Virus record (IMG/VR): IMGVR_UViG_2791355434_000002
Strand: one strand, 5' to 3'
Origin: an uncultured virus (IMG/VR IMGVR_UViG_2791355434_000002)
Taxonomy: Duplodnaviria > Heunggongvirae > Uroviricota > Caudoviricetes
DNA length: 63,857 nt
The notes under the pieces: generated by a model
The model's database searches: none
What the model was told of the DNA's origin: nothing
Seen by the model: the letters and a program-made list of their open reading frames with translations, nothing else
Part shown: positions 1 to 63,857 of the stretch, piece after piece
Position numbering within the stretch: the first letter of the stretch is position 1
Layout of the letters: the number at the start of each line of letters is the position of its first letter
Translations under genes and position numbers: made by a program

Positions 1-107
1 GGCGTCCCCCGCTCGTCGTTGATCAGGTACGAGATCAGGTTGACTGCCAGAGACGCCCTCAACGCTCACAGATTCGTGAGCGTTAGCAGCTCAGCGGGTG
101 AGCGCGC

Positions 108-1292
108 CTACAGGCCGATCCAGGCGGCCATGTGGCCCAGGCTGTCCGGGGTGCTGCGGGAGATGTGGACCAGGCCCTTGATGGTCTCCCGGGCTCCGGG
201 GTGGTACCGGGTCTGCTCGGGGGCTGTATGCCGGGCGGTGACGATGCTGGTGAGGGCGGCGTCGGTGCGGCCAGTCTCCATCTCGGAGCGGGCCTTGTCG
301 ATGAGGAAGTGCGCGCGCCGGCTGGTGGCGAGCGAGACGGGGAGCCGGATGTCCCGGGCCTGTTTCAGCGCTTCCCCGTACTGGCGCATCTCGACCGCGG
401 CGGACATGCGGTGCAGCGCCACGTTCGTCGGGCCGAAGGACAGCCAGTGCACCTCGGAGGCATCCCCCGTTACCGCGGCGCACCGGGTGGCTTCGGCAAT
501 GTGCTCATCGACTACAACCTGCTGGCCGGCGCGTGCCGCGATGACGGAAGCCCCGAGGTGCAGCTGCCCGGTGACCGCGGTCGCCTCCCGGGTGGGTTCG
601 GCGGCGCCGACGATGCTGTGCCCGGCGGTGACGAGGCGCTGCCCGATCGTGTACTCGCCCTCCCTGAAGTAGACGAGGGCCCTCATGTACTGGCGGATCG
701 CCGCGAGGCATGGGTCGGAGGCGCGTTGGGCGGCCCAGTCCATGCGGTCGAGGGCCACGGAGGACAGGTCGTAGTAGCCGAGCTTCACGGACACGTCGTG
801 GGCGGTCCGGTACGTCGACGCCAACGCCTGCCACAGCTCGGTGGACCCGTCACGCCATGCTGCGGTGGTCAGCTCGGCGATCGCCCCCGGGAGTTGGCGG
901 GCGGCGTTTCGTAGGCGGGTCGCTCGGACTTGGAAGCACAGGTGGTCGGCTGCGGCCACCAGCTGGTCGGTGGGCCTGGTAGGGATGGTGTCGTCGGGCC
1001 CAAGGTCGTACAGGTCGAGGGCCTCGCGGATGGGGCGGACGAGTTCGGCGAGGCGGTCTTGCTGTAGTTCGGTCACGTAGGGCTCTCCGGTGAGGGCGGT
1101 GACGTCGACTCTCAGGGCCTGGGCGACCGCCGCTACGAAGTCGATGGTGGCGGGTTTCGCGCCGCATTCGACTTGGTTGAGGAGGCTGTAGGAGTACGGG
1201 ATGCGGGCCGCGAGTTGCCGTTGAGTGAGGCGGGCCAGTTTCCGTTGTTCCTTGATCCGGGTGCCTGTGTGTTCGTCGTCCAGTCTGGGCAT
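108..1292 (-). CDS. XRE-family HTH transcriptional regulator with C-terminal helical/TPR-like domain
   Basis: Start re-called to ATG at 1292 (MPRLDDEHTGTRIKEQRKLARLTQRQLAARIPYSYSLLNQVECG is an XRE HTH); 394 aa; divergent from the flavoprotein. Confidence 0.85.
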   Translation of the reverse strand: MPRLDDEHTGTRIKEQRKLARLTQRQLAARIPYSYSLLNQVECGAKPATIDFVAAVAQALRVDVTALTGEPYVTELQQDRLAELVRPIREALDLYDLGPDDTIPTRPTDQLVAAADHLCFQVRATRLRNAARQLPGAIAELTTAAWRDGSTELWQALASTYRTAHDVSVKLGYYDLSSVALDRMDWAAQRASDPCLAAIRQYMRALVYFREGEYTIGQRLVTAGHSIVGAAEPTREATAVTGQLHLGASVIAARAGQQVVVDEHIAEATRCAAVTGDASEVHWLSFGPTNVALHRMSAAVEMRQYGEALKQARDIRLPVSLATSRRAHFLIDKARSEMETGRTDAALTSIVTARHTAPEQTRYHPGARETIKGLVHISRSTPDSLGHMAAWIGL

Positions 1293-1409
1293 ACTGGTCT
1301 CCGTTCCTGACTCGTCATCTGGAACGGTACCCGCGCGCCGTTGCCCGGGACCCTGCGTCGCCCCTGATCCGCCCGGGTCGGGGGCGGTTGCATGTGGTCG
1401 ACTGGGTGC

Positions 1410-1952
1410 ATGACGACTCTGTACGTGTTCGGTGCGGCGGCTCCCCCGGTGTTCGAGGTGTCCGAGATCATCAAGGCCGGGCAGGACCGGGGGTGGGATG
1501 TGTGCCTGGGGTTGACGCCGACCGCGGCCCAGTGGCTGGAGCGGGACCTGCCCGCGTTGGAGGAGCTGACCGGGCGGCCGGTGCGGTCGGAGTACAAGGC
1601 GCCGGGTGAGCCCGACGTGTGGCCGGCGGCGGATGTGATCCTGGTCGCGCCGGCGACGTTCAACACGGTCAACGAGTGGGCGCTCGGGCTGACGTCGAAG
1701 TTCGTGGTCGGGGTGGTCGCGGAGGGGATCGGGAAGGGTATTCCGATCATTGCAATGCCGTGCGTGAATGCCGCCTACGTGCAGCATCGTGCGTTCGACC
1801 GGAGTGTGGCGGAGCTGCGGGGCATGGGTGTGACGCTGTTGTACGGGGAGGGTGGGTTCGTGCCGAATCAGCCTGGGGAGCGGCGCCCGGAGGGCTATCC
1901 GTGGCATCTGGCGCTGGCCGCGGTAGAGGCGGTTGTCGGTGCCCGCCCGTAG
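1410..1952 (+). CDS. Flavoprotein (HFCD/CoaC-decarboxylase-like fold)
   Basis: Motifs GLTPTAAQW, ADVILVAPATFNTVNEWALG and IAMPCVN are typical of the Flavoprotein family. Confidence 0.85.
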   Translation: MTTLYVFGAAAPPVFEVSEIIKAGQDRGWDVCLGLTPTAAQWLERDLPALEELTGRPVRSEYKAPGEPDVWPAADVILVAPATFNTVNEWALGLTSKFVVGVVAEGIGKGIPIIAMPCVNAAYVQHRAFDRSVAELRGMGVTLLYGEGGFVPNQPGERRPEGYPWHLALAAVEAVVGARP

Positions 1953-1961
1953 ACTGCGGGC

Positions 1962-2138
1962 ATGCCGACTTCTCCTGCCGAGCTGCCGCGTGCCCGTTCG
2001 CTGTCGGCTGCGAACGAGGACATCCGGGCGTTGTTGTCGGCGGGTGGTCTGGTGTCCACTGAGGGCCGCTGCCGGTATGAGGAGCTGTTGGTGGAGTGGG
2101 CTGCGGCGGTGCGCGGGGATGTGGCGGAGGCGGCTTGA
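1962..2138 (+). CDS. Small hypothetical protein (58 aa)
   Basis: MPTSPAELPRARSLSAANEDIRALL...YEELLVEWAAAVRG; starts 9 nt after the flavoprotein stop; below the ORF-track cutoff. Confidence 0.6.
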   Translation: MPTSPAELPRARSLSAANEDIRALLSAGGLVSTEGRCRYEELLVEWAAAVRGDVAEAA

Positions 2139-2221
2139 TCGGCTTCGCGGTGCTGCGGAAGTGATGGCCTGACCTGCATGGCAGTCGACTCGTGGCCGGA
2201 AGCACCTACTAGGATCCGGCC

Positions 2222-2458
2222 GTGGCGAATCCGAGCGAAGACCTGATCAACCTGTGTCGTGCTGCTGTCGAGGCGCAGCGGGCGGCAACCTCCGAGCCGT
2301 ACACCAAGGAACGCTGGGCGGCGTGGCTGGAGGCTGCAGAAGCGTTCCAGCGGGCCGTCGTCGAGGAGGCCGGGCGGGAGCCGAAGCAGAGCCGCCTGGA
2401 GCTGGAGCAGGCCGCGAAGAAGGCCGTACTGCACCCCGAGGAGTCCTCGGGTGGTTGA
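2222..2458 (+). CDS. Hypothetical protein
   Basis: 78-aa ORF, helical, protein-like composition. Confidence 0.65.
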   Translation: MANPSEDLINLCRAAVEAQRAATSEPYTKERWAAWLEAAEAFQRAVVEEAGREPKQSRLELEQAAKKAVLHPEESSGG

Positions 2459-2492
2459 GGTGACCTTCCGCTGGCCGGTCCGTTAGCGGGTC

Positions 2493-2690
2493 ATGATGAC
2501 CTTCGCAGAGGCCCATGCCGCCGCCCAGGCCGACGAGGACGCGGTGTACACGTTGTACTTCACGAAGCGCGAGCTGTGTGCCGCGCTCAACGTGACACGG
2601 GTCGACGGATCGCCGTCCGAGGCCGATAGGCAGGCCGCCGCTGCGCTGTTCAACCGACTGGCCGATCGGCTAGGTGTCACCCTGGACTAG
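2493..2690 (+). CDS. Hypothetical protein
   Basis: 65-aa ORF followed by a hairpin. Confidence 0.55.
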   Translation: MMTFAEAHAAAQADEDAVYTLYFTKRELCAALNVTRVDGSPSEADRQAAAALFNRLADRLGVTLD

Positions 2691-2703
2691 CCCCGGACGC
2701 AGC

Positions 2704-2739
2704 CCCGCCCCCGTCCGGTTCCACTCGGGCGGGGGCGGG
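2704..2739. terminator. GC-rich stem-loop, probable terminator
   Basis: cccgcccccgtccg...cgggcgggggcggg inverted repeat right after the stop at 2690. Confidence 0.55.
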
Positions 2740-2853
2740 TTCAGAAGCAACCCCTGATCACGGGCCACGGGCCCTGGGTTGATGTGAAAAGCCTACGGGT
2801 GAGTGCCGACAACCCGGGATCCATCAGGCCCGGCGTGGGGGCTCGCCCGACCT

Positions 2854-3027
2854 TCAGACCTTCCTGCCAGCACGGCCCATGGGCTCCATGACCTCGGCGG
2901 CGGCAGCAAGAGCACGGCGGGCATCGACTGCCATCTTCACCCGCCACTCCGGCACCTCCACCGGGTGGGCGTGCCGATTGAGCTGACGCACGGCACGGTC
3001 GACGTTCGGGTACGGGCGGTACGGCAC
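2854..3027 (-). CDS. Small hypothetical protein
   Basis: GAGGAGG RBS then GTG; VPYRPYPNVDRAVRQL... Confidence 0.5.
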   Translation of the reverse strand: MPYRPYPNVDRAVRQLNRHAHPVEVPEWRVKMAVDARRALAAAAEVMEPMGRAGRKV

Positions 3028-3128
3028 GGTGTCCTCCTCGGGGTGCCCCCGTCGACGGGGGGCGACGGGGGCACTGCCAGTGCGGCAGGGCCTGGGCGAC
3101 GAGCGGGTGCATTCCACCCGCACTAGAC

Positions 3129-3144
3129 TCGAACGCATGTACGA
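3129..3144 (+). promoter_or_regulatory. Putative LexA (SOS) box overlapping the start codon of the DUF6233 gene
   Basis: TCGAACgcatGTACGA versus actinobacterial consensus TCGAAC-N4-GTTCGA (1 mismatch); TAGACT -10-like hexamer at 3124. Confidence 0.7.
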
Positions 3145-3478
3145 CCTGCCACCTGACCTGGACCGCCTACACACCCTGCGGACCTGGCACGCCATGTGGC
3201 TCGACAGAATCGACCAAGCCATCCACGCGGCGCAGCAAGAACACGAGGCGCGGCAAGCCCAGGAACGTCGAGCGGCAGCACCCCCACCGCCCGCCTGGGT
3301 CGTCGGCCTCCACGACCTCACCGGCACCCCCGAAGAAGTCCACCAAGGCGGATGCACCATGTGGGCCCACCGACGACGGAAAGCAGTCCCCCGAGAAGAA
3401 GCCCGACGGCTCCTAGCCGACGGCCTCCGCGCATGCCAGTTCTGCAAGCCCGACACCGAACTCGGACTCCTGGAGTAA
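3137..3478 (+). CDS. DUF6233-like zinc-binding protein
   Basis: MYDLPPDLDRL...VHQGGC...REEARRLLADGLRACQFCKPDTELG. Confidence 0.75.
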   Translation: MYDLPPDLDRLHTLRTWHAMWLDRIDQAIHAAQQEHEARQAQERRAAAPPPPAWVVGLHDLTGTPEEVHQGGCTMWAHRRRKAVPREEARRLLADGLRACQFCKPDTELGLLE

Positions 3479-3519
3479 CCCACCGCGCACCCCACCCCAC
3501 GTCGGCGCAGGATCAGGCT

Positions 3520-4389
3520 GTGGAGTACCCCATCCGACCCGCGCTCGCCCAAGCCGTCCCGCGCATCCCCGACGGCCACGGCTGGTGGTACGAGCCCAAA
3601 TTCGACGGGCATAGGACGATCCTCCGGCGCACCGAGGAGACCGTAATCCTCTACGCGCGCTCAGGCCGAGTCGTCACCAGCCACTGGATGGACCTCGCCG
3701 TCGCCGCCATGCAGCTCCCACCCGGCACCACACTCGACGGAGAAGCCGTCATCTGGAAGGACGGCCGCATCGACTTCGCCGCCGCCCAGTCCCGGGCCGC
3801 CTCCGGCATCACCCGGGCACGCGCGCTCGCCGCACAGCGCCCCGCCTCCTACCTCGCCTGGGACGTGCTGGAGCACCCCAACCAAGGACAGGTCACCGCA
3901 CTCCCCTACACCCAGCGGCGACAGCTGCTCGTCGACCTCCTCCACGACATCCCCCCGCCCATCCAAGCCGTACCCGCCACCGACGACCGAGACATCGCCG
4001 CCGCCTGGTACGAAGGGCTCCAAGAACAAGGCATCGAAGGGATCGTCGCCAAGAAGGGAGCCGCCCCCTACCCGCTCGGTCGGCGCGCATGGCTCAAGGT
4101 GAGGCACGCCGACACCGAAGACGCACTCGTCGTCGGCTACCTCGGACCCCGGCGCCGGCCCCACCGGCTCGCACTCGCCATCGGCGACGAAGGCGGGCCC
4201 ATCCGGCTCTCCGCACGGCTCGACCCCGTACTCGCCGGGCGCATCGGAGAGGCGCTCACCGCGGCCGAGGCGCTCGGAGAACGCCGAGCTGAAGGGGAGA
4301 CGTACACCCGAGTCGACGGATACCTGACCGTCGAAGTCCTCGCCGGGTCCGGAAGGCACGGGACGCTCACCGTCACCCGCATGCGGTAG
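3520..4389 (+). CDS. ATP-dependent DNA ligase (LigC/LigD-ligase type)
   Basis: Motif I EPKFDGHR, plus LDGEAV, LAWDVL, EGIVAK and WLKVR; GTG start re-called. Confidence 0.9.
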   Translation: MEYPIRPALAQAVPRIPDGHGWWYEPKFDGHRTILRRTEETVILYARSGRVVTSHWMDLAVAAMQLPPGTTLDGEAVIWKDGRIDFAAAQSRAASGITRARALAAQRPASYLAWDVLEHPNQGQVTALPYTQRRQLLVDLLHDIPPPIQAVPATDDRDIAAAWYEGLQEQGIEGIVAKKGAAPYPLGRRAWLKVRHADTEDALVVGYLGPRRRPHRLALAIGDEGGPIRLSARLDPVLAGRIGEALTAAEALGERRAEGETYTRVDGYLTVEVLAGSGRHGTLTVTRMR

Positions 4390-4454
4390 CGGCCTGACCG
4401 GCAGCGAAGCGGAGCAGGGGGAACGTTCGGCAAAACCCGTGCGACGGTGAATGC

Positions 4455-4664
4455 ATGGACAACCCGAAGCAGCGATACCCCAGATCGGTGGCCCGCCGAC
4501 TGCGGCCACACCCCTGCCCCGACTGCCAGAAGATCAGCCGACCCCGCATCACTGAACTGCCAGACCTTGACGCCGCCGACACCGACCCAGACGTCCTTGT
4601 CGTCTGGAACTGCCCGGACAACCTCTGTAACCAGCACGAAGGCTTCTACACCGAGACCCGCTGA
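4455..4664 (+). CDS. Small Cys-containing hypothetical protein
   Basis: CPDC...CPDNLC zinc-ribbon-like motif. Confidence 0.55.
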   Translation: MDNPKQRYPRSVARRLRPHPCPDCQKISRPRITELPDLDAADTDPDVLVVWNCPDNLCNQHEGFYTETR

Positions 4665-4743
4665 CCGAGCCAGCGCTGCCGCTCCTGCGGGGATTCAGGA
4701 ACGGCAGCCAGCCACTGCCACAGCCACCAGCGAGGATGACCCC

Positions 4744-4923
4744 ATGCCGATCACCATGCAGAACTACGCCCTCATCTGGACCGACAACAGCGGGAAGGGG
4801 CGCGCCTCCACCGTCGCCTACGACAAGCCCAGCGCTGAGCATCGGAAGGCCGAGCTCGAAGCTGGCGGGGCCACTGGCGTCACCATCGTCCCGATCCAGC
4901 CCGGAGAACTCCCCCAGCCCTGA
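4744..4923 (+). CDS. Small hypothetical protein
   Basis: GAGGA RBS; MPITMQNYALIWTD... Confidence 0.6.
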   Translation: MPITMQNYALIWTDNSGKGRASTVAYDKPSAEHRKAELEAGGATGVTIVPIQPGELPQP

Positions 4924-5191
4924 CCCCGGGCAGCCGCGAAACCTCCCGTGGGGAGCCGGGAGGAGCGGCAGGCCCCGCCCGCAACGGGGGGTGACACGGG
5001 CGGGGGCCTGAGCAGTCCCTCAGCCTCGGGATGGGGAGCTGCGAAAACCACGATGCACCCGATCCGGCCACAAGGGTAGAGGTGTGACCGGAAACGGTTG
5101 ACCAGCTCTCCGCGCGGATGGCTGAACAGTAGGGTGTCGCAGTGACGCCCCAGCCCGCTTTCCTCGGGCTGGGGCGTCGTGCTGTGTCAGG

Positions 5192-5992
5192 TCATGCAGC
5201 AGCGGCAGCCAGGCACCAGCAGCCTTGGACTTCGGGGCCGCTTCGAGGGTGGTGCTGGATCCAGAGCTTGTGCTCAACCCAGTCGGCCAGATTCCCCTTG
5301 GCCAGGCAGTCAGGGGCGGTGCACTCGCCGGTTCCGTCGTGGTGCAGGGTCTTCGTGCCCTCGCAGTAGAAGTAGCGGCGTCGGCCTTCTTCGGCTGCGG
5401 CCCAGCGCTCGTCATAGGCCTTCATGGAGCCTGCGCAGTCGTTGCGGGTGTGGAAGATGGCCGAGTCGTCACCGAGGTCCGGGCGGATCAGATTCGGGCC
5501 GGGGAAGGTGAACGATTTCTGCCGACTACTGATGGGCTCGCGGCACCCGTGGCAGACGCCCGGCATGATCGCCATCTCCTTCTCCATGCGCTCAGCGGCA
5601 CGGTCCATGACGGCTTCGTTGTGGACGTGCCTGCACGGGGGCAGCTCTTGGCAGGTTCGGCACACCCAGTAGTGCTCGGGCAGGACGTACCAGTACGTGC
5701 TGTCAGGGCACAGGAGGTGAAGGGGCTTGGACTGCGGCTGGTCGTCGTGCCGGAGTACGACGACGCGAGGCCTGTAGCTCCAGGTGGCGGGAGCGGGCAT
5801 GCCGTGCTTGACCCAGGCGTCGCGGTAGTTCTGGGGCCAGTCCGCTTCGTCGCGGTCGCGGACTTCGATCAGTCGGTAGGGCTGGCGGTCCCAGACGAGG
5901 ATGCTGTTGGGCTTGAGTCGGCTAGTAGTGGCCCTCAGCCGGGAGTGGCCCTGTGCTGGGCGCCAGTCGTCGGGGTCGTAGCGAAAGTGCAT
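5192..5992 (-). CDS. Cys-rich hypothetical protein, coupled to the resolvase
   Basis: ATG 1 nt after the resolvase stop; CRTC and CHGC motifs; 266 aa. Confidence 0.7.
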   Translation of the reverse strand: MHFRYDPDDWRPAQGHSRLRATTSRLKPNSILVWDRQPYRLIEVRDRDEADWPQNYRDAWVKHGMPAPATWSYRPRVVVLRHDDQPQSKPLHLLCPDSTYWYVLPEHYWVCRTCQELPPCRHVHNEAVMDRAAERMEKEMAIMPGVCHGCREPISSRQKSFTFPGPNLIRPDLGDDSAIFHTRNDCAGSMKAYDERWAAAEEGRRRYFYCEGTKTLHHDGTGECTAPDCLAKGNLADWVEHKLWIQHHPRSGPEVQGCWCLAAAAA

Positions 5993-5993
5993 G

Positions 5994-6566
5994 TCAGTCC
6001 TCCTTGGACAGATGGCGATAGATGGTGGGCCTGCTGACGCCGAACTCGTCGGCAATCTGCTGGACCGTGTACCTGCGCTTCCCATCGGAGCCGAGCTCGT
6101 CGTACATCTCCTGGGCGAGCTTGATCTGGCGGGCCTTGAGCTTCGGCTTCTGCCCGCCGGTCCGTCCGCGTGCTCGGGCTGCTTCGAGACCTTCGATCGT
6201 GCGGTCGGACATGAGGGAGTGCTCGAACTCGGCAATGGCACCGATGATCTGGAAGAAGAGCCGTCCTGCCGGGGTGGCGGTGTCGATGCCCTGATCCAGG
6301 ACGACGAGGCCGATATCGCGGGACCTCAGTTCCTCGGACAGTTCGATGAGGTTCTTCAGGGAGCGACCGAGGCGGTCGAGCTTGGTAATGACGATCTGGT
6401 CGCCTTCGCGGGCGACCATGAGGGCTTTGTCGAGTTCGGGGCGTCGGGCGAGCTTGCCGGACGCCTTGTCGGTGAAGACCTTCTCGCAGCCTGCGGCTCG
6501 GAGTGCGTCTTCTTGGGCTTCGGGGTTCTGGTCGCGAGTGGAGACTCGCGCTACGCCGATCCTCAT
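5994..6566 (-). CDS. Small serine recombinase (resolvase/invertase family)
   Basis: ARVSTRDQ catalytic Ser, KLDRLGRS, C-terminal HTH (VQQIADEFGVSRPTIYRHL). Confidence 0.95.
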   Translation of the reverse strand: MRIGVARVSTRDQNPEAQEDALRAAGCEKVFTDKASGKLARRPELDKALMVAREGDQIVITKLDRLGRSLKNLIELSEELRSRDIGLVVLDQGIDTATPAGRLFFQIIGAIAEFEHSLMSDRTIEGLEAARARGRTGGQKPKLKARQIKLAQEMYDELGSDGKRRYTVQQIADEFGVSRPTIYRHLSKED

Positions 6567-6700
6567 GCTTAATTGTATCGCAAAGGGGGTTGCGCGTTAC
6601 ATAGATGCGTACACGAGTTATGTAACAACAAAGGTCCAGCGCGGGGTGGCTGGACAGCGACCGTCTCGCAGACGATCGTTTGTGGACACCGTGATGGAGC
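6567..6700. promoter_or_regulatory. Probable res site and promoter of the resolvase
   Basis: AT-rich tract upstream of the resolvase with inverted repeat GTTACATA...TATGTAAC (about 6596-6626). Confidence 0.5.
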
Positions 6701-6821
6701 GCTTCCGGCGCGAAGAAGGGCCCTGCTCCGAGAGGAGCAGGGCCCGCGATACGGCATGTTATCGAGGTTCGTGGGTGATCGAACGGTCCGCCCGATCAGG
6801 CCTGTCAGTGGAATCTGCCGC

Positions 6822-7421
6822 TCAACTGGCGCTCGTCGACGGCACGGTGGCAAGCAGCCGCCCTGCGGACTGGGCGAACGCCGACAGCAGCGCGTCCAGG
6901 CGGCTCCGGGAGTTCAGCCACGTCTCCCCGTCGACGTCATCATGCTCTGACTGTGTGTCCGGGAGGAGCAGGTGCTGCACCTCGCCGGCAACGTCCTGAA
7001 CGTACTCGTCGACGGCCTGTTGAAAGTCGGCAGCCTCCTCCGCCAGAGAAGGGGCCATCAGGCGGATCTCGGCGACCTTGGCGGCCAGAGCAGCCCTGGC
7101 CGGGGCCAGGTCGTCCTGGAGCTGACGCCGAGCACGCTCCCAGAGCTCGCCGCCGGGCGCGCCACTGGATGCCGCCCTGCCGGATGCGATGCCGTGCGCT
7201 GCGGTCAGAGACTCATCCATCGACAGCAGCGCCAAGGCGCCCTGCTCCATGAAGTGCAGGCAGGCATCGGCTTGGCGGTCACGGAGCCAGTTGGCGTGCT
7301 CCGTTGCGACCTGGTGTTGCGCGGGGCACCGTTGGCCCTTCGCGCGTGCGACTGCGTAGCCGCCCCAGGCCGCGGTGAGAGAAGCGAGTGCCGTGATACC
7401 AGCTGCCGCTTTTGCGTCCAT
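6822..7421 (-). CDS. Hypothetical protein with N-terminal membrane segment
   Basis: AAAGITALASLTAAWGGYAVA hydrophobic helix followed by a helical domain. Confidence 0.55.
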   Translation of the reverse strand: MDAKAAAGITALASLTAAWGGYAVARAKGQRCPAQHQVATEHANWLRDRQADACLHFMEQGALALLSMDESLTAAHGIASGRAASSGAPGGELWERARRQLQDDLAPARAALAAKVAEIRLMAPSLAEEAADFQQAVDEYVQDVAGEVQHLLLPDTQSEHDDVDGETWLNSRSRLDALLSAFAQSAGRLLATVPSTSAS

Positions 7422-7541
7422 GCGCGCATCATGCCGACCGCCCGCGAACCCCACAACCGTCAGCGCCTAGGGGAACGTTATGCGCTAGTTGCCGGACCGG
7501 ACCTGACCCCGTTGTCAGAGGCGTGGGCGACACTCGGCCGT

Positions 7542-7826
7542 ATGACAAACAGCTACCGAGGCCCCGTCGTCGTGCTCATGGGCGGCCGGGAGCACTTCGC
7601 CAACGCAGACCTCAGCATCCACATCGAGAACGGCCTCAAGTCATGGGATGGCACGCTGGAAAGCGATCCGTCGCTCGACTGGTTCGATGCGGCCGACGGC
7701 GACGAGGCGAGGCTGCGCATGCCAGACGGACGTGAAGGCCAGTTCTTTGCGACAGCCGGGTCCCTCGGCTCGGGGCAGGTCGAGATCCAGGGGCCGGCCC
7801 CGACCCCGTTCGGAGATTCCGCCTAA
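7542..7826 (+). CDS. DUF4873-like small beta protein
   Basis: MTNSYRGPVVVL...KSWDGTL...RLRMPDGREG...IQGPAPTPF. Confidence 0.65.
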   Translation: MTNSYRGPVVVLMGGREHFANADLSIHIENGLKSWDGTLESDPSLDWFDAADGDEARLRMPDGREGQFFATAGSLGSGQVEIQGPAPTPFGDSA

Positions 7827-7840
7827 CCCCAGACACAGCT

Positions 7841-7874
7841 CTGCGCCCCGCCCTCGGATGAGAGCGGGGCGCAG
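7841..7874 (+). terminator. Stem-loop, probable terminator
   Basis: ctgcgccccg...cggggcgcag inverted repeat. Confidence 0.55.
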
Positions 7875-7919
7875 GCGCGCCGGGCGCGTTGTCAGTGCCC
7901 GCCGCTAGAGTCCCGGCGC

Positions 7920-8528
7920 ATGAGCATCGAGTGGACTGACACCACCAGCACGGCAGCTGCCGCCCTCAGCGCGGTTGCAGCCGGTGGGGCCTGGTGGGCA
8001 GCGCGGCGGTCGGCATCTGCCGCGAAGGCCCTGACCCGCATCGAGGAAGCGCGGTGGAAGGCGGACCGCACGCCCCAGTTCGACCTGAAGCTGATCGAGA
8101 CCGGGAACGGGCAGGCCCTCCTGCAACTGCACCTCACCGGCCCGGACTCCCTGGAGCACCTCGACAGCATCACCATCAAGGTCGGCAACGACGACAGGAA
8201 CCTCGCCGACATAACGCCGGCACCTGGGGTCACCCGTGCCGACCTCGACAACTTCGTGTGGGGGCCGTACAAGTTCACCCACGGTGCAAACGGGACCGAC
8301 GAGCACGGCCGCGGCCCCGCCCCGTTCCCTCTCGCTGTGGGTACAGGCTCCCGGTTCGCCATGCAGCGGACCTACCCCGGCCCCTGGATGGAGGGGAAGA
8401 CTCAAGGCATGTGGCAGGGCGAGTACGTGGGCAAGCCGATCCGGCTTGCTCTGACGTGTCGACACGGGGCGATGGAGTGGGTTCTCGCCCGGCAGTTGGA
8501 GAACCCTCTCTTCGAATCCGGCGCCTAG
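7920..8528 (+). CDS. Hypothetical membrane-anchored protein
   Basis: 202 aa with an N-terminal hydrophobic anchor. Confidence 0.7.
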   Translation: MSIEWTDTTSTAAAALSAVAAGGAWWAARRSASAAKALTRIEEARWKADRTPQFDLKLIETGNGQALLQLHLTGPDSLEHLDSITIKVGNDDRNLADITPAPGVTRADLDNFVWGPYKFTHGANGTDEHGRGPAPFPLAVGTGSRFAMQRTYPGPWMEGKTQGMWQGEYVGKPIRLALTCRHGAMEWVLARQLENPLFESGA

Positions 8529-8644
8529 CACCCGCGCCCCTCCCCCGCTGTTTGGTCACAACTCCGTCACCTCCGGATCATGTGGCAGCACGGGGCGTGT
8601 GGGGGTCGCTACGGTCGGGCCTTCCGGACCATCTTGGGAGCCCC

Positions 8645-9259
8645 ATGCGTACCCGTACTGCCTCTGCTGCTGTTCTCCTGCTCGCCTTCACCGTCACCGC
8701 CTGCGGTAGCAGTAGCGAGCCGGCCGCACCGAAGTCCACTGCGAAGGCGTCGGCCCCTGAGCATGAGGTGGACTGCTCGGATACGTCGCTGAATCAGGCG
8801 GACTGGATGGAGCACTGCAACACGGAAACCCCCGCCGAGTCGGAGGCCCCGCCGACGGACCTGGCGTTCGGGAAGCCGTTCGCATGGCCGGACGGTCTGG
8901 AGGTCACCGTCCTGGAAGCGAAGGTGTTCACCGACTGGGACGAGTACGAGGAGCCGGACCCGAAGAGCACCGAGTTCCGGGTGCGGGTGAAGGTCGACAA
9001 CAAGAGCGGGCAGGCCATCGACCTGGACGAACTGTCGGTAACGGTGGACGGGGCGACGAACGGCGGCACGGCTGCCCTGACCGTGTTCTCGAAGGGCAGC
9101 GCACCGTTGGAGGGGCGCCTCGCGAAGGGCGTCTCGGCGGTGAAGACGAGCGACAACTCGTTGGAGAAGCGGTACGGCAAGGACATCGTGGTGACGGTGC
9201 AGCGGACCACCGCCGACGATGTCCTCGCCTTCCCTGAGTTCACCGGCACGATCAAGTAG
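8645..9259 (+). CDS. Lipoprotein (DUF4352-like Ig-fold)
   Basis: Signal peptide MRTRTASAAVLLLAFTVTA-C with lipobox; FRVRVKVDNKSG. Confidence 0.8.
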   Translation: MRTRTASAAVLLLAFTVTACGSSSEPAAPKSTAKASAPEHEVDCSDTSLNQADWMEHCNTETPAESEAPPTDLAFGKPFAWPDGLEVTVLEAKVFTDWDEYEEPDPKSTEFRVRVKVDNKSGQAIDLDELSVTVDGATNGGTAALTVFSKGSAPLEGRLAKGVSAVKTSDNSLEKRYGKDIVVTVQRTTADDVLAFPEFTGTIK

Positions 9260-9336
9260 GGCCAGAGGGCGGGGCCTGGGCCCAAGCTGGGTGATGGCGA
9301 GGTCGCTTGCCGGCCAGCGACGTGACAGCGGGCTGG

Positions 9337-9720
9337 TCAGACTCCAGTCCGGTTGTACTCGTCGACTAGGGGGTGTACGGGGTCGGGCTCGATACCGGCG
9401 CGGTGCATTTGTCCGGCCCACCGGTCGACGGTCCAGGCGAATGCCCTGAGAAGTGCCTCGAATCGAGCTTGCCGCCCACGCAGTTGGCCGTTCTCTTCGT
9501 CGACGCGGCGGACGGTGGCTTGGAGAACGGCGAGGTCTTGGGCTTTCGCCTGGGGTTCGACTGTCATTCGGGCGATGGCCTCGTTCGCCCGGGCTGTGGC
9601 TTCGTTGGCGAGTCGGGTGGTTTGTGCGGCGCGGACGGTGGCGCGGGCCACGAAGAACCCTCCGCCTCCGAGCACGCTGCCTGCTGCGCCCACCAGGGCT
9701 GCCGTCTCGGCGATGTTCAC
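9337..9720 (-). CDS. Lysis-cassette membrane protein (1 TM plus coiled coil)
   Basis: GTGA overlap with the upstream gene; VNIAETAALVGAAGSVLGGGGFFVA. Confidence 0.7.
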   Translation of the reverse strand: MNIAETAALVGAAGSVLGGGGFFVARATVRAAQTTRLANEATARANEAIARMTVEPQAKAQDLAVLQATVRRVDEENGQLRGRQARFEALLRAFAWTVDRWAGQMHRAGIEPDPVHPLVDEYNRTGV

Positions 9721-10160
9721 GGGGCCTTGCCTTTCCGGGCGCGGCGCGGTGGTGGGGGGACGGAGTGTTCCGGCACCGTGGCGGCCCACATGATGACCCC
9801 GACGTGCGAGGTGAGGTACCAGAGGGCGACGGTGGCGCCGCGCTCGTATTCGCCGGTGAGGGCGGCGTATCCGTAGGCGAGCGCCCAGACGGAGGGGGGT
9901 GCGAGGGCTGCGAGGAAGCCGAGCCAGTCGCGGCCGATGCGGAGGAACGCGCAGCCGATGCAGGCGAGCCCGGCTGTGATCCAGAGCCAGGCCCATGCGG
10001 CGAGGCTGCACCGGTCGGTGAGGAGGCTGAGCCCGGGGGCGGTGGTGAGGGGGGTGACGATGAAGCCGATGCCCCAGCAGATTTTCCCGGTGCCGAAGAT
10101 GAGGAGGATGTGCCCGCGGCGGCCCAGCCGTTTGCGGAGCCGCCGGGCCGCCTGCCGCAT
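9717..10160 (-). CDS. Lysis-cassette multi-TM membrane protein
   Basis: About 4 hydrophobic segments; TGATG overlap with the holin. Confidence 0.75.
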   Translation of the reverse strand: MRQAARRLRKRLGRRGHILLIFGTGKICWGIGFIVTPLTTAPGLSLLTDRCSLAAWAWLWITAGLACIGCAFLRIGRDWLGFLAALAPPSVWALAYGYAALTGEYERGATVALWYLTSHVGVIMWAATVPEHSVPPPPRRARKGKAP

Positions 10161-10504
10161 CAGCCGGCCGCGGGGGTGGTCGGCTTGGCCGGGGTGACCT
10201 GGCCGCGAGTCATGAGGCCGAGGACGGCGAGGACGACGGCGTTGAGGGCGCCGACGGTTTCGGCGGAAACGTTCATGCCGTAGGCGGCGAGGAGGGCGAC
10301 TGCGGCGGCGACGAGTCCAGTGAACGCGGACGGGGCGATGGGTCGGGTGATGGCGGCGGTGGCTGCGGCAAACACAGCCGAGATGACGGCGACGATGGCT
10401 CCGGCCTGTTCGGCGTCGAGCCCGAACTGGAAGCTGACGAGGAGGGAGAGGGCGGCGGAGATGGTGGCGATGATGAGAGCGGGCTCGCGGCCGAACAGCT
10501 TCAT
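10160..10504 (-). CDS. Putative holin
   Basis: 114 aa, about 4 TM, MKLFGREPALII...RGQVTP; located near the endolysin. Confidence 0.75.
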   Translation of the reverse strand: MKLFGREPALIIATISAALSLLVSFQFGLDAEQAGAIVAVISAVFAAATAAITRPIAPSAFTGLVAAAVALLAAYGMNVSAETVGALNAVVLAVLGLMTRGQVTPAKPTTPAAG

Positions 10505-10519
10505 GGTGGTCTCGTTTCT

Positions 10520-10861
10520 TCAGACGGGCTGCGCGAGGGCGCGGCAACCGATGACGGTTCCGGAGGCGTTGCGGACCTCGCGGTAGGGGACGAGGAGGTC
10601 GTTGCGTCGGTCAGCAAGAGCGAGGGCGACAACGAGGGACACGATGTACTGGTAGCCGTCCTGTTTGGGCGGCAGGTTCTGTGCGTGCCCGAACTCGACC
10701 AGCACGGGCCACATGCCGCTGCTTACTTCGTTCGTTGCGAGCCGGGCCGGAGTCGGCTCAGGCTCGTAGACCTTCATGAGGTGCGCGTCGAGATCGTCGC
10801 TGCCGTCCTCGCGCTCTCCCCAGTACAGCCGGATGGGGTGCGGCGTCAGGTTGAGGATCAT
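10520..10861 (-). CDS. Conserved phage hypothetical protein (NLTPH motif)
   Basis: ATGA overlap with the endolysin stop; MILNLTPHPI...YIVSLVVA...IGCRAL. Confidence 0.7.
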   Translation of the reverse strand: MILNLTPHPIRLYWGEREDGSDDLDAHLMKVYEPEPTPARLATNEVSSGMWPVLVEFGHAQNLPPKQDGYQYIVSLVVALALADRRNDLLVPYREVRNASGTVIGCRALAQPV

Positions 10862-11805
10862 GCCGTCACCGTGAATCCGGCTCGTTTGCCGAGCCGGGTG
10901 AGGGAGTCCTTGCCGGGGATGCCGTCGGCGGCCTTCCCGGTGTAGCCGCCTCCGGCCTTGGATTTCTGCCAGCGGGAGTAGGCGGTGACGGTGGCGGTGC
11001 CGAAGTGCCCGTCGAGGAGAGGCTTGGCGAGGTGCCCGGCGTCGACGAGGGCGGCTTCGACGATGCGAACTGCGGGGTAGGTGACGGGGGTGCCCTTGGC
11101 GGCCGGGTTGTGGCGGGCTGCGGCGATGAGCTTGGCCAGGGAGACGACCGGCGCCTTCGGTGGGTTGGGCTTCGCCGGGGCAGCAGGGGCGGGGGCAGGC
11201 GGCTTGGTGGCGGGGGCGAGGCGCTTCCCGATCCGGGCCCGCATGGAGTCCATGGTGAAGCCGCGGGGGTCGATCTTCCCCGGCTGCCATTCGAGGTGTC
11301 CGATGACGGAGCGCTCCGACCAGCCGTGCGCCCGGCAGACGGCCGCTGACGCGCGCTCGATCGCGTCGAGCTGGGCCGAGGGCCAGGAGTCCTTGCCGTC
11401 TCCGAGGTTGACGCACTCAAAGCCGTAGAAGTGCCGGTTGCCGTCGGTGTTCGCCTCGTTGTCGGCGGGGAGGCGCTCGGCTTCGGCGACGACGGCACGG
11501 AGGACGTTGCCGTCTCCGAGTCCGGCGTGGTTGGTGCGCCCGTTTCCGACGAGGTGGACGACTCCGGCTTTGTCGATGACCCCGTGGCAGAGAGGGCCGG
11601 GGAGGGCGCTGTGCCCGTTGTAGCAGAGCTCGACCGAGGACGTGGTGCCGGAAGTGACGGTGTGGTGGATCATCACGCCGTGCACCGGCCCCCAGGGGCC
11701 CTTGTGGTTGCGGTTGTTGGTGCGCCACGACCGATGCTCAATGACGGTGAGGCCTTCGTCGCGGAGGGCTTTGAGGAGTTGGTCGGCTGTGAGTGGTGTG
11801 GCCAT
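10858..11805 (-). CDS. Endolysin, N-acetylmuramoyl-L-alanine amidase with peptidoglycan-binding domain
   Basis: VMIHHT, NHAG, GFEC, IGHLEWQPGKIDP; Pro/Ala linker; DGHFGTAT...ADGIPG. Confidence 0.92.
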   Translation of the reverse strand: MATPLTADQLLKALRDEGLTVIEHRSWRTNNRNHKGPWGPVHGVMIHHTVTSGTTSSVELCYNGHSALPGPLCHGVIDKAGVVHLVGNGRTNHAGLGDGNVLRAVVAEAERLPADNEANTDGNRHFYGFECVNLGDGKDSWPSAQLDAIERASAAVCRAHGWSERSVIGHLEWQPGKIDPRGFTMDSMRARIGKRLAPATKPPAPAPAAPAKPNPPKAPVVSLAKLIAAARHNPAAKGTPVTYPAVRIVEAALVDAGHLAKPLLDGHFGTATVTAYSRWQKSKAGGGYTGKAADGIPGKDSLTRLGKRAGFTVTA

Positions 11806-12016
11806 GGTGTCTCCTGCGGGGTGGCGGGGTGCTGGCCCGCATCGACCGTTGACCTTTGAATCATAGGCTTTCGAATCGCATATGCCTACGATTCCAAGGT
11901 TCAGGGGTTATGCTGACCCCGGGTCGCCGCTTCACCGGTCCACCCAGCGGCGGGCTCCTTCTGGCAAGGGGCGAGCCCGCCGCCACCCTTGCCAACACCC
12001 TTGCCGAGGAGTCTCC
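11806..12016. promoter_or_regulatory. Divergent promoter region (lysis genes versus XRE operon)
   Basis: AT-rich core at 11850-11912 sharing motifs with 32990-33070. Confidence 0.55.
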
Positions 12017-12322
12017 GTGGACCCACAGCCCATTTCCGCCAGCGTCATCAAACGCATCCGACGCTCGCGCGAAGAGCGGGGCTTCTCCGCTCAGACGCTG
12101 GCCGACGCCATAACCGCGAAGGGCTTCAAGCTCTCCAGAGAGACGCTTTCCGGTGCGGAGAATGGCTTCCGAGAGACCATTCCGGTTGACGTTCTGGTTC
12201 TGGCCGCCGAAGTGCTGGGCGTGCCGCCCTCCCGCCTACTCTCTGACGGCGCATGGTGCGGTCACTGCAACGATCAGCCTCCGTCGGGCTTCACTTGCAA
12301 TGCGTGCGGGGTGACGACGTGA
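12017..12322 (+). CDS. XRE HTH regulator with C-terminal CxxC-CxxC finger (paralog A)
   Basis: GAGGAG RBS, GTG start; HTH followed by WCGHC...FTCNACG. Confidence 0.8.
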   Translation: MDPQPISASVIKRIRRSREERGFSAQTLADAITAKGFKLSRETLSGAENGFRETIPVDVLVLAAEVLGVPPSRLLSDGAWCGHCNDQPPSGFTCNACGVTT

Positions 12323-12648
12323 GCGCCGCGAAGGGACGTAAGGCCATCATCGTGGGTTCGACCGGGGATCAGGTGCGCGCGAACCTCTTGCGGCTTCGCA
12401 CAGTTCGCCGCCTGTCGACGGTCAAGCTGTCGGCCAAGCTGAGAGAGGCGGGCCGACCGATTCCGCCGTCCGGGATCACTCGCATCGAGAAGGGGGAGCG
12501 GCGGGTTGATGTAGACGATCTTCTTGCGCTGGCTCAGACCCTTCAGGTTCCGTATGCACAACTCATTGAACCTCCGCCGCCTTGCCCGTCGTGCCAGGGT
12601 GCTCCACCCATCGGCTTCTCATGCAACGAGTGCGGGGCAAGCGCATGA
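12319..12648 (+). CDS. XRE HTH regulator with C-terminal zinc finger (paralog B)
   Basis: GTGA overlap; ITRIEKGERRVDVDDLLALA; CPSC...CNECG. Confidence 0.8.
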   Translation: MSAAKGRKAIIVGSTGDQVRANLLRLRTVRRLSTVKLSAKLREAGRPIPPSGITRIEKGERRVDVDDLLALAQTLQVPYAQLIEPPPPCPSCQGAPPIGFSCNECGASA

Positions 12649-12968
12649 GACAGGAAGCGGTAAGCGCCACCGTGGCCGCGCGCCTCCAGGCTGCCCGCAA
12701 GAGCCGGAACATGACAGCACAGGCCCTCGCCGACGCCATCACGGCGAGGGGATACGCCGTATCGCGCACCGTCATCGCCAAGGTCGAGGGCGGCATTCGC
12801 GAGACGATCCCCGTAGACCTAGTCGTGCACGCAGCGCAGGTTCTTCACGTACCGGTGCTGCGCCTGCTCACGGACGGCCCTTGGTGCGCCTGCTGCAACG
12901 ACACGCCACCCGGCGGCTTCTCGTGCCTCGCCTGCGGGGCAACCGCTGAAGGAGGAGCGGATGCCTGA
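12645..12968 (+). CDS. XRE HTH regulator with C-terminal zinc finger (paralog A')
   Basis: ATGA overlap; AQALADAIT...RETIPVD; WCACC...CLACG. Confidence 0.8.
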   Translation: MRQEAVSATVAARLQAARKSRNMTAQALADAITARGYAVSRTVIAKVEGGIRETIPVDLVVHAAQVLHVPVLRLLTDGPWCACCNDTPPGGFSCLACGATAEGGADA

Positions 12969-13983
12969 GCCCATCGTTGGCCCCACGGGGCTGCTCGTCG
13001 CCAGCAACGTCCGACACCTCCGCGAAGCCCAGCGCTTCACCAAGCGGGCCCTCTCCGACAAGGTGGGCGAGCTAGGCACACCCATACCTCCGCTAGGGAT
13101 CGCCCGGATCGAGGCAGGCACTCGGCGCGTCGACGTCGACGACCTACTCGCGCTCGGCCGCGCCCTTGGCGTCCACGGCGCGGAACTCCTGCGCGAACCT
13201 GAGACGACCTGCACCAACCGTCAAGGCCTACGCATGGACGCCGTGAACGACGACTCGGCAGATGACCGCCTCAAGAAGCTCGGCGAGCGGAGGAAGGCCC
13301 TGGCCCAATCCCTCGCGCAGGCCTTGGGCGCAGAGCCTGCGCCCGGCACGATGCCTGACGCTCCCGAGGCGCAGCCGCTATCCGATGCGGACCTGCTGGC
13401 GTGGGCGGTCGTCCTCACCCACCGGTCAAGGCAGGGACGCGACGGCGGCGGCTTCCTGCTGCTGCCGTACCCGCCTTGCCCCACCTGCACTCAGCCCGTG
13501 CACAGCGCCGAGCAGGTCACCCTCGTCGACCGCATGACGGACGACATTCGACTCACGGTGCAGCCCTGCGGCCACGGTCACACCGCCAGTGAAGGACGTG
13601 TGCACCGGCTCTGGTCGGACATCCACGAGATGGTGGCCGACGTCTCCGACAGCTATGACGGGCGCGCTGGCCGGGACCGCAAGTGGACCACCGAGGGCAT
13701 CGTTCACGAAGCCCAGGCCCGCACGGCGAGAGGAGAGGGCGCTCCGGAGCCCCAATCCGACGCCGCGCAGGTTCGCCCCGACCCCCGTCAGCCCGCCTAC
13801 GACGCGGTGTACGAGAACATCCGCAGCCTCGGGGAGTACCTGCCGCCGGACACCGCCCACCGCAACGCGATCATCTGGCGGGCCGTGCAGGCGGCGCTCG
13901 ACGCCACCCCGGTCGGACGGTGCATGTCCTCCCACTGCGTCGAAGGCGACCACTTCATCGGCCTCGGAGGCTCTAATGCATGA
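12961..13983 (+). CDS. XRE HTH (paralog B') fused to a long unknown region
   Basis: IARIEAGTRRVDVDDLLALG at the N-terminus; CPTC and PCGH further on. Confidence 0.75.
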   Translation: MPEPIVGPTGLLVASNVRHLREAQRFTKRALSDKVGELGTPIPPLGIARIEAGTRRVDVDDLLALGRALGVHGAELLREPETTCTNRQGLRMDAVNDDSADDRLKKLGERRKALAQSLAQALGAEPAPGTMPDAPEAQPLSDADLLAWAVVLTHRSRQGRDGGGFLLLPYPPCPTCTQPVHSAEQVTLVDRMTDDIRLTVQPCGHGHTASEGRVHRLWSDIHEMVADVSDSYDGRAGRDRKWTTEGIVHEAQARTARGEGAPEPQSDAAQVRPDPRQPAYDAVYENIRSLGEYLPPDTAHRNAIIWRAVQAALDATPVGRCMSSHCVEGDHFIGLGGSNA

Positions 13984-14590
13984 CGTTCAGGACCCCTCCG
14001 CCCAGCTATCCGACGCTGTGGCCCTCAGTGCGGGGCTCTCCCGGATCCGCGACCAACTGGCCGTCATCGCCTCTCTACGCCCCACCCCGGAGCAGCTCGC
14101 CAACGACCACTCCGCCGATGTGGCCACGGCAAGGCGCATCCACCAGGCCCGCCCCGGGGTGCCCGTCCACCACGTGCTCGCCGTCCTGGAAGTTCTCCGG
14201 GCGATGGGCGAGATGGACGACAGCGTCCCCGTCCCGCTGAAGGCGTTCGATCGTCTGGTGCGGGTGGCGATGTGGGTGTCCCGTGGCCAAGCCATGGCGC
14301 ACGTACCCGACCCGCAGATCAGCGACAGCTACCCCGACGCCGCCGCACGGTTCGCCCTCGGGGCGCTCGACGACGCCGGGCTCCTCAACGCCTACCGGGA
14401 GAAGGCCTCCGGTCGCCCCACCCACCAGGACGGCACGCCCTACCGCTACCACGAGATCGTCGCCGAAGGCTGGGGACACTGCGACGGCTGCCGCACCTGG
14501 GGTCAAGGGTGGACCGCCGAGAACCCGCACGAATGCCCCGGTACCTACGTGAAGGAGCCGAGCACCGAGGAGGCGCCCCATGAGCCCTAA
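13976..14590 (+). CDS. Phage hypothetical protein
   Basis: GGAGG RBS; overlaps neighbouring genes; C-terminal HCDGC...HEC. Confidence 0.65.
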   Translation: MHDVQDPSAQLSDAVALSAGLSRIRDQLAVIASLRPTPEQLANDHSADVATARRIHQARPGVPVHHVLAVLEVLRAMGEMDDSVPVPLKAFDRLVRVAMWVSRGQAMAHVPDPQISDSYPDAAARFALGALDDAGLLNAYREKASGRPTHQDGTPYRYHEIVAEGWGHCDGCRTWGQGWTAENPHECPGTYVKEPSTEEAPHEP

Positions 14591-14972
14591 GAAGCTGCAC
14601 CTGGCTGACCTCCGGCGCGTCTCGGACGACGACCCCGACTTCGACTACGAGAAGGTGACCTTCGACGTCACACCCGGCCTCCAGGACTGGATCAGCGGGC
14701 TGCTCGACACGGCACAGGCCGCCGCCGAGATCGGATCAGTAGAGGACCGGTGGTGTGCCGCCCACCGCAAGATCCTTGAAGCCCACCCGTACACCGATGA
14801 AGTCGTCAGTCCCATCTACCGGGCCAAGGGTGCCGACTTCGGGTGCATCACCTGCCACGTCACCGCAGACGAGTACGGCGGCACGGACACCGAAGGGCGC
14901 GGCAACTGCCCCACCATCCTCGCCCTCGCCGAGGGCTACGGACTCGACGACGAGGAGACCGGCGATGCGTGA
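14580..14972 (+). CDS. DUF6221-like phage protein
   Basis: CAAHRKILEAHP...CITCH...CPTILALAEGYG. Confidence 0.7.
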   Translation: MSPKKLHLADLRRVSDDDPDFDYEKVTFDVTPGLQDWISGLLDTAQAAAEIGSVEDRWCAAHRKILEAHPYTDEVVSPIYRAKGADFGCITCHVTADEYGGTDTEGRGNCPTILALAEGYGLDDEETGDA

Positions 14973-15090
14973 CTCCGACAACCTGTGCACCGTCTGGCTG
15001 TTCGGCAAGCCGTACTGGTGGGAGCGGCAGCCCGACGGGCGACTGACCCTTCAGAAAGCAGCGCGGCTCAGCACAGGGAGGAAGCCGTGA
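14965..15090 (+). CDS. Small hypothetical protein (41 aa)
   Basis: GAGGAG RBS; fills the gap between coupled genes. Confidence 0.5.
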   Translation: MRDSDNLCTVWLFGKPYWWERQPDGRLTLQKAARLSTGRKP

Positions 15091-15356
15091 GCGCCGAGTG
15101 GAGCGGTGACGAGTGGGAGCAGGAACGCGACCGTATCCACGACGCCATCTCCGGAGCCCTCCGAGACCTGAGAGGCGACATGCTCGTCGCCAGCGTCGTC
15201 ATTGGAGTCACCGTCAACAACAACGGCGAGAAGCAACTCTCCTGCTGGACCAGCCCCGACCAACGCCAATGGGAAACCGTCGGGCTGCTGGAGTACGTCC
15301 GCATGGACCACGGCGCCTACCTCGCCCAACGACGCATCGCGGAGGACGGCGAATGA
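15087..15356 (+). CDS. Phage hypothetical protein
   Basis: GGGAGG RBS, GTGA overlap. Confidence 0.65.
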   Translation: MSAEWSGDEWEQERDRIHDAISGALRDLRGDMLVASVVIGVTVNNNGEKQLSCWTSPDQRQWETVGLLEYVRMDHGAYLAQRRIAEDGE

Positions 15357-15748
15357 GCAGCACCTACCGTGTCCTGTGCCTGTCCCACGACCCGGCCATC
15401 GTCATCGACCGGGACTTCAACACCCCCGACGATGCCGTGGACGGAGTAGTGAGCCTGGTTACCGAGCACCCCCACTGCGACCTGATGATCGGGCGCTACT
15501 CCTACCCCCTGGTCGAAGTCGCCTGCCTCTCCTACGCCTATCGAGGTGGCGGCCCCGGGTGCAGCCACAAACGCGGGAAGTGGGTGGAAGCCGAGTGGCT
15601 GCGGCTGCTCGTCCTGGCCTACGAGGCGACGGATCCGCGCGTGGTGGAGGCTGCGAAGAAGGGCAGGTTCTCCTGCTGGACACCGGATCGGCTGCACCGA
15701 CTGCGCCCCGAGCTGGGCATCGAAGACGAAGCGAGGGAACGTCCGTGA
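15353..15748 (+). CDS. Phage hypothetical protein
   Basis: ATGA overlap; MSSTYRVLCLSHDPA...HPHCDL...YSYPLVEVAC. Confidence 0.7.
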   Translation: MSSTYRVLCLSHDPAIVIDRDFNTPDDAVDGVVSLVTEHPHCDLMIGRYSYPLVEVACLSYAYRGGGPGCSHKRGKWVEAEWLRLLVLAYEATDPRVVEAAKKGRFSCWTPDRLHRLRPELGIEDEARERP

Positions 15749-16071
15749 GCTACCCCTTGGGCGACCCCATCCAGTCGGCCATCCGCTGCCCCAAGGACTG
15801 CGGGCGTCTCCTGATCAACGGGCAGGCGCGCGGGTGCACCTGGCGCGCCGAGCCCGACCCGGACCCGCTCGTCGGCAGACTCGTTGCCTTCACAGACCAG
15901 GGCACCGGCAGAGTCCTCGCAGCAGGCAAGGTCACCGGCGTGGACCGCGCCGACGACGGCATGACGCTGACCGTTGTGCAGCACGAGGATGCCCCGATGC
16001 CTCCGGCCCCAAGAACCCACGCCGACCCGGGAGCGCTCCCCGACGGCATGAACTGGAGGGACCACCTGTGA
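15745..16071 (+). CDS. Phage hypothetical protein
   Basis: GTGA overlaps at both ends. Confidence 0.6.
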   Translation: MSYPLGDPIQSAIRCPKDCGRLLINGQARGCTWRAEPDPDPLVGRLVAFTDQGTGRVLAAGKVTGVDRADDGMTLTVVQHEDAPMPPAPRTHADPGALPDGMNWRDHL

Positions 16072-16457
16072 CGGGCCTTGGGATCCTCCTCGCCCACCTG
16101 GCCGGGGACTACCTGCTCCAGTCCCACTGGATGGCCACGGAGAAATCGAAGCGGTGGTGGCCAGCCTGGGCCCACGCCCTCACCTACGGGCTACCGTTCC
16201 TGCTCATCACCCAGTCGCCCGCCGCGCTCGCCGTCATCGTCGGCACCCACGCCGTCATCGACCGGTATCGGCTCGCACGTCACCTCGTCTGGGCGAAGAA
16301 CCAGATCGCGCCCCGACGCTTCCGGCAGCCTTGGGCCGAGTGCTCGGCCACGGGGTACCCGGCGGAGACGCCGCCGTGGCTGGCCGTCTGGCTGATGATC
16401 ATTGCCGACAATGCCCTGCACCTGCTCATCAACGCGGCGGCCGTCACCTGGCTCTAG
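16068..16457 (+). CDS. DUF3307-family membrane protein
   Basis: LLAHLAGDYLLQ...HALTY...THAVID...ADNALH. Confidence 0.85.
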   Translation: MTGLGILLAHLAGDYLLQSHWMATEKSKRWWPAWAHALTYGLPFLLITQSPAALAVIVGTHAVIDRYRLARHLVWAKNQIAPRRFRQPWAECSATGYPAETPPWLAVWLMIIADNALHLLINAAAVTWL

Positions 16458-16522
16458 CCCACGAAGCCCACGACCACGCCGAGGCGCTGCCCGTGCTCCT
16501 GCCGGAACCGGCGCCCCCGGGA

Positions 16523-18301
16523 TCACAGCTGCGTCACCACCAAGTTCCGCCAGTACGGGCGCGTCGCCACATCCGTGATCGACCCGTTCGACAAGCCGAA
16601 ATACCCACCCCGGTACGTCGTATCCGCCAACGCGCCCGTCGTCCACCCCGTACCGTCCGTCCGCCGCACCTCCACCGTCGTCGGCGTCACATCCACCTGG
16701 AAGGACATCACCCCGTCAGCCGTCGGGGCCGTCGTCGCGATCGCTGAGCCCATCGTGGTGCCCGACGTCACCCCAGCCGTGTGCTTGTTCAGCTGCATCT
16801 GGCCGTTCGCCCGCATCACCAGGTGATAGCCACCCGTCGCGTTCGACTGGGAGAACCGGTACGGATCGTCGCTCTGCTTCCCGAAGTAGATGCCGCTGTG
16901 CAGGGTGCTCGTCCCCGGCAGCACCTTGAACTTCATGTCGAAGCTGAGCCGGTACCCGCCCGCACCAGCAGCCACCGGGCAGTACGTACCCAGACCCACC
17001 GACTGGAACGGCACCGCCGGGATACTCACCCAGCCAACGTCCGGCGACGGAGCAAACTGCAGCGCGTAGTCCGGGTCATAGTCGATCGTCGGCGTGCACC
17101 CCGGCTCCTTGATCTGCAAATCCCACCGGGACGCCGTCCGCATCGGAGCCGACGTCGACACATACCGAGGATCCGACGCCATGATCCCAACCACGCCCAG
17201 CCCCGTCAGGCGAGCAACCTGCGAGCGGCGGTACACCGCCCACGCGAACACCGGCTTCCCACGGGCAACCACCTGGGAGATCCGAGTGTCAGTGAACGTC
17301 GTGTTCACACCCCAGTAGTCGACATCGGCATCCTTCGCGTCCATCGTCGCGTCCGAGGTGCCCGAGTCCAGATACACCCACGTGCGGTACCCCCTGGCCT
17401 TCGCCCACGGCAGCGACAGGGTGCCGATGTGGCACTTCCAGATCACGCTGCGCGGGGCATGTGGGTACGAGGCGTCCAGTAGCTGCTGGCACGGCACCAC
17501 CGCATCGTTGGCCTTCGGCTCCAGCAGGATCGGCACCTTGCCCAGGAACTCGTCCAGCACCTGCCGAAGCGGCACCAGCCGCTGCTCCGCCCAGCCGGCC
17601 CCGAGCAGCGACCGGGAGTTCGTCTGGATCTGCTGCCCGACCTCCTCCGTCGTGTACCCGTTCAGGTTCCCCGTCCGATCCGTTGTCCGGTCCACCGTCG
17701 GGTCATGCAAGCACCACAACTGGCCGGACGCATCCACGTTCACAGAGATCTCCAGCGGGTACCGCATCGCGGCAGCAGCCCGGTAGGCGACCAGAGTGTG
17801 CTCCGGCCGGACCATGCCACCACCCCGGTGAGCGAAATACACCGGGGCCACCGGGGTCGCGACGCTGATGATGCTGTCGACCGTGGTGATGGCATTCGGC
17901 AGGTACAAGGCGGCGGCGCTGCCAGCAGCCGCAGAGATAGCAGACGCCTCCGCCATCGCGGCTTTCGCAGACGCATCGTCAGCAGCCGCCGCCGCCACCC
18001 CCGCCACCCGGGCGGACACGATCGCAGCAATGTCCGAGGCGACCATGGCGTACCGGCGGCCGAGACCGAAATCCACGTACACCGTGGTCACATCATCCGG
18101 CCCGTAGAACGCCACGGACCCGTCCGACGCCGCCACAACAACAGTGATCGGGAGGCCGCTGGTGTCGGTCAGGTCCGTCAGCTGGGTGCCGCCCGTCACC
18201 GCATCCCACACAGTGCCGGACACCCCGGGCCGGAGCAGGAGCTGGTTGCCGACCTGCTCCATGGCGTAATCGCTCGTCGTACCGCCGAACATGTGCCTCA
18301 C
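16523..18301 (-). CDS. Tail fibre/spike with glycerophosphodiester phosphodiesterase (GDPD) domain and C-terminal lectin-like domain
   Basis: FAHRGG...PEHTLVAY, LHDPTVDRTT, FAWAV, GIMASDP; last gene of the tail operon. Confidence 0.85.
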   Translation of the reverse strand: MRHMFGGTTSDYAMEQVGNQLLLRPGVSGTVWDAVTGGTQLTDLTDTSGLPITVVVAASDGSVAFYGPDDVTTVYVDFGLGRRYAMVASDIAAIVSARVAGVAAAAADDASAKAAMAEASAISAAAGSAAALYLPNAITTVDSIISVATPVAPVYFAHRGGGMVRPEHTLVAYRAAAAMRYPLEISVNVDASGQLWCLHDPTVDRTTDRTGNLNGYTTEEVGQQIQTNSRSLLGAGWAEQRLVPLRQVLDEFLGKVPILLEPKANDAVVPCQQLLDASYPHAPRSVIWKCHIGTLSLPWAKARGYRTWVYLDSGTSDATMDAKDADVDYWGVNTTFTDTRISQVVARGKPVFAWAVYRRSQVARLTGLGVVGIMASDPRYVSTSAPMRTASRWDLQIKEPGCTPTIDYDPDYALQFAPSPDVGWVSIPAVPFQSVGLGTYCPVAAGAGGYRLSFDMKFKVLPGTSTLHSGIYFGKQSDDPYRFSQSNATGGYHLVMRANGQMQLNKHTAGVTSGTTMGSAIATTAPTADGVMSFQVDVTPTTVEVRRTDGTGWTTGALADTTYRGGYFGLSNGSITDVATRPYWRNLVVTQL

Positions 18302-18326
18302 AGGGCACCTCCAGGGATGTCGGCCA

Positions 18327-19340
18327 TCATGCGGTCCAGTACGAGCCGTCGATGGTGAGGATGTCGCCGGTCTTGATGTCGAACGGCTGGTTGGTCAGCA
18401 GGTTGTAGGCGGTCACCCGGGAGTTGATGCTGTCGCCCGACGTCGCCCCGTACCGCAGGCGGCCGATCTTCGTCGTCGACTCCGGTGGGAAACACATTGC
18501 GACTCCCTGGGCGCGGTCGTCGCCGGTGGCCGACGAGTAGTTCCACAGAAACAGCGACCGGTTCGCTGTGGTGCACGGGTAGCCCGGCGGCAGACTGACC
18601 TCGATCGGCCCCGGGTAGCCGGGCGGGTTCGAGGTGACCCGGACGTCGATGTTCAGGTCCACCCGGCGGCCGGTCACCTGGTAGCGGCCCCGGTTGATGG
18701 CCTCCGTGCCCCAGTGGAAGTTGGTGCCGCCAGCAGACCACTGGGGGGTGTAGGTGCCCTCCGCGATACCGGGTGAGGCGAGCCACCGCCACGTCGCCCC
18801 GTCTCCGATGAGGAGGCTTGTGCCCTCGACGCGGAGCTGCCCTTTGGTGGCAGGCCGCCCGTCGCCGGGGACGCCGGCTATGGCCCCCCGGTCGGTGAAC
18901 CACCGCCGGTCTGCGACGTTGACGGCGGTGACGACGGATGATCCGGCGGCTACGGTGCACTGGGCGAGGGGGATCTCGTAGACGCCGTTCTCGTCGGTGG
19001 ACAGTGTTGGGGCGCTGGTGCCGCCGGTTTTGTATGCGGCGATCACTGATTTGGCGCTCATGCTGGCCCGGAGGACGACGGTGTCGACCCGGGTTGTGGC
19101 CCCACCGTTGGGGACGATGTCGATGTTCTTGACCGTGTCGTTGAGGTAGTAGAAGCCGTTGACGAACGCTTCCCCAGGCTCCATGGTCACCGTGCCTGTC
19201 CCGGATCCGGTGATCTTCAATCCGGTCTGGGCGGGGTCCTCGGCGTGGATGCCGTCCAGCCCCCACCGGCGGGCCATGCGGGACCACTGGGACTGGGTGG
19301 CGATGGGCGACTCGTCGAACGGCGCACTGAACTCGGCCAT
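18327..19340 (-). CDS. Minor tail protein
   Basis: MAEFSAPFD...GEAFVNGFYY...RVDTVVLR...YEIPLA; position in the tail operon. Confidence 0.8.
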   Translation of the reverse strand: MAEFSAPFDESPIATQSQWSRMARRWGLDGIHAEDPAQTGLKITGSGTGTVTMEPGEAFVNGFYYLNDTVKNIDIVPNGGATTRVDTVVLRASMSAKSVIAAYKTGGTSAPTLSTDENGVYEIPLAQCTVAAGSSVVTAVNVADRRWFTDRGAIAGVPGDGRPATKGQLRVEGTSLLIGDGATWRWLASPGIAEGTYTPQWSAGGTNFHWGTEAINRGRYQVTGRRVDLNIDVRVTSNPPGYPGPIEVSLPPGYPCTTANRSLFLWNYSSATGDDRAQGVAMCFPPESTTKIGRLRYGATSGDSINSRVTAYNLLTNQPFDIKTGDILTIDGSYWTA

Positions 19341-20512
19341 CAGGCGGCCTTCCTTGTCTTCAGGCGCCCAACGTCCTTCTTGACCTGGGCGAGGTACTTG
19401 TAGATGCGGGCCACCGTTCCGTCGCCGTCGGTCGATCCGACAGCGGCCTTGACGGTGGTGCCGTCCCCGGCGGTGCAGGACAGGGTGACCTCGCGAACGA
19501 CATCGGTCATCCACGAGTCGCGAACCTTCGCGGACACGGTGTCGCCCACGCTGTAGTCCCGCCCGTACTGGAGCAGCGGAATATCGATCGGGCTGATCGC
19601 CAACGAGCCCTGCCCGGCACCAGCGGCGAGCGCCTCTTCGGCGGCCTGGTCCATCTGTGCTACGAGGTCGACGGACGCGGTGTCGACCGAGGTGAGGTCG
19701 ACGAACTGCTCGATGAGCAACCCGGGGAACAGGGGGTCAGCCCGGTCGACCGTCTTGCAGACCCGAGGTGTGGACTGTCCGCCGGAGACGACGACGGCCC
19801 GGGTGCAGGTGGGCGGTGTGGTGGTGTAGTTGGCGTCGGTGAGGTTGCCGAGGTCGAACGCGAACCGTGCGGTGCCGGACAGGTCGGCGGGCTCGTACAC
19901 CTGGAACTGAAGGCCGCTCTCAACCTGGACGACGCGGAACCCGAGCCCCGCAGCGTTCGCGATGTCGGTGAGAACGGCGAGGAGGCTGTCGAACTGGTTG
20001 AGCTGCCGGGTGATCGTCGGCCCGCGGTTTCCGTTAGCGGCGAGGGTGAGGAGCGGGTTCTTGCGGGCGGCGAGGGCGCCGGGCCCGGCGTTGGCGTTGA
20101 CGAGGGTGCGCATAGCCGTCTCAGCCACCGTCGCGCTGATCTTGTATACCGCGTCCGCCTGCGACCCGATCGCGCTACCCGGGGCCGGCCAGCAGGTGTA
20201 GCGGGCCAGCACCTCCGTATCGGACACCCCGCCCACGGTGAGCTTCCCCGCCCCGGAGTCGTCCTTGGAGCGGGACCAGTCGACGGTGCGGATGGGCCCG
20301 GAGTCGACGAGCGTGCCGTCCGCGGTGCGGATGATGAGCCCGTTGCCTTCGGCCATGAGGTTCGCCTTGCCCGAGTCGGCGGAGATCTCCAGGACGAACG
20401 ACCCGATCGCGTTGTAGCGGGGCATGACGGTCAGGCTCGTGTAGTCGTCGACCTGCCCGATGCGTTCCAGGGCGGGGTTGCGAACGTAGACACGGAGTGC
20501 GGTGCTGGGCAT
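19340..20512 (-). CDS. Minor tail protein (siphovirus Gp37-like/hub)
   Basis: IGQVDDY...RYNAIGSF...YGRDYSVGDTV; follows the distal tail gene. Confidence 0.85.
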   Translation of the reverse strand: MPSTALRVYVRNPALERIGQVDDYTSLTVMPRYNAIGSFVLEISADSGKANLMAEGNGLIIRTADGTLVDSGPIRTVDWSRSKDDSGAGKLTVGGVSDTEVLARYTCWPAPGSAIGSQADAVYKISATVAETAMRTLVNANAGPGALAARKNPLLTLAANGNRGPTITRQLNQFDSLLAVLTDIANAAGLGFRVVQVESGLQFQVYEPADLSGTARFAFDLGNLTDANYTTTPPTCTRAVVVSGGQSTPRVCKTVDRADPLFPGLLIEQFVDLTSVDTASVDLVAQMDQAAEEALAAGAGQGSLAISPIDIPLLQYGRDYSVGDTVSAKVRDSWMTDVVREVTLSCTAGDGTTVKAAVGSTDGDGTVARIYKYLAQVKKDVGRLKTRKAA

Positions 20513-20525
20513 GGGTGTCCTCCTC

Positions 20526-21467
20526 TCAGGCGGCCAGGTAGCGGGGCTGGTAGGTCATGCGGACCTCGGTGTCGGCGGTGGACCCGGCGACGGTGAGGGT
20601 GAGTTCGTTGGTGCCGGTCTCCAGGGGCCACAGGGCGGACGCGTCGGAGAGGTCGGGCCACAGGTTCGTGACTCCATTGAGGAGCGCGGTCTGGCGGCGT
20701 TCCCGGGTGTCGATGACGATCGTGTCGGTGCCGGTGATGGTGCGGGTGAGGACGAGGGTCTGCCCGGTCGTCACGTTGGTGAGGGTCACCGAGGTGGCCG
20801 GGCCGGTGATCGTCCAGACGGGGAACGCGTCGTCGTCGCCGTCGTTGTCGACAGTGACCGATCCGAGTACCTGGGAGTTGCCGACGACGAGCGGCAGGAA
20901 CGGGAAGAAGTCGCCGCCCGGGTCCGTGCGCCAAGCGTGGGTGACCTCGCCGCCCGCCCAGTACGGGGTTGGGGCGGCGAACGTTATGACGCCGATGCAC
21001 CAGCGGCGGCCCGCGGCGTCGAGGGACTCGTCGCCTTCCATGCCGTCCTGGTAGCGGACCCCGATGCTGCGGGTGCTCCCGTCCGGCTGGGTGAGCGTGA
21101 GCAGGCCTTGGCCGCGCTTGGGGTTGAGGGCGCGGATGAACGTCCGGCGCCGGGCCAGGTAGGCGGCCCTGGAGTCGTGGGCCCAGAACGCCAACGGAAT
21201 CGAGATCGTCTTTCCCTGGGCGCGGACCTGCCGCACCTCGTACCCGTCGATGCCCGGGGACTCATCGGTGGCCATGGCGTAGGCGGGCATGTCCAGCCCC
21301 TTGATGCCGGGCTGCACTACCCAGCCGCGCTCCCAGTCCGTGAGGAGCGTCGTCACACCACCGGGGTCGGTGAACGACAGGAGCGGCATTTCGACGATGC
21401 GCTGCGGCCACTCCCACGGCGGTTGCTGCTCTACCGGTGGAGCCGATGAGGCGATCAGGATCGGCAT
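20526..21467 (-). CDS. Distal tail protein (Dit)
   Basis: Directly after the tape measure gene; GLDMP, FAAPTPYW, LETGTNEL. Confidence 0.85.
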   Translation of the reverse strand: MPILIASSAPPVEQQPPWEWPQRIVEMPLLSFTDPGGVTTLLTDWERGWVVQPGIKGLDMPAYAMATDESPGIDGYEVRQVRAQGKTISIPLAFWAHDSRAAYLARRRTFIRALNPKRGQGLLTLTQPDGSTRSIGVRYQDGMEGDESLDAAGRRWCIGVITFAAPTPYWAGGEVTHAWRTDPGGDFFPFLPLVVGNSQVLGSVTVDNDGDDDAFPVWTITGPATSVTLTNVTTGQTLVLTRTITGTDTIVIDTRERRQTALLNGVTNLWPDLSDASALWPLETGTNELTLTVAGSTADTEVRMTYQPRYLAA

Positions 21468-24400
21468 CAGCTGGCTCCGCTCATGACGGTGCGGTGGAGC
21501 ATGTCCTCGGCGTCGAGGGCGTCGAGGATGCTGCGGCGGGAGGGGACCTCACGGACCAGCGCGTTGTAGTGCAGGTGCCGCTCCGCGCTGGTGTTGTTGA
21601 CGGTGCTGACCTCGGTCCGGGCGACGGTGGCTGCGGCGGTGGATCGGACGGTGCGGGCCATGGTGGCGGCTGCTGCTGCGGCCTGCGGGATGGTGTCGCG
21701 GACGCCCCGGGCGAAGCCGAGCCCGGTGAACCGGCCGAGCGCCTGGAGGACTTGCGACGGCGACTTGATGCGCAGTTCGACCTTGATGGTCTTCTGGATC
21801 TTCTTCGCCAGGTCCGCCATCGCCTTCACGATCGACGCTTCCTGCGCCTTCAACCCCGCCAGGTAACCCTTCCCGGACATCGCCCCGGCGTCGTACATGA
21901 CGTCGGCGGCGTTCTGCCCGTAGACGGTGGCGGCCTTCCCGATCTGCACCTGGGTGGCGTTGATGCTCTTCAGCTGGGCGTCGGTCGCCTTGACCAGGGC
22001 CGCGGCATACGGTGCGCCCTGGTCCGGGCCCGCGGCGATGAGCTGGCTGAGGAACTCCTTGGACAGGCCCCGCTTGCCGAGCGTCGCGATGTTGGAGGAG
22101 AACGTCTGGAGCTGCCCGAGGCGCACCTTGAGCCCGTTGAGGATGCCGTCCGCCCCGAACGGCAGACCGGAGTTCGGCAGCCCGGTGAGGGACGCGAACG
22201 ACGAGGCGGACGCGGTGGTCTCCGCGGCGAACGTGTTGGCCTGGGCGATGCGGGCCCGGAGCGCGTCACGCTTCCCCGCCAAGTTCTGGAGGGTCTTGTT
22301 CTGGGCGGTCAGGTTACGGATCAGCCGGTCGTCGAGGGTGGTCTTGACGCCCTTGAAGGCGTTCTTCACGGCGGTGGCCACGGTGGTCATGGACTTGTCG
22401 ATCGCGGACGCCGTACCGGCCAACGCCTTGAGGAAGTTCGCCCCGACGGAGGCGGCGATCGGTCCGGTGTCGATGCGTTTGCCACCGACCCGGATGATGC
22501 CGCCCGTGGCGTACCCGCCGTCCCTGCGCAGCCCGGTGTGGATCTGCACGCCGCCGACGATGCCGCCGCGGGCGTATCCGCCGATCCGGTTGTACGCCGC
22601 GGACAGCGACCCGTAGCGGGCGAGGGCGTACCGCATCGAGGCGTAGATGTTCGCCATCGGGTCGGTGCTGACGCCGTACATGAACGGCCCGGTCTTGCGG
22701 TACTTCCCGGCGTAGGCCTTGAACGTCGGCTCGATCACCTGCATCAGCCCGACGGACGGCGTGCCGTTGATCCAGTTGATGTCGTTGCGGTTGACCGCCC
22801 GGGTGTTGCCGCCGGACTCCTGGTTCATGCGGCGGAGCGTCGTGTTCACCAGGGACAGAGACTGGCCGACCTGCCCCAGCGCCTGGGTGACCACGCCGCG
22901 GAAGCGCTCCACGCCCGCCCCGGCGTCCCCGCCGGTGCCGCCCTCCAGGTAGCGCATCGGGTCGACGGTCCGCCCGTTGATGCGGGCTTCGAGGTGGAGG
23001 TGGGGGCCGGTGGTGTTGCCGGTGGCGCCGACCCGTCCGATCTGCTGGCCCCGCTTCACCGTGTCCGAGGCTTTGGCGAGCATGGCGGACATGTGGGCGT
23101 ACAGCGACGACAGGCCCGCCCCGTGGTTGATCTCGATGTGCTTGCCGTAAGGCCCCGAGTCGACCGCCTTGCGGACGATGCCGGAGTCCACCGCCCGGAT
23201 CGGTGTGCCGGTCTTCGCAGGGAAGTCCAGACCGGTGTGCCGGCCCGAGCTCCACATGAGCCCGGCCTTCCCGAACGGGGTGCCGTAGGGGGCGCTGACG
23301 GGCTTCAGCCAGTCGCCGGTGCCCTCGACGATGTCCTTGCCGCGGATGTAGTCGATCGCTTTGTTGATGAGCCCGATGGGGGCTTGGGCGATCATGCCGG
23401 GCCAGGTGGCCTTGTTCTTCCCGAGGGTCTTCGTGATGCCGCTCTTGACCGGGGAGAGCGCGGCTTCGGCCAGGTCTGCGAGGCCCCCTCGGGCGACGTC
23501 TGCCCCCTTGGAGAGGACGCTGCCGACGGCGTTGGTGATGCCGTCGAAGATGCCGCCCTCGGCGAAGCCGCGGAACTGGCGCAGCGACTGCCCGCGCATA
23601 GCCGCTTGGTTGACGGCGTGGAGCCGGGCCCGCTCATACGGGTCCCGCATCGCCTCGGAGACGTACACGCCCTCGCCGCGGCGCATCGGCACCAGCTGGT
23701 CGTCGCCCTGCCGCCACGACGACTGGCCGGGCAGGATCCCGCCGCGGGCGAATCCCTTCGGGGTCGGCATCGGTTTGAGGTCGGGCACCCCGGGGATCTT
23801 CGCGGCGGTCTTGTTCCAGACAGGGACGATGCCCTTGTTGTAGACGACGTCGATCCAGAACTTGATGGGCTCCTTGACCAGGTCTTTCAGCCCGGCCCAG
23901 ATTTTCCCGAGGCCCTTCTTCAGGGTGTCGAACGCGTCGCTCAGCTTGTCCGCGAACGCGTCGAACCCGGTGCGGACAACTCCCCACGCTGCGCTCGCGA
24001 TCAGGCCGATGTCGGACCACAGGTTGGACCACGTGGTGGTGACCTTGTCCTTGAGCGCCCCAATGAGGAGGCTGACCTTGTCCCGCAGGTCGGTAAACCA
24101 CTTGAGTGCCCCACCGACCAGGCCAGGGATGCGGCCCTTCGCCCCGAGGAGGTCGCCGTCAAGCCACCGGAACGAGCGGGCGATGCTCTCTGTCAGCCAC
24201 TTCACCGCGTCGATGCCGGGCTGAATGTCCTTGCGGAGCTTCGTCATCGACTTGACGAACGTCTCTACCGCTGGAATGACGACCCGCAGAATCACGGCCG
24301 TGGCCAGCTGAGTCATGAGCATCGTGAGCTGGATCAGCGGCGGCAGCAACGGCAGGATCGCAGGCAGCAGCTGGAGCAGAAACTCGGTACCCAACAGGGC

Positions 24401-27331
24401 CAGTTGCGGAAGCAGGGGGGCCAGGGCGAGGAGGATGTCGCCGATGCTCTTCCCGATCTGCACCAGCGGCGGCACGAGCATCGGGATGATCGGCAACAGT
24501 TGCTGCAGGACCCGCATGAACATCGCCGCGTACTGCTGTGCCAGCTCGCCTATGACCGCCGACAGGCCCTCGATGATGGGGCTGAGGACCGGGCCGAGCA
24601 TCGCGGCGATGCGGGTGACGACCGGGATCAGGTGCGTGAAGACGGTGACGAGAGTCTCGAAGATGGGCGTCACGAGCGGCAGCAGGTCACCGATCAGTTT
24701 CCCGAGGACCGGCAGCATCGGCGACACCGCCTTCACCAGGGCGATGACAGCCCTGGCGGCAACCACCAGCACAGGGCCGAGCGCCTCGGCGACCGGCAGG
24801 AGCGCCTTCCCGAGCGTCTCCATCAGGTTGCTGACGACCGGGCCGAGGAGCCGGGTGATCTGGATGACGGACGGGGCGAGCGCAGCCAGGACCGGCATGA
24901 CGGCCTGAAGTGCAGCGCCCAGGGCGCCAGCGAGGAGCCCGGCGAAGGCCTGCACGGCAGCGAAAATCTGCTTGAGGGACTCCTGTACCTCCGGGAGGGC
25001 GGTGACCCGGCGGATCTCCTCCAGGGCGGACCCGATCACGGCGAAGAAGTCGCCGCCGCCGTCTGCTGCTGCCCCGAAGACGTTCTTGATGATGCCGCCG
25101 AGGTCCGCCAGTACCCTTCCGAAGCTGACCGCCACATCGAGGGCGGTGTTGATGGCTTCTTCGAGACGCCCGTTCTCCAGTCCCTTGGCCAGCTTGTCCA
25201 TGACCCGGTCCATGGCCTCGCCGGCGCCGGTGGTGATGCGGTCCCATGCGGGGCCCGCGGCGATGGTGAGCTGGGACAGGCCGGTGAGGATCTGTCCGGG
25301 GATGCGGTTCATGTTGGCGAGGCCGTTGCGGATGACGTCGAAGGTGCCTCGGAGCTGGCCGCTGCGCTCCAGGTTGTCGACGGCGCTGAGGGCGTTCTTC
25401 GCCATGGTGCTGAGTTCGGTGGCGGCTCCGACGAGCCCGGCCCGGACGGTGGGGAGGATCCGCCCGCCGACGGCCTGGAGGCGTTCCCCGAGCCCAGCGA
25501 ACAGGGCGTCCTGGACGTCGAGTTTCATGGCCCGCCAGGCGGGGGCCATCTCTTGGAGGATGCCGACGAAGCGGCGGGCGTTCGGGGACAGCTTGCTGAT
25601 GGCGTCGTCGAGCTTGGTGGTCTGTTCGGCGGCGTTCTGCTGGGCCTCTGCGACGGCGCGGGTGGCGTCGGCCACGGCCCGGTGGGCGTCAGCCAGGGAG
25701 CGTTCCTGGTTGGCGACCTGCTCGTTCGCCGCCCGGATCCGCTCCTGTGCTTTCACCACCGCGTCGGAGCCTGCGACCCCGGCCCGGTTCACGGCGGCGG
25801 TGTCGACCTGGAGGCGCTTCTGCTGCCGGGCCTGCTCGTCGGCCGAGGCCTTCGCCTTCGCCAGGGCCAGGTCCGCCTGCTGGATCTGCAACTGGGTCGC
25901 GGCCGGGTCCGAGCGCACCGCGGCAAGGTCCACCTCGGCCTGCTGCACATCGAGGGCGGCCTGCCGCTGGTCCAGCGCCCCCTGCCGCAGACGGCGGTTC
26001 ATGTCCTCCAGGTCCCGGGCCGCCTCACGCCGCGCGGCGGACAGTTCCTGCTGGGCTTGGCGGGCGGTGCGCTGCGCCTGGGACAGGGTGCGTTCGGCGT
26101 CGGCGACACCGCGCTGGGCGTTGGCGAGGGACCGCTGCGCGGACTCCACCTGCCGGGCGGCGGTCACCGCCGCTTTCGCTTCGGCCGGTGCCGGGTTGAA
26201 GGCCGCCTTGATGGCGTCGCCGACACCCGAGGTGCCGAGCTTGATCGCAGCAAACGCACTGACCAGCGTGAGGATGCCAGGCGCGGCAACGGCGGCGAGC
26301 GGCCCGAGCTGCCCGATTGCGGAGCCCATCGCGGACAGCTGGGGTGTGGCGAGGAGCGCGGCGGCCGCAATTTTTGCGATGCGCCCGGAGAGGATTCCCG
26401 CTTGGGCGGAGGCGTCGCCACCGCTGCTGCCGAACGATCCGAGGGACGAGGTGATCCCGGCGAGCCCGAACAGGCGGGTGCGGATGTTGACTACCCGGTC
26501 GCGGGCGGCGTGGTTGAGGGCGGTGTTCGCCGCGGCGGTGACGGCGCGGGCGTCGATGCTGGCGGTGCGGCGCCGGGTGAGGTTCGCCAGGTCGTTCGCC
26601 GCAACCCGGGTGTCGACATCGACGCCGAGGCGGACCCTCTGGCGCTGGCCAAGGGCGCGGATTTCGTTGGCGGCGACCCGGGTGTCGACGGTGGCCCTGA
26701 TCTGGACGAGCCGGTCGGCGGTGAGCTTGTCGAGGGCCTTCTGTGCCTTCTTGAACGACGCCTCGTCTACCTTCGCGACGACGTCGGCGGTGGCCTGCCC
26801 GAACCCGTTCAGTTTGGCCTTGGCGGCGGTGTCGTCGAGCTGGGCGACGACCCGCACGGTGCGCTGGTCGATGAGGCGGGCGATCCCCGCTTTTGCCGCC
26901 CGGTCATCCAGCTGGGCCAGGACTCTGACGGTCCGCTGGTCGATGAGCCTACCGATGCCGATCCGGGCCGCCCGGTCATCCAGCTCGGCGCGGACGGTCA
27001 CCGTGCGGTCCCGGGTCACCCGGGTCAGGCCGGAGGTGACGGCCTTATCGTCCAGCTCGGCCGTGACCTTGACGGTGCGGGCTTTGGTGAGCTTGGTGAG
27101 CTTCGCCTCGGCGACCGTCGTCACGAGGTCGACACCGACCCGGACGGTGGGTGTGGCGGCGGCGAGCTTCCGCTGGATCCCGTCGAGGATCTGCTCCCCA
27201 GCAACCTGCCCTGCCATTTTGGCGGGTTGGCGGATGGCGGAGGGCAGCTCGACGCGGAGCCGGTTGCCGAACTGCCGTGTGTCGGGGACGAGTGAGACGC
27301 GGGTGCGTCCGACGAGTGTCGGCTCGGCCAT
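21467..27331 (-). CDS. Tape measure protein with M23 peptidase and lytic transglycosylase domains
   Basis: 1954 aa, Ala/Leu-rich; HTGLDF...YAHMS...TGPHLHLE (M23); QESGGN...GLMQVI...ANIYASMRYA (SLT). Confidence 0.95.
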   Translation of the reverse strand: MAEPTLVGRTRVSLVPDTRQFGNRLRVELPSAIRQPAKMAGQVAGEQILDGIQRKLAAATPTVRVGVDLVTTVAEAKLTKLTKARTVKVTAELDDKAVTSGLTRVTRDRTVTVRAELDDRAARIGIGRLIDQRTVRVLAQLDDRAAKAGIARLIDQRTVRVVAQLDDTAAKAKLNGFGQATADVVAKVDEASFKKAQKALDKLTADRLVQIRATVDTRVAANEIRALGQRQRVRLGVDVDTRVAANDLANLTRRRTASIDARAVTAAANTALNHAARDRVVNIRTRLFGLAGITSSLGSFGSSGGDASAQAGILSGRIAKIAAAALLATPQLSAMGSAIGQLGPLAAVAAPGILTLVSAFAAIKLGTSGVGDAIKAAFNPAPAEAKAAVTAARQVESAQRSLANAQRGVADAERTLSQAQRTARQAQQELSAARREAARDLEDMNRRLRQGALDQRQAALDVQQAEVDLAAVRSDPAATQLQIQQADLALAKAKASADEQARQQKRLQVDTAAVNRAGVAGSDAVVKAQERIRAANEQVANQERSLADAHRAVADATRAVAEAQQNAAEQTTKLDDAISKLSPNARRFVGILQEMAPAWRAMKLDVQDALFAGLGERLQAVGGRILPTVRAGLVGAATELSTMAKNALSAVDNLERSGQLRGTFDVIRNGLANMNRIPGQILTGLSQLTIAAGPAWDRITTGAGEAMDRVMDKLAKGLENGRLEEAINTALDVAVSFGRVLADLGGIIKNVFGAAADGGGDFFAVIGSALEEIRRVTALPEVQESLKQIFAAVQAFAGLLAGALGAALQAVMPVLAALAPSVIQITRLLGPVVSNLMETLGKALLPVAEALGPVLVVAARAVIALVKAVSPMLPVLGKLIGDLLPLVTPIFETLVTVFTHLIPVVTRIAAMLGPVLSPIIEGLSAVIGELAQQYAAMFMRVLQQLLPIIPMLVPPLVQIGKSIGDILLALAPLLPQLALLGTEFLLQLLPAILPLLPPLIQLTMLMTQLATAVILRVVIPAVETFVKSMTKLRKDIQPGIDAVKWLTESIARSFRWLDGDLLGAKGRIPGLVGGALKWFTDLRDKVSLLIGALKDKVTTTWSNLWSDIGLIASAAWGVVRTGFDAFADKLSDAFDTLKKGLGKIWAGLKDLVKEPIKFWIDVVYNKGIVPVWNKTAAKIPGVPDLKPMPTPKGFARGGILPGQSSWRQGDDQLVPMRRGEGVYVSEAMRDPYERARLHAVNQAAMRGQSLRQFRGFAEGGIFDGITNAVGSVLSKGADVARGGLADLAEAALSPVKSGITKTLGKNKATWPGMIAQAPIGLINKAIDYIRGKDIVEGTGDWLKPVSAPYGTPFGKAGLMWSSGRHTGLDFPAKTGTPIRAVDSGIVRKAVDSGPYGKHIEINHGAGLSSLYAHMSAMLAKASDTVKRGQQIGRVGATGNTTGPHLHLEARINGRTVDPMRYLEGGTGGDAGAGVERFRGVVTQALGQVGQSLSLVNTTLRRMNQESGGNTRAVNRNDINWINGTPSVGLMQVIEPTFKAYAGKYRKTGPFMYGVSTDPMANIYASMRYALARYGSLSAAYNRIGGYARGGIVGGVQIHTGLRRDGGYATGGIIRVGGKRIDTGPIAASVGANFLKALAGTASAIDKSMTTVATAVKNAFKGVKTTLDDRLIRNLTAQNKTLQNLAGKRDALRARIAQANTFAAETTASASSFASLTGLPNSGLPFGADGILNGLKVRLGQLQTFSSNIATLGKRGLSKEFLSQLIAAGPDQGAPYAAALVKATDAQLKSINATQVQIGKAATVYGQNAADVMYDAGAMSGKGYLAGLKAQEASIVKAMADLAKKIQKTIKVELRIKSPSQVLQALGRFTGLGFARGVRDTIPQAAAAAATMARTVRSTAAATVARTEVSTVNNTSAERHLHYNALVREVPSRRSILDALDAEDMLHRTVMSGAS

Positions 27332-27345
27332 GCTGCCCTCCCCTC

Positions 27346-27843
27346 TTACGGTGCTGGTTCGAGTTCGCGGAGTTTCTGCTCCCAGTAGTCGATCTCCGCC
27401 TGATCGGTCTGGGTGGTGCCGGGTGAGTACTGGTTGAGGAGGGCCTCGCTGTACGCCACCGCGGCGGCCTCAAGTTCGGCTTGCCGTTCGTCTGCCTCGG
27501 TGGTGGGCGATTCGACGGGCGGCATGTCCGGCGGTTCGCCCTTGAGGTGGGCGGCCCACAGGACTCGGATCATGAGGAGGAGCGCGTTGTACGTGGCGGC
27601 CTGCAGGTAGGTGCCCTGCGTCCACCGCCTTCCGTCCACGTCCCCGGCGGCGGCCGCCTTCGTCGCGGAGTCCTCCGGGAGGTGTTCGATCAGGTCCCGG
27701 AGTTCAGCCCAGTTCATGGACCCCTCGCCCCAGGACATGGCCCAGAACTCCTCTAGGCGGCGGCCGGGGTAGTACCGCTGGATGTCGGCGCGGACGGCTC
27801 CGGGGTGCTCTCGGAGGAGCTGGAGGAGCCAGAGCCTTCCCCC
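27346..27843 (-). CDS. Tail assembly chaperone, -1 frameshift extension (gpT part)
   Basis: The -1 frame at GGGGGAA reads RLWLLQLLREHPGAVRADIQRYYPG, continuous with ORF 27346-27738. Confidence 0.85.
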   Translation of the reverse strand, partial: GGRLWLLQLLREHPGAVRADIQRYYPGRRLEEFWAMSWGEGSMNWAELRDLIEHLPEDSATKAAAAGDVDGRRWTQGTYLQAATYNALLLMIRVLWAAHLKGEPPDMPPVESPTTEADERQAELEAAAVAYSEALLNQYSPGTTQTDQAEIDYWEQKLRELEPAP

Positions 27844-28166
27844 TGGGTGGTGCCCGCCTCCTCGTTCATCTCGTCGAGGATGTCGGTGAGTTCGCCGACG
27901 GTGAGCTTGGCGACGGTGATGAGCCTGTCGAAGGCTTCCTTGGGCTGGGCGATCTCGCGGAGGACGTTGAGGTTGGCGTTGCCGCCCTTCTCTTCGACCT
28001 CCTCGATGACCTCCAGTGGCCAGTTGTCCTGCACCGGGAACGAGCAGGTCTCTTCGACGCCGTCGGCGTTCTCGAAGACGACGTCGAGGAACTGGAGCTT
28101 GGCGGCGGAGGCGCGCTGGGCGCGCATCTGCTGGAGGCGGATGATCTTGCGGCTGGGCTTCGACAT
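27753..28166 (-). CDS. Tail assembly chaperone (gpG)
   Basis: Between the major tail and tape measure genes; Ser-rich tail after the slippery site. Confidence 0.85.
   Translation of the reverse strand: MSKPSRKIIRLQQMRAQRASAAKLQFLDVVFENADGVEETCSFPVQDNWPLEVIEEVEEKGGNANLNVLREIAQPKEAFDRLITVAKLTVGELTDILDEMNEEAGTTQGEGSGSSSSSESTPEPSAPTSSGTTPAAA
27837..27843 (-). other. Programmed -1 ribosomal frameshift slippery site GGGGGAA
   Basis: CAG GGG GAA GGC in gpG; the -1 frame stays open to 27346. Confidence 0.8.
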
Positions 28167-28265
28167 GGCTTGTCCTTCTTGGGCGAGGGCGGGGCGGGGG
28201 CTTGCAGGTGATCCGCTGTGCCGCCCCCGCCCAGGGATAGAGCGCAGCGGATCACCAGTCGTGGG

Positions 28266-28850
28266 TTAGGCGGGCAGGGTGACGTCCGTGATCATGTGCT
28301 GAACGGACTGGGCGCCACCCGGGGCGCTGAGCGCGGTGAAGGTGAGCTCGAAGTTCGAGGAGTCGTCCGCGCTGTGCTGGCGGGCGCCTCGGTCGGACAC
28401 ACCGCAGCGGGCGATCATGATGCGGTGGCGCTTCCCGCCGTAGATGACGTCCAGGCCGAGCGCGATCTCGACCGTGTCCGTGACCGACCCGGAACCGAAG
28501 CTGAGGAACTGCTTGGCCACCGGTTCCGTCGTCGCAGCCGTCGACGTCATGTTCGCCTTCTGCACCTGGTAGTACAGGGACAGGATCTGGGCGGTCGTCT
28601 CCCGGAACGTGAGCTTGAACGTCTGGGTGCGCTTCTTGGCGAGATCGACGACAGGCGCGTCCTCACCCCACGCGTCGAGCTGGGTACGCTCCTCGGCCAT
28701 AGCCTCTTCGAGACCGTCCGGAGTGATGAACCCCATGTCGGCGAAGCCGGACGGCCAGGCCACCTCCGGCCCGGTCGGGAACGTGGTGCCGACGGGCGCC
28801 GCATACGCCTTGCCCGCTGTGGCCACGATGATGTTCGCAGAGTCGCCCAC
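28266..28850 (-). CDS. Major tail (tube) protein
   Basis: AYAAPVGT...DMGFITPDGL...DAWG...FKLTFRET. Confidence 0.9.
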   Translation of the reverse strand: MGDSANIIVATAGKAYAAPVGTTFPTGPEVAWPSGFADMGFITPDGLEEAMAEERTQLDAWGEDAPVVDLAKKRTQTFKLTFRETTAQILSLYYQVQKANMTSTAATTEPVAKQFLSFGSGSVTDTVEIALGLDVIYGGKRHRIMIARCGVSDRGARQHSADDSSNFELTFTALSAPGGAQSVQHMITDVTLPA

Positions 28851-28860
28851 GACGGGCCTC

Positions 28861-29292
28861 CTAGCTGTTCGGGAGGGGTGGGCGGACGCTCATCCCCAGG
28901 ATCATGCCGACACGGGCAACACCCGTGTTGGGCTCTTCTGGTCGGTCTTGCGGGCCGGTCTCCTGCGAGATCCCAGCGACGATGCCGTCCTCCGTGGACA
29001 GGCCGGGGAGCAGCTCCCACTCGGCACACACCCGGAGGGCAAGGCGCATGGCCGCGCCGTCGGTGGTGTCGTAGCAGTCGATCGAGAACCGAGGGCGATC
29101 CCGAGTGGCCGGGTCGGACCAGCCGCGCATGTCTGGCGGGCCGCCGATCCTCAGGACCCTGATCGCCGGGAGCACGGCGTTGAGCGCCTTGCCCTCGGGG
29201 AGCTTCGACGCCACGTAGGCGTCGGGCATGGCCAGGCCGAGAAGGTCGATGGCGACCTTCTTCGAGTCCGGGAGGACCAGCAGCTCGGCCAT
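28861..29292 (-). CDS. Tail terminator protein
   Basis: IRVLRIGG...DRPRFSIDCY; synteny. Confidence 0.75.
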   Translation of the reverse strand: MAELLVLPDSKKVAIDLLGLAMPDAYVASKLPEGKALNAVLPAIRVLRIGGPPDMRGWSDPATRDRPRFSIDCYDTTDGAAMRLALRVCAEWELLPGLSTEDGIVAGISQETGPQDRPEEPNTGVARVGMILGMSVRPPLPNS

Positions 29293-29294
29293 GG

Positions 29295-29501
29295 CTACTT
29301 GCCTGCGGCCTTCTGCGGCACGCTGCCGGTGGACGGGTTCTTGTCGCCCGCCGTCTTCGCGGGCTCGTCGGCCTTCTTGTCGTCCACGGGCTCGGCGTAG
29401 CCCTTCCAGCGGTGGACCTCGTCCGCCGCCACCTCAACGATCTCGCCCGGCATCTGCTTGCCCCGGGGGAACGTCAGCTTCATCTTCACGGTGTCAGACA
29501 T
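29295..29501 (-). CDS. Small virion-associated hypothetical protein
   Basis: PGEIVEV...GYAEPV; inside the structural operon. Confidence 0.65.
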   Translation of the reverse strand: MSDTVKMKLTFPRGKQMPGEIVEVAADEVHRWKGYAEPVDDKKADEPAKTAGDKNPSTGSVPQKAAGK

Positions 29502-29826
29502 CGCGGTCGCCTCCTGTGGCGTCGAGAGAGTTGCCGAGCGTGTGATTCGGCAGGTGAATACGGCGGCCGTTCCGGTCGGTCTGCCGGGTGCCGTACTCCA
29601 CGTAGATGGAGTGCTCGGCGTCTGCGTCCATGTGCCGGGTGCCGTCCAGGTCGGGCTGCTCGATCGCGTGGATCTTCGACCGGTACTCGCCCGTGTCCAC
29701 CGGGGCCGTAGCCTTCGCCACCGCCTCCGCCCGCTTCATCCGGTCACCCAGATCAGCCTGCACAGCCTCGTCGTGGACCAGCCCGGCAATAGCGTCCTCG
29801 TCCACCTCGACGACAATGCGGCTCAT
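29494..29826 (-). CDS. HK97 gp10-like head-tail protein
   Basis: AKATAPVDTGEYRSKI...YVEYGT. Confidence 0.85.
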   Translation of the reverse strand: MSRIVVEVDEDAIAGLVHDEAVQADLGDRMKRAEAVAKATAPVDTGEYRSKIHAIEQPDLDGTRHMDADAEHSIYVEYGTRQTDRNGRRIHLPNHTLGNSLDATGGDRDV

Positions 29827-30161
29827 CCCGCCACCTCCAGCAGTCGCACCGTCTGCCCCGACAAAGGACCCGCCTCCTGGGCGTCCTTCGGGACCCCGTC
29901 CACATCCCAGGTCCGGCCGTCCCACTCCACCCGGGACCACTCCGACACCTTGGGCGCACGACGGGGCATGTACAGGTAGGCGGCCGTCACCGTCTGGTCC
30001 CGGGCCTCACGCGACTCCGACGACGACGAGTAGTCGACAGTGCACCCGTACACCGGGGTCCGGGTGGCATGCGCCCAGTCCCGCACCTGCGTGTTGTAGT
30101 CCCCCTCGACCAGCGGCGCATCGAGGAGCGTCACGGTCTGGCGTCCGATGTGGCCCGGCAT
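29823..30161 (-). CDS. Head-to-tail stopper
   Basis: RVEWDGRTWDVDGVP; synteny. Confidence 0.75.
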   Translation of the reverse strand: MPGHIGRQTVTLLDAPLVEGDYNTQVRDWAHATRTPVYGCTVDYSSSSESREARDQTVTAAYLYMPRRAPKVSEWSRVEWDGRTWDVDGVPKDAQEAGPLSGQTVRLLEVAG

Positions 30162-30535
30162 CAGCCCACCACCAACGGATCGAACCGGAACAAACCGCAG
30201 GTGCGCAGCAGGTCCACCACCGACGGCGCCAACTGCGGGGTCTGCCCTGCCCCCTGGCCGACCGTGCGCCGGGTGAACGACCTGGAACCCGTCGACATCG
30301 ACTGCAGATCAGCCTGCGCCTCGGTCTCGTCACCCCGCTCCAGCATCCAATGCACCTGCTGGACCGTCGCCTGCCGCAGCACCTCAACCACCTCGGCGTC
30401 GTCCGCCTCGTACCACGCCCCCAACAGGGCGCGGTCGACACGCTGCGACGCCAACGTCAGCAGGCGCACAGCGTTCGGCGGGGCCGGCTCAGGGGCCAGC
30501 CACGCTGCAAGATCGGGAACGGTCGCGTAGGGCAC
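30161..30535 (-). CDS. Head-to-tail adaptor
   Basis: YATVPDL...LLTLASQRVD...ATVQQV. Confidence 0.75.
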   Translation of the reverse strand: MPYATVPDLAAWLAPEPAPPNAVRLLTLASQRVDRALLGAWYEADDAEVVEVLRQATVQQVHWMLERGDETEAQADLQSMSTGSRSFTRRTVGQGAGQTPQLAPSVVDLLRTCGLFRFDPLVVG

Positions 30536-30538
30536 CGG

Positions 30539-30847
30539 CTACTCCTGGCCCTCTGCAGCGTCCTCAACGACCTGGACGTACTCCTGGCAGTCCTTCTTCG
30601 TTGCCGACGCTGCGTCTTCCTCGGACATTCCGAGGCTGACCGCGTAGGCCCGCCAGTCGTCGACCTTCGCGGTAGCCGCAGGCTTCCCCGAAGGGACGCC
30701 AGGGCTGCCCGCCGGCTCCTCGGCGTCGGCGCCCGCATCCACGGGGACGAGGTGGCCGCGCGCCACCTGCTTCTCCATCTCCGGCGACAGCGGGTCGTCC
30801 AAGTGGAGGCGAAGCCCACCTGCCCCCTGGTACTCGCGGGTCCCCAT
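30539..30847 (-). CDS. Phage hypothetical protein (small C-terminal helical module)
   Basis: KPAATAKVDDWRAYAVSLG...ATKKD; coupled to neighbouring genes. Confidence 0.7.
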   Translation of the reverse strand: MGTREYQGAGGLRLHLDDPLSPEMEKQVARGHLVPVDAGADAEEPAGSPGVPSGKPAATAKVDDWRAYAVSLGMSEEDAASATKKDCQEYVQVVEDAAEGQE

Positions 30848-31224
30848 CAGTACGCCTTCGGGAGCTTGAACACCGTGATCGTGCCCGTGGTGCCGGACGC
30901 GAAGTCGACGTACAGCGTCGACCCCTTCTGCTGAAACCGGGCGGACGTGAACGGGCCGATGAACTGGCGCCCGGACGTGGCCGCAACCGTGGTGGCGCTG
31001 TCGCCCTGGGCGCCCATCCACGACTGCCTGCCAGCGCCTGCCTTGACAGTGACGGTCTTGTCCGTGCCAGCGGTGTTCGTGACGCGGATGAGAGTGCGCT
31101 CGGGGTCGGCGTTGTTGATGACGACCCCGTTCGTGACGAGGGTGGAGTCGATCGTGGTGCCCGCCGGGTCGGCGAGACTGCCGTTCGGGACGAGCGGCGT
31201 GTACGAGACTGCGGTGCGAGGCAT
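30847..31224 (-). CDS. Putative capsid decoration/minor capsid protein
   Basis: Thr-rich beta protein immediately after the major capsid gene. Confidence 0.6.
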   Translation of the reverse strand: MPRTAVSYTPLVPNGSLADPAGTTIDSTLVTNGVVINNADPERTLIRVTNTAGTDKTVTVKAGAGRQSWMGAQGDSATTVAATSGRQFIGPFTSARFQQKGSTLYVDFASGTTGTITVFKLPKAY

Positions 31225-31251
31225 GGGATTCTCCCGGGTCGTATCGAGGGG

Positions 31252-32109
31252 TTACGCGGGGTCGATGAACGCGACCGCGATCCCGGTGGGCCGCAGGAGC
31301 TTCGCGCCGTACACGTGGAGACCACGGATCGCGTCGGCGATCGTGTTCTGAAGTCGCAGCGCCTCGGTCTCCAGGATCTGCTCGGCGTAGGTGATCGCAC
31401 CCGGGTATCCGGCCTGGATGACCTGCGTGTCGCCGCTGGGCACGGGGGTGTTGTTCGACTTGAGGATGTCGAACCCGGCGGCCCGTCCGACCATGCCGTT
31501 GCGCAGACCGGTCTCGGTGCCGGAGGCGTCCACGCGAACGAAGCGGTCGTCCTTGAGGAGGGAGCCCTCGAACTCGGGGCTGACGACCACGTAGCGGCCC
31601 TCGGAGGGGACGTTGCTGCGGTCCAGCTTGGTGCGGAGCGGCACCAGCACCTTGTCGTAGGCGTCCGTGGCCGTGGTGTACGTGTTGATCGGGGCGCCGG
31701 TGGAGCCGAGGGTGTTCGCGGCGGAGACCCCGGTGTAGAGGGAGGCGACGTAGGCGTCGGCGCGGTCACGGAGCCCGTAGGCGGCGTTCTGCGCCATCTT
31801 GACCATCGGGTTGAGGAGGGCCTGCGCCTTGTCGACGTCGTCGAGGCGGAACGCGAACGCCTTGGCCTGGTCGATGATCAGGTCGGTTCCGGCGGTCTCG
31901 ACTTCCTCGTAGTTGAGGTTGCTGTTCTTGTCGTAGTCGAAGATCGTCGGGTCGCCGATGGTGGTGATGTGCACCGACTGGCCCTGGGTGGAGATCTCGC
32001 CCTCGTAGTCGCGGTTGACGAGTGCGGGCTGGGCGTAGACGAGGGCGTTCTCCAGTGCGTCCAGCAGCTGGGCGGACCAGATCTCGGGCTTGAAGTTGTT
32101 GATGGACAA
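31252..32109 (-). CDS. Major capsid protein (P22 coat/HK97 fold)
   Basis: FKPEIWS...NRDYEGEI...IDQAKAFAFRLDDVDK...RGLHVYGAKLLRP; GGAG RBS, TTG start. Confidence 0.92.
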   Translation of the reverse strand: MSINNFKPEIWSAQLLDALENALVYAQPALVNRDYEGEISTQGQSVHITTIGDPTIFDYDKNSNLNYEEVETAGTDLIIDQAKAFAFRLDDVDKAQALLNPMVKMAQNAAYGLRDRADAYVASLYTGVSAANTLGSTGAPINTYTTATDAYDKVLVPLRTKLDRSNVPSEGRYVVVSPEFEGSLLKDDRFVRVDASGTETGLRNGMVGRAAGFDILKSNNTPVPSGDTQVIQAGYPGAITYAEQILETEALRLQNTIADAIRGLHVYGAKLLRPTGIAVAFIDPA

Positions 32110-32129
32110 CGGAGGCTCCTAGGGAGGCA

Positions 32130-32924
32130 TCAGCCGCTGCCGAGGTAGGCGTTGAGCCTGCCTTCCTGAACGGCCTGAGTGATCTGCTTGGGGGTCATGC
32201 GCGCCACGTCCGCTGCACCGAGCTGCCGCTTGCCGCCTCCGGCCCCGTCCATCGGTGCGCCACCTGCGGGGGTGCGCTCCGGCTCCTTCGGCTCCGGCGC
32301 CTTGGCCGCGAGCTTCTTGTTGGAGTCGACTGCCGTCTTCACCGCCTTGCCGACCTGCTCGTCGAAGTCGGCCGCAGTCGGGTCGAGCTTCGAGATGGCG
32401 GTGGCGAAGGAGCGTGAATCGAGCAGCGCATCGGGGTCACCGCCGTGCTTCCCGGCCGTCTTGTAGACGGCGAGCTCCACCTGCGTCTGGCGGGCCTGCG
32501 CGCGGGACTCCTTGGTCTCTCCGCGGGCCTCTTCCAGCTGCTTGGCGAGCTCTTCGGGGGTGGGCGGCTTGGCCTCGTCGGTCTCCAGGCCGAACGCTGC
32601 GGCGACCTTCTTCATGAAGGCCGTCTGCTCGTCGGCTGCTCTCTGCTTGTCCTCGGCACGCTTCTGCTTCTGCTCGTCGACCTCCGTGCGGAGGCTTTCG
32701 ATCGCTCGCATGGCGCGCTCGGGGTCGAAGTCACCCTCGAACTTCGGCGCCTTGGCCTTGGGTTCGTTGGGCTTCGGTTCGGAGACCGGCTCGGTGGTGG
32801 TGGGTGCGGCCGACTCTGGCTGGGCCGGTGCAGGTGGTGCGGCCGGGGGGTTGGGCGGGGTGGCCGGCTGGGTGCCGGGGTCCGTCGTTGTTCCCTCGGG
32901 TGCTGCGGGGGCGGGGGTCGTCAT
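32130..32924 (-). CDS. Capsid scaffolding protein
   Basis: AAGGAGG RBS; Pro-rich N-terminus, coiled coil, DPDALLDSRSF; immediately before the capsid gene. Confidence 0.85.
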   Translation of the reverse strand: MTTPAPAAPEGTTTDPGTQPATPPNPPAAPPAPAQPESAAPTTTEPVSEPKPNEPKAKAPKFEGDFDPERAMRAIESLRTEVDEQKQKRAEDKQRAADEQTAFMKKVAAAFGLETDEAKPPTPEELAKQLEEARGETKESRAQARQTQVELAVYKTAGKHGGDPDALLDSRSFATAISKLDPTAADFDEQVGKAVKTAVDSNKKLAAKAPEPKEPERTPAGGAPMDGAGGGKRQLGAADVARMTPKQITQAVQEGRLNAYLGSG

Positions 32925-33079
32925 CGGTGCCTCCTTGGGCGGCCTACACGCGGTCGGCGGCGCCTTGTCCGCTGGCGTGTTAGCCCAGATGTTAACCCTG
33001 AACCCACCACAATGCTGCACAATCAAAGGCTATAGCGCAAGATATCCTTTGAATCCAAGGATCAAGGGGGTGGGTAAGG
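32925..33079. promoter_or_regulatory. Divergent promoter region between the capsid/tail and packaging operons
   Basis: AT-rich tract at 32989-33065 between head-to-head structural operons. Confidence 0.65.
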
Positions 33080-33949
33080 GTGGTCAGCAGCAACCGCATA
33101 GCCGACACAGCACGACAACACCCCGCCGCGCTCCGCCGCCTGGAACAGCAAGCCGCCCGCGACGCCGCACAGCCCCTCGCCCAGGCGCTCACCGACGCCC
33201 AGAAGGCGGCCACCCGGCAATGGCTCCACGCCACCGAACGGCAGGCCCTCCCCTCGCCCAGCGCCCTGGACCGGTACATCACCGCCGTCAAGCAGCTCCT
33301 CGCCGAGGCCTTCCGCGGCAAGGGCAAGCTGGCCGCGGACACCATCCGCATCGCAGCGTTCAACTCCGCCCAGACCAGCGCCCGCCAAGCCTCCGCGCTC
33401 GCCGCCATGATGAGCGGCACGCCCACCCCGCCAGTCCGGCCCGTCATCGGCCCTGAAGCCGCGGCCACCGCCGACGCTGTCCCGGCCGCAGTCGAAGACG
33501 AACACCAGCGGGCCTTGGCGCTCCTCACCACAACCAGCGTCACCGCCCTCGGATTCGCAGGCATCACAGGGGTCTTCAACCGGGCCCGGCGTGCCGTCAC
33601 CCGCATCGCCCGGCACGCCGCCGTCGCCGTCACCAGCGCCGCCGCCCACGCCGCTGCTGCGGTCGCCCGTGCGATCGGGCCCACCACCCGGCTCCTGTGG
33701 GTCGCCGAACCCGGAGCCTGCCCCGCCTGTGGCGCCTACGCCGGGCGCAGCATCACCGTCGACCGCCGGTTCCCCGCCGCACTCTCCCTCAACCCGCGGC
33801 GCACCGTGTTCGCCACCGCACCAACAGGCCCCCCGCTGCACCCGTCCTGCCGGTGCTGGACCATTCCCTACTCCCCCACCTGGCCCGTCGACGGCACACC
33901 ACTACCCGCCCTGCTACGCCGGGCCGCACGAGCCGAACGGAGGGCCTGA
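33080..33949 (+). CDS. MuF-like minor head protein
   Basis: WVAEPGACPAC...GPPLHPSCRC. Confidence 0.8.
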   Translation: MVSSNRIADTARQHPAALRRLEQQAARDAAQPLAQALTDAQKAATRQWLHATERQALPSPSALDRYITAVKQLLAEAFRGKGKLAADTIRIAAFNSAQTSARQASALAAMMSGTPTPPVRPVIGPEAAATADAVPAAVEDEHQRALALLTTTSVTALGFAGITGVFNRARRAVTRIARHAAVAVTSAAAHAAAAVARAIGPTTRLLWVAEPGACPACGAYAGRSITVDRRFPAALSLNPRRTVFATAPTGPPLHPSCRCWTIPYSPTWPVDGTPLPALLRRAARAERRA

Positions 33950-34485
33950 TGCCCAAAGGAGTGATGGCCGAGAACCGGTGGGACGAGCTCCGCGAGCTCC
34001 ACGCCGAAGGGAAGGGCCGCAACGTCATCGCCCGCGAGATGGGCATAGCCACCGGCTGCGTATCCCGCACCGCCGAACACCTGGGCTTGACCTTCGATCG
34101 GACGGCGATCCAGGCAGCAACCGCGGCCCGGCTCGCCGACCTTGCGGAGCGGCGCAGCGTCCTCGCCGTGAAGTTCCAGGACGTTGCCGAAGACTCACTG
34201 GAGCGGATCTACAAGCCGACCACTGTGTACGCGTTCGGCGGGTCCATGAACACCTACGCCGAGCACACCTTCGACGAGGCCCCAGCGACGGAGCGGCGTG
34301 CTCTGGTCACCGCTGCCGGTACGGCGACGGACCGGTCGTTGAAGCTGGCGCCGGCCGAGGCTTCGTCGAACCTGGACGGGGCGAAGTCGATGCTGGGGAA
34401 CCTGGGGAACATTCTGTCCGCGTACTCGCGGGACATGGACCAGCAGGACGCCGAGGCTGAGGCACAGTCTGTGGACCAGGCGTAG
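33949..34485 (+). CDS. Probable terminase small subunit (N-terminal HTH)
   Basis: TGATG coupling; LRELHAEGKGRNVIAREMGI; directly before terL. Confidence 0.75.
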   Translation: MPKGVMAENRWDELRELHAEGKGRNVIAREMGIATGCVSRTAEHLGLTFDRTAIQAATAARLADLAERRSVLAVKFQDVAEDSLERIYKPTTVYAFGGSMNTYAEHTFDEAPATERRALVTAAGTATDRSLKLAPAEASSNLDGAKSMLGNLGNILSAYSRDMDQQDAEAEAQSVDQA

Positions 34486-34488
34486 CCG

Positions 34489-35739
34489 ATGTTGGACACC
34501 CTCCCGTTGTCACGGAAGCAGATCAGGTCGGTCGCTGAGTCGACGACGAAGATCTCGTGCTGGGAGGGTGCCATCCGGTCGGGGAAGACGATCGCTTCCC
34601 TGCTGAAGTGGTTGATCTTCATTGCGGGGGCGCCGACGACCGGTGAACTTGTCATGATCGGCAAGACGTCGCAGACCATCCACCGGAACCTGTTCCTGCC
34701 CATGCAGGACCCCGCACTGTTCGGTGAGATCGCACACCACATCCACTACACACCCGGTGCGCCCACCGCAACGATCCTCGGCCGCGTCGTGCACGTCATC
34801 GGCGCCAACGACGCCAAGTCCGAGCCGAAGATCCGCGGCATGACGGTGTGCGGGGCCTACGTCGACGAGGTGACCCTGGTCCCGCAGATCTTCTTCGAGC
34901 AGCTCTACGGCCGCATGTCCGTGCACGGCGCCCAACTGTTCTGCACAACGAACCCCGACAATCCGGCGCACTGGTTCATGCGGGACTGGCTCGCCCACGT
35001 CGGGAAGAAGCCGGTGCGCCGGTTCAGCTTCACGATCGACGACAACCCCTTCTTGGATCCCGAGTACGTCGCCGACATGAAGGCCTCCCACGAGGGCCTG
35101 TTCTACCGCCGGTTCATCCTCGGCGAGTGGGTGGCCGCCGAGGGCGCCATCTACGACTCGTGGGACCGCGAACGCCACATCGTCACCGCCCTGCCCCGAG
35201 AGGGCATCCACCGGTGGATCAGCCTGGGTGTCGACTACGGGACGAGCAACCCGTTCCACGCTGTGCTCCTGGGCCTCGGCCGGGATCGCCGGCTGTACGC
35301 CGCGGCGGAGTGGCGGTATGAGGCTCGGCAGACGAAGAAGCAGCTCACCGACGCCGAGTACTCCCAGCGGATGCGGGACTGGCTCACGGATGTACCGGGC
35401 ATCGGGCCGGTGCGCCCGCAGTTCGTGACCGTCGACCCGTCGGCCGCGTCGTTCAGCGCCCAGTTGCGCCGGGACCGGATGACACCGACCGCGGCGAAGA
35501 ACGACGTCATGGACGGCATCCGCACTGTGTCGTCGCTGCTGGCCTCGAACCGGCTTCTGGTTCACGCCTCCTGCAAGGACCTCATCACTGAGATCGGCGG
35601 CTATTCCTGGGACGACCAGGCCGCTCTCCGTGGCGAGGAGCGCCCCATCAAGGTTGCTGACCATGGTGTCGACGCCCTCCGCTACGCGATCTTCACGACC
35701 CGTGCTCTGTGGCAGCGCCAGCTCGCCCTGGCCGCCTGA
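34489..35739 (+). CDS. terL: Terminase large subunit (PBSX/SPP1-like)
   Basis: Walker A GAIRSGKT, Walker B YVDEV, TTNPD; nuclease GVDYG and DHGVDALRY. Confidence 0.95.
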   Translation: MLDTLPLSRKQIRSVAESTTKISCWEGAIRSGKTIASLLKWLIFIAGAPTTGELVMIGKTSQTIHRNLFLPMQDPALFGEIAHHIHYTPGAPTATILGRVVHVIGANDAKSEPKIRGMTVCGAYVDEVTLVPQIFFEQLYGRMSVHGAQLFCTTNPDNPAHWFMRDWLAHVGKKPVRRFSFTIDDNPFLDPEYVADMKASHEGLFYRRFILGEWVAAEGAIYDSWDRERHIVTALPREGIHRWISLGVDYGTSNPFHAVLLGLGRDRRLYAAAEWRYEARQTKKQLTDAEYSQRMRDWLTDVPGIGPVRPQFVTVDPSAASFSAQLRRDRMTPTAAKNDVMDGIRTVSSLLASNRLLVHASCKDLITEIGGYSWDDQAALRGEERPIKVADHGVDALRYAIFTTRALWQRQLALAA

Positions 35740-35754
35740 TCGAAAGGACTCGTC

Positions 35755-37434
35755 ATGCCGCTGCCTCCGTCTGGGAACACCCCGTGGCCCCCGCCTCGTT
35801 TGGAGATTCCGCATGCCGACATGGATATGTGGCGGGCCTGGTATGCCGGGGACACCGGTCATCTGGCGCAGGTGTACGGGGGCCCGGCGTCGTACACACG
35901 GAATGGGGTGGCGCGGGCGTTCTTCGACGTCGACAAGCGGCGAGCAGTGGGCGGCGACGAGCTGCGCATGTTCTGGGGGCAGGAGCCGTCTCCGGGTCAG
36001 CAGGCGGCGAAGTTGCATGTGCCGATCGGTGGGGACATTGCGGAGATGTCCGCGAACCTTCTGTGGGCTGAGGTGCCGCAGGTGACGGTCGACGTGGACT
36101 CCACGGACAAGGCGACCGCGGCGTCGACGCAGGCGCAGATCGGCCGCTACCTCGACGACCGGGGTCACGCGAAGTTCCGGGAGGCCGCGGAGCTGGCCGC
36201 CGGCTTGTCGAACGTGTACCTGCGGGCTGTGTGGGATACGTCGCTGCGCCCGCGCCCGTGGTCGGATGTGATCCCGGCGAACGCTGTGGTGCCGGAGTGG
36301 CGTTGGGGGATGTTGTCGGCGGCGACGGTGTGGCGGGAGCTGGAGCCGTTGGACGACGGTGGGGGTGTGTGGCGGCTGTTGGAGTACCACACCCCGGGCG
36401 CCATCGAGTACGGGGTGTACAGGGGCGACCGCGGCACCCTCGGCATGCTGATGGAGTTCTCGGACCATCACGAGACAGAGTTCCTGGCGAGCCGCACCGA
36501 CAGCCGGGGTCGTCAGGCGACGGGCGTCGACCGGCTGCTGATCACCCATCTGCCGAACGTCCTCCCGAACCGGGTGTGGGACGGGGTGCCGGACACAGCC
36601 CCGCTCGGTCGCAGTGACTACGCGGGCATCGAGCCGATGATGGACGGCCTGGACGAAACCTGGTCGTCGTGGATGCGTGATCTGCGTCTGGGCAAGGCCC
36701 GGGTGGTGGTGCCGCAGGAGATGCTCGACACCAGCGGGCCGGGTGGCGGTTCCTCGTTCGATCTGGACCGGGAGCTGCTCGTGTCGGTGAGCGGGTTCCT
36801 GGGCAGCGAGTCGTCTCTGAAGGATTCGATCACCGAGGTGCAGTTCGCGATCCGTGTGGAGGATCACGAGCGGACGGCGAAGGCTCTGCGCCGTCAGATC
36901 TTGGCGTCGGCCGGCTACTCGGCCCAGTCCTACGGTGAGGAGGGGTCGGTGGCGGTGACAGCCACGGAGGTGGCGGCCCGCAAGGAGGAGTCGCTGACGA
37001 CCCGCGGCCTGAAAATTCTCTATCAGAGGCCGGCGCTGCTGGAGCATCTGACGACGCTGATGTGGGTGGACGTGACGCACTGCGGGGCGAAGGGTGTGGA
37101 CCCGGCGGCGGAGTTGACGGCGTCGTGGCCGCAGGCGGTGCAGCCGGATCCGGAGGCGACGGCCCGGTCGCTGTCGCTGTTGGAGTCGGCGGGGGCGATC
37201 TCCACGTACATGAAGGTGAAGATGCGGGAGCCGTCGTGGGATGACGCGGAGGTGTTGGCGGAGGTGCGGCGCATCCGGGACGACAAGACGCACACCCCGG
37301 CCGGGGATCCGTTCAACGCTCGCGGCGTAGAGCCGAACGAGGAGCAGCCGGACGACGATGTGGAGCCCGGGTACGACGAGGGCCAGGGCGAGGAGCCGGG
37401 CGAGGAGGAGCCCGTAACCCCCCTGGCGGCGTGA
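35755..37434 (+). CDS. Portal protein (SPP1 gp6/A118-like)
   Basis: Follows terL; LHVPIGGDIA, LGRSDY, LDETWSSWMRDLRLGKAR, TATEV. Confidence 0.9.
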   Translation: MPLPPSGNTPWPPPRLEIPHADMDMWRAWYAGDTGHLAQVYGGPASYTRNGVARAFFDVDKRRAVGGDELRMFWGQEPSPGQQAAKLHVPIGGDIAEMSANLLWAEVPQVTVDVDSTDKATAASTQAQIGRYLDDRGHAKFREAAELAAGLSNVYLRAVWDTSLRPRPWSDVIPANAVVPEWRWGMLSAATVWRELEPLDDGGGVWRLLEYHTPGAIEYGVYRGDRGTLGMLMEFSDHHETEFLASRTDSRGRQATGVDRLLITHLPNVLPNRVWDGVPDTAPLGRSDYAGIEPMMDGLDETWSSWMRDLRLGKARVVVPQEMLDTSGPGGGSSFDLDRELLVSVSGFLGSESSLKDSITEVQFAIRVEDHERTAKALRRQILASAGYSAQSYGEEGSVAVTATEVAARKEESLTTRGLKILYQRPALLEHLTTLMWVDVTHCGAKGVDPAAELTASWPQAVQPDPEATARSLSLLESAGAISTYMKVKMREPSWDDAEVLAEVRRIRDDKTHTPAGDPFNARGVEPNEEQPDDDVEPGYDEGQGEEPGEEEPVTPLAA

Positions 37435-37443
37435 CATGGCGAA

Positions 37444-37465
37444 GGGCCGCCCCGAAGGACGGCCC
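37444..37465 (-). terminator. UUCG-tetraloop hairpin between convergent units (portal versus RAMP operon)
   Basis: Minus strand gggccgtcc-TTCG-gggcggccc, directly 3' of array 4. Confidence 0.7.
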
Positions 37466-37537
37466 ACCATGGATTGCCTCGCCACGCCCAGGCGCGCCCC
37501 GGCGTGACTTGCCGTGCCTGCCGTACCGAGCCAGGCC
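37466..37537 (-). ncRNA. Pentamer-periodic array 4, putative guide RNA
   Basis: Minus strand: ggc ct ggc tc ggt ac ggc a ggc ac ggc aa gtc ac gcc gg ggc gc gcc tg ggc gt ggc ga ggc aa tcc at ggt. Confidence 0.75.
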
Positions 37538-37545
37538 CGTGTCCC

Positions 37546-38058
37546 TCATCCGGCTTCGAGCCGGGCGAGGCGTTCTTTGAGCTCGGCGGTCTCCGCATCG
37601 CTGCGGTCCTGCCGTTCCACGATCTCGCGTATCTGGGCTTCGCTCTTCTGCTGCCGCAGGTCGAAGCGGGCCATCATGTCGTTCTGCCGGGTGAGGACTT
37701 GGGCCACGGCCAGGGTGAGGCTGCGGGCGGCGGGGTCCATGCCGTTGAGGTTGACGTTGACGACCTTGTTCACGCCGCGTTCGATGGCGTGCTTCGACTT
37801 GTCCTGGTATTCGCGGGCGAGCATGACGTGCTCGTTGGGGGCCGCGATCCTGTAGCCGACGCCGGGGACGGGGCGGAGTGCCCGCTTGTTCGCGGTTTCA
37901 AGCTCCTCGCCGGTGCGCGCCATGGCCTTTTGGATGGCCTTGCGGTCCTTGTCGGGGTGGAGTCCGAGTGCGTCGGCGGCTTGGTCGTAAGTGACGACGT
38001 CGGACTTCTGGAAGAGGTCGTAGAGGATGCGCCACCGGGCGGTGGGCCGGGTGGTCAC
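37546..38058 (-). CDS. Accessory protein coupled to the RAMP-like gene (possible winged HTH plus coiled coil)
   Basis: GTGA overlap with the RAMP-like stop; VTYDQAADALG...VPGVGYRI; C-terminal heptads; 170 aa. Confidence 0.75.
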   Translation of the reverse strand: MTTRPTARWRILYDLFQKSDVVTYDQAADALGLHPDKDRKAIQKAMARTGEELETANKRALRPVPGVGYRIAAPNEHVMLAREYQDKSKHAIERGVNKVVNVNLNGMDPAARSLTLAVAQVLTRQNDMMARFDLRQQKSEAQIREIVERQDRSDAETAELKERLARLEAG

Positions 38059-38627
38059 AGCTTCTCCAGGGTGGCGGTGAAGCGCCCGTAGCGGGGGCGG
38101 TAGTCGCCGAGTCCGATCATGGCGCCTGCGGTGTTGGCGATGTCGGCGAGCTCGTCGAAGGCAAGGACCGTGGTGTCGAGGGTCCCTTCGGCGGCGGTGG
38201 TCCACTGGCGGAACATAGGGCGGCATCGCATGATGCGGTTCTGCTGGACCTTGACGGATGCCATGTGGCGGAAGTTCTCGTCTTCCCAGAGGCCGTTGGC
38301 GTCGCGGGGTCCCTGGTAGGCGAGGGGGTTGATGTTGGTGGAGACGAAGACGCCTCGGGTGACCTTGACGCCGGAGCGGGTGACCTTGGCGGCGTCGACG
38401 AGGCAGCGTTCGACGTTCTGGCCGGGGATGAAGGGGCCGACGTCGGGGTCGAGGTAGAGGCCGCCGAGGTGTTCGAGGCGGGCGAGTTCCTCGAAGTCGT
38501 CGTCGGTCTTCTTGCGCTTGCTGCTGATGGCCTTCATGGCTTTTGCGGCGGGGTCGAGGGGGTTCGCAAGGCGGGCGTTGTGCATGAGGAGTTCGGCGGT
38601 GCCGGTGATCGTGAGACGAAACTGCAT
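38055..38627 (-). CDS. Stand-alone RAMP/Cas7-like protein
   Basis: AGGAG RBS, 190 aa; first strand FRLTITGTAELLMH, PFIPGQNVERCL (compare RAMP IPGSSLKG), C-terminal Gly-rich loop GLGDYRPRYGRF. Confidence 0.8.
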   Translation of the reverse strand: MQFRLTITGTAELLMHNARLANPLDPAAKAMKAISSKRKKTDDDFEELARLEHLGGLYLDPDVGPFIPGQNVERCLVDAAKVTRSGVKVTRGVFVSTNINPLAYQGPRDANGLWEDENFRHMASVKVQQNRIMRCRPMFRQWTTAAEGTLDTTVLAFDELADIANTAGAMIGLGDYRPRYGRFTATLEKL

Positions 38628-38667
38628 GCGAAAGCTCCTAGCGGTGTGCGGAGTTGAAGGGGAGAGA

Positions 38668-38755
38668 ACCAAGCCTTGTCTCGCCTGGCCTTGACTTGCC
38701 ACGTCGGGGCCCGCCATGGCAAGGCTCGCCACGCCTGGACAAGCCAAGCGGCGCC
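38668..38755 (-). ncRNA. Pentamer-periodic array 3, putative guide RNA
   Basis: Minus strand: ggc gc cgc tt ggc tt gtc ca ggc gt ggc ga gcc tt gcc at ggc gg gcc cc gac gt ggc aa gtc aa ggc ca ggc ga gac aa ggc tt ggt. Confidence 0.8.
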
Positions 38756-38758
38756 TTG

Positions 38759-38807
38759 TGGTGCGTGGGCGTGCGGGGAGTCGAACCCCACCGAAGACCA
38801 TCCGCCC
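38759..38807 (-). ncRNA. tRNA-like minihelix separator (copy 2)
   Basis: gggcg-gatggtcttcg-gtgggg-TTCGACT-ccccgc-a-cgccc-acgcacca. Confidence 0.7.
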
Positions 38808-38814
38808 TGTACTG

Positions 38815-38877
38815 CCCATGAGTGGCCTTGCCAGGCCATGGCCCGCCAAGTCACACCTCGTCGCGCTAGGCCACGTC
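38815..38877 (-). ncRNA. Pentamer-periodic array 2, putative guide RNA
   Basis: Minus strand: gac gt ggc ct agc gc gac ga ggt gt gac tt ggc gg gcc at ggc ct ggc aa ggc ca ctc at ggg. Confidence 0.75.
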
Positions 38878-38878
38878 C

Positions 38879-38922
38879 TGCGTGGGTGGCGGGGAGTCGA
38901 ACCCCGCTACGACCATCCACCC
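38879..38922 (-). ncRNA. tRNA-like minihelix separator (copy 1)
   Basis: gggtgg-atggtcgta-gcgggg-TTCGACT-ccccgc-caccc-acgca. Confidence 0.72.
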
Positions 38923-38925
38923 GGC

Positions 38926-38983
38926 CCCAAGGCTTGCCTTGCCATGGCTTGGCACGTCCGGGCTAGACATACCGAGCCACGCC
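38926..38983 (-). ncRNA. Pentamer-periodic array 1, putative guide RNA
   Basis: Minus strand: ggc gt ggc tc ggt at gtc ta gcc cg gac gt gcc aa gcc at ggc aa ggc aa gcc tt ggg. Confidence 0.75.
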
Positions 38984-39115
38984 TTCCAAGCGGTGCCACG
39001 GACACTTCGTGACCTCGGAGAGCGTGCTACGACGCTAACACACGTCACCTTCAAAGTAGAGGCTGAACGCCACTGCTACCTACGAATCCCAGGAGGAGTG
39101 TTTTGCGGTGAAGTC

Positions 39116-39268
39116 ATGGACCGCATGCTCGGAACCTGGGCCAAACCGTGGTGCCCGTACCGCCGACGCCCGGCAGGCGTCGACTGCCCATCACGCGACC
39201 GGAGCAAGAAGGCTCAACGGACGCTGGAGAAGCAGCAATGGCGGCGAGAGGCGCGCGCAGGCGAATGA
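39116..39268 (+). CDS. Small basic hypothetical protein
   Basis: MDRMLGTWAKPWCP...RTLEKQQWRRE. Confidence 0.4.
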   Translation: MDRMLGTWAKPWCPYRRRPAGVDCPSRDRSKKAQRTLEKQQWRREARAGE

Positions 39269-39301
39269 GGTGGGCGGGGGCTCGCGGCCTACGTTGGCGG
39301 C

Positions 39302-39470
39302 TTAGCGGCGGCGGGTGCCGCGTCGTGCGGGGAGTGTGCGGTAGCCGGTGGTCTTGCCGTGGCTGCGCTTCCGGGCGCGCGACCAGCGCTTCGAGAAGGT
39401 CTGCTTGGTGGCGTACATCCAGCTATCGCCACTGGGCTCGGGAACGGACTTGTCCGCGTCTACGTGGCAC
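39302..39470 (-). pseudogene. Frameshifted small Arg-rich protein
   Basis: VPRRRGQVRSRAQWR-stop; removing 4 nt (ATAG) restores QWRWMYATKQTFSKRWSRARKRSHG... Confidence 0.45.
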
Positions 39471-40176
39471 AGTGATCATCACCTCCTTCGAGGTAGGCCT
39501 TGGCGGCGGCCCACCAGTTCGGGTGTTCCACGTAGTGGAGCACCATGTTGCAGGTACGGCAAAGGGCGCCGCGCACTCTGCCCGTCTCGTGACAATGATC
39601 CAACGCCGTCGCCGGTTTGGCGCGACAGATCCAACATTGACCGTCGAAGTGCTCCACCATTCGCTGCCATTGAGGTGCACTTACCCCATAACGGATCAGT
39701 CGTGCACGACCGGCCGTGCTACCTGTGCAGTCCACGCACCAACGCTGTCGATTACTCGTGGGTTGGTACGGCTTCTCGCAGATGGCGCACGCTCGTTTAG
39801 TCGTGGGTCTCCGCTGCACGTTCACGTTTGAGCAGGCGCGCGAGCAGTGGGAGACGGTGCGAACCTTGGGGGCGAAGGACTTGCCACAGTTGGCGCACGG
39901 CTTGGTGCGCGCTTCCTGGGCGGCCTGCGAGTACCCGACCCCGAAGCAGGCTCGCGAGCAGTAGCGTCGCGGTCTTGCCCTCTTGTCTGGCCGGTAACTG
40001 AACTGGGTGTCGCACGTCTCGCACGCCATCAACACATAGCCTTCGGGGTGCGGCTTCCTCTGGGCTGCACCTGAACAGGATCGCGAGCAATACTTGACCT
40101 CACGGTCGTATCTCACTCGGTGATCGAATGATGTTCCGCACTGTTGGCATACTGACCTGGCTATACGCTTGGGCAT
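39460..40176 (-). CDS. Endonuclease VII-family (HNH-like) nuclease with repeated zinc-ribbon domains
   Basis: CWIC...LDHCHETGRVRGALCRTCN; three CxxC...(Y/H)CSRxC repeats plus a fourth variant. Confidence 0.9.
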   Translation of the reverse strand: MPKRIARSVCQQCGTSFDHRVRYDREVKYCSRSCSGAAQRKPHPEGYVLMACETCDTQFSYRPDKRARPRRYCSRACFGVGYSQAAQEARTKPCANCGKSFAPKVRTVSHCSRACSNVNVQRRPTTKRACAICEKPYQPTSNRQRWCVDCTGSTAGRARLIRYGVSAPQWQRMVEHFDGQCWICRAKPATALDHCHETGRVRGALCRTCNMVLHYVEHPNWWAAAKAYLEGGDDHCAT

Positions 40177-40348
40177 GTCGGCACTCCTTCGAAGTGTCGG
40201 CCGCGCCCCGGGGGTGTTCCCGCACCCGCCGGGGTCTTTGATGGTCCAATTATCCCAACTTTGGAGCGAGTTGGTACGCGACGCGCCGACCGCTGCTGCA
40301 CAACGCCTCGGGCCCGCCTGATGGTTCAGGACGGGCCCAGGGTGGGGG

Positions 40349-40612
40349 CTAGTTGGTTGGCCAGAGGAAGACGGCGTGGACGGCCTCGTCAGGGGCTTCC
40401 GACCAGTCGTTGGGATCCGACTCGGCTTGTCGCTGCTCCTCGGTCATGTAGTGCTCGCCGCTGTAGGTCGTCTCGGCAAGGTACATGCCGGGGTCGATCT
40501 CTACGAGGGGTGAGAACCCGTTGCCTTCGGCGTCCTTCGACATGATGACGGGGGTGTCTCCGGGCAGGTGGTCGAGCTTGGCGAGTGCGGCGCGCAGTTC
40601 ATCGAGGGTCAC
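40349..40612 (-). CDS. Phage hypothetical protein
   Basis: TPVIMSKDAEGNGFSPL...AVFLWPTN. Confidence 0.75.
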   Translation of the reverse strand: MTLDELRAALAKLDHLPGDTPVIMSKDAEGNGFSPLVEIDPGMYLAETTYSGEHYMTEEQRQAESDPNDWSEAPDEAVHAVFLWPTN

Positions 40613-40818
40613 AGTGTCTCCTTGGCTTCTCGTTCACGCCGGGCCTGCTGCCGCTGGAAGCAGTCGTGCGGCGGCAGGGTCTCCAGCGTGGTGGTGCGGA
40701 CGGTGGTTCCGCAGTCGTGGCAGGGGATGCGACCGGTGCGGTACCAGTCGCGTTCCTCGTTCTCGTCGAGGGCTTCCTGGTGCAGTCGGTTGAGGATGCG
40801 GGCGCCGACGTCGCTCAC
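40609..40818 (-). CDS. Phage hypothetical protein (CxxC)
   Basis: GGAGG RBS, GTGA overlaps. Confidence 0.6.
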   Translation of the reverse strand: MSDVGARILNRLHQEALDENEERDWYRTGRIPCHDCGTTVRTTTLETLPPHDCFQRQQARREREAKETL

Positions 40819-41030
40819 GTGTCCTCCAGGACGTATCCGGTGCGGCGGGGTGTGCCGTTCTTCGTGGTCGGGCTGGCGTGGAGGTTGCGGGCCAGGACTC
40901 GCCGGGGGCGCTTGCTGTCGTAGGCGTCGACTACGTAGGCCCGGTTCCATCCGGGTTCGTATCGGACGATGCGGATGCGGGGTCCTCCTCGCGGGTCTGC
41001 GGATCGGTAGGTCTGTCCGGGCTGGATCAT
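40815..41030 (-). CDS. Phage hypothetical protein (SH3-like)
   Basis: MIQPGQTYRSADPRGGPRIRIV...RRTGYVL. Confidence 0.65.
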   Translation of the reverse strand: MIQPGQTYRSADPRGGPRIRIVRYEPGWNRAYVVDAYDSKRPRRVLARNLHASPTTKNGTPRRTGYVLEDT

Positions 41031-41161
41031 CGCGGGGGCTCCTGGGTGGCGGGCTGCCCGTAGACGTCTCCGTCGTCGTAGATGGGGTCGGGCTGGGGTT
41101 CGTTGACGGTGGCTGTGGGGTCCGGGCCGTAGGTGGCTCCGTCGTCGTAGATGCCGCTCAC
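41027..41161 (-). CDS. Small acidic protein with duplicated IYDDG motif
   Basis: GGAGGAG RBS; IYDDGATYG and IYDDGDVYG. Confidence 0.5.
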   Translation of the reverse strand: MSGIYDDGATYGPDPTATVNEPQPDPIYDDGDVYGQPATQEPPR

Positions 41162-41216
41162 GGTGTTCTCCTCCGGGTTGTGGGCCGCCGTGCCGTACAC
41201 AGCAGCCCAGGGGTGG

Positions 41217-41432
41217 TCAGGTGGGGCGGTGCTCGGAGCAGCGGACCCCGGCACGGTGCAGCGCGAAGGCCAGGAACGGCCATCGGGTGAACCGGGTCGC
41301 ACACCGGCAGCAGGTGTAGACCCGCCACGGCTTCGGCTTCTCCATGTCGATCGCCACGGCATGGCACTTGGGGCAGCGGTGCGGCTTGTCGACGTTCCAG
41401 CGGATGGTTGCAGGCGGTTCGGTGGCGCTCAT
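41217..41432 (-). CDS. Small zinc-ribbon protein
   Basis: CPKC...CCRC; GAGGAG RBS. Confidence 0.6.
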   Translation of the reverse strand: MSATEPPATIRWNVDKPHRCPKCHAVAIDMEKPKPWRVYTCCRCATRFTRWPFLAFALHRAGVRCSEHRPT

Positions 41433-41436
41433 CGGT

Positions 41437-41688
41437 CTACTCCTCGTCGCTGGTGGCGTCGATGCGCTGGTGTTCCCCTGACAGGCAGAGGACGCAGAAC
41501 TTGGTGTCGGGCCCGGAGTGCCGGATGCGCTCCGTGCGGGCTGACCGCCGGGCACGCATCCGGTTTTTGATCTGTTCCTGGGTGGGCTGGGTCCAGGTGT
41601 GCCAGCCTGCGTCCGGGGTCCACTGACGGCCGTGAGTGCGCTGGTCGATTCCGCACCAGTGGCAGCCCATCGGGTTGGGTGCGGTCAC
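41437..41688 (-). CDS. Phage hypothetical protein
   Basis: PMGCHWCGIDQRTHGRQW...HTWTQPTQEQIKNRMRARR. Confidence 0.65.
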   Translation of the reverse strand: MTAPNPMGCHWCGIDQRTHGRQWTPDAGWHTWTQPTQEQIKNRMRARRSARTERIRHSGPDTKFCVLCLSGEHQRIDATSDEE

Positions 41689-41855
41689 TGCTGGTCGCCG
41701 CCGGTCGGGTAGTTCACGGCGCAGATGAGGTCTTGGCGGGCGTGGGTGCATTCGCCGGAGAGGCAACGGCGGGACCGGTAGCGGACGCACCGGTTGGGTT
41801 CGTGGTCGCAGCGGTTGTTGCGGCACTCGGCGGGCAGGTACGGGTACTCGTTCAT
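41685..41855 (-). CDS. Small Cys-rich hypothetical protein
   Basis: MNEYPYLPAECRNNRCDHEPNRC...; fills the gap between coupled genes. Confidence 0.5.
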   Translation of the reverse strand: MNEYPYLPAECRNNRCDHEPNRCVRYRSRRCLSGECTHARQDLICAVNYPTGGDQQ

Positions 41856-41857
41856 GG

Positions 41858-41974
41858 TCAGTCCTCGTCGTCGTTGTCATAGTCCCGGTCGAACCAGTGC
41901 CGGTCCCAGGCTTTGATCTCGTCCAGGGTTTCCTCCCACGGCGGCAACGGGGCCGGGGCAGGCGGCGGGGTCAC
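41858..41974 (-). CDS. Small hypothetical protein
   Basis: GTGA overlap; 38 aa. Confidence 0.45.
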   Translation of the reverse strand: MTPPPAPAPLPPWEETLDEIKAWDRHWFDRDYDNDDED

Positions 41975-42246
41975 GGGGTGCCGCCGTGCTCGCGGGTGGT
42001 GTGGCGGTGCAGCTCTTCCTCGGCGGACCCGTCGTCGACGTGCCAGACGGTGGTGCGCCACCCGCAGGTGCCGCACTTCCGGGACACCTCGGCACTGGCC
42101 ACGTTGACCGGGCGGGCGCCCGAACCGAACGGGTTCAGCTCGGAGAGCTCGGCCGTGCAGTCGTCGGAGTCGCAGGCGTAGGGGTCGGCGTCCGGCTCGT
42201 CACACCGGCAGACAGCCACGTCCGGGGTCATCGGGGTGTCGGTCAT
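41971..42246 (-). CDS. Cys-rich phage hypothetical protein
   Basis: ATGA overlap; CRC...CGTCGW...H...H. Confidence 0.6.
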   Translation of the reverse strand: MTDTPMTPDVAVCRCDEPDADPYACDSDDCTAELSELNPFGSGARPVNVASAEVSRKCGTCGWRTTVWHVDDGSAEEELHRHTTREHGGTP

Positions 42247-42605
42247 CGGGCACCGCCCCGCTGCACGGCGGGGATGCCATGCTCGGCCCGGAACTCGTCG
42301 ACCGCCGTGTAGCAGCACGTCGGCTCGCCCTCAACGCTGTGTTCGTCGATGTTCGTGGAGTTGTCGGCCGCCTCGTCGGCGGTCAGCGCCTCGAACTCGC
42401 CACGGCAGAGCGTGCACAGGACGATGTCGTCGGCCGTGAACGCGGCGGAGAAGCCGGGCCAGTTTTCGGCGAGGAACTTCTGCACGGCGGGCCACACCTC
42501 GGTGCGGAGCATGTCGGTCTCGTGCGCGTAGTCGGCCCTCGTCCAGTACGGGCTGACGGGCGGGGTGATCGTGGCGCGGCCGTTGATCTGCGCGGGCTTC
42601 TTCAT
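42243..42605 (-). CDS. Phage hypothetical protein
   Basis: AAGGA RBS; 120 aa. Confidence 0.65.
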   Translation of the reverse strand: MKKPAQINGRATITPPVSPYWTRADYAHETDMLRTEVWPAVQKFLAENWPGFSAAFTADDIVLCTLCRGEFEALTADEAADNSTNIDEHSVEGEPTCCYTAVDEFRAEHGIPAVQRGGAR

Positions 42606-42689
42606 CGGGTTCCTTCCGGGGACAGGGTGGGGGTGAAACGGGGTGATGCGTGGCGGAGGCCCGGCCTCGTAAGGCCGGGCGGGGCGCCC

Positions 42690-43139
42690 CTAGGCGGCGA
42701 GGTTGCGCATCACGGGCAGGTCGTGGCCGCCGCTCTCCTCGTCCCAGTCGGTGACGATCTCGACCACGCCGATCCCGGGCAGGGTCGCGGTGACCGTGAT
42801 CTCGGCGGCGGTGACCGTGCCACCGGAGTAGGTGCGCTGCACGGTGCGGGTGGTGACGACGCCCCCAACCCGCTCGTACACCTCGTTCAGCTCGTGCTGC
42901 GACCACACCCCGACACGGCGGGCGGTCTCGCCCTCGGCCTCGTTGACCCGGCGGCCGGGCATGCCCAGGGCGGCACGAACCTGGGCGGCCAGGGTGGTGT
43001 CGGCGTGGGCGAGGAGCAGGGCGGTGCACCCCGGGGTCGTCTGGGCGGGCCGGCTGGTGTGGAGGTGGGTGGGGTCGACGGGGGTGAGAACGAGGGCGGT
43101 TCCGGCGAGGACGGTGATGGTGGCGAGGGTGTCGTTCAC
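42690..43139 (-). CDS. Phage hypothetical protein
   Basis: GGGAGA RBS; 149 aa; downstream hairpin gcccggcct-cgta-aggccgggc. Confidence 0.65.
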   Translation of the reverse strand: MNDTLATITVLAGTALVLTPVDPTHLHTSRPAQTTPGCTALLLAHADTTLAAQVRAALGMPGRRVNEAEGETARRVGVWSQHELNEVYERVGGVVTTRTVQRTYSGGTVTAAEITVTATLPGIGVVEIVTDWDEESGGHDLPVMRNLAA

Positions 43140-43196
43140 GGAGATCTCCCTGTTCGAGGTGCGGGCGGTGGTCGTCTGGGGCTGCGTGAAGTTGGT

Positions 43197-43577
43197 CTAG
43201 GCGACCTCCGCGAAGTCGGCCTGGGACAGGTGGCGGGTGGCCTTGTACGTGGTGAGGGCGGTGTACAGGGCGGGGTCGGTGGGGGCGTAGACGTGGACGT
43301 GGATCCACTTGCCGGTGGTGCGGTGCTGGGCCCAGACCTTGACGGCGTCGGCGCCGAGGTGGGTGGCCCGGTAGGCCTTGGCGGTGTGGCGGCCGTACCA
43401 GGAGCGCTGTCCGTCCTTGAGGTCGGCGCCGAGCCGGTCGAGGAGGTCGCCGGTGCGGATGAGGGTGCCCTGCTCGACGGCGGCGGCGATGAGGCCGGAG
43501 CGGGTGCGGTAGGCGAGGGCCTTGCACACGTGGCGGGCGGCGGTGTGGATGCGGGCGATGCGGCGGCTGATGTTCAC
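43197..43577 (-). CDS. Phage hypothetical basic protein
   Basis: 126 aa; divergent from an HTH gene. Confidence 0.65.
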   Translation of the reverse strand: MNISRRIARIHTAARHVCKALAYRTRSGLIAAAVEQGTLIRTGDLLDRLGADLKDGQRSWYGRHTAKAYRATHLGADAVKVWAQHRTTGKWIHVHVYAPTDPALYTALTTYKATRHLSQADFAEVA

Positions 43578-43706
43578 GGGTCCCCCTCGGGTGGTTCTTG
43601 TCGTTCACCATCGCGCCTCACTAGCGATCATGTGTTGCGCTGGCGATGACTCAGACAGTACGCCTGAGGCATGGTCACCGCAAGTGGGTTGCGATAGATT
43701 GGTGCC

Positions 43707-43997
43707 ATGAATTCGACCCCGCCCCCCGAGTCCCCCACCCTGGAGGACATCGCCGCAGCCGGTACCCGCCGGCTCCGCGACGCAGACCGCCTCAAGAAGT
43801 CCAGCGACGAACTCAAGGAACTCGTCCTCGCCGCCCTCAGGGCAGGAACCCACAAGCCCACCGAGGTCGCCAAGAAGTCCGGGTGGACCGGGGCCCACGT
43901 GAGGAAGATGGCAAGGGAGGCAGGCATCGAGCCTGACGACCGCTACAAGGAGCGGGCGGAACGGCTCCGCAGGGCGCAGGCCGAGGAGCCCTCATGA
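43707..43997 (+). CDS. Small HTH DNA-binding protein
   Basis: KPTEVAKKSGWTGAHVRKMAREAG. Confidence 0.75.
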   Translation: MNSTPPPESPTLEDIAAAGTRRLRDADRLKKSSDELKELVLAALRAGTHKPTEVAKKSGWTGAHVRKMAREAGIEPDDRYKERAERLRRAQAEEPS

Positions 43998-44518
43998 ACG
44001 TCGCCGAGGTCGACGCTTTGGCTGCCGCCGCGCACGCCGGCCAGGTGGACAAGATCGGCGTCCCGTACATCGAGCATGTGCGTGCTGTGGCTGCCGGGCT
44101 GGTCCCGTTCGGTGATCACCTGGTGATGGCGGGGCTGCTGCACGACGTCATCGAGGACACCGACTGGACCGCCGAGCAGCTGCGCGAGGCTGGCGTCCCG
44201 GCTCACGTGGTCTCGCTCGTGGAGGCGGTCACGAACGAACGGGGCGTCCCCTACGAGGAGAAGGTGGCCCGTATCACCGGCAGGGGCCGTGACGCGGTGC
44301 TGCTGAAGGTCGCGGACAACGCGCACAACAGCCACCCCGAGCGGACAGTCAAGCTGTCCGAGGAGCAGCGGACCCGACTCGCCACGAAGTACCGGGCCGC
44401 GCGCGACATCCTGTGGCCTGCCGTCGAGGACCGTGACATTGAGACCATCGTCCGGATCGTCAACCCGTCGCTGCTCGACGAACTCCGCGAGCGGCAGAAC
44501 GCTGGGAGTCCTTCATGA
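43994..44518 (+). CDS. HD-domain hydrolase (SpoT/Mesh1-like small alarmone hydrolase)
   Basis: AHAGQVDKIGVPYIEH...AGLLHDVIEDT...LKVADNAHN. Confidence 0.88.
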   Translation: MNVAEVDALAAAAHAGQVDKIGVPYIEHVRAVAAGLVPFGDHLVMAGLLHDVIEDTDWTAEQLREAGVPAHVVSLVEAVTNERGVPYEEKVARITGRGRDAVLLKVADNAHNSHPERTVKLSEEQRTRLATKYRAARDILWPAVEDRDIETIVRIVNPSLLDELRERQNAGSPS

Positions 44519-45048
44519 CCGACGCCTTGGTGGCCTTCCTCAAGGCCCGGCTCGACGACGATGAGCGGGTGGCGCGGGCAGCAACCCCTGGCCCTTGGTG
44601 TGACTCCGGCGGTTACGTCACAAATATTGACGAGGACGGCCACTCCCGGGTGCAGGTGACCGACTTCGGCACCCAGGATGAGGACTCGGAAGGGGGCGGC
44701 CCGCAAGGGCAAGCAGACTCGGCCCACATCGCCCGCCAGGACCCGGCCCGCACCCTGCGGGAAGTCGAAGCGAAACGGGGGCTGCTCGACGCCGCGCTGG
44801 CTGACCGCCACCATGTGAGCGCCGATCAGTACGAGACGTGCCCTCGCGCCACAGCAGCCGACGGGCTCGACGAGACCACCCTCGCCGCGTTGGAAGCGCT
44901 CAACGAGGAACGTCGCCAGGAGTACGGTGTCGAGCCGACGTGCTGGGAGTCATGCGGCCGGGACGCCCGGGTGCGGCGCACCCTGGAACTCCTCGCCCTC
45001 CCGTACAGCGACCACCCCGGATACGAGGAGGCGCTGACCGGGGGCTAG
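44515..45048 (+). CDS. DUF6221-family protein
   Basis: LVAFLKARLDDDE...HIARQDPARTLREVEAKR...LALPYSDHPGY. Confidence 0.8.
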   Translation: MTDALVAFLKARLDDDERVARAATPGPWCDSGGYVTNIDEDGHSRVQVTDFGTQDEDSEGGGPQGQADSAHIARQDPARTLREVEAKRGLLDAALADRHHVSADQYETCPRATAADGLDETTLAALEALNEERRQEYGVEPTCWESCGRDARVRRTLELLALPYSDHPGYEEALTGG

Positions 45049-45097
45049 TTACGCCGATCACCCCCGCCCGCCCCGACTCCCCCGGCAGAATGCCCCC

Positions 45098-45280
45098 ATG
45101 GCGAGGTTCACGGTTCACGGCAGCACTCACGACGAATGCCAGCAGGCGCTGGACGACCTGTGCAGCCGGCTCGATGTGCAGGTCACCCTCCGGCCCACGA
45201 ACAGCCTGGGTGATTCGTGGATCGCCCGCGCAACACAGAAGGCCCCGGACCAGGCGGTCCGGGGCCTCGGCGCGCGGTGA
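45098..45280 (+). CDS. Small hypothetical protein
   Basis: MARFTVHGSTHDECQQALDDLC...WIARA. Confidence 0.55.
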   Translation: MARFTVHGSTHDECQQALDDLCSRLDVQVTLRPTNSLGDSWIARATQKAPDQAVRGLGAR

Positions 45281-45281
45281 C

Positions 45282-45467
45282 CTAGTAGTCGTCGCGGCCT
45301 TCACCAAGCCGCACCTTCAGTTCCTTGATCTTCCCTGAGGTGCTGAGCTCTGCGTACACGTTCCTGTCCCCCTGGACGTTCCCCTCCCGTGCCTGCTTCA
45401 CGAACTCCTCGAGCTCGTCGAACGTCATGTCCTTGCCTTCGCCGCTGAACGTCAAGCTGAGTGCCAT
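45282..45467 (-). CDS. Small hypothetical protein
   Basis: MALSLTFSGEGKDMTFDELEEFV; convergent with the previous gene. Confidence 0.55.
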   Translation of the reverse strand: MALSLTFSGEGKDMTFDELEEFVKQAREGNVQGDRNVYAELSTSGKIKELKVRLGEGRDDY

Positions 45468-45517
45468 GCGGTCATACTGGCGGGCCGGGAGGCTTTGCGC
45501 TGCCGGTTCGGGCAACA

Positions 45518-45997
45518 TCACCGGGCCAGCTGGTTCCGGTTGTTGGCGATGATTCCGCGGGTGTTGCTGGTGACGGTGCGGGTGTCCTGGTGGACGGCAC
45601 CGTGGTAGTGCTGCACGACGGGCTGGGCGACCCGGTTGGCGTCCTTGATCTTCGCGACGAGCCGGGCCAGGGCCAGGGCGGCAACGGCCGGGGAGCCGAG
45701 GATGATGCCGAGGGTCAGCGGGTCGACCTGGCCGACGATCCACAGGGCGCCACCGATGGGCAGGGACGCCACGCTGACGGCCTTGAGGACTCCGCTGGCG
45801 TCGGTAGCCCACTGCGACATCGGAGGCTGCCCCGGCTGCGCCACAGGCGGGGTAGGGCCGACTGCGGGCAGCGGGGCGGGGTCGCGGTACGAGGTGGCCT
45901 TCTCGGCGAGCACCTCATCGACCGCCGCGGCGATCTCACGGGCACGGGCCATGACGGGGTCGGGCTGCCCGGCGACGGGCTGCTCGGGCAGCTGCAC
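45518..45997 (-). CDS. Membrane protein, possible plasmid spread (Spd-like) protein
   Basis: AGGAG RBS; 2 TM segments; downstream of traB. Confidence 0.6.
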   Translation of the reverse strand: MQLPEQPVAGQPDPVMARAREIAAAVDEVLAEKATSYRDPAPLPAVGPTPPVAQPGQPPMSQWATDASGVLKAVSVASLPIGGALWIVGQVDPLTLGIILGSPAVAALALARLVAKIKDANRVAQPVVQHYHGAVHQDTRTVTSNTRGIIANNRNQLAR

Positions 45998-46005
45998 GAG
46001 GGCTC

Positions 46006-46200
46006 CTAGCGGTGGTCGACGGCCCAACGGCCGTTCACAGGGCGGATGGTGAAGCCGGGGCCGGCAATGCGGTTCGGGGTGGGCATGACGACCCCGATAC
46101 CCAGCTGGTCGATGGTGTTCAGGAGGTCTGCGACCTGGGCGGCGTACTCGGCGGCCTGCCGCTCGCGCCGCCGAAGTTCGGCGGGGGTTCCGGTGAACAT
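46006..46200 (-). CDS. Small hypothetical protein
   Basis: AGGAG RBS; 64 aa. Confidence 0.55.
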   Translation of the reverse strand: MFTGTPAELRRRERQAAEYAAQVADLLNTIDQLGIGVVMPTPNRIAGPGFTIRPVNGRWAVDHR

Positions 46201-46207
46201 GGGTCTC

Positions 46208-46639
46208 CTAGTTGATGTGGAAGGTGTCGGGGCGTCTGGTCTCGCGAAGCACACCGCCGTCGATGAGGTCGGTGATGTGGGCGGCGATCCAGGTACGGGA
46301 TCGGCCGATCCGGGGTGCGGCTTCGGCGAGGTCCGCGGTGGTGATGCGGGTGCGGCCGGCGGCGGCGTGTTCGGTGATGAGCCCGTGGATGATCGCGGCG
46401 GCGCGTTCGGGGGTGGAGTATCCGGGCCGGTTCTCGGCGAGGTCATCACGGAGGAACGCGAGGAGCCGGGCTTGCTGCCGGGCGGTGATGGCGTTCGTCG
46501 AGGCGAACGCCCAGTTCGGCGGATACCGGATTTCGAGGCGCGCGATGGGCGGTTCGGGGTCGTTGTCGACGGTGGTCCAGGTGCGGAGTGCTGCGGCGAG
46601 TACCTTGGCCCGACCTCCGTCCGTTTCGGGGCTTTTCAC
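46208..46639 (-). CDS. Hypothetical protein with C-terminal winged HTH resembling the TraB C-terminus
   Basis: RIGRSRTWIAAHITDLIDGGVLRETRRPDTF versus TraB RIGRSRAWVSGALGDLSDAGIHLSETEQPGVY. Confidence 0.6.
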   Translation of the reverse strand: MKSPETDGGRAKVLAAALRTWTTVDNDPEPPIARLEIRYPPNWAFASTNAITARQQARLLAFLRDDLAENRPGYSTPERAAAIIHGLITEHAAAGRTRITTADLAEAAPRIGRSRTWIAAHITDLIDGGVLRETRRPDTFHIN

Positions 46640-46649
46640 GGTTTTGTCT

Positions 46650-46935
46650 CCTGTGTCAGGTTGGGGTGTCACGAAGGGGTCGGTCACGCGCGCGCACGCG
46701 CATGACCTATAGGAATCGACCCTTCGAAGGGCTTCTGACACCGGTTCTGACACCTTCGAGGCGTCAGAACCGTGTCAGAGCGATGTCACCGCAGGTCAGA
46801 GGGGGTGTCAGCGCTGACACCCCCAGGTGTCAGACGTCCGCCATCTCCGGGTACAGCAGCCGGTAGACGCCCGGCTGCTCGGTTTCTGACAGGTGAATCC
46901 CGGCATCTGACAGGTCCCCCAGGGCCCCTGACACC
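46650..46935. repeat. clt-like locus: clustered (T)CTGACA(CC)/(GG)TGTCAG(A) repeats
   Basis: About 10-12 copies in both orientations at the traB 3' end, including palindrome GGGGGTGTCAGCGCTGACACCCCC (46801-46824). Confidence 0.75.
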
Positions 46936-48827
46936 CATGCGCGGGACCTCCCGATGCGCTGCCCCTTCCCAAACGGGCCAAAGTCCTTCGGGCCGATGAA
47001 CTCCTTCTCCTCGGCACGGAACTCGTCGAGCATCACCATCAGTGCGTCCATGCCGGCCTCCGCCGTCTTCTCCTCGATGGGGGCTTGGGCCTGCCCGAAC
47101 GACCACACCTCGCCTACGGGGGCGATCTCCTGGTCGGCGTCGATGTCGGGGACGTACCCGTCGTCGTCGGGGTCGTCGCCGACCATGGCGTCGATCTCGC
47201 GGTCGACCTGCTTCTCCAGCAGCGCCTTCTCCGCCTGCTCGTTGTCGTCCTTGGTCATGAGGACGGGCTCCTGCCTGTCGGTGTCACTGCTGGTCAGGGC
47301 GGTGTCAGTGTCGTATCGGGTGCGGTTGGCGTAGGCGTCACCGGCCGCGGCGGCGGTGACGGGGTCAATGGGGGTGCGAGGCAGGATGGCGAGGGCCCCG
47401 GTGATCTGGTCGTCGTCGATGAGGTAGGTGCGCAGCGGGGTGGCGTAGCGGTCTTCGTCGACGCCGGGGGCGACGAGGTAGGCGTAGCCGGGCTTGCGGT
47501 TCTCCCACGCTTCGGGGCGGGCGCCGGCGTCGCGGACGTCGTCGGGGAGGGCCATGTCGGCGGTGGTGGAGCCCTTGACGCCGAAGCAGAGGACGCCGCC
47601 GAGCTGCTCCCGGACGTCGGTGGGCATGCTGGTGGCGGAGGGGCGTTGGAGGCTGATGATGACGCTGATCCCCGCCGAGCGGGCCTCCATGACGAGGCCC
47701 TCCATTTCGGTGCCGTTGCGGAAAAACTTCGCCGCCTCCTCGATCCACACAATCAGGTACGGCATGCCGAGCTGGTCGAACGCGTCCGGCGTCCAGTTCT
47801 TGTAACCGTGCTGGCCAAGGTGGTTGGCGCGGGCGGTGATGACCTGCGACAGGGCGTCGATCATCTCGTTGCCCCCGGCTTCGGTCATCTCGACCCAGTC
47901 GAGGTGGGGCAGGAACGGGGCGAAGGTCTGCATGCCCTTCGACGGGTCGACAGCCCACACGATGGCGTCGCGGCGGGTCAGGGCTTCGGTGATGGCGACG
48001 GACTGGCCGGCGGACTTCCCGGAGCCGTTCATCCCGGCGGTGAGGAAGTGGGTGGCGTTCCGGCCGGGACCGGCGGGGAACCACAGCGTCGCCTCCTCAC
48101 CGTCCTCGTAGATACCGGGGATGACGGGCTCGGTGATGCTGCCGCCCGGGCTGGAGGGCCCGGGCCAGGGGGTGGGCTGCTTGAGCTCGTCCTTGGGGAC
48201 GACGACGAGGGTGGCGCGGGCGGCGTCGTCGGGGTCGGGGATGACGCGGATGCTGGTCGGGGAGACGCCGAGTTCGCCGGCAATGTGCTTGATGCGGTTC
48301 CCGAGGTCGTCGGAGGTGACCTGTCCGGCGGCGAGCTGGAGGGGCGCGGTGACCTTGTTGGGTTCGATCTTCGGCTTGCCGCGGAGGGCGACCTTGGCGT
48401 CACCGATGGCCTTGACGAGGACACCGGTCTCGGCGTTGCCGCCTGCCTTCTGAGGGTCGACGTTGACGCGGAGGGCCTGGCGGATGTTCCACGACCCGGC
48501 GGCAACGGCGCCGCCGATGACGAGGGTGGATGCCATGGCCGGGTCGAACGGGCCGGTGACGGTGCCGACGACAAGGTAGGAGGTGCCGAGGCCGGTGGAC
48601 AAGGTGGCGTGGATCCGCCTACCGGGCCGGGTTCCTTCGCCTGCCCACCAGGTTGCGGCGGTGAGTACCCCGGCGGCGACGGTGAGACCGATCGCTGCGG
48701 GTACGGAGTCGCCCCAGTAGTGGTGGGCGGCGAAGGTTGCGGGGACCTCGGCGGCGACTGTCAGCCAGGGCCTCATGCGGGGGTGCTTGATGGCCTTCCA
48801 CAGGTCGGCCTTGGGGCTGTCAGCCAC
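46830..48827 (-). CDS. traB: Streptomyces conjugative DNA translocase TraB (FtsK/SpoIIIE family)
   Basis: N-terminal TM helices, Walker A AGMNGSGKS, Walker B LIVWIEEAA, RSAGISVIISLQRP, C-terminal wHTH. Confidence 0.9.
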   Translation of the reverse strand: MADSPKADLWKAIKHPRMRPWLTVAAEVPATFAAHHYWGDSVPAAIGLTVAAGVLTAATWWAGEGTRPGRRIHATLSTGLGTSYLVVGTVTGPFDPAMASTLVIGGAVAAGSWNIRQALRVNVDPQKAGGNAETGVLVKAIGDAKVALRGKPKIEPNKVTAPLQLAAGQVTSDDLGNRIKHIAGELGVSPTSIRVIPDPDDAARATLVVVPKDELKQPTPWPGPSSPGGSITEPVIPGIYEDGEEATLWFPAGPGRNATHFLTAGMNGSGKSAGQSVAITEALTRRDAIVWAVDPSKGMQTFAPFLPHLDWVEMTEAGGNEMIDALSQVITARANHLGQHGYKNWTPDAFDQLGMPYLIVWIEEAAKFFRNGTEMEGLVMEARSAGISVIISLQRPSATSMPTDVREQLGGVLCFGVKGSTTADMALPDDVRDAGARPEAWENRKPGYAYLVAPGVDEDRYATPLRTYLIDDDQITGALAILPRTPIDPVTAAAAGDAYANRTRYDTDTALTSSDTDRQEPVLMTKDDNEQAEKALLEKQVDREIDAMVGDDPDDDGYVPDIDADQEIAPVGEVWSFGQAQAPIEEKTAEAGMDALMVMLDEFRAEEKEFIGPKDFGPFGKGQRIGRSRAWVSGALGDLSDAGIHLSETEQPGVYRLLYPEMADV

Positions 48828-48863
48828 GGGAGTGTCTCCTGATCAGGGGGTGGGGGCTGAGGG

Positions 48864-49451
48864 TTAGCGCCAGCCAAACTTGGTGGCGCGTGGCGGCTGG
48901 TTGCGGCCCTTGCCGACCTTCCGCAGGTCGGACTCGTACTCCCGCTCGAACGTGCCGTACACCATGGCGCTGTACTTCTGGATGGCCTTCTCGGCGGCGG
49001 CAACCTTCTTCAGCCACCGGGACACGCGGCGGGCGCGGGCGCGGGAGCCGTGGAGGCTGCCCGCGGCGTCGGGGATGGTGCGGAGGACGGCTTCGAGGTG
49101 GTCGGCGTCCATGGCCCGCTCGGTGGCCCGGTTCCGGGAGTCCTTGCGGAGGTACTCGCAGAACGCCCGGATGTCCTCGTTCGACATGAAGTCGGAGCCG
49201 GGGACCTTCCCACCGGTACCAGTGCCGGTGCCCGGGGTGGCGCCGACTGTGCCAGCGCCCTGGACGACGGTCTTGTTGAGGGTCAGGCCGACCTTCGGGT
49301 TGAACCCTCCGCCGTTACGCGTCTTCGAGTTGTCGACGCTGCCGGGGTGGGTGCCGTTCGTCGGCGCGTTGCGGGGGCGGGGCGGGGCGGTGAAGGGCTG
49401 GTCGGCCTGATGCTGGGCAAAGTTGCGGACCTGCTCGGAGGGGGTACTCAT
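48864..49451 (-). CDS. traA: Plasmid transfer protein TraA-like
   Basis: Directly upstream of traB; Gly-rich N-terminus, SDFMSNEDIRAFCE...ARARRVSR. Confidence 0.7.
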   Translation of the reverse strand: MSTPSEQVRNFAQHQADQPFTAPPRPRNAPTNGTHPGSVDNSKTRNGGGFNPKVGLTLNKTVVQGAGTVGATPGTGTGTGGKVPGSDFMSNEDIRAFCEYLRKDSRNRATERAMDADHLEAVLRTIPDAAGSLHGSRARARRVSRWLKKVAAAEKAIQKYSAMVYGTFEREYESDLRKVGKGRNQPPRATKFGWR

Positions 49452-50839
49452 CGGGTCTCCTCAGCGCTGATTCGGACGGTCATGGAGCGGCGTGCGGTGT
49501 CGGCCGCGAGGCGCTTCGCGGCGGGGTGGAACGGGGTGCTGTCGCCACGCTTTCGGCGGGGCGGAATGGGCTTGGGCCGGGGCTTCGTGGAAGCAGGGGG
49601 GAGATGGGCGCCACCCTGCGCGTTCTTGCTCTTGCTGAGGGTGCTGACGGGCTTCCTGAGGCGGGCTGCTTCGACCCTCATCTCGGCGGCGTTCCGCATG
49701 CGGATCGTGTCGGCGGACTCGCCCGGATCGGTGCCCTCGACGTTGCGCTTGGCCTGCTTCCAGATGGCCGACGTGATGGTCGTCTCGCCGAGGTCTGCGG
49801 CGAGCTTGAGCGCCTCCTGGTGGACCTTCGGGAAGAGGCGCTTGCGGTCGGCGTCGAGCTTGCTGGCGGCGTCGCGTGCGGCGTTCTCCAGGTGAGCCTG
49901 CCGCTCGGCCTCGAACACCTCCTGCTCGGCCCTCTCCTTGGCCGCCCGCTTGGCCGCCTTCTTCGCCGCGCGCCGCTCCCGCCGGGTGGGCACACCATCG
50001 CGGCGTCGGATGCGCCCGTGCTCGTGGAGGTCCCACACCCCGGGCCCGGCGAGGGACGCAAAAGCGGTGCCGATCGCGGTGGCGGGGTCGAACGCGTCGA
50101 GCCCGTGGACGAGGTTGATCCCGGCGGCGATGAACGCGAACAGCCAGGCGACGGTGCGGTAGTGCCAATGCGGGCGGTTCGCAGCAACAGCAGCGGCAGC
50201 ACCCTTGGTGACGACGAGCGCCGCACCTTCGAGCATGAGCGGGGCGATGACGAGCCATGGGGCGTCCTCGTCCCAGAACGCGGCGATCTGCACCGGGAGA
50301 GCCACGACGGCGCACACGGCGTAGAAGGCGATGGCGTACTTGCGCCACGTCGTGGCCGCCTTGGCGACGTCCGCTTCGGCGGCTGCCGCGTTCTGCTGCT
50401 GCTCCCGGTGGGCTCGTTCGTCGTCCAGCTGGGCTCGTTCGGCTTCGGCGCGCTTCCGGTTGGCCTCGGCAATCCGGGCGTCCCGGGCGGCCTGCTCCTC
50501 GACAGCACGGGCCTGTGCCTTGTCGTTGGCGAGCTTCAGCTTCCGGGCTTCCTCGGCGGCCTTGATCTCGGCGGCCTTGGCCTCGCCTTCGGCCTTGATG
50601 CGCAGGGCTTCGGCCTCGGCTTCTGCTCGGGCGCGCTGTTCTTCTGCGTCGGCGAAGGCTTTGGTGCGGATGGCGTCGGCTTCGGCTTGGGCAACGAGGT
50701 CGACGGCGGGCACGGTCGGCTCGGGCTCGGGGGTGGGCGCGGCGACCGGCTCCTCAACAGGCGCGAGGAGCGTCTGCCACTCCGTGATCACGGGGATGCG
50801 GCGGCGGTGGCCGTTCACCTGGGGCGGGCTGGTCGTCAC
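49448..50839 (-). CDS. Coiled-coil plus multi-TM protein (DUF2637/SpdB2-like)
   Basis: Long Ala/Glu coiled coil, about 4 TM segments (APLMLEGAA, AGINLVHG); coupled to traA. Confidence 0.7.
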   Translation of the reverse strand: MTTSPPQVNGHRRRIPVITEWQTLLAPVEEPVAAPTPEPEPTVPAVDLVAQAEADAIRTKAFADAEEQRARAEAEAEALRIKAEGEAKAAEIKAAEEARKLKLANDKAQARAVEEQAARDARIAEANRKRAEAERAQLDDERAHREQQQNAAAAEADVAKAATTWRKYAIAFYAVCAVVALPVQIAAFWDEDAPWLVIAPLMLEGAALVVTKGAAAAVAANRPHWHYRTVAWLFAFIAAGINLVHGLDAFDPATAIGTAFASLAGPGVWDLHEHGRIRRRDGVPTRRERRAAKKAAKRAAKERAEQEVFEAERQAHLENAARDAASKLDADRKRLFPKVHQEALKLAADLGETTITSAIWKQAKRNVEGTDPGESADTIRMRNAAEMRVEAARLRKPVSTLSKSKNAQGGAHLPPASTKPRPKPIPPRRKRGDSTPFHPAAKRLAADTARRSMTVRISAEETR

Positions 50840-50878
50840 GGCGGGTCAATGTCCTTTCGGGTGCGGGTGGGGGTCGGT

Positions 50879-51169
50879 TCAGGCGGGCTTGGGGATGGCG
50901 CGGCAGGTCTCGGCGTGGGACTGCGCCCACTCGCGGGCGCCCTGGACGGCGGCCTCGGGGTGGTGCTCTTCGCGCTGAACGGTCATCCCCCACACGAGGC
51001 GGTGGTGGCTGTGCTCGGAAGATGCCGGGCAGCCGGTGCAGGTCGCGAGCGTCGCGTAGGGCTGCGGCGGGGTGAGCACGTTGAGCTGGTCGGTGAGGTC
51101 GACGGTGGCGCCGCCGACGGTGAGGTAGCGGGCGATGACGTTCTCGGGCCAGGCGGTCTGCATGGTCAT
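50879..51169 (-). CDS. Hypothetical protein of the transfer region
   Basis: VIARYLTVGGATVD...CTGC...AREWAQSHAETCRAIP. Confidence 0.7.
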   Translation of the reverse strand: MTMQTAWPENVIARYLTVGGATVDLTDQLNVLTPPQPYATLATCTGCPASSEHSHHRLVWGMTVQREEHHPEAAVQGAREWAQSHAETCRAIPKPA

Positions 51170-51180
51170 GGCGGTGTCCT

Positions 51181-51567
51181 TCAGCGGTGGGTGGTCTGGG
51201 TCTTGAGCCAGTTCTCGACGTCGGCGGCGAGTCCGCCGTCGTCTTCCGGCTCGTCCGGTACGGGGTCGTCGTCGGGGTCGTCGCCGCAGCACTGGCACTC
51301 CAGGTCCGACCAGATCCGGCCCGACTGCCACAGCCCGTGGGCCAGGGCGCCGAGCATGTCGAGCGCCCAGAACGGCCCGGCTACGAGCACCGCGGCGGCA
51401 AGGACGTGGTGGCCGACCGGGGTGCCGGCGGAGGCGACAGCGGCTGCGGCAATCAGCCCGGCAGGCGTCCACCGGTGGTGCCCGCGGTTCAGGAGCACCA
51501 TCCGCGGGTGGCGGACCAAGTCCCGGGTCAGGCAGATCAGGTCGGCGATCGGACGGGGCATGTTCAT
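51181..51567 (-). CDS. Membrane hypothetical protein
   Basis: 2 TM segments, CQCC, acidic tail. Confidence 0.55.
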   Translation of the reverse strand: MNMPRPIADLICLTRDLVRHPRMVLLNRGHHRWTPAGLIAAAAVASAGTPVGHHVLAAAVLVAGPFWALDMLGALAHGLWQSGRIWSDLECQCCGDDPDDDPVPDEPEDDGGLAADVENWLKTQTTHR

Positions 51568-51688
51568 GTGGGGCTCCCTGCGGTGGCGTGTTGGCGGGCG
51601 CGGTGAAACTCGTCGGTCAGCCCCGCTCCGACGAAGCTGCTGACCGGGGGGCGGCCCAAGCGTTGGGCCGCCCATACGGGTGCACGAC

Positions 51689-51826
51689 CTAGCCCTTCTT
51701 CTCGTCCTTGGCCTTCTCCTCGGCCTTCTTCAACTCCGCTTCGGCCTTGTCCAGCAGCTCCTTGCGGGTCTCGATGTCGTCCGGCGGAGTCGCCCCTGCC
51801 TGTCCGATCAGGCCCCAGAAACTCAT
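51689..51826 (-). CDS. Small charged protein
   Basis: GAGGAGG RBS; MSFWGLIGQ...KKAEEKAKDEKKG. Confidence 0.5.
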   Translation of the reverse strand: MSFWGLIGQAGATPPDDIETRKELLDKAEAELKKAEEKAKDEKKG

Positions 51827-51843
51827 GTCGTCCTCCTCGTTGC

Positions 51844-52041
51844 TCACTTGTGGTCAGCCGGCGGGTGATCGATGCCGTACCCGCGGTTGGTGTAGCGCGC
51901 CCAGTAGGTGGTGGCGGGCATGTCACCGGACTCGTACTTCTTCCGGTCCGACTCGCTGTAGCGGGAGTCGGTGGTGGTGACGGAGCCGTCCTTGGTGGTG
52001 ACGGTGACGGTCTTACCGCCCTTGCCCCAGCTGAGTCCCAT
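51844..52041 (-). CDS. Small hypothetical protein
   Basis: GGAG RBS; MGLSWGKGGKTVTVTTKDG. Confidence 0.55.
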   Translation of the reverse strand: MGLSWGKGGKTVTVTTKDGSVTTTDSRYSESDRKKYESGDMPATTYWARYTNRGYGIDHPPADHK

Positions 52042-52136
52042 GCGTGTTCTCCATTCGTAGATGTCGGGTCCGGGTGGTTCCCGGGCCTCTCTGCCGCCAC
52101 CAACCGGGGGGTTGGGGGCGACAGGGCGGGCCAGGG

Positions 52137-52316
52137 TCAGGGGTTGTTGCGGTCGTTGAGTTCGTCGAGCCCACAGTCGGTGGCCTGGCGGAGGAGCTGG
52201 GCGATGTCCGGCCGTCCGGCGGCCTCGGCGGCGTGCCGGGCCCGGGTGAAGCTGCGGATCTCGCGCTCGATACGGCCAGTGGTCCGCTCGGGGGTTTCGC
52301 CGGTACGGGAAACCAT
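52137..52316 (-). CDS. Small hypothetical protein
   Basis: TGATG coupling; 59 aa. Confidence 0.55.
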   Translation of the reverse strand: MVSRTGETPERTTGRIEREIRSFTRARHAAEAAGRPDIAQLLRQATDCGLDELNDRNNP

Positions 52317-52615
52317 CAGGCGGCGAGGTCGTGCACGCCGTCGATGCCGTCCAGCTCGTCGACCACCCGGGGCCCGAACGGCTGCGCCGCGTCGTGCTCG
52401 ACCGCCAGGCCGCGCAACCAGTGCCGGGTGCCGTGATCCCCACGGGCCGCCACGTACCGGGTCACGATCTCCCCCGGCGACAAGCCCTCCGCCTCCTCCC
52501 ACGTCACCTCCACGTCGGAGGTGAGGAGCGCCGCCCGCAGGTTGTGGATCTCAGCGGACACGGTGGCAAGGTCGCCGGAGAACAGGTCGGTCACGGTGGA
52601 AACGAACGGAGACAT
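52316..52615 (-). CDS. Hypothetical protein
   Basis: 99 aa; protein-like composition. Confidence 0.6.
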   Translation of the reverse strand: MSPFVSTVTDLFSGDLATVSAEIHNLRAALLTSDVEVTWEEAEGLSPGEIVTRYVAARGDHGTRHWLRGLAVEHDAAQPFGPRVVDELDGIDGVHDLAA

Positions 52616-52861
52616 GGGGGTGCCCTTCGAGTGGGTGGTGGGGTGAAAGAAGGAGTGGGGTGGAGGGCCGCTCCCGCCCGGGACGGGGGGGTGACACCGG
52701 GCAGGAGCGGCAGACTGTGGGGTGCTACTTGCGGCGGCGGGCTTCCTGCCGGGCCAACGTCGCCCGGACCTGAGCAGCAGCCTCGTAGTCGCGGCGGCAA
52801 GCGTCCGGGGTCGCAGGCTCGGAGACGACCTTGTTCTCGCGGGGAGCCTCGGCGGCGGTCT

Positions 52862-53104
52862 TCACTGGATCTCGCCGCGCATGACGGCCATCAGGAAGTC
52901 GTCGAGGACGATCGGGGCGACGTCGGGGCGGGACGAGTCGTGCAGCTCCAGCAGCCCGCCGGAAGCGGCGGTCTCTCGGATCAGCGGGCCGTTCAGGTTC
53001 GACATGTCGACCCGGGCCGGGCGGCGGACGTAGGAGCCGGCCTCGTGGGCGGCACGGTCCGCATCCGAAAGAGGGGCGGGCGGCGGGGAGATCGGCGGGG
53101 TCAT
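52862..53104 (-). CDS. Hypothetical protein (DUF397-like C-terminus)
   Basis: LELHDSSRPD...FLMAVMRGEI; ATGA coupling. Confidence 0.55.
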   Translation of the reverse strand: MTPPISPPPAPLSDADRAAHEAGSYVRRPARVDMSNLNGPLIRETAASGGLLELHDSSRPDVAPIVLDDFLMAVMRGEIQ

Positions 53105-53316
53105 GCCGCCACCTCCGACGGGGAGGACGTGTCGCTCAGGCGATCCGTCACGGCCGACTCGGGGATCCGAATGGAGCCGCCGCCGCCCTCGATGGCGACT
53201 CCCGGCTCTATCGGCTTGCCGTACCTGACGGCGGGAAGGTGGCCGTCGGCAATCCACCGGTAGACGGTCGCGGGATGAACTCTCAGGCGGTCGGCGACCT
53301 CCTTCACACGCAGCAT
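53101..53316 (-). CDS. Excisionase-like HTH (HTH_17/MerR-type) DNA-binding protein
   Basis: MLRVKEVADRLRVHPATVYRWIADGHLPAVR...SIRIPES. Confidence 0.88.
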   Translation of the reverse strand: MLRVKEVADRLRVHPATVYRWIADGHLPAVRYGKPIEPGVAIEGGGGSIRIPESAVTDRLSDTSSPSEVAA

Positions 53317-53478
53317 CAGGTGCTCCCATCGTTGGCTTGATGCGATGTCGCAACCATACAGCTTTATAGCTTAAGGCGGCAAGGTTGCGAGTCCATGCGC
53401 GTCCACTGCGCCACCCGCCGCTCTATGCATCAAGGCTTTAAGGTGGAGGTCAGAGGCCTGCAAGCAAGGAAGGAACTG
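53317..53478. promoter_or_regulatory. Divergent promoter/operator for the transfer operon and GntR genes
   Basis: AT-rich core flanked by inverted repeat TCGCAACC (53348)...GGTTGCGA (53390). Confidence 0.55.
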
Positions 53479-54009
53479 ATGGAAAAAAACTGGAGCAGCA
53501 CCTCACTGCCCTACGTGCTGCCCAAGTCAGACGGCCAGGCGGACGCATGGTCGGACGACACCTCAGGGCAGCGGACATCGCAGCACCTGCTAGAGGTTGC
53601 CGAGGTCACCCCGCCTGCGCGGATCGCTAGCGCCCTTGCCCTGGAGCAGGGCGAACGGGTCGTCGTCCGGCGGCGCCTGATGAAGCGAGGCGACCGCCCG
53701 GTCGAGCTCACGGACTCGTACTACCCACTCACTGTGGCCGCCGGCACCGCCCTCGCCGAGAGGCGGAAGATCAAAGGCGGAGCGCCAACCTTGCTCGCCG
53801 AACTCGGCTACCAGCCTCGGCGCGTCACGGAGGAAGTCGAGACCAGGCGGCCGAGCGCCAGCGAGATCGCATCCCTGGAACTGGAACCCGGCGAACCCGT
53901 CCTCGTCCTATGCCGCCTCACCACAGCACAGAACGGAAGCCCCATGGAGGCGAGCCTTATGACCATGCGACAAGGAGCCATCCTCCGCTACGAAATCGAG
54001 GTGGCCTGA
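53479..54009 (+). CDS. Stand-alone UTRA-domain protein (GntR/HutC effector domain without HTH)
   Basis: PVELTDSYYP...RRKIKGGAPTLLAELGY; paralogous to the C-terminus of the next gene. Confidence 0.8.
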   Translation: MEKNWSSTSLPYVLPKSDGQADAWSDDTSGQRTSQHLLEVAEVTPPARIASALALEQGERVVVRRRLMKRGDRPVELTDSYYPLTVAAGTALAERRKIKGGAPTLLAELGYQPRRVTEEVETRRPSASEIASLELEPGEPVLVLCRLTTAQNGSPMEASLMTMRQGAILRYEIEVA

Positions 54010-54010
54010 C

Positions 54011-54772
54011 ATGGCCAAGCGCGAAGACAAGAGGCCGATCGGTGAGCGCGTCGCCGCCAACGTCAGGGCCCTGATCATGTCGGGTGAGTGGGATCCCGGC
54101 CAGAAGATCCCGAGCACGGACGCACTGATGGAAGAACACGACACTTCCAACGTGACCATCCAACGCGCCCTGGGGATCCTGAAGGCCGAGGGCCTCCTCG
54201 AGGGCAAGGCCGGCAAGGGTGTCTTCGTGCGGAAGGACGCCCCCCAAGCCATCTCCCCCGCCTCCTTCATGGCCCCCTCGGAGTCGGGCCAGCCATACCG
54301 CTGGATCTCGGAGGCGGCGAAGAATGGACGCCGGGCCAGCAATCGGATCCTCGAGGTGGCGGAAGCCGTCCCCCCGAAGCGGGTACGCGAGATTCTGGGC
54401 CTACCGGTAGAGGGCTTGGCCATGCTGCGCTCCCGCGTTGGCCTTCTCGACGACGAGCCTGCGGAACTGGTCGACTCCTACTACCCTCTCGAGCTGGCGC
54501 GTGGCACTCGGCTGGCAGACCGGCGCAAGATTCCAGGCGGCTCCCCGACTCTTCTCGCGGAGATGGGATATCCGCCGCGCGAGCAGGAAGACGAGGTTGC
54601 CGCCCGGCCGGCGACCAGTCGAGAGTTCATCCACCTGGAACTCCCCGCCGACATCGCAGTCATTGAAGTGTTCCGCGTGGTCTACAGCGACGACCGGAGA
54701 CCGATCGAGGTCACCACCCTCGCGAAGCCGTCGCACCTGTTCAAGATGGGCTACCACCTGCCCGTCCAGTAA
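54011..54772 (+). CDS. GntR/HutC-family repressor (KorSA/TraR-like)
   Basis: GQKIPST...TIQRALGILKAEGLL...GKGVFV, followed by a UTRA domain. Confidence 0.92.
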   Translation: MAKREDKRPIGERVAANVRALIMSGEWDPGQKIPSTDALMEEHDTSNVTIQRALGILKAEGLLEGKAGKGVFVRKDAPQAISPASFMAPSESGQPYRWISEAAKNGRRASNRILEVAEAVPPKRVREILGLPVEGLAMLRSRVGLLDDEPAELVDSYYPLELARGTRLADRRKIPGGSPTLLAEMGYPPREQEDEVAARPATSREFIHLELPADIAVIEVFRVVYSDDRRPIEVTTLAKPSHLFKMGYHLPVQ

Positions 54773-54780
54773 GTCCCACC

Positions 54781-54810
54781 AAGCCCCTCGGAGCGAGGAC
54801 CGGGGGGCTT
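54781..54810 (+). terminator. Stem-loop after the GntR gene
   Basis: aagcccctcgg...ccggggggctt. Confidence 0.55.
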
Positions 54811-54921
54811 TGGCGTGCCGCCGGTCGAGCGACACCTTGATACGGATGCGAATAAGGTCTACCGTCAGTGCAAGGCCCCTCTACGGAGCGAGGCCGGGCA
54901 TCCGTATGCCGAGAGGACAAC

Positions 54922-55470
54922 ATGACGGACGAGACCTTGCCCGAGCGCACCGCGCTCTACCGCCTCTACGACGCCGACGACGTACTGCTGTACATCGGGA
55001 TCAGCAACAGCCCCGACTTTCGCTGGAGGGCACACCTCTACAGCGACTCCAAGAAGTGGGCCCCCCTCGCCACCCGCCGAACGGACGAGTGGTTCGAGAC
55101 CCGCAGCAAGGCCGAGGCGGCAGAGGTCGCCGCCATCCAGGCCGAACGCCCCCGCTTCAACGGAACGCACAACTTCACGCAGGCCTGGTTCTCCCCCACC
55201 ATCTGGACGCCGATCCGAGGCGCACGGAAGTGCAACGTGATCTCGGAGCGCATCAGGCTGGAGATCGAAGCCGGCCACTGGGCTGCCGGGATGCGCGTCC
55301 CGAGCGGAAGCCAGATCGCCACCGAAACGGGGGCCAGCCTCAGCACAACAGCCAAGGCGCTGCGCCCGTTCATCCGGAGCGGAGTGCTCTCGGTGCACGG
55401 CGGGCGAGGCGTGTTCGTGAACCCCTACACCCCGGACCGGCCTGACGCCGACCTCCGCCCCGCCGCATAA
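54922..55470 (+). CDS. GIY-YIG nuclease-like domain fused to a GntR-type wHTH
   Basis: ALYRLYD...LLYIGIS...RWRAH...AE..AI..E.P.FN, then GMRVPS...GRGVFV. Confidence 0.82.
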   Translation: MTDETLPERTALYRLYDADDVLLYIGISNSPDFRWRAHLYSDSKKWAPLATRRTDEWFETRSKAEAAEVAAIQAERPRFNGTHNFTQAWFSPTIWTPIRGARKCNVISERIRLEIEAGHWAAGMRVPSGSQIATETGASLSTTAKALRPFIRSGVLSVHGGRGVFVNPYTPDRPDADLRPAA

Positions 55471-55611
55471 CCCGTGCGGGACGCCGCGCCTCGCCGTTCG
55501 TTGGTCTAGGTGCGGGCATGAAAAAGCCGGGCGCTGGAACGCCCGGCCTACTTTCACCAGCGAGTCATCAGCTCGCTGATCAATGAACCCACCTCAGTGA
55601 AAGGTTCAGTC

Positions 55612-56121
55612 ATGACTGTAGCGCCTTCCCCTGCCCTCGTCTCCCCGGTCTTGTCGGCCCCTGTCCCTCCGCAGCCGCCGACCCCGACCGCCTCGTCCGC
55701 CCCGGCCCAGGATCCGCGCCATTGGTCGTTCGTGGACCGCCGCTCGGGCCGCCGCCTGGAGGTGACGTGCATGCATGGTTGCGACGCGGACCACTCGCTG
55801 GATGCGTCGATGCCGTCGGATCCGTCGGACATTTGGTGCCAGGTCGATTCGACGGTCGTGTGCCTGCCGATCAACTCGAATGGGACCCCGGAGAACATGC
55901 GGGTGCTGTCGGCAACCCTGAACATGCTGCCGTTCGCCGAGTCGATCGCCCTGCGCGCCCCGCACGTGTCGGTGGAGGTCGTCCAGGACGAGTGGATTGA
56001 GGGCCTAGACCCGGATGGCCTGGCGACGGTGATCGGGACACTGCGGGAGCGGCTGGAGCACCTGGAGTCGATGCAGGGCCGCCTGGAGGTTGCGCGGGCG
56101 GAGTGGCGGGCGTCCCGCTGA
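55612..56121 (+). CDS. DUF6907-like protein
   Basis: VTCMHGCDADH...DPSDIWC...LDPDGLA. Confidence 0.7.
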   Translation: MTVAPSPALVSPVLSAPVPPQPPTPTASSAPAQDPRHWSFVDRRSGRRLEVTCMHGCDADHSLDASMPSDPSDIWCQVDSTVVCLPINSNGTPENMRVLSATLNMLPFAESIALRAPHVSVEVVQDEWIEGLDPDGLATVIGTLRERLEHLESMQGRLEVARAEWRASR

Positions 56122-56251
56122 CGTAGCGGTTCCCTCTCGGCCGGGCAGCACCAGCTGCCCGGCCGTTTCCCGATCGGCGGGCGGGTCCCGCGTTCCCTCA
56201 GGAGTGCTGTGTTTGTGCTGCTCGGCGTTGGTCGGCGCGGTGGAGGTTGTG

Positions 56252-56590
56252 ATGAGTAGCGAGCTGCGCCGCCAGTTGCGTGAGGCGTTGGGGCCGGACA
56301 TCAAGGGTTTGCAGCGGGCTGTGGCGTTGGAGATCGCGGATGACGCCCGGTACGACGACGGGTGGATGCAGCTTGCCGGGCGTTCGGGCCCGCACAGGCC
56401 GTACCAGGACTCGTGGCGGCGCTTGGAGGAGGAGGGCCGGAACGGGTCGAGGCCGCAGGGGTGGGAGCGGGTGCCGCATTGCGGGGACTCGGACTGTGAT
56501 GAGGTGACGCGCCGGCGGGATACGACCGGCCATGACGGGTTGCCGACGACGACGTTGTGCCAGCGGTGTCATCCGGCGATGCGGTTCTGA
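56252..56590 (+). CDS. Hypothetical protein with C-terminal Cys finger; possibly an internally deleted remnant
   Basis: GGAGG RBS; RAVALEIADDAR N-terminus joined to HCGDSDCDEVTR...CQRCHP. Confidence 0.5.
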   Translation: MSSELRRQLREALGPDIKGLQRAVALEIADDARYDDGWMQLAGRSGPHRPYQDSWRRLEEEGRNGSRPQGWERVPHCGDSDCDEVTRRRDTTGHDGLPTTTLCQRCHPAMRF

Positions 56591-56595
56591 GCTGG

Positions 56596-56641
56596 AACCT
56601 TAGGGCCCCCCTTGATTTCACTCTTAGGGGGGTGCTAACTT
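56596..56641 (+). promoter_or_regulatory. Putative promoter/operator
   Basis: TTGATT-18 nt-TAACTT, overlapped by CTTAGGG direct repeats and a CCCCCCT/AGGGGGG inverted repeat. Confidence 0.55.
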
Positions 56642-56687
56642 CGAGTTGTGCCCGGGGGGAAGCCCCGAACAACCCGAGGAGATCACC

Positions 56688-57617
56688 ATGCTGCGAGTCA
56701 TCCGCTCCACCGTTCAGGGCCTCGACATCGAAACCGACCTCGAAGACGACTACGCAGCCGCCGCTGAAGCCGGTGACCTCCTCCACGAGACGTACACCGG
56801 CGACAGGAACCTCACCATCGAGGTCCGCACCTACACCGACCCCGCAGGCCAGAACCGGTTCGCCGTCCTCTACACCCACGGCGCCGACATCGACTGGCAG
56901 GACACCCCCGACTACGCCGAGGCCCGCGCCTCCTACGAGGAGAGCGTCCGCGAGACCGAGAAGGGCGTGCCGGTAGACGTCGACGAGGACGGCAACGAGA
57001 ACCCGCTCTTCGAGACCACCGACGTGCGCGGCGTCGCCAACTACGAGGAAGGCTCCGAGGAGTCCGGGGAGGCCGAGGCGTACCTGCTGCTCGCCGAGTG
57101 GGCCACTGTTGAGGCCGAGAAGGCGCAGGAGCTCGCCGCGGAGAAGGCCCAGGCCCGCCAGGCCGCCTACGCCCTCGCGATCGACACCTTCGGCCGGGGT
57201 GGCAACGCGGTCCTGGCCCGGCGGGTCGGGAAGAGCGAGCCGACCGTGAAGGACATCGCGGACCGCGGCCGGCTCATTCTGGAGGCGCAGCGCCTGGAGC
57301 AGTTCTCCGTCGACCTGTTCGAGGACAACGCGGGCGGTTTGTACCTGCGCAAGGCCGGTGACACCACCGGCTGGTTCCTGGGCGCCGGGGCCGAGCACAA
57401 CTGCGGGCCGTTCACTGATGACGCGAAGGCGTGGCGGGACGGCAACTGGGAGCCCAACGAGAACGACGGGCAGACCCCGGCCTACGGCATGAACACCGCC
57501 GCCCTGACCCACATCGCCACCTGGTCGACCAAGGGCGGGCTGAAGGTCATCGACGGGCCGTCCGCGGCGCCGGCCGCTGGAGCAGCTGGCGGCATCTACC
57601 TGGGCATCAAGAACTGA
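56688..57617 (+). CDS. Acidic hypothetical protein with internal HTH
   Basis: GAGGAG RBS; GGNAVLARRVGKSEPTVKDIADRG. Confidence 0.75.
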   Translation: MLRVIRSTVQGLDIETDLEDDYAAAAEAGDLLHETYTGDRNLTIEVRTYTDPAGQNRFAVLYTHGADIDWQDTPDYAEARASYEESVRETEKGVPVDVDEDGNENPLFETTDVRGVANYEEGSEESGEAEAYLLLAEWATVEAEKAQELAAEKAQARQAAYALAIDTFGRGGNAVLARRVGKSEPTVKDIADRGRLILEAQRLEQFSVDLFEDNAGGLYLRKAGDTTGWFLGAGAEHNCGPFTDDAKAWRDGNWEPNENDGQTPAYGMNTAALTHIATWSTKGGLKVIDGPSAAPAAGAAGGIYLGIKN

Positions 57618-57636
57618 TCAGCTCCCCGCAGTGAAG

Positions 57637-57664
57637 CGGCCCCTGCCCTTCTGGGTGGGGGCCG
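57637..57664 (+). terminator. Stem-loop after CDS
   Basis: cggcccctgccc-ttct-gggtgggggccg. Confidence 0.5.
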
Positions 57665-57680
57665 TGATGCATTCCCCCTC

Positions 57681-57712
57681 TTGACAACCTTGCAGTACAT
57701 ACTGCAAGGTTG
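57681..57712 (+). promoter_or_regulatory. Promoter with perfect 13-bp inverted-repeat operator
   Basis: TTGACA, then CAACCTTGCAGTA-CA-TACTGCAAGGTTG, ending 5 nt before the ATG at 57718. Confidence 0.75.
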
Positions 57713-57717
57713 CTCGT

Positions 57718-57966
57718 ATGGGCGACTCTACCTCCGAACTGTGGACCACCGAGCAGTCCGCCAAGCACCTCGGGATCCGGCCGAAGTCCGCCAGCAGCCT
57801 CCTCTCCCGGCGAGGGATCAAACGCGCCGGTGAGACACGCCACCCCGTCAGCGGGCGCATCGTCGCCCTGTGGCACGCCGACGACATCCGTAGCCTCGCC
57901 GCCAGCCGCCGCCCCGGCACACGGAACGACCTGACCGGCAAGGAGCGTCATGACCGCCACCCCTGA
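57718..57966 (+). CDS. Small HTH protein, probably autoregulatory
   Basis: ELWTTEQSAKHLGIRPKSASSLLSR...RPGTRNDL. Confidence 0.7.
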   Translation: MGDSTSELWTTEQSAKHLGIRPKSASSLLSRRGIKRAGETRHPVSGRIVALWHADDIRSLAASRRPGTRNDLTGKERHDRHP

Positions 57967-59095
57967 GGACGCCCTCCGGGTTCCCGTCGAGCTGACGGGA
58001 CGCCTCCGCGAAGGACATGCTCGTCTGCGCGACACCTGGGGGGAAGCGCACCGCCTGGATGCGGGGAGCACGAATCTCCAGGACGCGATCCAGGGTGAAA
58101 GCTGGGACGGCGACTACATCATCCTGCAGGTCCTGATGGAGTACGCGCCCCGGTTGAGGGTGGAGGACTACGACAACGGTCAGGGGCCCCTGACTGAGGA
58201 ACGGGCCCTGGAGTACCTCTCCGCCACAACAGTGACCGAAGCCGACCTGGAGACCGCGCTCGGGCCGGGCTGGGCCGGGGTAGTGCCGCTGGTACGGGAC
58301 TACGCCCGTAGGGCGCCCCAGCCGGTTCAGGAGCAGGCGGTTGCTTTGGCGGAGCGCCCCGATCTGATGTGGGCTGCTGATCTCCATAAGGACGACCTGT
58401 GGACTCTGGCGAATTGGCAGACGGTGGCCCCTGCAGCCCGGGGTAATGCGCAGGCGGTGTTGCGGCGGCGGCACGACTGTTACGCGTTCGACCTGGTGGA
58501 TGTTCCCGAGGAGGCCCTGCTGCTGATTGAGGCCCGCAACGCGGTGGAGGCGGCCCTGCCTGACGATCTCCGTCATGCGTGCGGTTCGGCAGCGATGTGG
58601 GCGTTGCCCGATGAGGTGACCGATCAGGTTCAGGGCGTTGAGCTGGTCCAGGGGGCGCTTCTGTTGGCGGTCATGGCGGAGGCTGGGCGGCATCTGATCG
58701 CTGCCGGTCAGTACGCCGCGCTGACTGCCCCGCTGGCCGGGGCTTCTGCCACGGGGAGCATGGCAGTCGACGACCTGGATGAGGGCTATGAGCTTGTCGA
58801 GTCCGTCCAGGTGAACTTGGCGTACCACCCGGGCTGGACGAACGGGCAGATGGAGCTGAACGTTTACCGGGTTCGTTACGAGAGCGACTCCCCCGACGAC
58901 TACGAGGTCCTTCCGGATGGTGAGATTTTCAGCGGGGAACTCGCTGTGCCGGCCAGCACCGCCGCGGGGGACATTGAGCGGGGCAAGGCGGAGGCGGTAG
59001 AGAAGCTGCGGGGCCTTGGTCTCCAGTTGTGGGACGACAACTGGCATGTTGAAGGCGACTACGCGATTTTCAACGACACCAAGCCACTTACGTGA
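57950..59095 (+). CDS. Acidic hypothetical protein
   Basis: AAGGAG RBS; 381 aa. Confidence 0.7.
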   Translation: MTATPEDALRVPVELTGRLREGHARLRDTWGEAHRLDAGSTNLQDAIQGESWDGDYIILQVLMEYAPRLRVEDYDNGQGPLTEERALEYLSATTVTEADLETALGPGWAGVVPLVRDYARRAPQPVQEQAVALAERPDLMWAADLHKDDLWTLANWQTVAPAARGNAQAVLRRRHDCYAFDLVDVPEEALLLIEARNAVEAALPDDLRHACGSAAMWALPDEVTDQVQGVELVQGALLLAVMAEAGRHLIAAGQYAALTAPLAGASATGSMAVDDLDEGYELVESVQVNLAYHPGWTNGQMELNVYRVRYESDSPDDYEVLPDGEIFSGELAVPASTAAGDIERGKAEAVEKLRGLGLQLWDDNWHVEGDYAIFNDTKPLT

Positions 59096-59109
59096 CCAGA
59101 CAAGCAACA

Positions 59110-59138
59110 GCGGCCCCCGCCAACCGGTGGGGGCCGCG
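59110..59138. terminator. Stem-loop between convergent genes
   Basis: gcggcccccgcc-aacc-ggtgggggccgc. Confidence 0.6.
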
Positions 59139-59150
59139 GCATGTCCGGGG

Positions 59151-59354
59151 TCAGTTGTGGTGGCATCCGCACCGGCACGCCGCCCCGCAGAACTTGCACT
59201 CGGCGGGCTTCTTCGCCCCCACCTTCCCGGTGTCTCCTTGGCAGTACCCGTGCTCGCCGTGGAGGCAGGACGTGGCCAGGTAGTGGTGGACACCGTGCCG
59301 GTGGGCGTACCGGGTGAGGGCGGTTGCGAGACGACCGGCGAGGCGGGGGGTCAC
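59151..59354 (-). CDS. Cys/His-rich phage protein
   Basis: HYLATSCLHGEHGYC...PAECKFCGAACRCGCH. Confidence 0.7.
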   Translation of the reverse strand: MTPRLAGRLATALTRYAHRHGVHHYLATSCLHGEHGYCQGDTGKVGAKKPAECKFCGAACRCGCHHN

Positions 59355-59788
59355 GCCGCTCCCCCGTTGAGCCGTTCGCGGATCCACTGGGCGTCGGACT
59401 CAGCGACGTGCGCCCCGCCGCTACGCCCGACGTGGATGGTGGTGGGCTGCCCGTCGCCGTCGCGCTCCGGGGCGAGGTAGGCGCTCCAAGGCTGGGAGCC
59501 ACCATCCGGCGGGGTGTGCCCGTCGGAGCAGTGCGGGCAGGTACGGTCCGCGATGTCCCAGCCGACTGGGGCAGGGTCGTCCCACACGATGATGGTGTGC
59601 CCGCCGTGCCCGTGGACCGCTTCGGCGTCCTCGATGCGATCCCAGTTGACCGTTGACGCCCGCTCGCCGCGCCACCGGAGCGTGGCCGTTCCATCCGGCC
59701 AGAGAACACCGTCGGCCACCCGGCCGGTACCGGAGGCGCCGGTCACGTCGACGTTGCGCTGGAGGTGGAAGCGACGGGGCTCGTTCAT
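59351..59788 (-). CDS. Phage hypothetical protein
   Basis: RRFHLQRNVDVTGASGTGRVADGVLWPDG...HGHGG. Confidence 0.75.
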   Translation of the reverse strand: MNEPRRFHLQRNVDVTGASGTGRVADGVLWPDGTATLRWRGERASTVNWDRIEDAEAVHGHGGHTIIVWDDPAPVGWDIADRTCPHCSDGHTPPDGGSQPWSAYLAPERDGDGQPTTIHVGRSGGAHVAESDAQWIRERLNGGAA

Positions 59789-60177
59789 GCGGGGTCTCCC
59801 TGGTGGTGGTCGCCGAACGAGTCGGTGTCGATGAGGCGCTGGATACGGGCCGTGAAGCGTTCCTCGAACTCGGGGCCGATCCGGTTGGCCAGGGCCATCA
59901 GCTCGGTGACGATCGCAGCTGCCCCGTCTTCGTTCATCAGGTACAGGTTCCGGGCCCGGTCGGGGCTCTTGTTGATGCGCCCTTCGAGGAGCATCGCGAG
60001 GACGGGGTCACCGCTTCGGGTTTCGACGAGGGTGACGGTGGAGTGGTCGAGGAGAACAGCGTTGCGGTCGTCGAGGATGACACCGTGCCGGTCCTGGGGG
60101 CCTCCGGGACCGACGATGTCACCTCCGGATTTGCGGGGGTCGCCGCTGGTACGGCGCCCGTTCTTCTTGCTGCTCAT
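59785..60177 (-). CDS. Phage hypothetical protein
   Basis: ATGA overlaps; LLEGRINKS. Confidence 0.7.
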   Translation of the reverse strand: MSSKKNGRRTSGDPRKSGGDIVGPGGPQDRHGVILDDRNAVLLDHSTVTLVETRSGDPVLAMLLEGRINKSPDRARNLYLMNEDGAAAIVTELMALANRIGPEFEERFTARIQRLIDTDSFGDHHQGDPA

Positions 60178-60341
60178 CGGTTGCCCTTCCGTCGTACTGC
60201 TCGCCGCGTGGCCCGGTTGGGACGCGGCTGGGGTTGGTCGTCGGGGACGTGCTGTTCGCCGGTGGGCCGGAGTTCGGTTTCCCACCGGGCCCCGGGGCGG
60301 CCAGCGTGCTCACCCCGGGGTGTGGTCGACGGTCTGGTCAC
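60174..60341 (-). CDS. Small basic protein (PNRATRRA motif)
   Basis: GTGA and ATGA coupling. Confidence 0.5.
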   Translation of the reverse strand: MTRPSTTPRGEHAGRPGARWETELRPTGEQHVPDDQPQPRPNRATRRAVRRKGNR

Positions 60342-60517
60342 CGGGAGGCCTTGGTGGGGAACCGTCGGTTGTACTCGGCGGTGCGCCGCCGGTGGACCCG
60401 GCCCTCCTTGAGCCGGCTGCCGCGGTTGTCGAGGCAGGGGGCGCCGGGAACGCACCGGCAGTGGGGGCAGGTGACGGTGAGGGCCGGGTTGTGGATGGTG
60501 GGTTCGCGGCGGGGCAT
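60338..60517 (-). CDS. Small zinc-finger protein
   Basis: AAGGAG RBS; ALTVTCPHCRCVPGAPC...VHRRR. Confidence 0.6.
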   Translation of the reverse strand: MPRREPTIHNPALTVTCPHCRCVPGAPCLDNRGSRLKEGRVHRRRTAEYNRRFPTKASR

Positions 60518-60532
60518 GTGGTTCTCCTTGGG

Positions 60533-60679
60533 TCAGAGGTAGTGGCCGACGGGTACGTCGACCACGGGCCGGGGCTCGGGCTCGGGCTCGGGCGGGGTGT
60601 CGTCGTCGCAGGGGCAGGCCTCGGTCTCGTCGTCGTAGAGGCAGGGGGCGGACCACAGGCAGGGTGGGGGCCCGTTCAC
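60533..60679 (-). CDS. Small hypothetical protein
   Basis: GTGA overlap; 48 aa. Confidence 0.45.
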   Translation of the reverse strand: MNGPPPCLWSAPCLYDDETEACPCDDDTPPEPEPEPRPVVDVPVGHYL

Positions 60680-61080
60680 GGGGTGGTCCCGGGGGTGAGC
60701 CGGGCGACCTGGGCCCGGCGTCGGGCGGACGTCCAGGCCTGCCGGTAGCGGCGGAGGTCGCGAAGGGCGTCGGACCACATGCCGTTGGCCCAGCGGAGTT
60801 CCGACTCCCGGTTGCGCTTGGCGCGCTTAGCCCGGGTCCGGGCTGACTGCCAGGCGAGCCGGTAGCGGTCGCGTTCGGTGCGGGCTTCCCGGACGTCGGC
60901 GCCCATGGCGGTGATGGCCTGGGCGGCACGGTTGGCCACCTGGTCAGCGGTCGCCTGGTCTTCTACCTGCCGCTCCAGTTCCCGGACCAGCCCGGCGAGT
61001 TGTTCGGCTTCGGCGGGGAGGAGCACTCCGCGGAGCAGCCGGTCGAGGAGGTGGTGGACGCGGTCGGGCTGGGTGGTCAC
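60676..61080 (-). CDS. Coiled-coil phage protein (duplicated AWxSAR motif)
   Basis: RYRLAWQSARTRA and RYRQAWTSARRRA. Confidence 0.65.
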   Translation of the reverse strand: MTTQPDRVHHLLDRLLRGVLLPAEAEQLAGLVRELERQVEDQATADQVANRAAQAITAMGADVREARTERDRYRLAWQSARTRAKRAKRNRESELRWANGMWSDALRDLRRYRQAWTSARRRAQVARLTPGTTP

Positions 61081-61286
61081 CGGGCCCCCTCGGCTCGGCG
61101 TTGCATGGCGGCGCGTTCGATCTCGCACCACCGGTCGGGGTCGAAGCCCCAGCGTTCGGCGTCCCATTCGGTGGCCTGGTCTCGGTAGTCGAGCCACTGG
61201 TCGAGGAGTTCGTTGCGGCGGTCGGGGTCGGTGGTGGTGGCGAGCTGGTCGGCGATGCGCTGGAACGCCTTGGGGTGTGCGGGCAT
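61077..61286 (-). CDS. Phage hypothetical protein
   Basis: AAGGAG RBS; 69 aa. Confidence 0.6.
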   Translation of the reverse strand: MPAHPKAFQRIADQLATTTDPDRRNELLDQWLDYRDQATEWDAERWGFDPDRWCEIERAAMQRRAEGAR

Positions 61287-61288
61287 GG

Positions 61289-61480
61289 CTACTCCTTGGT
61301 CGCGGCGGTCTGGTCCCAGTCGGCTTGCCGGTGTTCCCGCTCAGCAGCCCAGGCGGCTTTGAAGTACGGGTTGTCCAGGTCGTTGTCGGCTTCGCGGAGG
61401 GCTTGGTCGGTTTCGTACTCGGCGGCGATGGTCTCGGAGCTGAATCCGCAGGCGTTCAGGTCGCGCGGCTGGGTGGTCAC
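61289..61480 (-). CDS. Phage hypothetical protein
   Basis: GGAGGA RBS, GTGA overlap. Confidence 0.55.
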   Translation of the reverse strand: MTTQPRDLNACGFSSETIAAEYETDQALREADNDLDNPYFKAAWAAEREHRQADWDQTAATKE

Positions 61481-61728
61481 CGGTCCTCCTTGGTGGCGTG
61501 ACTGTCCGGGCCGCCGGGGCAGGTGCAGCCGTCGACGGGGTCCCAGGACGGGCAGAGGCTGATGGCTTCGGCGTTGTGCTGGCAGGGGTCGAGCCAGCAA
61601 GGCTGTCCGCAGCCGCACTTGTCGTTGTTGTGCCAGCGGGGGGCTGGCTGGCGGCAGAGGTCGCAGACGAGGTGGGGGTTGGCGAAGGTGATGTAGACGT
61701 GGGTTCGGGTGTGGGTGGCGGTGGCCAT
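61477..61728 (-). CDS. Cys-rich phage protein
   Basis: CDLC...CGCG...PCQH...CPSWDPVDGCTC. Confidence 0.65.
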   Translation of the reverse strand: MATATHTRTHVYITFANPHLVCDLCRQPAPRWHNNDKCGCGQPCWLDPCQHNAEAISLCPSWDPVDGCTCPGGPDSHATKEDR

Positions 61729-61756
61729 GGCGGGTGGTCCTTCCGGGTTGGGGCGC

Positions 61757-61996
61757 TTAGGGCGTGGTGTCGGTGGCGATGGGGAGGTCGGGGCGGATGT
61801 GTCGGAGGTCGTCGTTGGTGATCTGCGGGTCGGCGGGGGCCATGGCGGCGAACCGGGCCCCGCAGCCCCGGCTGGGCCTGCCTCCGGGGACGAGGTTGTG
61901 GTGGGTGTCGTCGGGAAGGGTCGGCTGGCGGCAGTTCCCGCAGTGGGAGGTGGTGGCGCCGATGACGAGGGTGGTCGGCGGGGGCAGTACGGGCAC
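61757..61996 (-). CDS. Small zinc-binding phage protein
   Basis: TLVI...CGNCRQPTLP..THH...GCGARF...RPDLP. Confidence 0.6.
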   Translation of the reverse strand: MPVLPPPTTLVIGATTSHCGNCRQPTLPDDTHHNLVPGGRPSRGCGARFAAMAPADPQITNDDLRHIRPDLPIATDTTP

Positions 61997-62058
61997 GGTG
62001 GTCCTTCCGGGGTTGGGGTGTGGCCGCCTGTGGTGGGGCGGCCACACAGCAGGGGTGG

Positions 62059-62451
62059 TCAGGCGGCGGGGGTGTCCATGGCTTCCATCGCAGCGTCAAC
62101 TCCGGCGCACGCAGCGGGCCACAGCGTGCAGGAGCAGTAGCTGCGCTTGTTGGTGTGCCACTCGCAGTGGTCGGCGTGGCCGACGGTCTGGTCGACCTGG
62201 GCGCGCGCGGCGTCGTAGAGGCGGGTGGCGGCGGTGCTCTGCCACTCAGGCGGGCGGGCGCCCAGGCCGAGGCGGCGGCGGGTGAGGATGGCGAGGTTGT
62301 AGCCCGCCCGGGTGGGCTTCTCCATCCACCGGGTCCAGGGGGACCACTGCGGCGCGTCGGGGTAGGGCGTGGTCAGGGTCGGCTTCACGACGATTGCGGC
62401 CTTGGCGATGGCGTGCAGAGCGTCGGTCAACTCCCGTTCGGTGTCGGTCAT
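62059..62451 (-). CDS. Phage hypothetical protein
   Basis: GGAG RBS; 130 aa. Confidence 0.6.
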   Translation of the reverse strand: MTDTERELTDALHAIAKAAIVVKPTLTTPYPDAPQWSPWTRWMEKPTRAGYNLAILTRRRLGLGARPPEWQSTAATRLYDAARAQVDQTVGHADHCEWHTNKRSYCSCTLWPAACAGVDAAMEAMDTPAA

Positions 62452-62476
62452 GGTGGTCTCCGTGGGTGGGCCGGGA

Positions 62477-62704
62477 TCACCCGGCAGCAGGGGCGGGGGT
62501 GGTGTAGTTCGTGATCGTGATCGGCAGTTCGGCCGCGAGGTGGTCGGCGAGCTGCTGCCGGGCACCGTCGCGCATGGTCTGCCGCATGTGCTCGTCGGCG
62601 ATCTCCCAGGAGCGGGCGGGGACGGCGTAGTGAGTGCTGTAGCGGACGTCGCCGATCTCGATCTCGGCGCGGATGACGACGTGTTGGCGCGCGGTCTCGG
62701 TCAT
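62477..62704 (-). CDS. Phage hypothetical protein
   Basis: GAGGAG RBS, ATGA overlap. Confidence 0.6.
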   Translation of the reverse strand: MTETARQHVVIRAEIEIGDVRYSTHYAVPARSWEIADEHMRQTMRDGARQQLADHLAAELPITITNYTTPAPAAG

Positions 62705-63009
62705 CGTGTGGGCTCCTCGGGCGCTCGGGGGGGTGCGGGGGGTTCGTAGCCGACGGCGAAGGCGACTTGCTGGGCGCGGTGGACGTCGTGGCAGGGCCAC
62801 GGGTCACCGTCACGCCAGCAGGCGCGCCCGGTCTCGTCGGGCTGGTGGATCGTGGCGGTGTCGGCGAGCCACATGGCGAGCTCTCCGGCCTCCCAGGTGT
62901 TGCGAGCGAGGAGGGTTCGGGCGGCGGCCTTGAGTTCCTCGCGGGGGCTGGTGGGGCCGATGTTCGCGGCGGGTGCGGCGTATGCGGCTTCGAGTGCGTC
63001 GGCGGTCAC
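62701..63009 (-). CDS. Phage hypothetical protein
   Basis: GTGA overlap; C...PWPC motif. Confidence 0.6.
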   Translation of the reverse strand: MTADALEAAYAAPAANIGPTSPREELKAAARTLLARNTWEAGELAMWLADTATIHQPDETGRACWRDGDPWPCHDVHRAQQVAFAVGYEPPAPPRAPEEPTR

Positions 63010-63854
63010 CGCTGCTCCTCGGGCGCGGCAGGGGCGGCGGGCGGGGTGGCGGGCGGCAGGTCCGGGCGGACACCCCGCAGTTCGGCGGCCGTGGTACCCG
63101 CGTAGTCGCTGCGCGTCGCGGTGAACCGGGCCCCGCAGCCCCCGCCCGGCACAGGTGTCCAGCCGGAGATGTCGATGTGGTGGGTGCGCTGGGGGAGGGT
63201 GGGCTTCCCGCAGCCGTCGCAGTAGGAGTTGGTGCGGTTGATGACGAGGGTGGCGGTTGCCTCGCTGGTGGTGGGCGGCTGCACCCCGGCGGCAGCGTCG
63301 TCGGCCAGTACGGTCCGGAGTTCCCGTGCGCGGTCGGTGATGCTGGAGTCGCCGTACCGGCCGCGCTGCTCCCAGTCGGCGGCCAGCGCGCCGAGCCGGG
63401 CGGCCAGCGGAGTTGGGGCGGGAACCTCGGCGGCCAGGGGGCGGGCGGTGGCCATGTCGCGTCGGCGGTTCAGGTCGTCGGTCAGCTCGCTGAGCATCGT
63501 GGCCCGGTCGGCAGGCGCGGGCGGGGCTCCGTACACCGGGTCGCGCTTCACCCGCAGCCCCGTGTCGCCGCCGTCGGCGAGCAGCTCCAGGCGACCGCCG
63601 TGCTTGTTCCACCCGTACACGAACTCCAGGCCGGGGGTCTCCGTCTCCTGGTGGTACTCGATCGCCGCGAGCTTGGCGGTGACCTCGTCGGTGTAGTGGC
63701 CGAGGGTGGATTCGTCCTCGGCCCACACGGTCCACACCCCGGCCAGCGGCACGGGCGAGGCTGCCGCGCCCTCGCCCTCGGTGGTGCCGAGGAGCTGCCG
63801 GGCCACCGCCAGGGCAGGCGCGGGCAGGGCGGCCAGGACCGCGTCGGCGATCAC
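63006..63854 (-). CDS. Mosaic phage protein, probably 5'-truncated by the window edge
   Basis: Open frame runs to the window end; C-terminal domain shared with 61757-61996. Confidence 0.65.
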   Translation of the reverse strand: MIADAVLAALPAPALAVARQLLGTTEGEGAAASPVPLAGVWTVWAEDESTLGHYTDEVTAKLAAIEYHQETETPGLEFVYGWNKHGGRLELLADGGDTGLRVKRDPVYGAPPAPADRATMLSELTDDLNRRRDMATARPLAAEVPAPTPLAARLGALAADWEQRGRYGDSSITDRARELRTVLADDAAAGVQPPTTSEATATLVINRTNSYCDGCGKPTLPQRTHHIDISGWTPVPGGGCGARFTATRSDYAGTTAAELRGVRPDLPPATPPAAPAAPEEQR

Positions 63855-63857
63855 CTC

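Follow-up and report, generated by a model that had tools for sequence, protein, structure and literature searches.

VIPR (Viral Interference Programmable Repeat; bioRxiv 10.64898/2026.04.26.720920) is a pre-CRISPR-like system of RNA-guided DNA binding, discovered only months ago, whose code has been deciphered in phages of E. coli and Pseudomonas. As described in the main texts of the two 2026 preprints (bioRxiv 10.64898/2026.04.26.720920 and 10.64898/2026.04.26.720927), a vrRNA tract consists of 9-16 tandem GGY/NN units, with 'a related consensus' and internal degeneracy being allowed, and guiding by the Vipr protein has been demonstrated experimentally. According to the same texts, the Vipr protein of phage SUSP1, which represents type II together with a P. 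fulva prophage, reads the second G of the triplet. A VIPR locus is described there as minimal, with vipr encoding a RAMP homologue of roughly 20 kDa and an accessory vap gene beside it; the vrRNAs are about 100 nt in length and co-purify with Vipr, and the complex silences the target DNA. Other VIPR arrays are interspersed with hammerhead ribozymes (types I and V) or are staggered.

Here, a window of 63,857 nt from an uncultured virus (IMG/VR IMGVR_UViG_2791355434_000002) was analysed, in which the region 38666-38983 together with 37474-37518 (both minus strand) very probably supplies the guide RNAs for the VIPR system of a Streptomyces-type (pro)phage, the nearest published relative being type II (SUSP1 and P. 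fulva). The mechanism itself is already known from the vrRNA code of the 2026 preprints, and the present locus adds another VIPR member. As far as type II is described in the main texts, the two share a homologous phage-borne vipr with a vap1-like gene directly downstream, tracts located both upstream and downstream of these two genes, a 5-nt unit of a fixed triplet and a hypervariable dinucleotide, and a structured 3′ tail, which is absent at the third tract (A3) here. Likewise, the natural target is matched with skips of one base that fall on wobble positions and is located in a competing prophage. The triplet is GGT in type II and G-N-C in the present locus. The SUSP1 tail is an H-type pseudoknot, whereas in the present case the upstream tracts A1 and A2 end in acceptor/T-arm minihelices; the 5′ half of these minihelix tails is near-identical to the tail of the SUSP1 upstream vrRNA (16/17 bases). 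Unlike in the type II systems as described, A3 is tailless and part of the vipr leader, a plain GC hairpin follows the last tract, and the host is a high-GC actinobacterium.

On the minus strand of 38668-38983, base identity at lags of 5, 10 and 15 nt was 0.45, 0.47 and 0.46, compared to 0.21-0.30 at the other lags between 1 and 15, and the predicted tracts of triplets and variable dinucleotides are thus real. As the lag analysis showed no additional 15-nt signal, the tracts do not represent coding repeats, and a pentapeptide-coding repeat, considered early on, is at most a weak rival. Four tracts were delimited, all on the minus strand. Tract A1 (38983-38929) comprises 11 units of G-N-C plus dinucleotide, the latter reading GT TC AT TA CG GT AA AT AA AA TT, and tract A2 (38877-38823) comprises 11-12 units with the dinucleotides GT CT GC GA GT TT GG AT CT AA CA (AT). 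A conserved linker joins A2 to its tail. Tract A3 (38755-38666; 17-18 units) has no tRNA-like tail. Since it extends into the ribosome-binding site of the vipr gene, it belongs to the 5′ leader of that gene's mRNA, where it may be a guide or a Vipr site on the protein's own mRNA. Tract A4 (37518-37474) consists of 9 in-phase units downstream of vap. Compared to the published 9-16 units, A3 is above the range.

The dinucleotide strings of the original prediction match this pentamer layout. The 5-nt period without slippage that it proposed holds inside each tract and fails across the 316 nt as a whole, with shifts of 1 and 2 nt (modulo 5) between the starts at 38983, 38877 and 38755. Moreover, the repeats are not continuous over 38668-38983: A1 and A2 are each followed by about 40 nt without repeats, and both of these stretches are conserved structured tails. 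GCC-AT-GGC was found in A1, A2 and A3, as had been noted, and the mention of CCATGG in four arrays is explained because the hexamer also occurs in A4, which lies beyond the 316 nt.

The unit is 5 nt long and consists of G-N-C, mostly GGC, and two free bases. Over the 52 units of the four tracts in the window, G occupies position 1 in 94% and C occupies position 3 in 92%, and position 2 is shared among G (58%), C (23%), A (12%) and T (8%); the unit-finding rule partly selected these three positions, whereas positions 4 and 5, with 0.10 and 0.17 bits, were unselected. The predominance of GGC with GCC, GAC, GTC and GGT as variants had been correctly described (GGC 24, 46%; GCC 11, 21%; GAC 6, 12%; GGT 4, 8%; GTC 4, 8%). 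In terms of the published consensus, 54% of the triplets are GGY (24 GGC and 4 GGT of 52), and 42% are not (GCC, GAC, GTC). The tracts fold no better than shuffled sequences (z between -1.2 and +0.5), and Tandem Repeats Finder gave no report in the tract region. The same architecture was found upstream of the homologous gene in five of six related viral contigs and in one of two loci from a genome collection, where the Streptomyces contig L007 has it and the distant locus L008 does not. Due to this recurrence, a chance origin of the tracts is excluded.

Directly downstream of the tracts, vipr (38055..38627, minus strand; phrog_4652) encodes a Cas7-like (RAMP) protein of 190 aa for which repeat binding is predicted by homology. 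The protein matched the PDB entry 36pp_D ('SUSP1 Vipr protein') over residues 4-186 with an E-value of 7.9e-32; 62 of its 190 residues are identical to the vipr product in the SUSP1 phage record, and tblastn to phiSUSP1 gave 33% identity. The contact residues of SUSP1 Vipr, whose roles are taken from the main text of the VIPR cryo-EM preprint, are conserved at H17, K33, R39, K82, R138, D177 and R179 (H16, K32, R38, K81, R136, D175 and R177 in the present protein), W178 is replaced by tyrosine (Y176), and Q70/N71 take the place of E71/M72 in the pocket for the third repeat base. The exchange of W178 for tyrosine was considered as the cause of the relaxed second triplet base and was discarded, as no correlation was found across 12 loci. 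The AF2 model of Vipr (pLDDT 96.5) had Csm3/Cas7 subunits as best solved folds (Foldseek E-values from 5e-6 to 3e-4, TM about 0.5). The RAMP fold is thereby shared with the Cas7 backbone of Class 1 CRISPR systems (Csm3/Cmr4/Cas7; Foldseek E 5e-6), which likewise places one protomer on each fixed guide step, with periodically flipped bases. The step is 5 nt in VIPR, with 3 bases hidden and 2 pairing, versus 6 nt with 5 pairing in Class 1 CRISPR. In contrast to CRISPR, the present guides are hard-wired and not acquired; a CRISPR-type array of identical 23-50 nt repeats, cas1 or cas2 were not found in the window, and the genes of the locus context, a two-gene locus of vipr and vap, include no cas gene besides the RAMP homologue.

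The vap1-like accessory gene (37546..38058, minus strand; 170 aa) begins with a GTG start that overlaps the vipr stop codon, and by this arrangement is predicted to be translationally coupled to vipr. Homologues of this gene follow vipr in MakoManhole (E 7e-21), LittleE (E 5e-13) and SUSP1 (E 5e-5). The model of the present vap product contains an N-terminal winged-helix-like domain and a long helix, and the fold search returned weak matches (best E 0.02), all of which were winged-helix DNA-binding domains.

The locus would be transcribed as a single minus-strand unit from about 39030 to 37435, in the order A1 with tail 1, A2 with tail 2, A3, vipr, vap and A4 with its hairpin tail. Upstream of A1, a conserved block (39029..39057, minus strand) that is near-identical in L007 while its flanks diverge is a candidate promoter region; a scan of 38400-39600 for sigma-70 consensus promoters and terminators found nothing. 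The context of vipr is that of a phage, with tape measure, capsid, terminase and portal genes, and structural and nuclease genes as neighbours. In deposited actinophage genomes, 'hypothetical protein' calls overlap tracts and tails. By homology with the work on SUSP1, Vipr protomers would polymerise along a tract, one per 5-nt unit, would flip out the conserved triplet and would expose the two variable bases. These dinucleotides would then pair with double-stranded DNA with one unpaired base between dinucleotides, and the bound filament would silence transcription of the target.

The tails of A1 and A2 are, as read from sequence and covariation, mimics of a tRNA acceptor/T-arm. Tail 1 (38922-38884, minus strand) has an outer stem, a 10-nt bulge containing GG, a 6-bp stem and a TTCGACT loop, and scores 56.9 bits with the model R1. 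Tail 2 (38807-38767, minus strand), a second tRNA-like minihelix with an R1 score of 60.1 bits, is identical in L007 and differs from tail 1 by a compensatory change in the outer stem. In total, 20 copies of this minihelix were collected from 8 actinophage-type loci, with one to four copies per locus that always follow a repeat tract. Over the 20 copies, pairing holds in 98.1% of the cells, and double-sided changes are seen in 10 of 11 pairs; none of 500 shuffles reached the observed values, and slid controls pair at 42-68%. The T-loop consensus is TTCRANY closed by a G-C pair. In all 20 tails the closing pair is G-C and the first T and the C of the loop are invariant, and conservation reaches at least 90% at four more loop positions. 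The outer stem of 5-6 bp and the inner stem of 6-7 bp form a coaxial-type stack of 11-12 bp, compared to about 12 bp for the acceptor and T stack of tRNA, and a bulge of 10-11 nt with a conserved GG replaces the D arm and the anticodon arm. The base after the stem is A in 15 tails and G in the other 5, and CCA does not come next.

ARAGORN reported 0 tRNA or tmRNA genes in the window. Rfam matches at tail 1 were all sub-threshold, with mascRNA as the best (19.8 bits versus a threshold of 42.5) and a tymovirus tRNA-like family, and the tails of five related loci gave no Rfam match at an E-value of up to 1; the present tails thus lie outside every Rfam family, mascRNA included. The model R1 had 4 matches in 61 Streptomyces genomes and therefore does not detect ordinary Streptomyces tRNA genes. 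The same minihelix stands alone in other Streptomyces elements (L020 and L021). In about half of the 20 tails the bulge is complementary to the T-like loop over 4-5 bp (GGTC-type bulge and TTCGACT loop); for such a SUSP1-like pseudoknot, the other half showed no complementarity, and no covariation was seen. The tail of A4 (37472-37435, minus strand) is of a different type, namely a GC-rich hairpin ending where the convergent portal gene has its stop codon; among its 10 predicted pairs, 3 have compensatory changes and 0 are broken in 7 sequences. In the three VIPR preprints, neither main texts nor figure legends mention 'tRNA', and as far as these parts go the tRNA-like tail variant is possibly undescribed.

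When the 11 dinucleotides of A1 were joined by one wildcard base, one exact match (22/22) was obtained in the viral collection. It lies in frame in the tyrosine-integrase gene of an unrelated provirus with 68% GC, inside the Phage_integrase domain (Pfam E 4e-15), and all wildcard bases fall on third codon positions of this gene. On this provirus, the other gap lengths (0, 2 and 3 nt) gave no more than 14/22, and 100 shuffles of the unit order reached at most 17/22, so the gapped search over 0-3 nt against shuffled controls that had been proposed earlier singled out a gap of one base. The proposal that the dinucleotides carry the information, in guides of 22-30 nt, is borne out by this match, a target being known for one of the four tracts. 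Comparison of 37 tracts at 3 gap lengths with about 230 kb left the pair of A1 and the provirus as the only one that stands out, and when compared with the window, the provirus and the collected loci, the tracts of the relatives were at background level throughout.

Further scans were negative within their scope. With as many as 2 mismatches allowed, neither the A1 pattern nor a reversed-pattern control was found in any of 121 Streptomyces genomes. The A1 pattern also had 0 exact matches in the metagenome collection, and no self-target was found in the window. For A2 and A4, no target was found by an exact-pattern scan of the viral collection and in five related phage records, and for A3 exact scans of the viral and metagenome collections yielded none, and neither did 401 Streptomyces genomes with as many as 3 mismatches allowed. 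These scans demanded exact or near-exact matches, whereas the VIPR preprint accepts 80% or more, and true targets may therefore have been missed. An encoding of the skipped target base by repeat position 2 was rejected, since in the A1 match 6 of 11 positions agree versus an expected fraction of about 0.37, which is not significant. By its sequence, A1 is programmed against the integrase gene of a provirus other than its own, in keeping with competition between phages.

In Bacillus, TRAP binds single-stranded RNA with 11 G/UAG triplets that are separated by spacers of 2-3 nt, one subunit per triplet. The present tracts share the triplet with a 2-nt spacer and the 5-nt period, and could be nothing but such a protein-binding platform, that is a leader or autoregulatory element or a protein sponge in which the dinucleotides guide nothing. 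Conserved triplets with unconstrained 2-nt spacers would look exactly so, A3 is placed without a tail in the vipr leader, and three of the four tracts lack a target. However, this is considered very unlikely in view of the in-frame, wobble-skipping A1 match with its clean controls and of the homology of the protein to a Vipr with experimentally shown guiding. Furthermore, unconstrained spacers are expected to be roughly neutral. In comparison with L007, whose Vipr is 95% identical, mismatch by repeat position was 0.08, 0.42, 0.05, 0.55 and 0.50 over 40 aligned units, while third codon positions of vipr showed 0.17, and positions 4 and 5 thus differ about three times more. The divergence specific to the dinucleotides that the original prediction expected of orthologous arrays is accordingly present, and an equal divergence at all positions was not seen. 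The candidate promoter block, the leader and the tails are conserved between the window and L007. In the favoured reading as VIPR guides, the spacers would carry target information and the protein would form a RAMP filament, in contrast to the TRAP ring.

Even less probable is an element acting at the DNA level, be it a packaging, replication or protein-wrapping site next to the terminase and portal genes, or a slippage-prone simple sequence. G-S-C is its own reverse-complement class and GGC and GCC are mixed in the tracts of the window, the locus abuts the portal gene, and the tracts of the window and L007 differ by indels in 5-nt steps, all of which would suit such an element. In the related locus L006, however, all 36 of 36 units are GGC on the vipr strand, and in L002 and L003 the extra tracts beyond the putative promoter are inverted and read GGC in their own outward direction. 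In addition, the tails have RNA-type covariation including G-U pairs, and a microsatellite would not hold positions 1 and 3 while positions 2, 4 and 5 vary; the original prediction had likewise argued that a microsatellite would homogenise the whole unit. A similarly slight probability is given to the tails being remnants of tRNA genes or attachment sites copied from the 3′ ends of host tRNAs, with the repeats as incidental. The TTCGANT loops closed by G-C and the acceptor-like strand with a following A do resemble tRNA 3′ halves, and the sub-threshold Rfam matches are to tRNA-like families, but the outer stem is complete with its two strands, which covary (double-sided changes in 5 of 5 pairs), the anticodon and D arms and any tRNA call by ARAGORN are missing, and no integrase lies beside the tails. 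Their recurrence after tracts in 8 loci and the few R1 matches in Streptomyces genomes also speak against this origin. A G-quadruplex former, a packaging or origin element and a TRAP-like RNA had been early candidates and are now only weak rivals of the reading as a VIPR locus.

As in the ribozyme-interspersed VIPR arrays of the preprints, several guides would be present on one transcript, with a structured separator possibly defining the guide ends. Unlike the hammerhead separators described there, the tRNA mimic is not self-cleaving and would need host enzymes. At the filament, the tRNA-like tails may take the place that the pseudoknot has in SUSP1, namely that of a 3′ cap or nucleation end, and conceivably they could also be the site at which host tRNA-processing enzymes cut the polycistronic transcript into single guides. 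Punctuation of non-tRNA transcripts by tRNA-like elements is found in the mascRNA of MALAT1, the tRNA-miRNA units of murine gammaherpesvirus 68 and the tRNA-like domain of tmRNA. Elements of the mascRNA type resemble the present tails in being acceptor/T-arm mimics without an anticodon arm beside a functional RNA, and recognition by RNase P or RNase Z is possible, by which the present tails might be processed.

Tentatively, and with less than even confidence, we propose an actinophage branch of VIPR in which a tRNA acceptor/T-arm mimic replaces the pseudoknot cap and recruits RNase Z or RNase P, perhaps also the CCA-adding enzyme, for cutting guides from a polycistronic transcript. In this branch the unit would be relaxed to G-N-C/NN with a free second triplet base, and the solitary minihelices of L020 and L021 would suggest a wider RNA module of mobile elements. 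The locus places the VIPR code in a high-GC Streptomyces-type phage and provides it with a definite natural target in the integrase of a second prophage. The matching guide A1 widens the known tolerance for the repeat, as 6 of its 11 triplets are not GGY. If the tRNA-shaped tails are processing signals, they would explain the maturation of several guides in RNase Z-dependent hosts, and would represent a ready-made design for multiplexed guides and a natural counterpart of engineered tRNA-gRNA arrays.

The 5-nt periodicity of the minus strand between positions 38668 and 38983 was evident from a base identity of 0.45-0.47 at lags of 5, 10 and 15 versus 0.21-0.30 at other lags up to 15. No 15-nt periodicity beyond the 5-nt one was detected by lag analysis of this region, and Tandem Repeats Finder gave no report for it. 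The pentamer layout splits the region into three minus-strand tracts, A1 (38983-38929, 11 units), A2 (38877-38823, 11-12 units) and A3 (38755-38666, 17-18 units), and the dinucleotide strings listed in the original prediction are those of these tracts. The fourth array with CCATGG that had been mentioned there exists as well and is located beyond this region (A4, 37518-37474, minus). The claim of an unslipped 5-nt period holds inside each tract, where the phase is constant, but not from tract to tract, where it is lost.

In the 52 units of the four tracts, a triplet G-N-C is followed by two unconstrained bases (NN). Position 1 was G in 94% and position 3 was C in 92% of the units, position 2 was G in just 58%, and positions 4 and 5 carried 0.10 and 0.17 bits of information, respectively; the unit finder biases positions 1-3, while positions 4-5 are unbiased. 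The alternation of conserved triplets with variable dinucleotides is confirmed as an observation. The tracts fold no better than shuffled sequences (z -1.2 to +0.5). Just before A4, three more units (GGC-TC, GGT-AC, GGC-A; 37519-37532, minus) are present one base out of phase and may represent its decayed 5′ part.

The window is a phage or prophage with 68.7% GC, coding for tape measure, major capsid, large terminase, portal and an HNH/endonuclease VII gene. The space from the endonuclease gene (39460-40176) to the gene vipr (38055-38627, minus) is filled by A1-A3, and A3 extends into the ribosome binding site of vipr. A small ORF with a good ribosome binding site (39108-39305, plus) diverges from the transcription unit of the tracts and vipr; a 68-nt piece of it (39122-39189) has 79% identity to a stretch of Streptomyces phage ZL12 that carries no annotation and lies about 600 bp away from the ZL12 integrase/recombinase gene.

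In PHROGs, the 190-aa vipr product was assigned just to phrog_4652, of unknown function. A search with this protein yielded six viral contigs (L001-L006) and two genome contigs (L007, from Streptomyces, and L008), at a cutoff of E 1e-3 the family comprises 2491 cluster representatives, and tblastn returned 130 phage records including phiSUSP1, the Gordonia phages MakoManhole and Trine and the Mycobacterium phage LittleE. Residues 4-186 matched PDB chain 36pp_D, the 'SUSP1 Vipr protein' (E 7.9e-32). In the alignment to the SUSP1 vipr product, residues H17, K33, R39, K82, R138, D177 and R179 are kept, and W178 is replaced by Y and E71/M72 by Q/N. The best solved folds for the AF2 model (pLDDT 96.5) were Csm3/Cas7 subunits. 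Downstream, a vap-like gene (37546-38058, minus) has a GTG start overlapping the vipr stop. The gene that follows vipr in MakoManhole, where it is annotated 'DNA binding protein', is a homologue (E 7e-21), as is its counterpart in LittleE (5e-13); homology to the corresponding SUSP1 gene is weak (5e-5). The model of the window protein (pLDDT 78) combines a winged-helix-like domain at the N-terminus with a long helix, and its fold matches are weak (best E 0.02).

VIPR (Viral Interference Programmable Repeat) systems are described in their preprints as a RAMP protein of about 20 kDa (Vipr) and an accessory gene, vap (10.64898/2026.04.26.720920; 10.64898/2026.10.15.759431; 10.64898/2026.10.21.760802). 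According to these papers, including the companion preprint, which is the cryo-EM study of Vipr (10.64898/2026.04.26.720927), the guide RNA (vrRNA) comprises 9-16 GGY/NN units and ends in a conserved 3′ tail. Pairing of the NN to DNA skips one base from one dinucleotide to the next, in most cases the wobble base of a codon, and the targets lie mostly in competing phages and satellites. The Vipr homology together with the coupled vap homologue indicates that the window locus is a VIPR system, closest to the published type II.

Several observations concern the proteins. The vap product is 49% identical between the window (37546-38058) and L007 (3570-4100), although the neighbouring Vipr is 95% identical, and appears to be either exchanged or evolving much faster. 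The residue aligned to SUSP1 M72 (N71 in the window) is N in 11/11 actinophage-type Viprs examined; in SUSP1 this site lies in the pocket for the third repeat base, which is C in 77-100% of actinophage-type units versus T in 92% of SUSP1 units, a contrast of two clades only. L008, a Zixibacteria metagenome-assembled genome, has a Vipr homologue with 42% identity; the G-N-C unit finder gave no tract in 6 kb of it, and it may use another repeat consensus.

Directly upstream of the vipr homologue, a tract of the same kind is present in L007 and in all viral contigs except L005 (five of six), which has none upstream and two downstream. In L006, all 36 units are GGC. L002 and L003 contain an additional inverted tract past an AT-richer block, which is GGC when read outward, and this argues for a feature of the RNA strand. 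Between the window and L007, vipr is 91.9% identical in nucleotides. Hardly any change is seen in the leader, in both hairpin elements 3′ of A1 and A2 and in a block at 39057-39029, whereas the tracts have different content, with length differences that are multiples of five. Instead of equal divergence at all five unit positions, mismatches of 0.08, 0.42, 0.05, 0.55 and 0.50 were found (40 unit-aligned pairs), versus 0.17 at third codon positions of vipr; as the units were aligned for maximal matching, these values are, if anything, too low.

The A1 pattern of 11 dinucleotides separated by single wildcards had exactly one match in the viral collection, at 1501-1532 of L013, a piece of an 83.8-kb provirus record with 68% GC. 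The matching sequence, GTG TCG ATC TAC CGA GTG AAG ATG AAG AAG TTC, is part of a 345-aa ORF encoding a Phage_integrase domain (Pfam E 4e-15) and is in its reading frame; each of the eleven skipped bases is accordingly the third base of a codon. The irregular units flanking A1 (TGG-AA, GGG-GC) have no match at the target, and the match thus covers exactly the regular units. Across the full length of the provirus, the pattern reached 14/22 with gaps of 0, 2 or 3, and 100 shuffles of unit order reached 17/22 at most. When 37 tracts from all loci were compared at three gap lengths with about 230 kb, only the A1-provirus pair was above background, the next best 22-base pattern reaching 18/22. No match to the A1 pattern was obtained in 121 Streptomyces genomes at up to 2 mismatches (reversed control likewise 0), nor an exact one in a far larger metagenome collection. 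For A2, A3 and A4, exact or near-exact scans, which are stricter than the 80% threshold of the preprint, gave no target, and no tract matched the window apart from its own copy.

The window has no homologue of the targeted integrase (best tblastn E 0.08), and vipr and the tail are absent from the targeted provirus; window and provirus have just a few short blocks in common. A 357-bp alignment with 74% identity (window 10512-10860, provirus 8420-8775) is located beside the window amidase (endolysin) gene, and a few weak blocks are also shared at the protein level; both elements seem to draw on one gene pool. The target match and the unequal divergence of the unit positions support the interpretation that the dinucleotides carry guide information, and by its sequence A1 is programmed against the integrase gene of another provirus.

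About 40 nt of non-repeat sequence 3′ of A1 and of A2 contain conserved hairpin elements, tail 1 (38922-38884, minus) and tail 2 (38807-38767, minus). Such tails were found in 20 copies (window 2, L007 2, L003 2, L004 1, L006 3, MakoManhole 3, Trine 3, LittleE 4), and none in the locus DNA examined of SUSP1, L001, L002, L005 and L008; A3 also has none. An outer stem of 5-6 bp is followed by a 10-11 nt bulge with conserved GG. The inner stem (6-7 bp, G-C closing pair) carries the 7-nt loop TTCGANT, and directly after the outer stem's 3′ strand comes an unpaired base (A in 15/20 copies, G in 5/20). In the alignment, 98.1% of cells are paired, and both partners vary in 10 of the 11 pairs (51 cells); 0/500 shuffles reached these values, and pairing fell to 42-68% when the partner was slid by 1-3 columns. 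An 11-12 bp stack, a T-loop consensus with a G-C closing pair and a GG bulge in place of the D-loop are features of a tRNA acceptor/T-arm minihelix, which the tails resemble. Of the six sub-threshold Rfam matches in the region, three are to tRNA-like families and lie on the tails. A tRNA proper was rejected: anticodon and D arm are missing, ARAGORN found nothing and no Rfam family reached threshold.

In contrast to these minihelix tails, the four tails in the SUSP1 sequence record are H-type pseudoknots, in line with the preprints. By eye, the tail of the upstream SUSP1 vrRNA equals tail 1 at 16 of the first 17 positions, and the actinophage tail therefore looks like a remodelled SUSP1-type cap. 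A4 is followed by another kind of tail, a GC-rich hairpin (tail 4, 37472-37435, minus) with 10 predicted pairs, 3 with compensatory changes and 0 broken (7 sequences), whose 3′ end lies at the stop codon of the convergent portal gene.

In Trine (L011 3085-3355) and LittleE (L012 2164-2419), tracts and tRNA-like tails lie inside 'hypothetical protein' CDS, gp40 of Trine and, on the opposite strand, gp35 and gp36 of LittleE; at least some of the sequence annotated in this way is probably non-coding vrRNA array. A lone minihelix upstream of a conserved small gene was found in two other Streptomyces genomes (L020, ~1495-1540 on the reverse strand of the locus; L021, ~1495-1540; 50.9 bits with R1, a model of the tail). 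By eye, the ~330 nt upstream contain no repeat tract, and vipr is absent up to a distance of 1.5 kb. Possibly, the minihelix is a module that other mobile elements employ as well.

By homology to SUSP1, for which these steps were shown, Vipr would polymerise along each tract from the tail end, hide the triplets and present the NN, and the filament would bind matching double-stranded DNA, resulting in silencing. The tRNA-like tails could act as cap or nucleation end, and as cutting sites for host tRNA-processing nucleases, and A3 could be a guide without a cap or the binding site of Vipr on its own mRNA.

This kind of system was already described in 2026, and the window locus adds a member. Neither the body text nor the figure legends of the three VIPR preprints contain the word 'tRNA', and 'tRNA-like' is absent from 10.64898/2026.10.21.760802. 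The locus stands out by its relaxed G-N-C triplets, by a tRNA-like tail of which these texts make no mention and by the identification of a natural target.

Follow-up and report, generated by a model that had tools for sequence, protein, structure and literature searches.

What are the two short, tRNA-like elements that lie upstream of a minus-strand gene in this viral DNA, and how might they serve the RNAs that they punctuate? The window, meaning the whole 63,857-nt stretch that was analysed (IMG/VR record IMGVR_UViG_2791355434_000002, from an uncultured virus), has a G+C content of 64-73%, and both elements lie in the non-coding stretch, about 430 nt long, that precedes that gene. They had been noted in a preliminary description as two related units, each with an acceptor-like stem, an ATGGTC linker, a T-arm and the string ACGCA; all of these parts are present where they had been placed, and it can be added that both elements are encoded on the minus strand.

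The genes relevant to the setting, together with one conserved non-coding block, are listed here:

21467-27331: an ORF of about 1950 aa, probably the tape measure gene, judged by length and position only
31252-32109, minus strand: major capsid protein, a phage gene
34489-35739, plus strand: large terminase, a phage gene
35755-37434, plus strand: portal, a phage gene
37546..38058, minus strand: vap-like accessory gene, 170 aa, overlapping the vipr stop codon
38055..38627, minus strand: vipr, 190 aa, a RAMP/Cas7-like predicted guide-RNA binder, assigned by homology to the SUSP1 Vipr protein
39020..39060, minus strand: conserved block 5′ of the first tract, a putative promoter of the vrRNAs, vipr and vap
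39460-40176, minus strand: endonuclease VII, a phage gene

The vipr gene identifies the locus. Its product alone aligned with chain D of PDB entry 36pp over residues 4-186, nearly the full length (E 7.9e-32), and a profile built from 25 relatives found a single match among solved structures, the same chain, entitled 'SUSP1 Vipr protein' (E 3.1e-48). The protein is a member of phrog_4652, a family of unknown function, has more than 1000 close relatives, and retains the conserved G-loop GLGDYRPRYGRF. Its AlphaFold2 model (pLDDT 90.9), compared by Foldseek with a library older than the Vipr structure entries, matched Csm3, Cmr4 and type VII Cas7 chains best, with 45 matches at E ≤ 0.001. The vap-like product showed homology in BLASTP to gp77 of Gordonia phage MakoManhole (E 7e-21), which is annotated as 'DNA binding protein' and encoded directly after that phage's vipr, and matched the product of the gene after SUSP1 vipr weakly (E 5e-5); no Pfam family was found in it above the cut-off. 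Given that the gene just downstream of the non-coding stretch encodes a full-length homologue of SUSP1 Vipr, the locus is a VIPR system, a new member of a system described in 2026, and the window contains the VIPR locus of a high-G+C (Streptomyces-type) phage or prophage.

At the DNA level, a search of the intergenic region against annotated phages returned no matches, and a search for near relatives with 10 kb of DNA returned a terminase match only. The conserved block at 39020..39060 shares 36 of its 41 bases with the closest relative found (locus L095) and aligns with a conserved block in three other loci (L087-L089); a scan with the sigma-70 consensus found no promoter within it.

According to the preprint text in which it is described, VIPR (Viral Interference Programmable Repeat) employs a RAMP protein, Vipr, that coats a vrRNA of 9-16 YNNGG pentamers, whose NN dinucleotides read DNA with a one-nucleotide skip; after the pentamer tract comes a structured 3′ tail, invariable and some 40 nt long, which that text likens to the repeat handle of a crRNA, and a vap gene follows vipr (10.64898/2026.04.26.720920). 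In the SUSP1 clade, as the texts of the VIPR preprints have it, the tail is a pseudoknot that is kept on the mature vrRNA and caps the Vipr filament (10.64898/2026.04.26.720920; 10.64898/2026.04.26.720927).

The sequences that the preliminary description had called arrays, and that it saw as separated by the minihelices, are NNGGY pentamer tracts in a 5-nt register, so that the minihelices do indeed punctuate guide-RNA tracts. Three tracts lie upstream of vipr and a fourth candidate lies downstream of vap:

38923..38999, minus strand: tract A, the guide of vrRNA-1, about 15 NNGGY-type pentamers by pentamer parse
38808..38878, minus strand: tract B, the guide of vrRNA-2, 12 pentamers in one phase (38874-38815) followed by a linker, CAGTACA
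38668..38757, minus strand: tract C, 18 pentamers in one phase, with no tail, running into the vipr ribosome-binding site
37444..37543, minus strand: a possible fourth vrRNA downstream of vap, about 15 pentamers (37543-37466) and a hairpin (37465-37444)

The order along the minus strand is thus putative promoter, tract A with minihelix 2, tract B with minihelix 1, tract C, vipr and vap. Tract A includes several degenerate units (NNGCC, NNGTC) and one 4-nt unit, and strict GGY units make up six of the 12 in tract B and 10 of the 18 in tract C, the remainder being degenerate, of the G-N-Y type. Such internal degeneracy is described as frequent in vrRNA tracts in the text of the VIPR preprint (10.64898/2026.04.26.720920). 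The last tract is likewise tail-less in L088, L091 and L095, and tract C may be a leader bound by Vipr. The possible fourth vrRNA ends not in a minihelix but in a plain hairpin capped by UUCG (37465-37444).

Searches for the targets of these guides gave no match above background. In IMG/VR, no sequence exactly matches the full skip-rule pattern of the 12 tract B units, and a mismatch-tolerant scan over the window and related loci (0.62 Mb) gave best scores of 21/30, 18/24 and 22/36 for the three tracts, compared with maxima of 22, 19 and 25 for controls in which the units of the tracts were shuffled.

The two minihelices, with their parts written 5′ to 3′ on the minus strand, are:

38879..38922, minus strand: minihelix 2, the predicted 3′ tail of vrRNA-1, acceptor GGGTG/CACCC
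38922-38917, GGGTGG; 38916-38911, ATGGTC; 38910-38908, GTA: 5′ part of minihelix 2
38907-38902, GCGGGG; 38901-38895, TTCGACT; 38894-38889, CCCCGC: T-arm of minihelix 2
38888-38884, CACCC; 38883, a discriminator-like A; 38882-38879, CGCA: 3′ part of minihelix 2
38759..38807, minus strand: minihelix 1, the predicted 3′ tail of vrRNA-2, acceptor GGGCG/CGCCC with a G-A junction
38807-38802, GGGCGG; 38801-38796, ATGGTC; 38795-38792, TTCG: 5′ part of minihelix 1
38791-38786, GTGGGG; 38785-38779, TTCGACT; 38778-38773, CCCCGC: T-arm of minihelix 1
38772-38767, ACGCCC; 38766, a discriminator-like A; 38765-38759, CGCACCA, the trailer: 3′ part of minihelix 1

Stacked end to end, the two stems of minihelix 2 give 5 + 6 bp (11 bp) and those of minihelix 1 give 5 bp, a G-A mismatch and 6 bp; an unpaired A and then CGCA, the start of the trailer, are common to both. 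Only 9-10 nt separate the 5′ strand of the acceptor from the T-stem, too few to hold either a D arm or an anticodon arm, so that the reported lack of an anticodon arm is borne out and extends to the D arm. The two copies had also been said to differ in ways that preserve pairing, and this holds as well: a T-A pair of the acceptor is replaced by C-G, a compensatory change, and a C to T change in the T-stem gives G-U. The T-arm 15-mer GGGGTTCGACTCCCC occurs exactly twice in the window, both times within the minihelices.

Standard tools did not recognize these elements. ARAGORN found no tRNA gene in the whole window and no Rfam family reached its gathering score over the window, the best sub-threshold match being mascRNA-menRNA (RF01684) with 19.8 and 14.9 bits against a cut-off of 42.5. 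Thermodynamic folding of each minihelix alone was not better than that of shuffled sequences (z -0.46 and -0.47), and support for the fold therefore has to come from comparison with other sequences. When the 412-nt leader was folded whole (z -2.12) the minihelices were not kept in the resulting structure.

For this comparison, a search pattern made from the two window elements was matched to 83 IMG/VR stretches holding 76 distinct elements, 64 of which were used to build a covariance model. The 12 that were dropped have a linker of 0-4 nt, and inspection by eye showed no 5′ flank that could pair; ARAGORN places five inside tRNA-Leu(taa) genes. The share of cells that pair across the 64 phage elements is 90.8%, a level reached by none of 500 shuffled alignments, which gave 68.8 ± 1.1%; covariation scores 0.527 and falls to 0.183 or less when the partners are slid. 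Four of the 12 pairs were preset by the search pattern and are hence uninformative; seven of the eight pairs outside it change on both sides. The consensus stack is 6 + 6 bp, and directly past the acceptor stem 35 of the 64 rows have A; at the next position 53 of the 64 have C. Searched with this model, the window gave two matches only, the two minihelices, at 60.1 and 54.3 bits (next best 12.9 bits, E 0.21), a result that follows by construction since both window rows were among the model rows.

A covariance model search near homologous genes had been proposed in the preliminary description as a check, and with filters off it found 20 tails in 13 of 21 loci that had been reached through the protein, four of the 20 being duplicates of model-building rows. 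In these protein-anchored tails 91.1% of cells pair (59.9% in shuffles) and 10 of the 12 pairs change on both sides, figures to be read with the bias of covariance-model alignments towards the model structure in mind; the T-loop is UUCRANY, and a closing G-C is present in 19 of 19. A survey of 80 protein-anchored genome loci gave 16 model matches in 10 loci, all on the vipr strand; one match, at 1999-2039 of L104, was rejected as a false positive, since it falls within the vipr coding sequence. T-loop hairpins sought with a looser scan numbered 38 on the vipr strand against five on the other. Some of these are real tRNAs and others are tails that follow pentamer tracts; the tract-then-tail arrangement reaches loci of Bacteroidota, Saccharibacteria, Armatimonadota and Planctomycetota. 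The same tails were also found in two cultured phages, Gordonia phage MakoManhole and Mycobacterium phage LittleE.

On this comparative evidence it is quite likely that the minihelices adopt a tRNA-like fold. The tail would correspond to the top half of a tRNA, a coaxial stack of acceptor stem and T-stem with 12 positions, in which the T-loop UUCGACU is closed by G-C and the GG of the linker is placed so that it could touch the T-loop, as the D-loop does in tRNA. A different contact, pairing of the linker GGTC with the T-loop GACT, was considered and set aside, since the loop varies while ATGGTC is fixed and the linkers ACGGCA and AATGGTT misfit by eye. A GG contact of the tRNA-elbow type is preferred over it.

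Whether these folded elements belong to the guides was judged from the closest relative found, L095, whose Vipr is 95% identical to that of the window. Minihelix 2 (38922-38880) shares 39 of 43 bases with its counterpart and minihelix 1 shares 46 of 49, all three differences falling in the trailer. The tracts share far fewer: 51 of 81 bases for A (39003-38923), 53 of 72 for B (38879-38808), where L095 has a 10-nt insertion, and 31 of 91 for C. Tails that are 91-94% identical beside tracts that are 34-74% identical form the pattern described for vrRNAs and support the VIPR identity, and it is because each minihelix follows a tract that it is read as a vrRNA tail. The minihelices are thus very probably the conserved 3′ tails of two vrRNAs of a phage VIPR system. 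The proposal that they substitute for CRISPR repeats needs to be modified in this light; the handle role stands, while the element is probably a retained 3′ tail, in the order of tract then minihelix that is found in VIPR.

The likeness to the type II VIPR of SUSP1 covers the Vipr homologue, the vap-like gene, the GGY/NN tracts, structured tails of about 40 nt, arrays that flank vipr, the phage setting, and variable guides combined with conserved tails. The tails themselves differ, that of SUSP1 being an H-type pseudoknot and those of the window nested acceptor/T-arm minihelices; moreover, in the window the units abut each other and the last tract has no tail. The covariance model found no match in the SUSP1 locus (L092), though by eye the first bases of the SUSP1 tail closely resemble the start of minihelix 2. 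A SUSP1-like pseudoknot between linker GTCG and trailer CGAC was tried on the 64 rows and rejected: its partners pair in 58.6% of cells with no real covariation, three of the four pairs showing no two-sided change and the fourth showing it in three of 64 rows, in a test weakened by the presetting of the 5′ side by the search pattern.

The words tRNA, RNase P and RNase Z are absent from the main texts of the three VIPR preprints (the third being 10.64898/2026.10.15.759431) and from the supplement text of 10.64898/2026.04.26.720920, a statement that covers text and not figures, among which a drawing may exist. No paper was found that joins tRNA, RNase P or RNase Z with VIPR, the available text of a preprint recovering VIPR arrays included. 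As far as the searched texts show, the tRNA-like tail and the route of biogenesis that it implies are new.

The minihelix is not confined to VIPR loci. Only 16 of the 80 pattern matches outside the window lie within 1.5 kb of a vipr gene, and those away from vipr stand alone in short gaps between ORFs of the same strand. Five phage records with such a stand-alone minihelix encode no Vipr, and each carries one or two copies. Its presence in phages that lack Vipr argues for recognition by something other than Vipr, and its stand-alone occurrence supports recognition by the host machinery and not by Vipr alone. It follows that the minihelix is an independent RNA module of phages, which some VIPR clades use as a tail.

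How the tail would act follows in part from the spacing of the units. The next tract begins about 5-10 nt past the minihelix stem and a scan for terminators found none on the minus strand between the vrRNA units; given that the units abut with no terminator-like site between them, a precursor must be cut right after each tail. In the searched VIPR texts the cutting of vrRNA arrays into single guides is addressed for the ribozyme-containing types only, in which, according to the text of 10.64898/2026.04.26.720920 including the legend of fig. S19, hammerhead ribozymes are interspersed in type I and type V arrays. These hammerheads indicate that arrays need a cutting module and provide a precedent for one here. 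The vrRNAs of SUSP1 mature in E. coli with no tRNA-like motif, from which it follows that the tRNA shape is not needed for VIPR generally.

For the present locus, we infer that the best-fitting event is a cut of the RNase Z type just after the discriminator A. The tail would mimic the part of a pre-tRNA that is read by RNase Z and RNase P, namely the 12-position stack, the T-loop, the GG and the unpaired A, and by posing as a pre-tRNA without CCA it could enter the host tRNA 3′-end pathway (RNase Z, possibly followed by CCA addition) and be cut after the discriminator. A single cut of this type would be enough to split the precursor, giving one vrRNA its 3′ end and the following vrRNA its 5′ end. 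Vipr protomers would polymerise along the NNGGY tract, with the NN dinucleotides specifying the DNA target, by analogy with the systems already studied, and the tail would stay on the guide as a cap and stabiliser. By the same analogy the mature guide probably retains the tail instead of shedding it as a separator.

The tRNA genes of a Streptomyces genome with a 95%-identical Vipr are consistent with such mimicry. Among the 30 examined, of 68 matches, encoded CCA is absent in 23 and C directly follows the discriminator in all 30; two have the trailers CGCAG and CGCACC, the same as the two window tails. The tRNA-like 3′ trailer and the stand-alone copies in Vipr-less phages strengthen the case for RNase P/RNase Z involvement. 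Judged from the nucleotide sequences, it is plausible, if tentative, that host tRNA enzymes process the vrRNA tails. The whole chain, from vrRNA tails through the tRNA-like fold and RNase Z-type processing to a tail that is retained, might equally well prove right or wrong.

Several points count against this chain. The shape described here is a substrate for RNase P too, a cut by that enzyme would sever the guide from its tail, and nothing in the sequence shows that such a cut is avoided. The 11-bp stack of minihelix 2, one pair short of the consensus, the G-A mismatch in minihelix 1, folding energies no better than those of shuffles, the degenerate tracts, the lack of a matching target and the non-tRNA tail of SUSP1 weigh on the same side.

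Other accounts of the minihelices divide over whether the tail is kept and whether tRNA enzymes are involved at all. It is possible, though doubtful, that the tails serve only as Vipr/Vap-binding caps and 3′ stabilisers, the units being made by other nucleases (RNase E, J or III, or Vipr itself) or from their own promoters, with the tRNA likeness lending stability and engaging no tRNA enzyme. RAMP proteins of the Cas6 and Cas5d type cleave RNA themselves, which suits this account, and so do the conserved ATGG that starts the window tails and the SUSP1 tail alike and, in the text of the VIPR preprints, the maturation of SUSP1 and P. fulva vrRNAs with non-tRNA tails; yet the motif occurs in Vipr-less phages too, and the joint retention of T-loop, closing G-C, GG, discriminator and next C goes beyond what a generic cap would need. 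The model of the preliminary description, in which the minihelices are disposable separators that RNase P cuts on the 5′ side and RNase Z on the 3′ side, freeing tail-less guides and a mini-tRNA, is unlikely. It would account for an acceptor and T-arm stack with the 12 positions that RNase P measures, for G as the commonest first stem base among the 64 elements, and for the stand-alone copies between ORFs, which make sense as two-sided cut sites. RNase P prefers U at position -1, however, and U is rare there (three of 18 rows near vipr, four of 46 stand-alone rows), weak evidence given the G+C content. In the VIPR clade described in the preprint texts, moreover, the tail is kept on the vrRNA and treated as needed for formation of the Vipr complex, and the likeness by eye between the starts of the SUSP1 tail and minihelix 2 hints at a shared role facing the protein. 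Two-sided excision is ranked below the tail-retaining model on the ground that an RNase P cut would detach the tail.

Two simpler origins of such structures were also weighed. That the T-arm hairpins are intrinsic terminators ending each vrRNA would fit their G+C-rich stems at the ends of RNA units and a T-run after the element in the low-G+C locus L070, but neither window element is followed by a T-run, the scan finds no terminator here on the minus strand, and termination leaves the outer stem and the conserved loop unexplained, which makes this account improbable. Decayed tRNA genes or attachment-site remnants with no function come to mind since tRNA genes often serve phages as integration sites and phages often carry the 3′ half of a tRNA, and the T-arm does resemble ordinary tRNA T-arms. 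A remnant of this kind is scarcely credible when dozens of unrelated phage contigs have the 5′ acceptor strand, in covariation with the 3′ strand, when position and strand are constant relative to the tracts and vipr, and when no copy has anticodon-arm remains.

The tail-retaining, RNase Z-type reading may be set beside other known systems. In type I and type V VIPR arrays a dedicated RNA module likewise lies between vrRNAs and would separate them; that module cleaves itself, whereas the module in the window would borrow a host enzyme and, by analogy, probably stays on the guide. With CRISPR repeats and Cas6 the locus shares the alternation of a conserved structured element with variable guides, the element forming the guide handle, and differs in having no gene for Cas6 or another dedicated nuclease in the VIPR locus, in the tRNA shape of the handle and in its guide, a pentamer code instead of a contiguous spacer. 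Compared with canonical tRNA and the tRNA-like domain of tmRNA, the minihelix has the acceptor stem, the T-arm with a UUCRANY loop and its closing G-C, the unpaired discriminator and a GG in place of the D-loop; D stem, anticodon arm and encoded CCA are absent. In MALAT1 mascRNA, the tRNA-miRNA units of murid herpesvirus 68 and engineered tRNA-gRNA arrays, a tRNA-like fold lets RNase P and/or RNase Z define RNA ends. Plant mitochondrial t-elements are similarly described, in the part of the source consulted, as a tRNA-like fold beside another RNA whose ends are set by RNase P and/or RNase Z (PMC1920247). These tRNA-like signals are eukaryotic, organellar or man-made, most with a remnant of the anticodon arm, whereas the window concerns the guides of a bacterial virus and a cleavage that is predicted.

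The broadest reading is speculative and less likely to hold than not: a large branch of VIPR would mature its guides through a 3′ handle disguised as the top half of a CCA-less pre-tRNA, and Vipr-less phages would use the same module alone. The branch would comprise the VIPR systems of actinobacterial genomes and actinophages, to which the looser scan may add Bacteroidota, Saccharibacteria, Armatimonadota and Planctomycetota. Host RNase Z, perhaps with the CCA-adding enzyme, would cut and finish the guides, and in the Vipr-less phages the module might be read by the host as a signal for the processing or stability of mRNAs. The stand-alone copies suggest that phages contain a larger, unannotated family of RNA elements resembling tRNA.

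The occurrence of the same tails in the cultured phages MakoManhole and LittleE makes the question open to direct bench testing. If the tail does recruit host tRNA enzymes, guide biogenesis would be explained for a wide set of VIPR systems. The locus would then also offer a natural precedent for the tRNA-gRNA trick of genome engineering, and would supply a simple rule for designing multiplexed expression of vrRNAs in Gram-positive hosts of high G+C content.

Tract C, the third tract of NNGGY pentamers at the VIPR locus of the window, carries no tail and leads directly into the ribosome-binding site of vipr, and may act as a leader through which Vipr regulates its own mRNA. A tail-less last tract before vipr was also found in the comparison loci L088, L091 and L095, the last of which, the closest relative of the window locus, has a shorter counterpart of tract C (47 nt missing). 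A fourth tract adjoins the convergent portal gene and ends in ATGGT and then a plain UUCG-capped, G+C-rich hairpin, with no minihelix there; it may represent a vrRNA whose tail is of another kind and doubles as a terminator.

38668-38757, minus strand: tract C, 18 pentamers, without tail
37444-37543 (with end hairpin), minus strand: fourth tract, about 15 pentamers, 3' of vap

The word GCCATGGC has one copy in each of tracts C, B and A (at window 38713, 38835 and 38941, in that order), where every copy parses as a degenerate NNGCC unit and then ATGGC. Its count in the whole window is 10 against about two expected, with three of the 10 inside tracts, and the recurrence may be a mere by-product of repeat composition.

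Three kinds of tRNA-like tail, with the linkers ATGGTC, AGAGGCACACA and ACCGGCAGCCA, were found together in a single array of at least seven tract-tail units within about 1 kb.

L074:1200-2300, minus strand: mixed-tail array

In Bacteroidota, Saccharibacteria, Armatimonadota and Planctomycetota, too, the pentamer tracts of Vipr loci are followed 3' by a T-loop hairpin inside a short outer stem, as in AGTG..AATGGTT..TTCGATT..CACT. The tRNA-like tail thus extends beyond actinobacterial phages.

T-loop hairpins after pentamer tracts, non-actinobacterial Vipr loci:
L162:2150-2520
L163:2210-2258
L167:2383
L112:1341
L149:224
L172:1081

One weak covariance-model match (L104:1999-2039, 22.2 bits) is a false one; it falls within the vipr coding sequence, where it coincides with the stretch encoding the G-loop.

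The tRNA-like minihelix was also observed alone between same-strand ORFs in IMG/VR loci. At two more stand-alone copies, a NUMOD4-HNH homing-endonuclease gene, assigned by Pfam hits, has its ATG one base after the end of the element.

Stand-alone minihelices, examples:
L007:1492-1541
L015:1487-1536
L006:1487-1536
L023:1487-1536
L070:1492-1541 and 1936-1985 (two)
L001:2989-3039, before NUMOD4-HNH gene
L002:248-279, before NUMOD4-HNH gene

Copies between same-strand ORFs usually lie a few bases 3' of a stop codon and 15-30 nt 5' of the next ribosome-binding site, number one or two per phage record and carry the trailer A-C-N-A in most cases. The pentamer tract is absent from the phage contigs bearing them, and none of five whole records of such contigs contained a Vipr gene. 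These stand-alone minihelices appear to make up a family of phage RNA elements that has escaped annotation.
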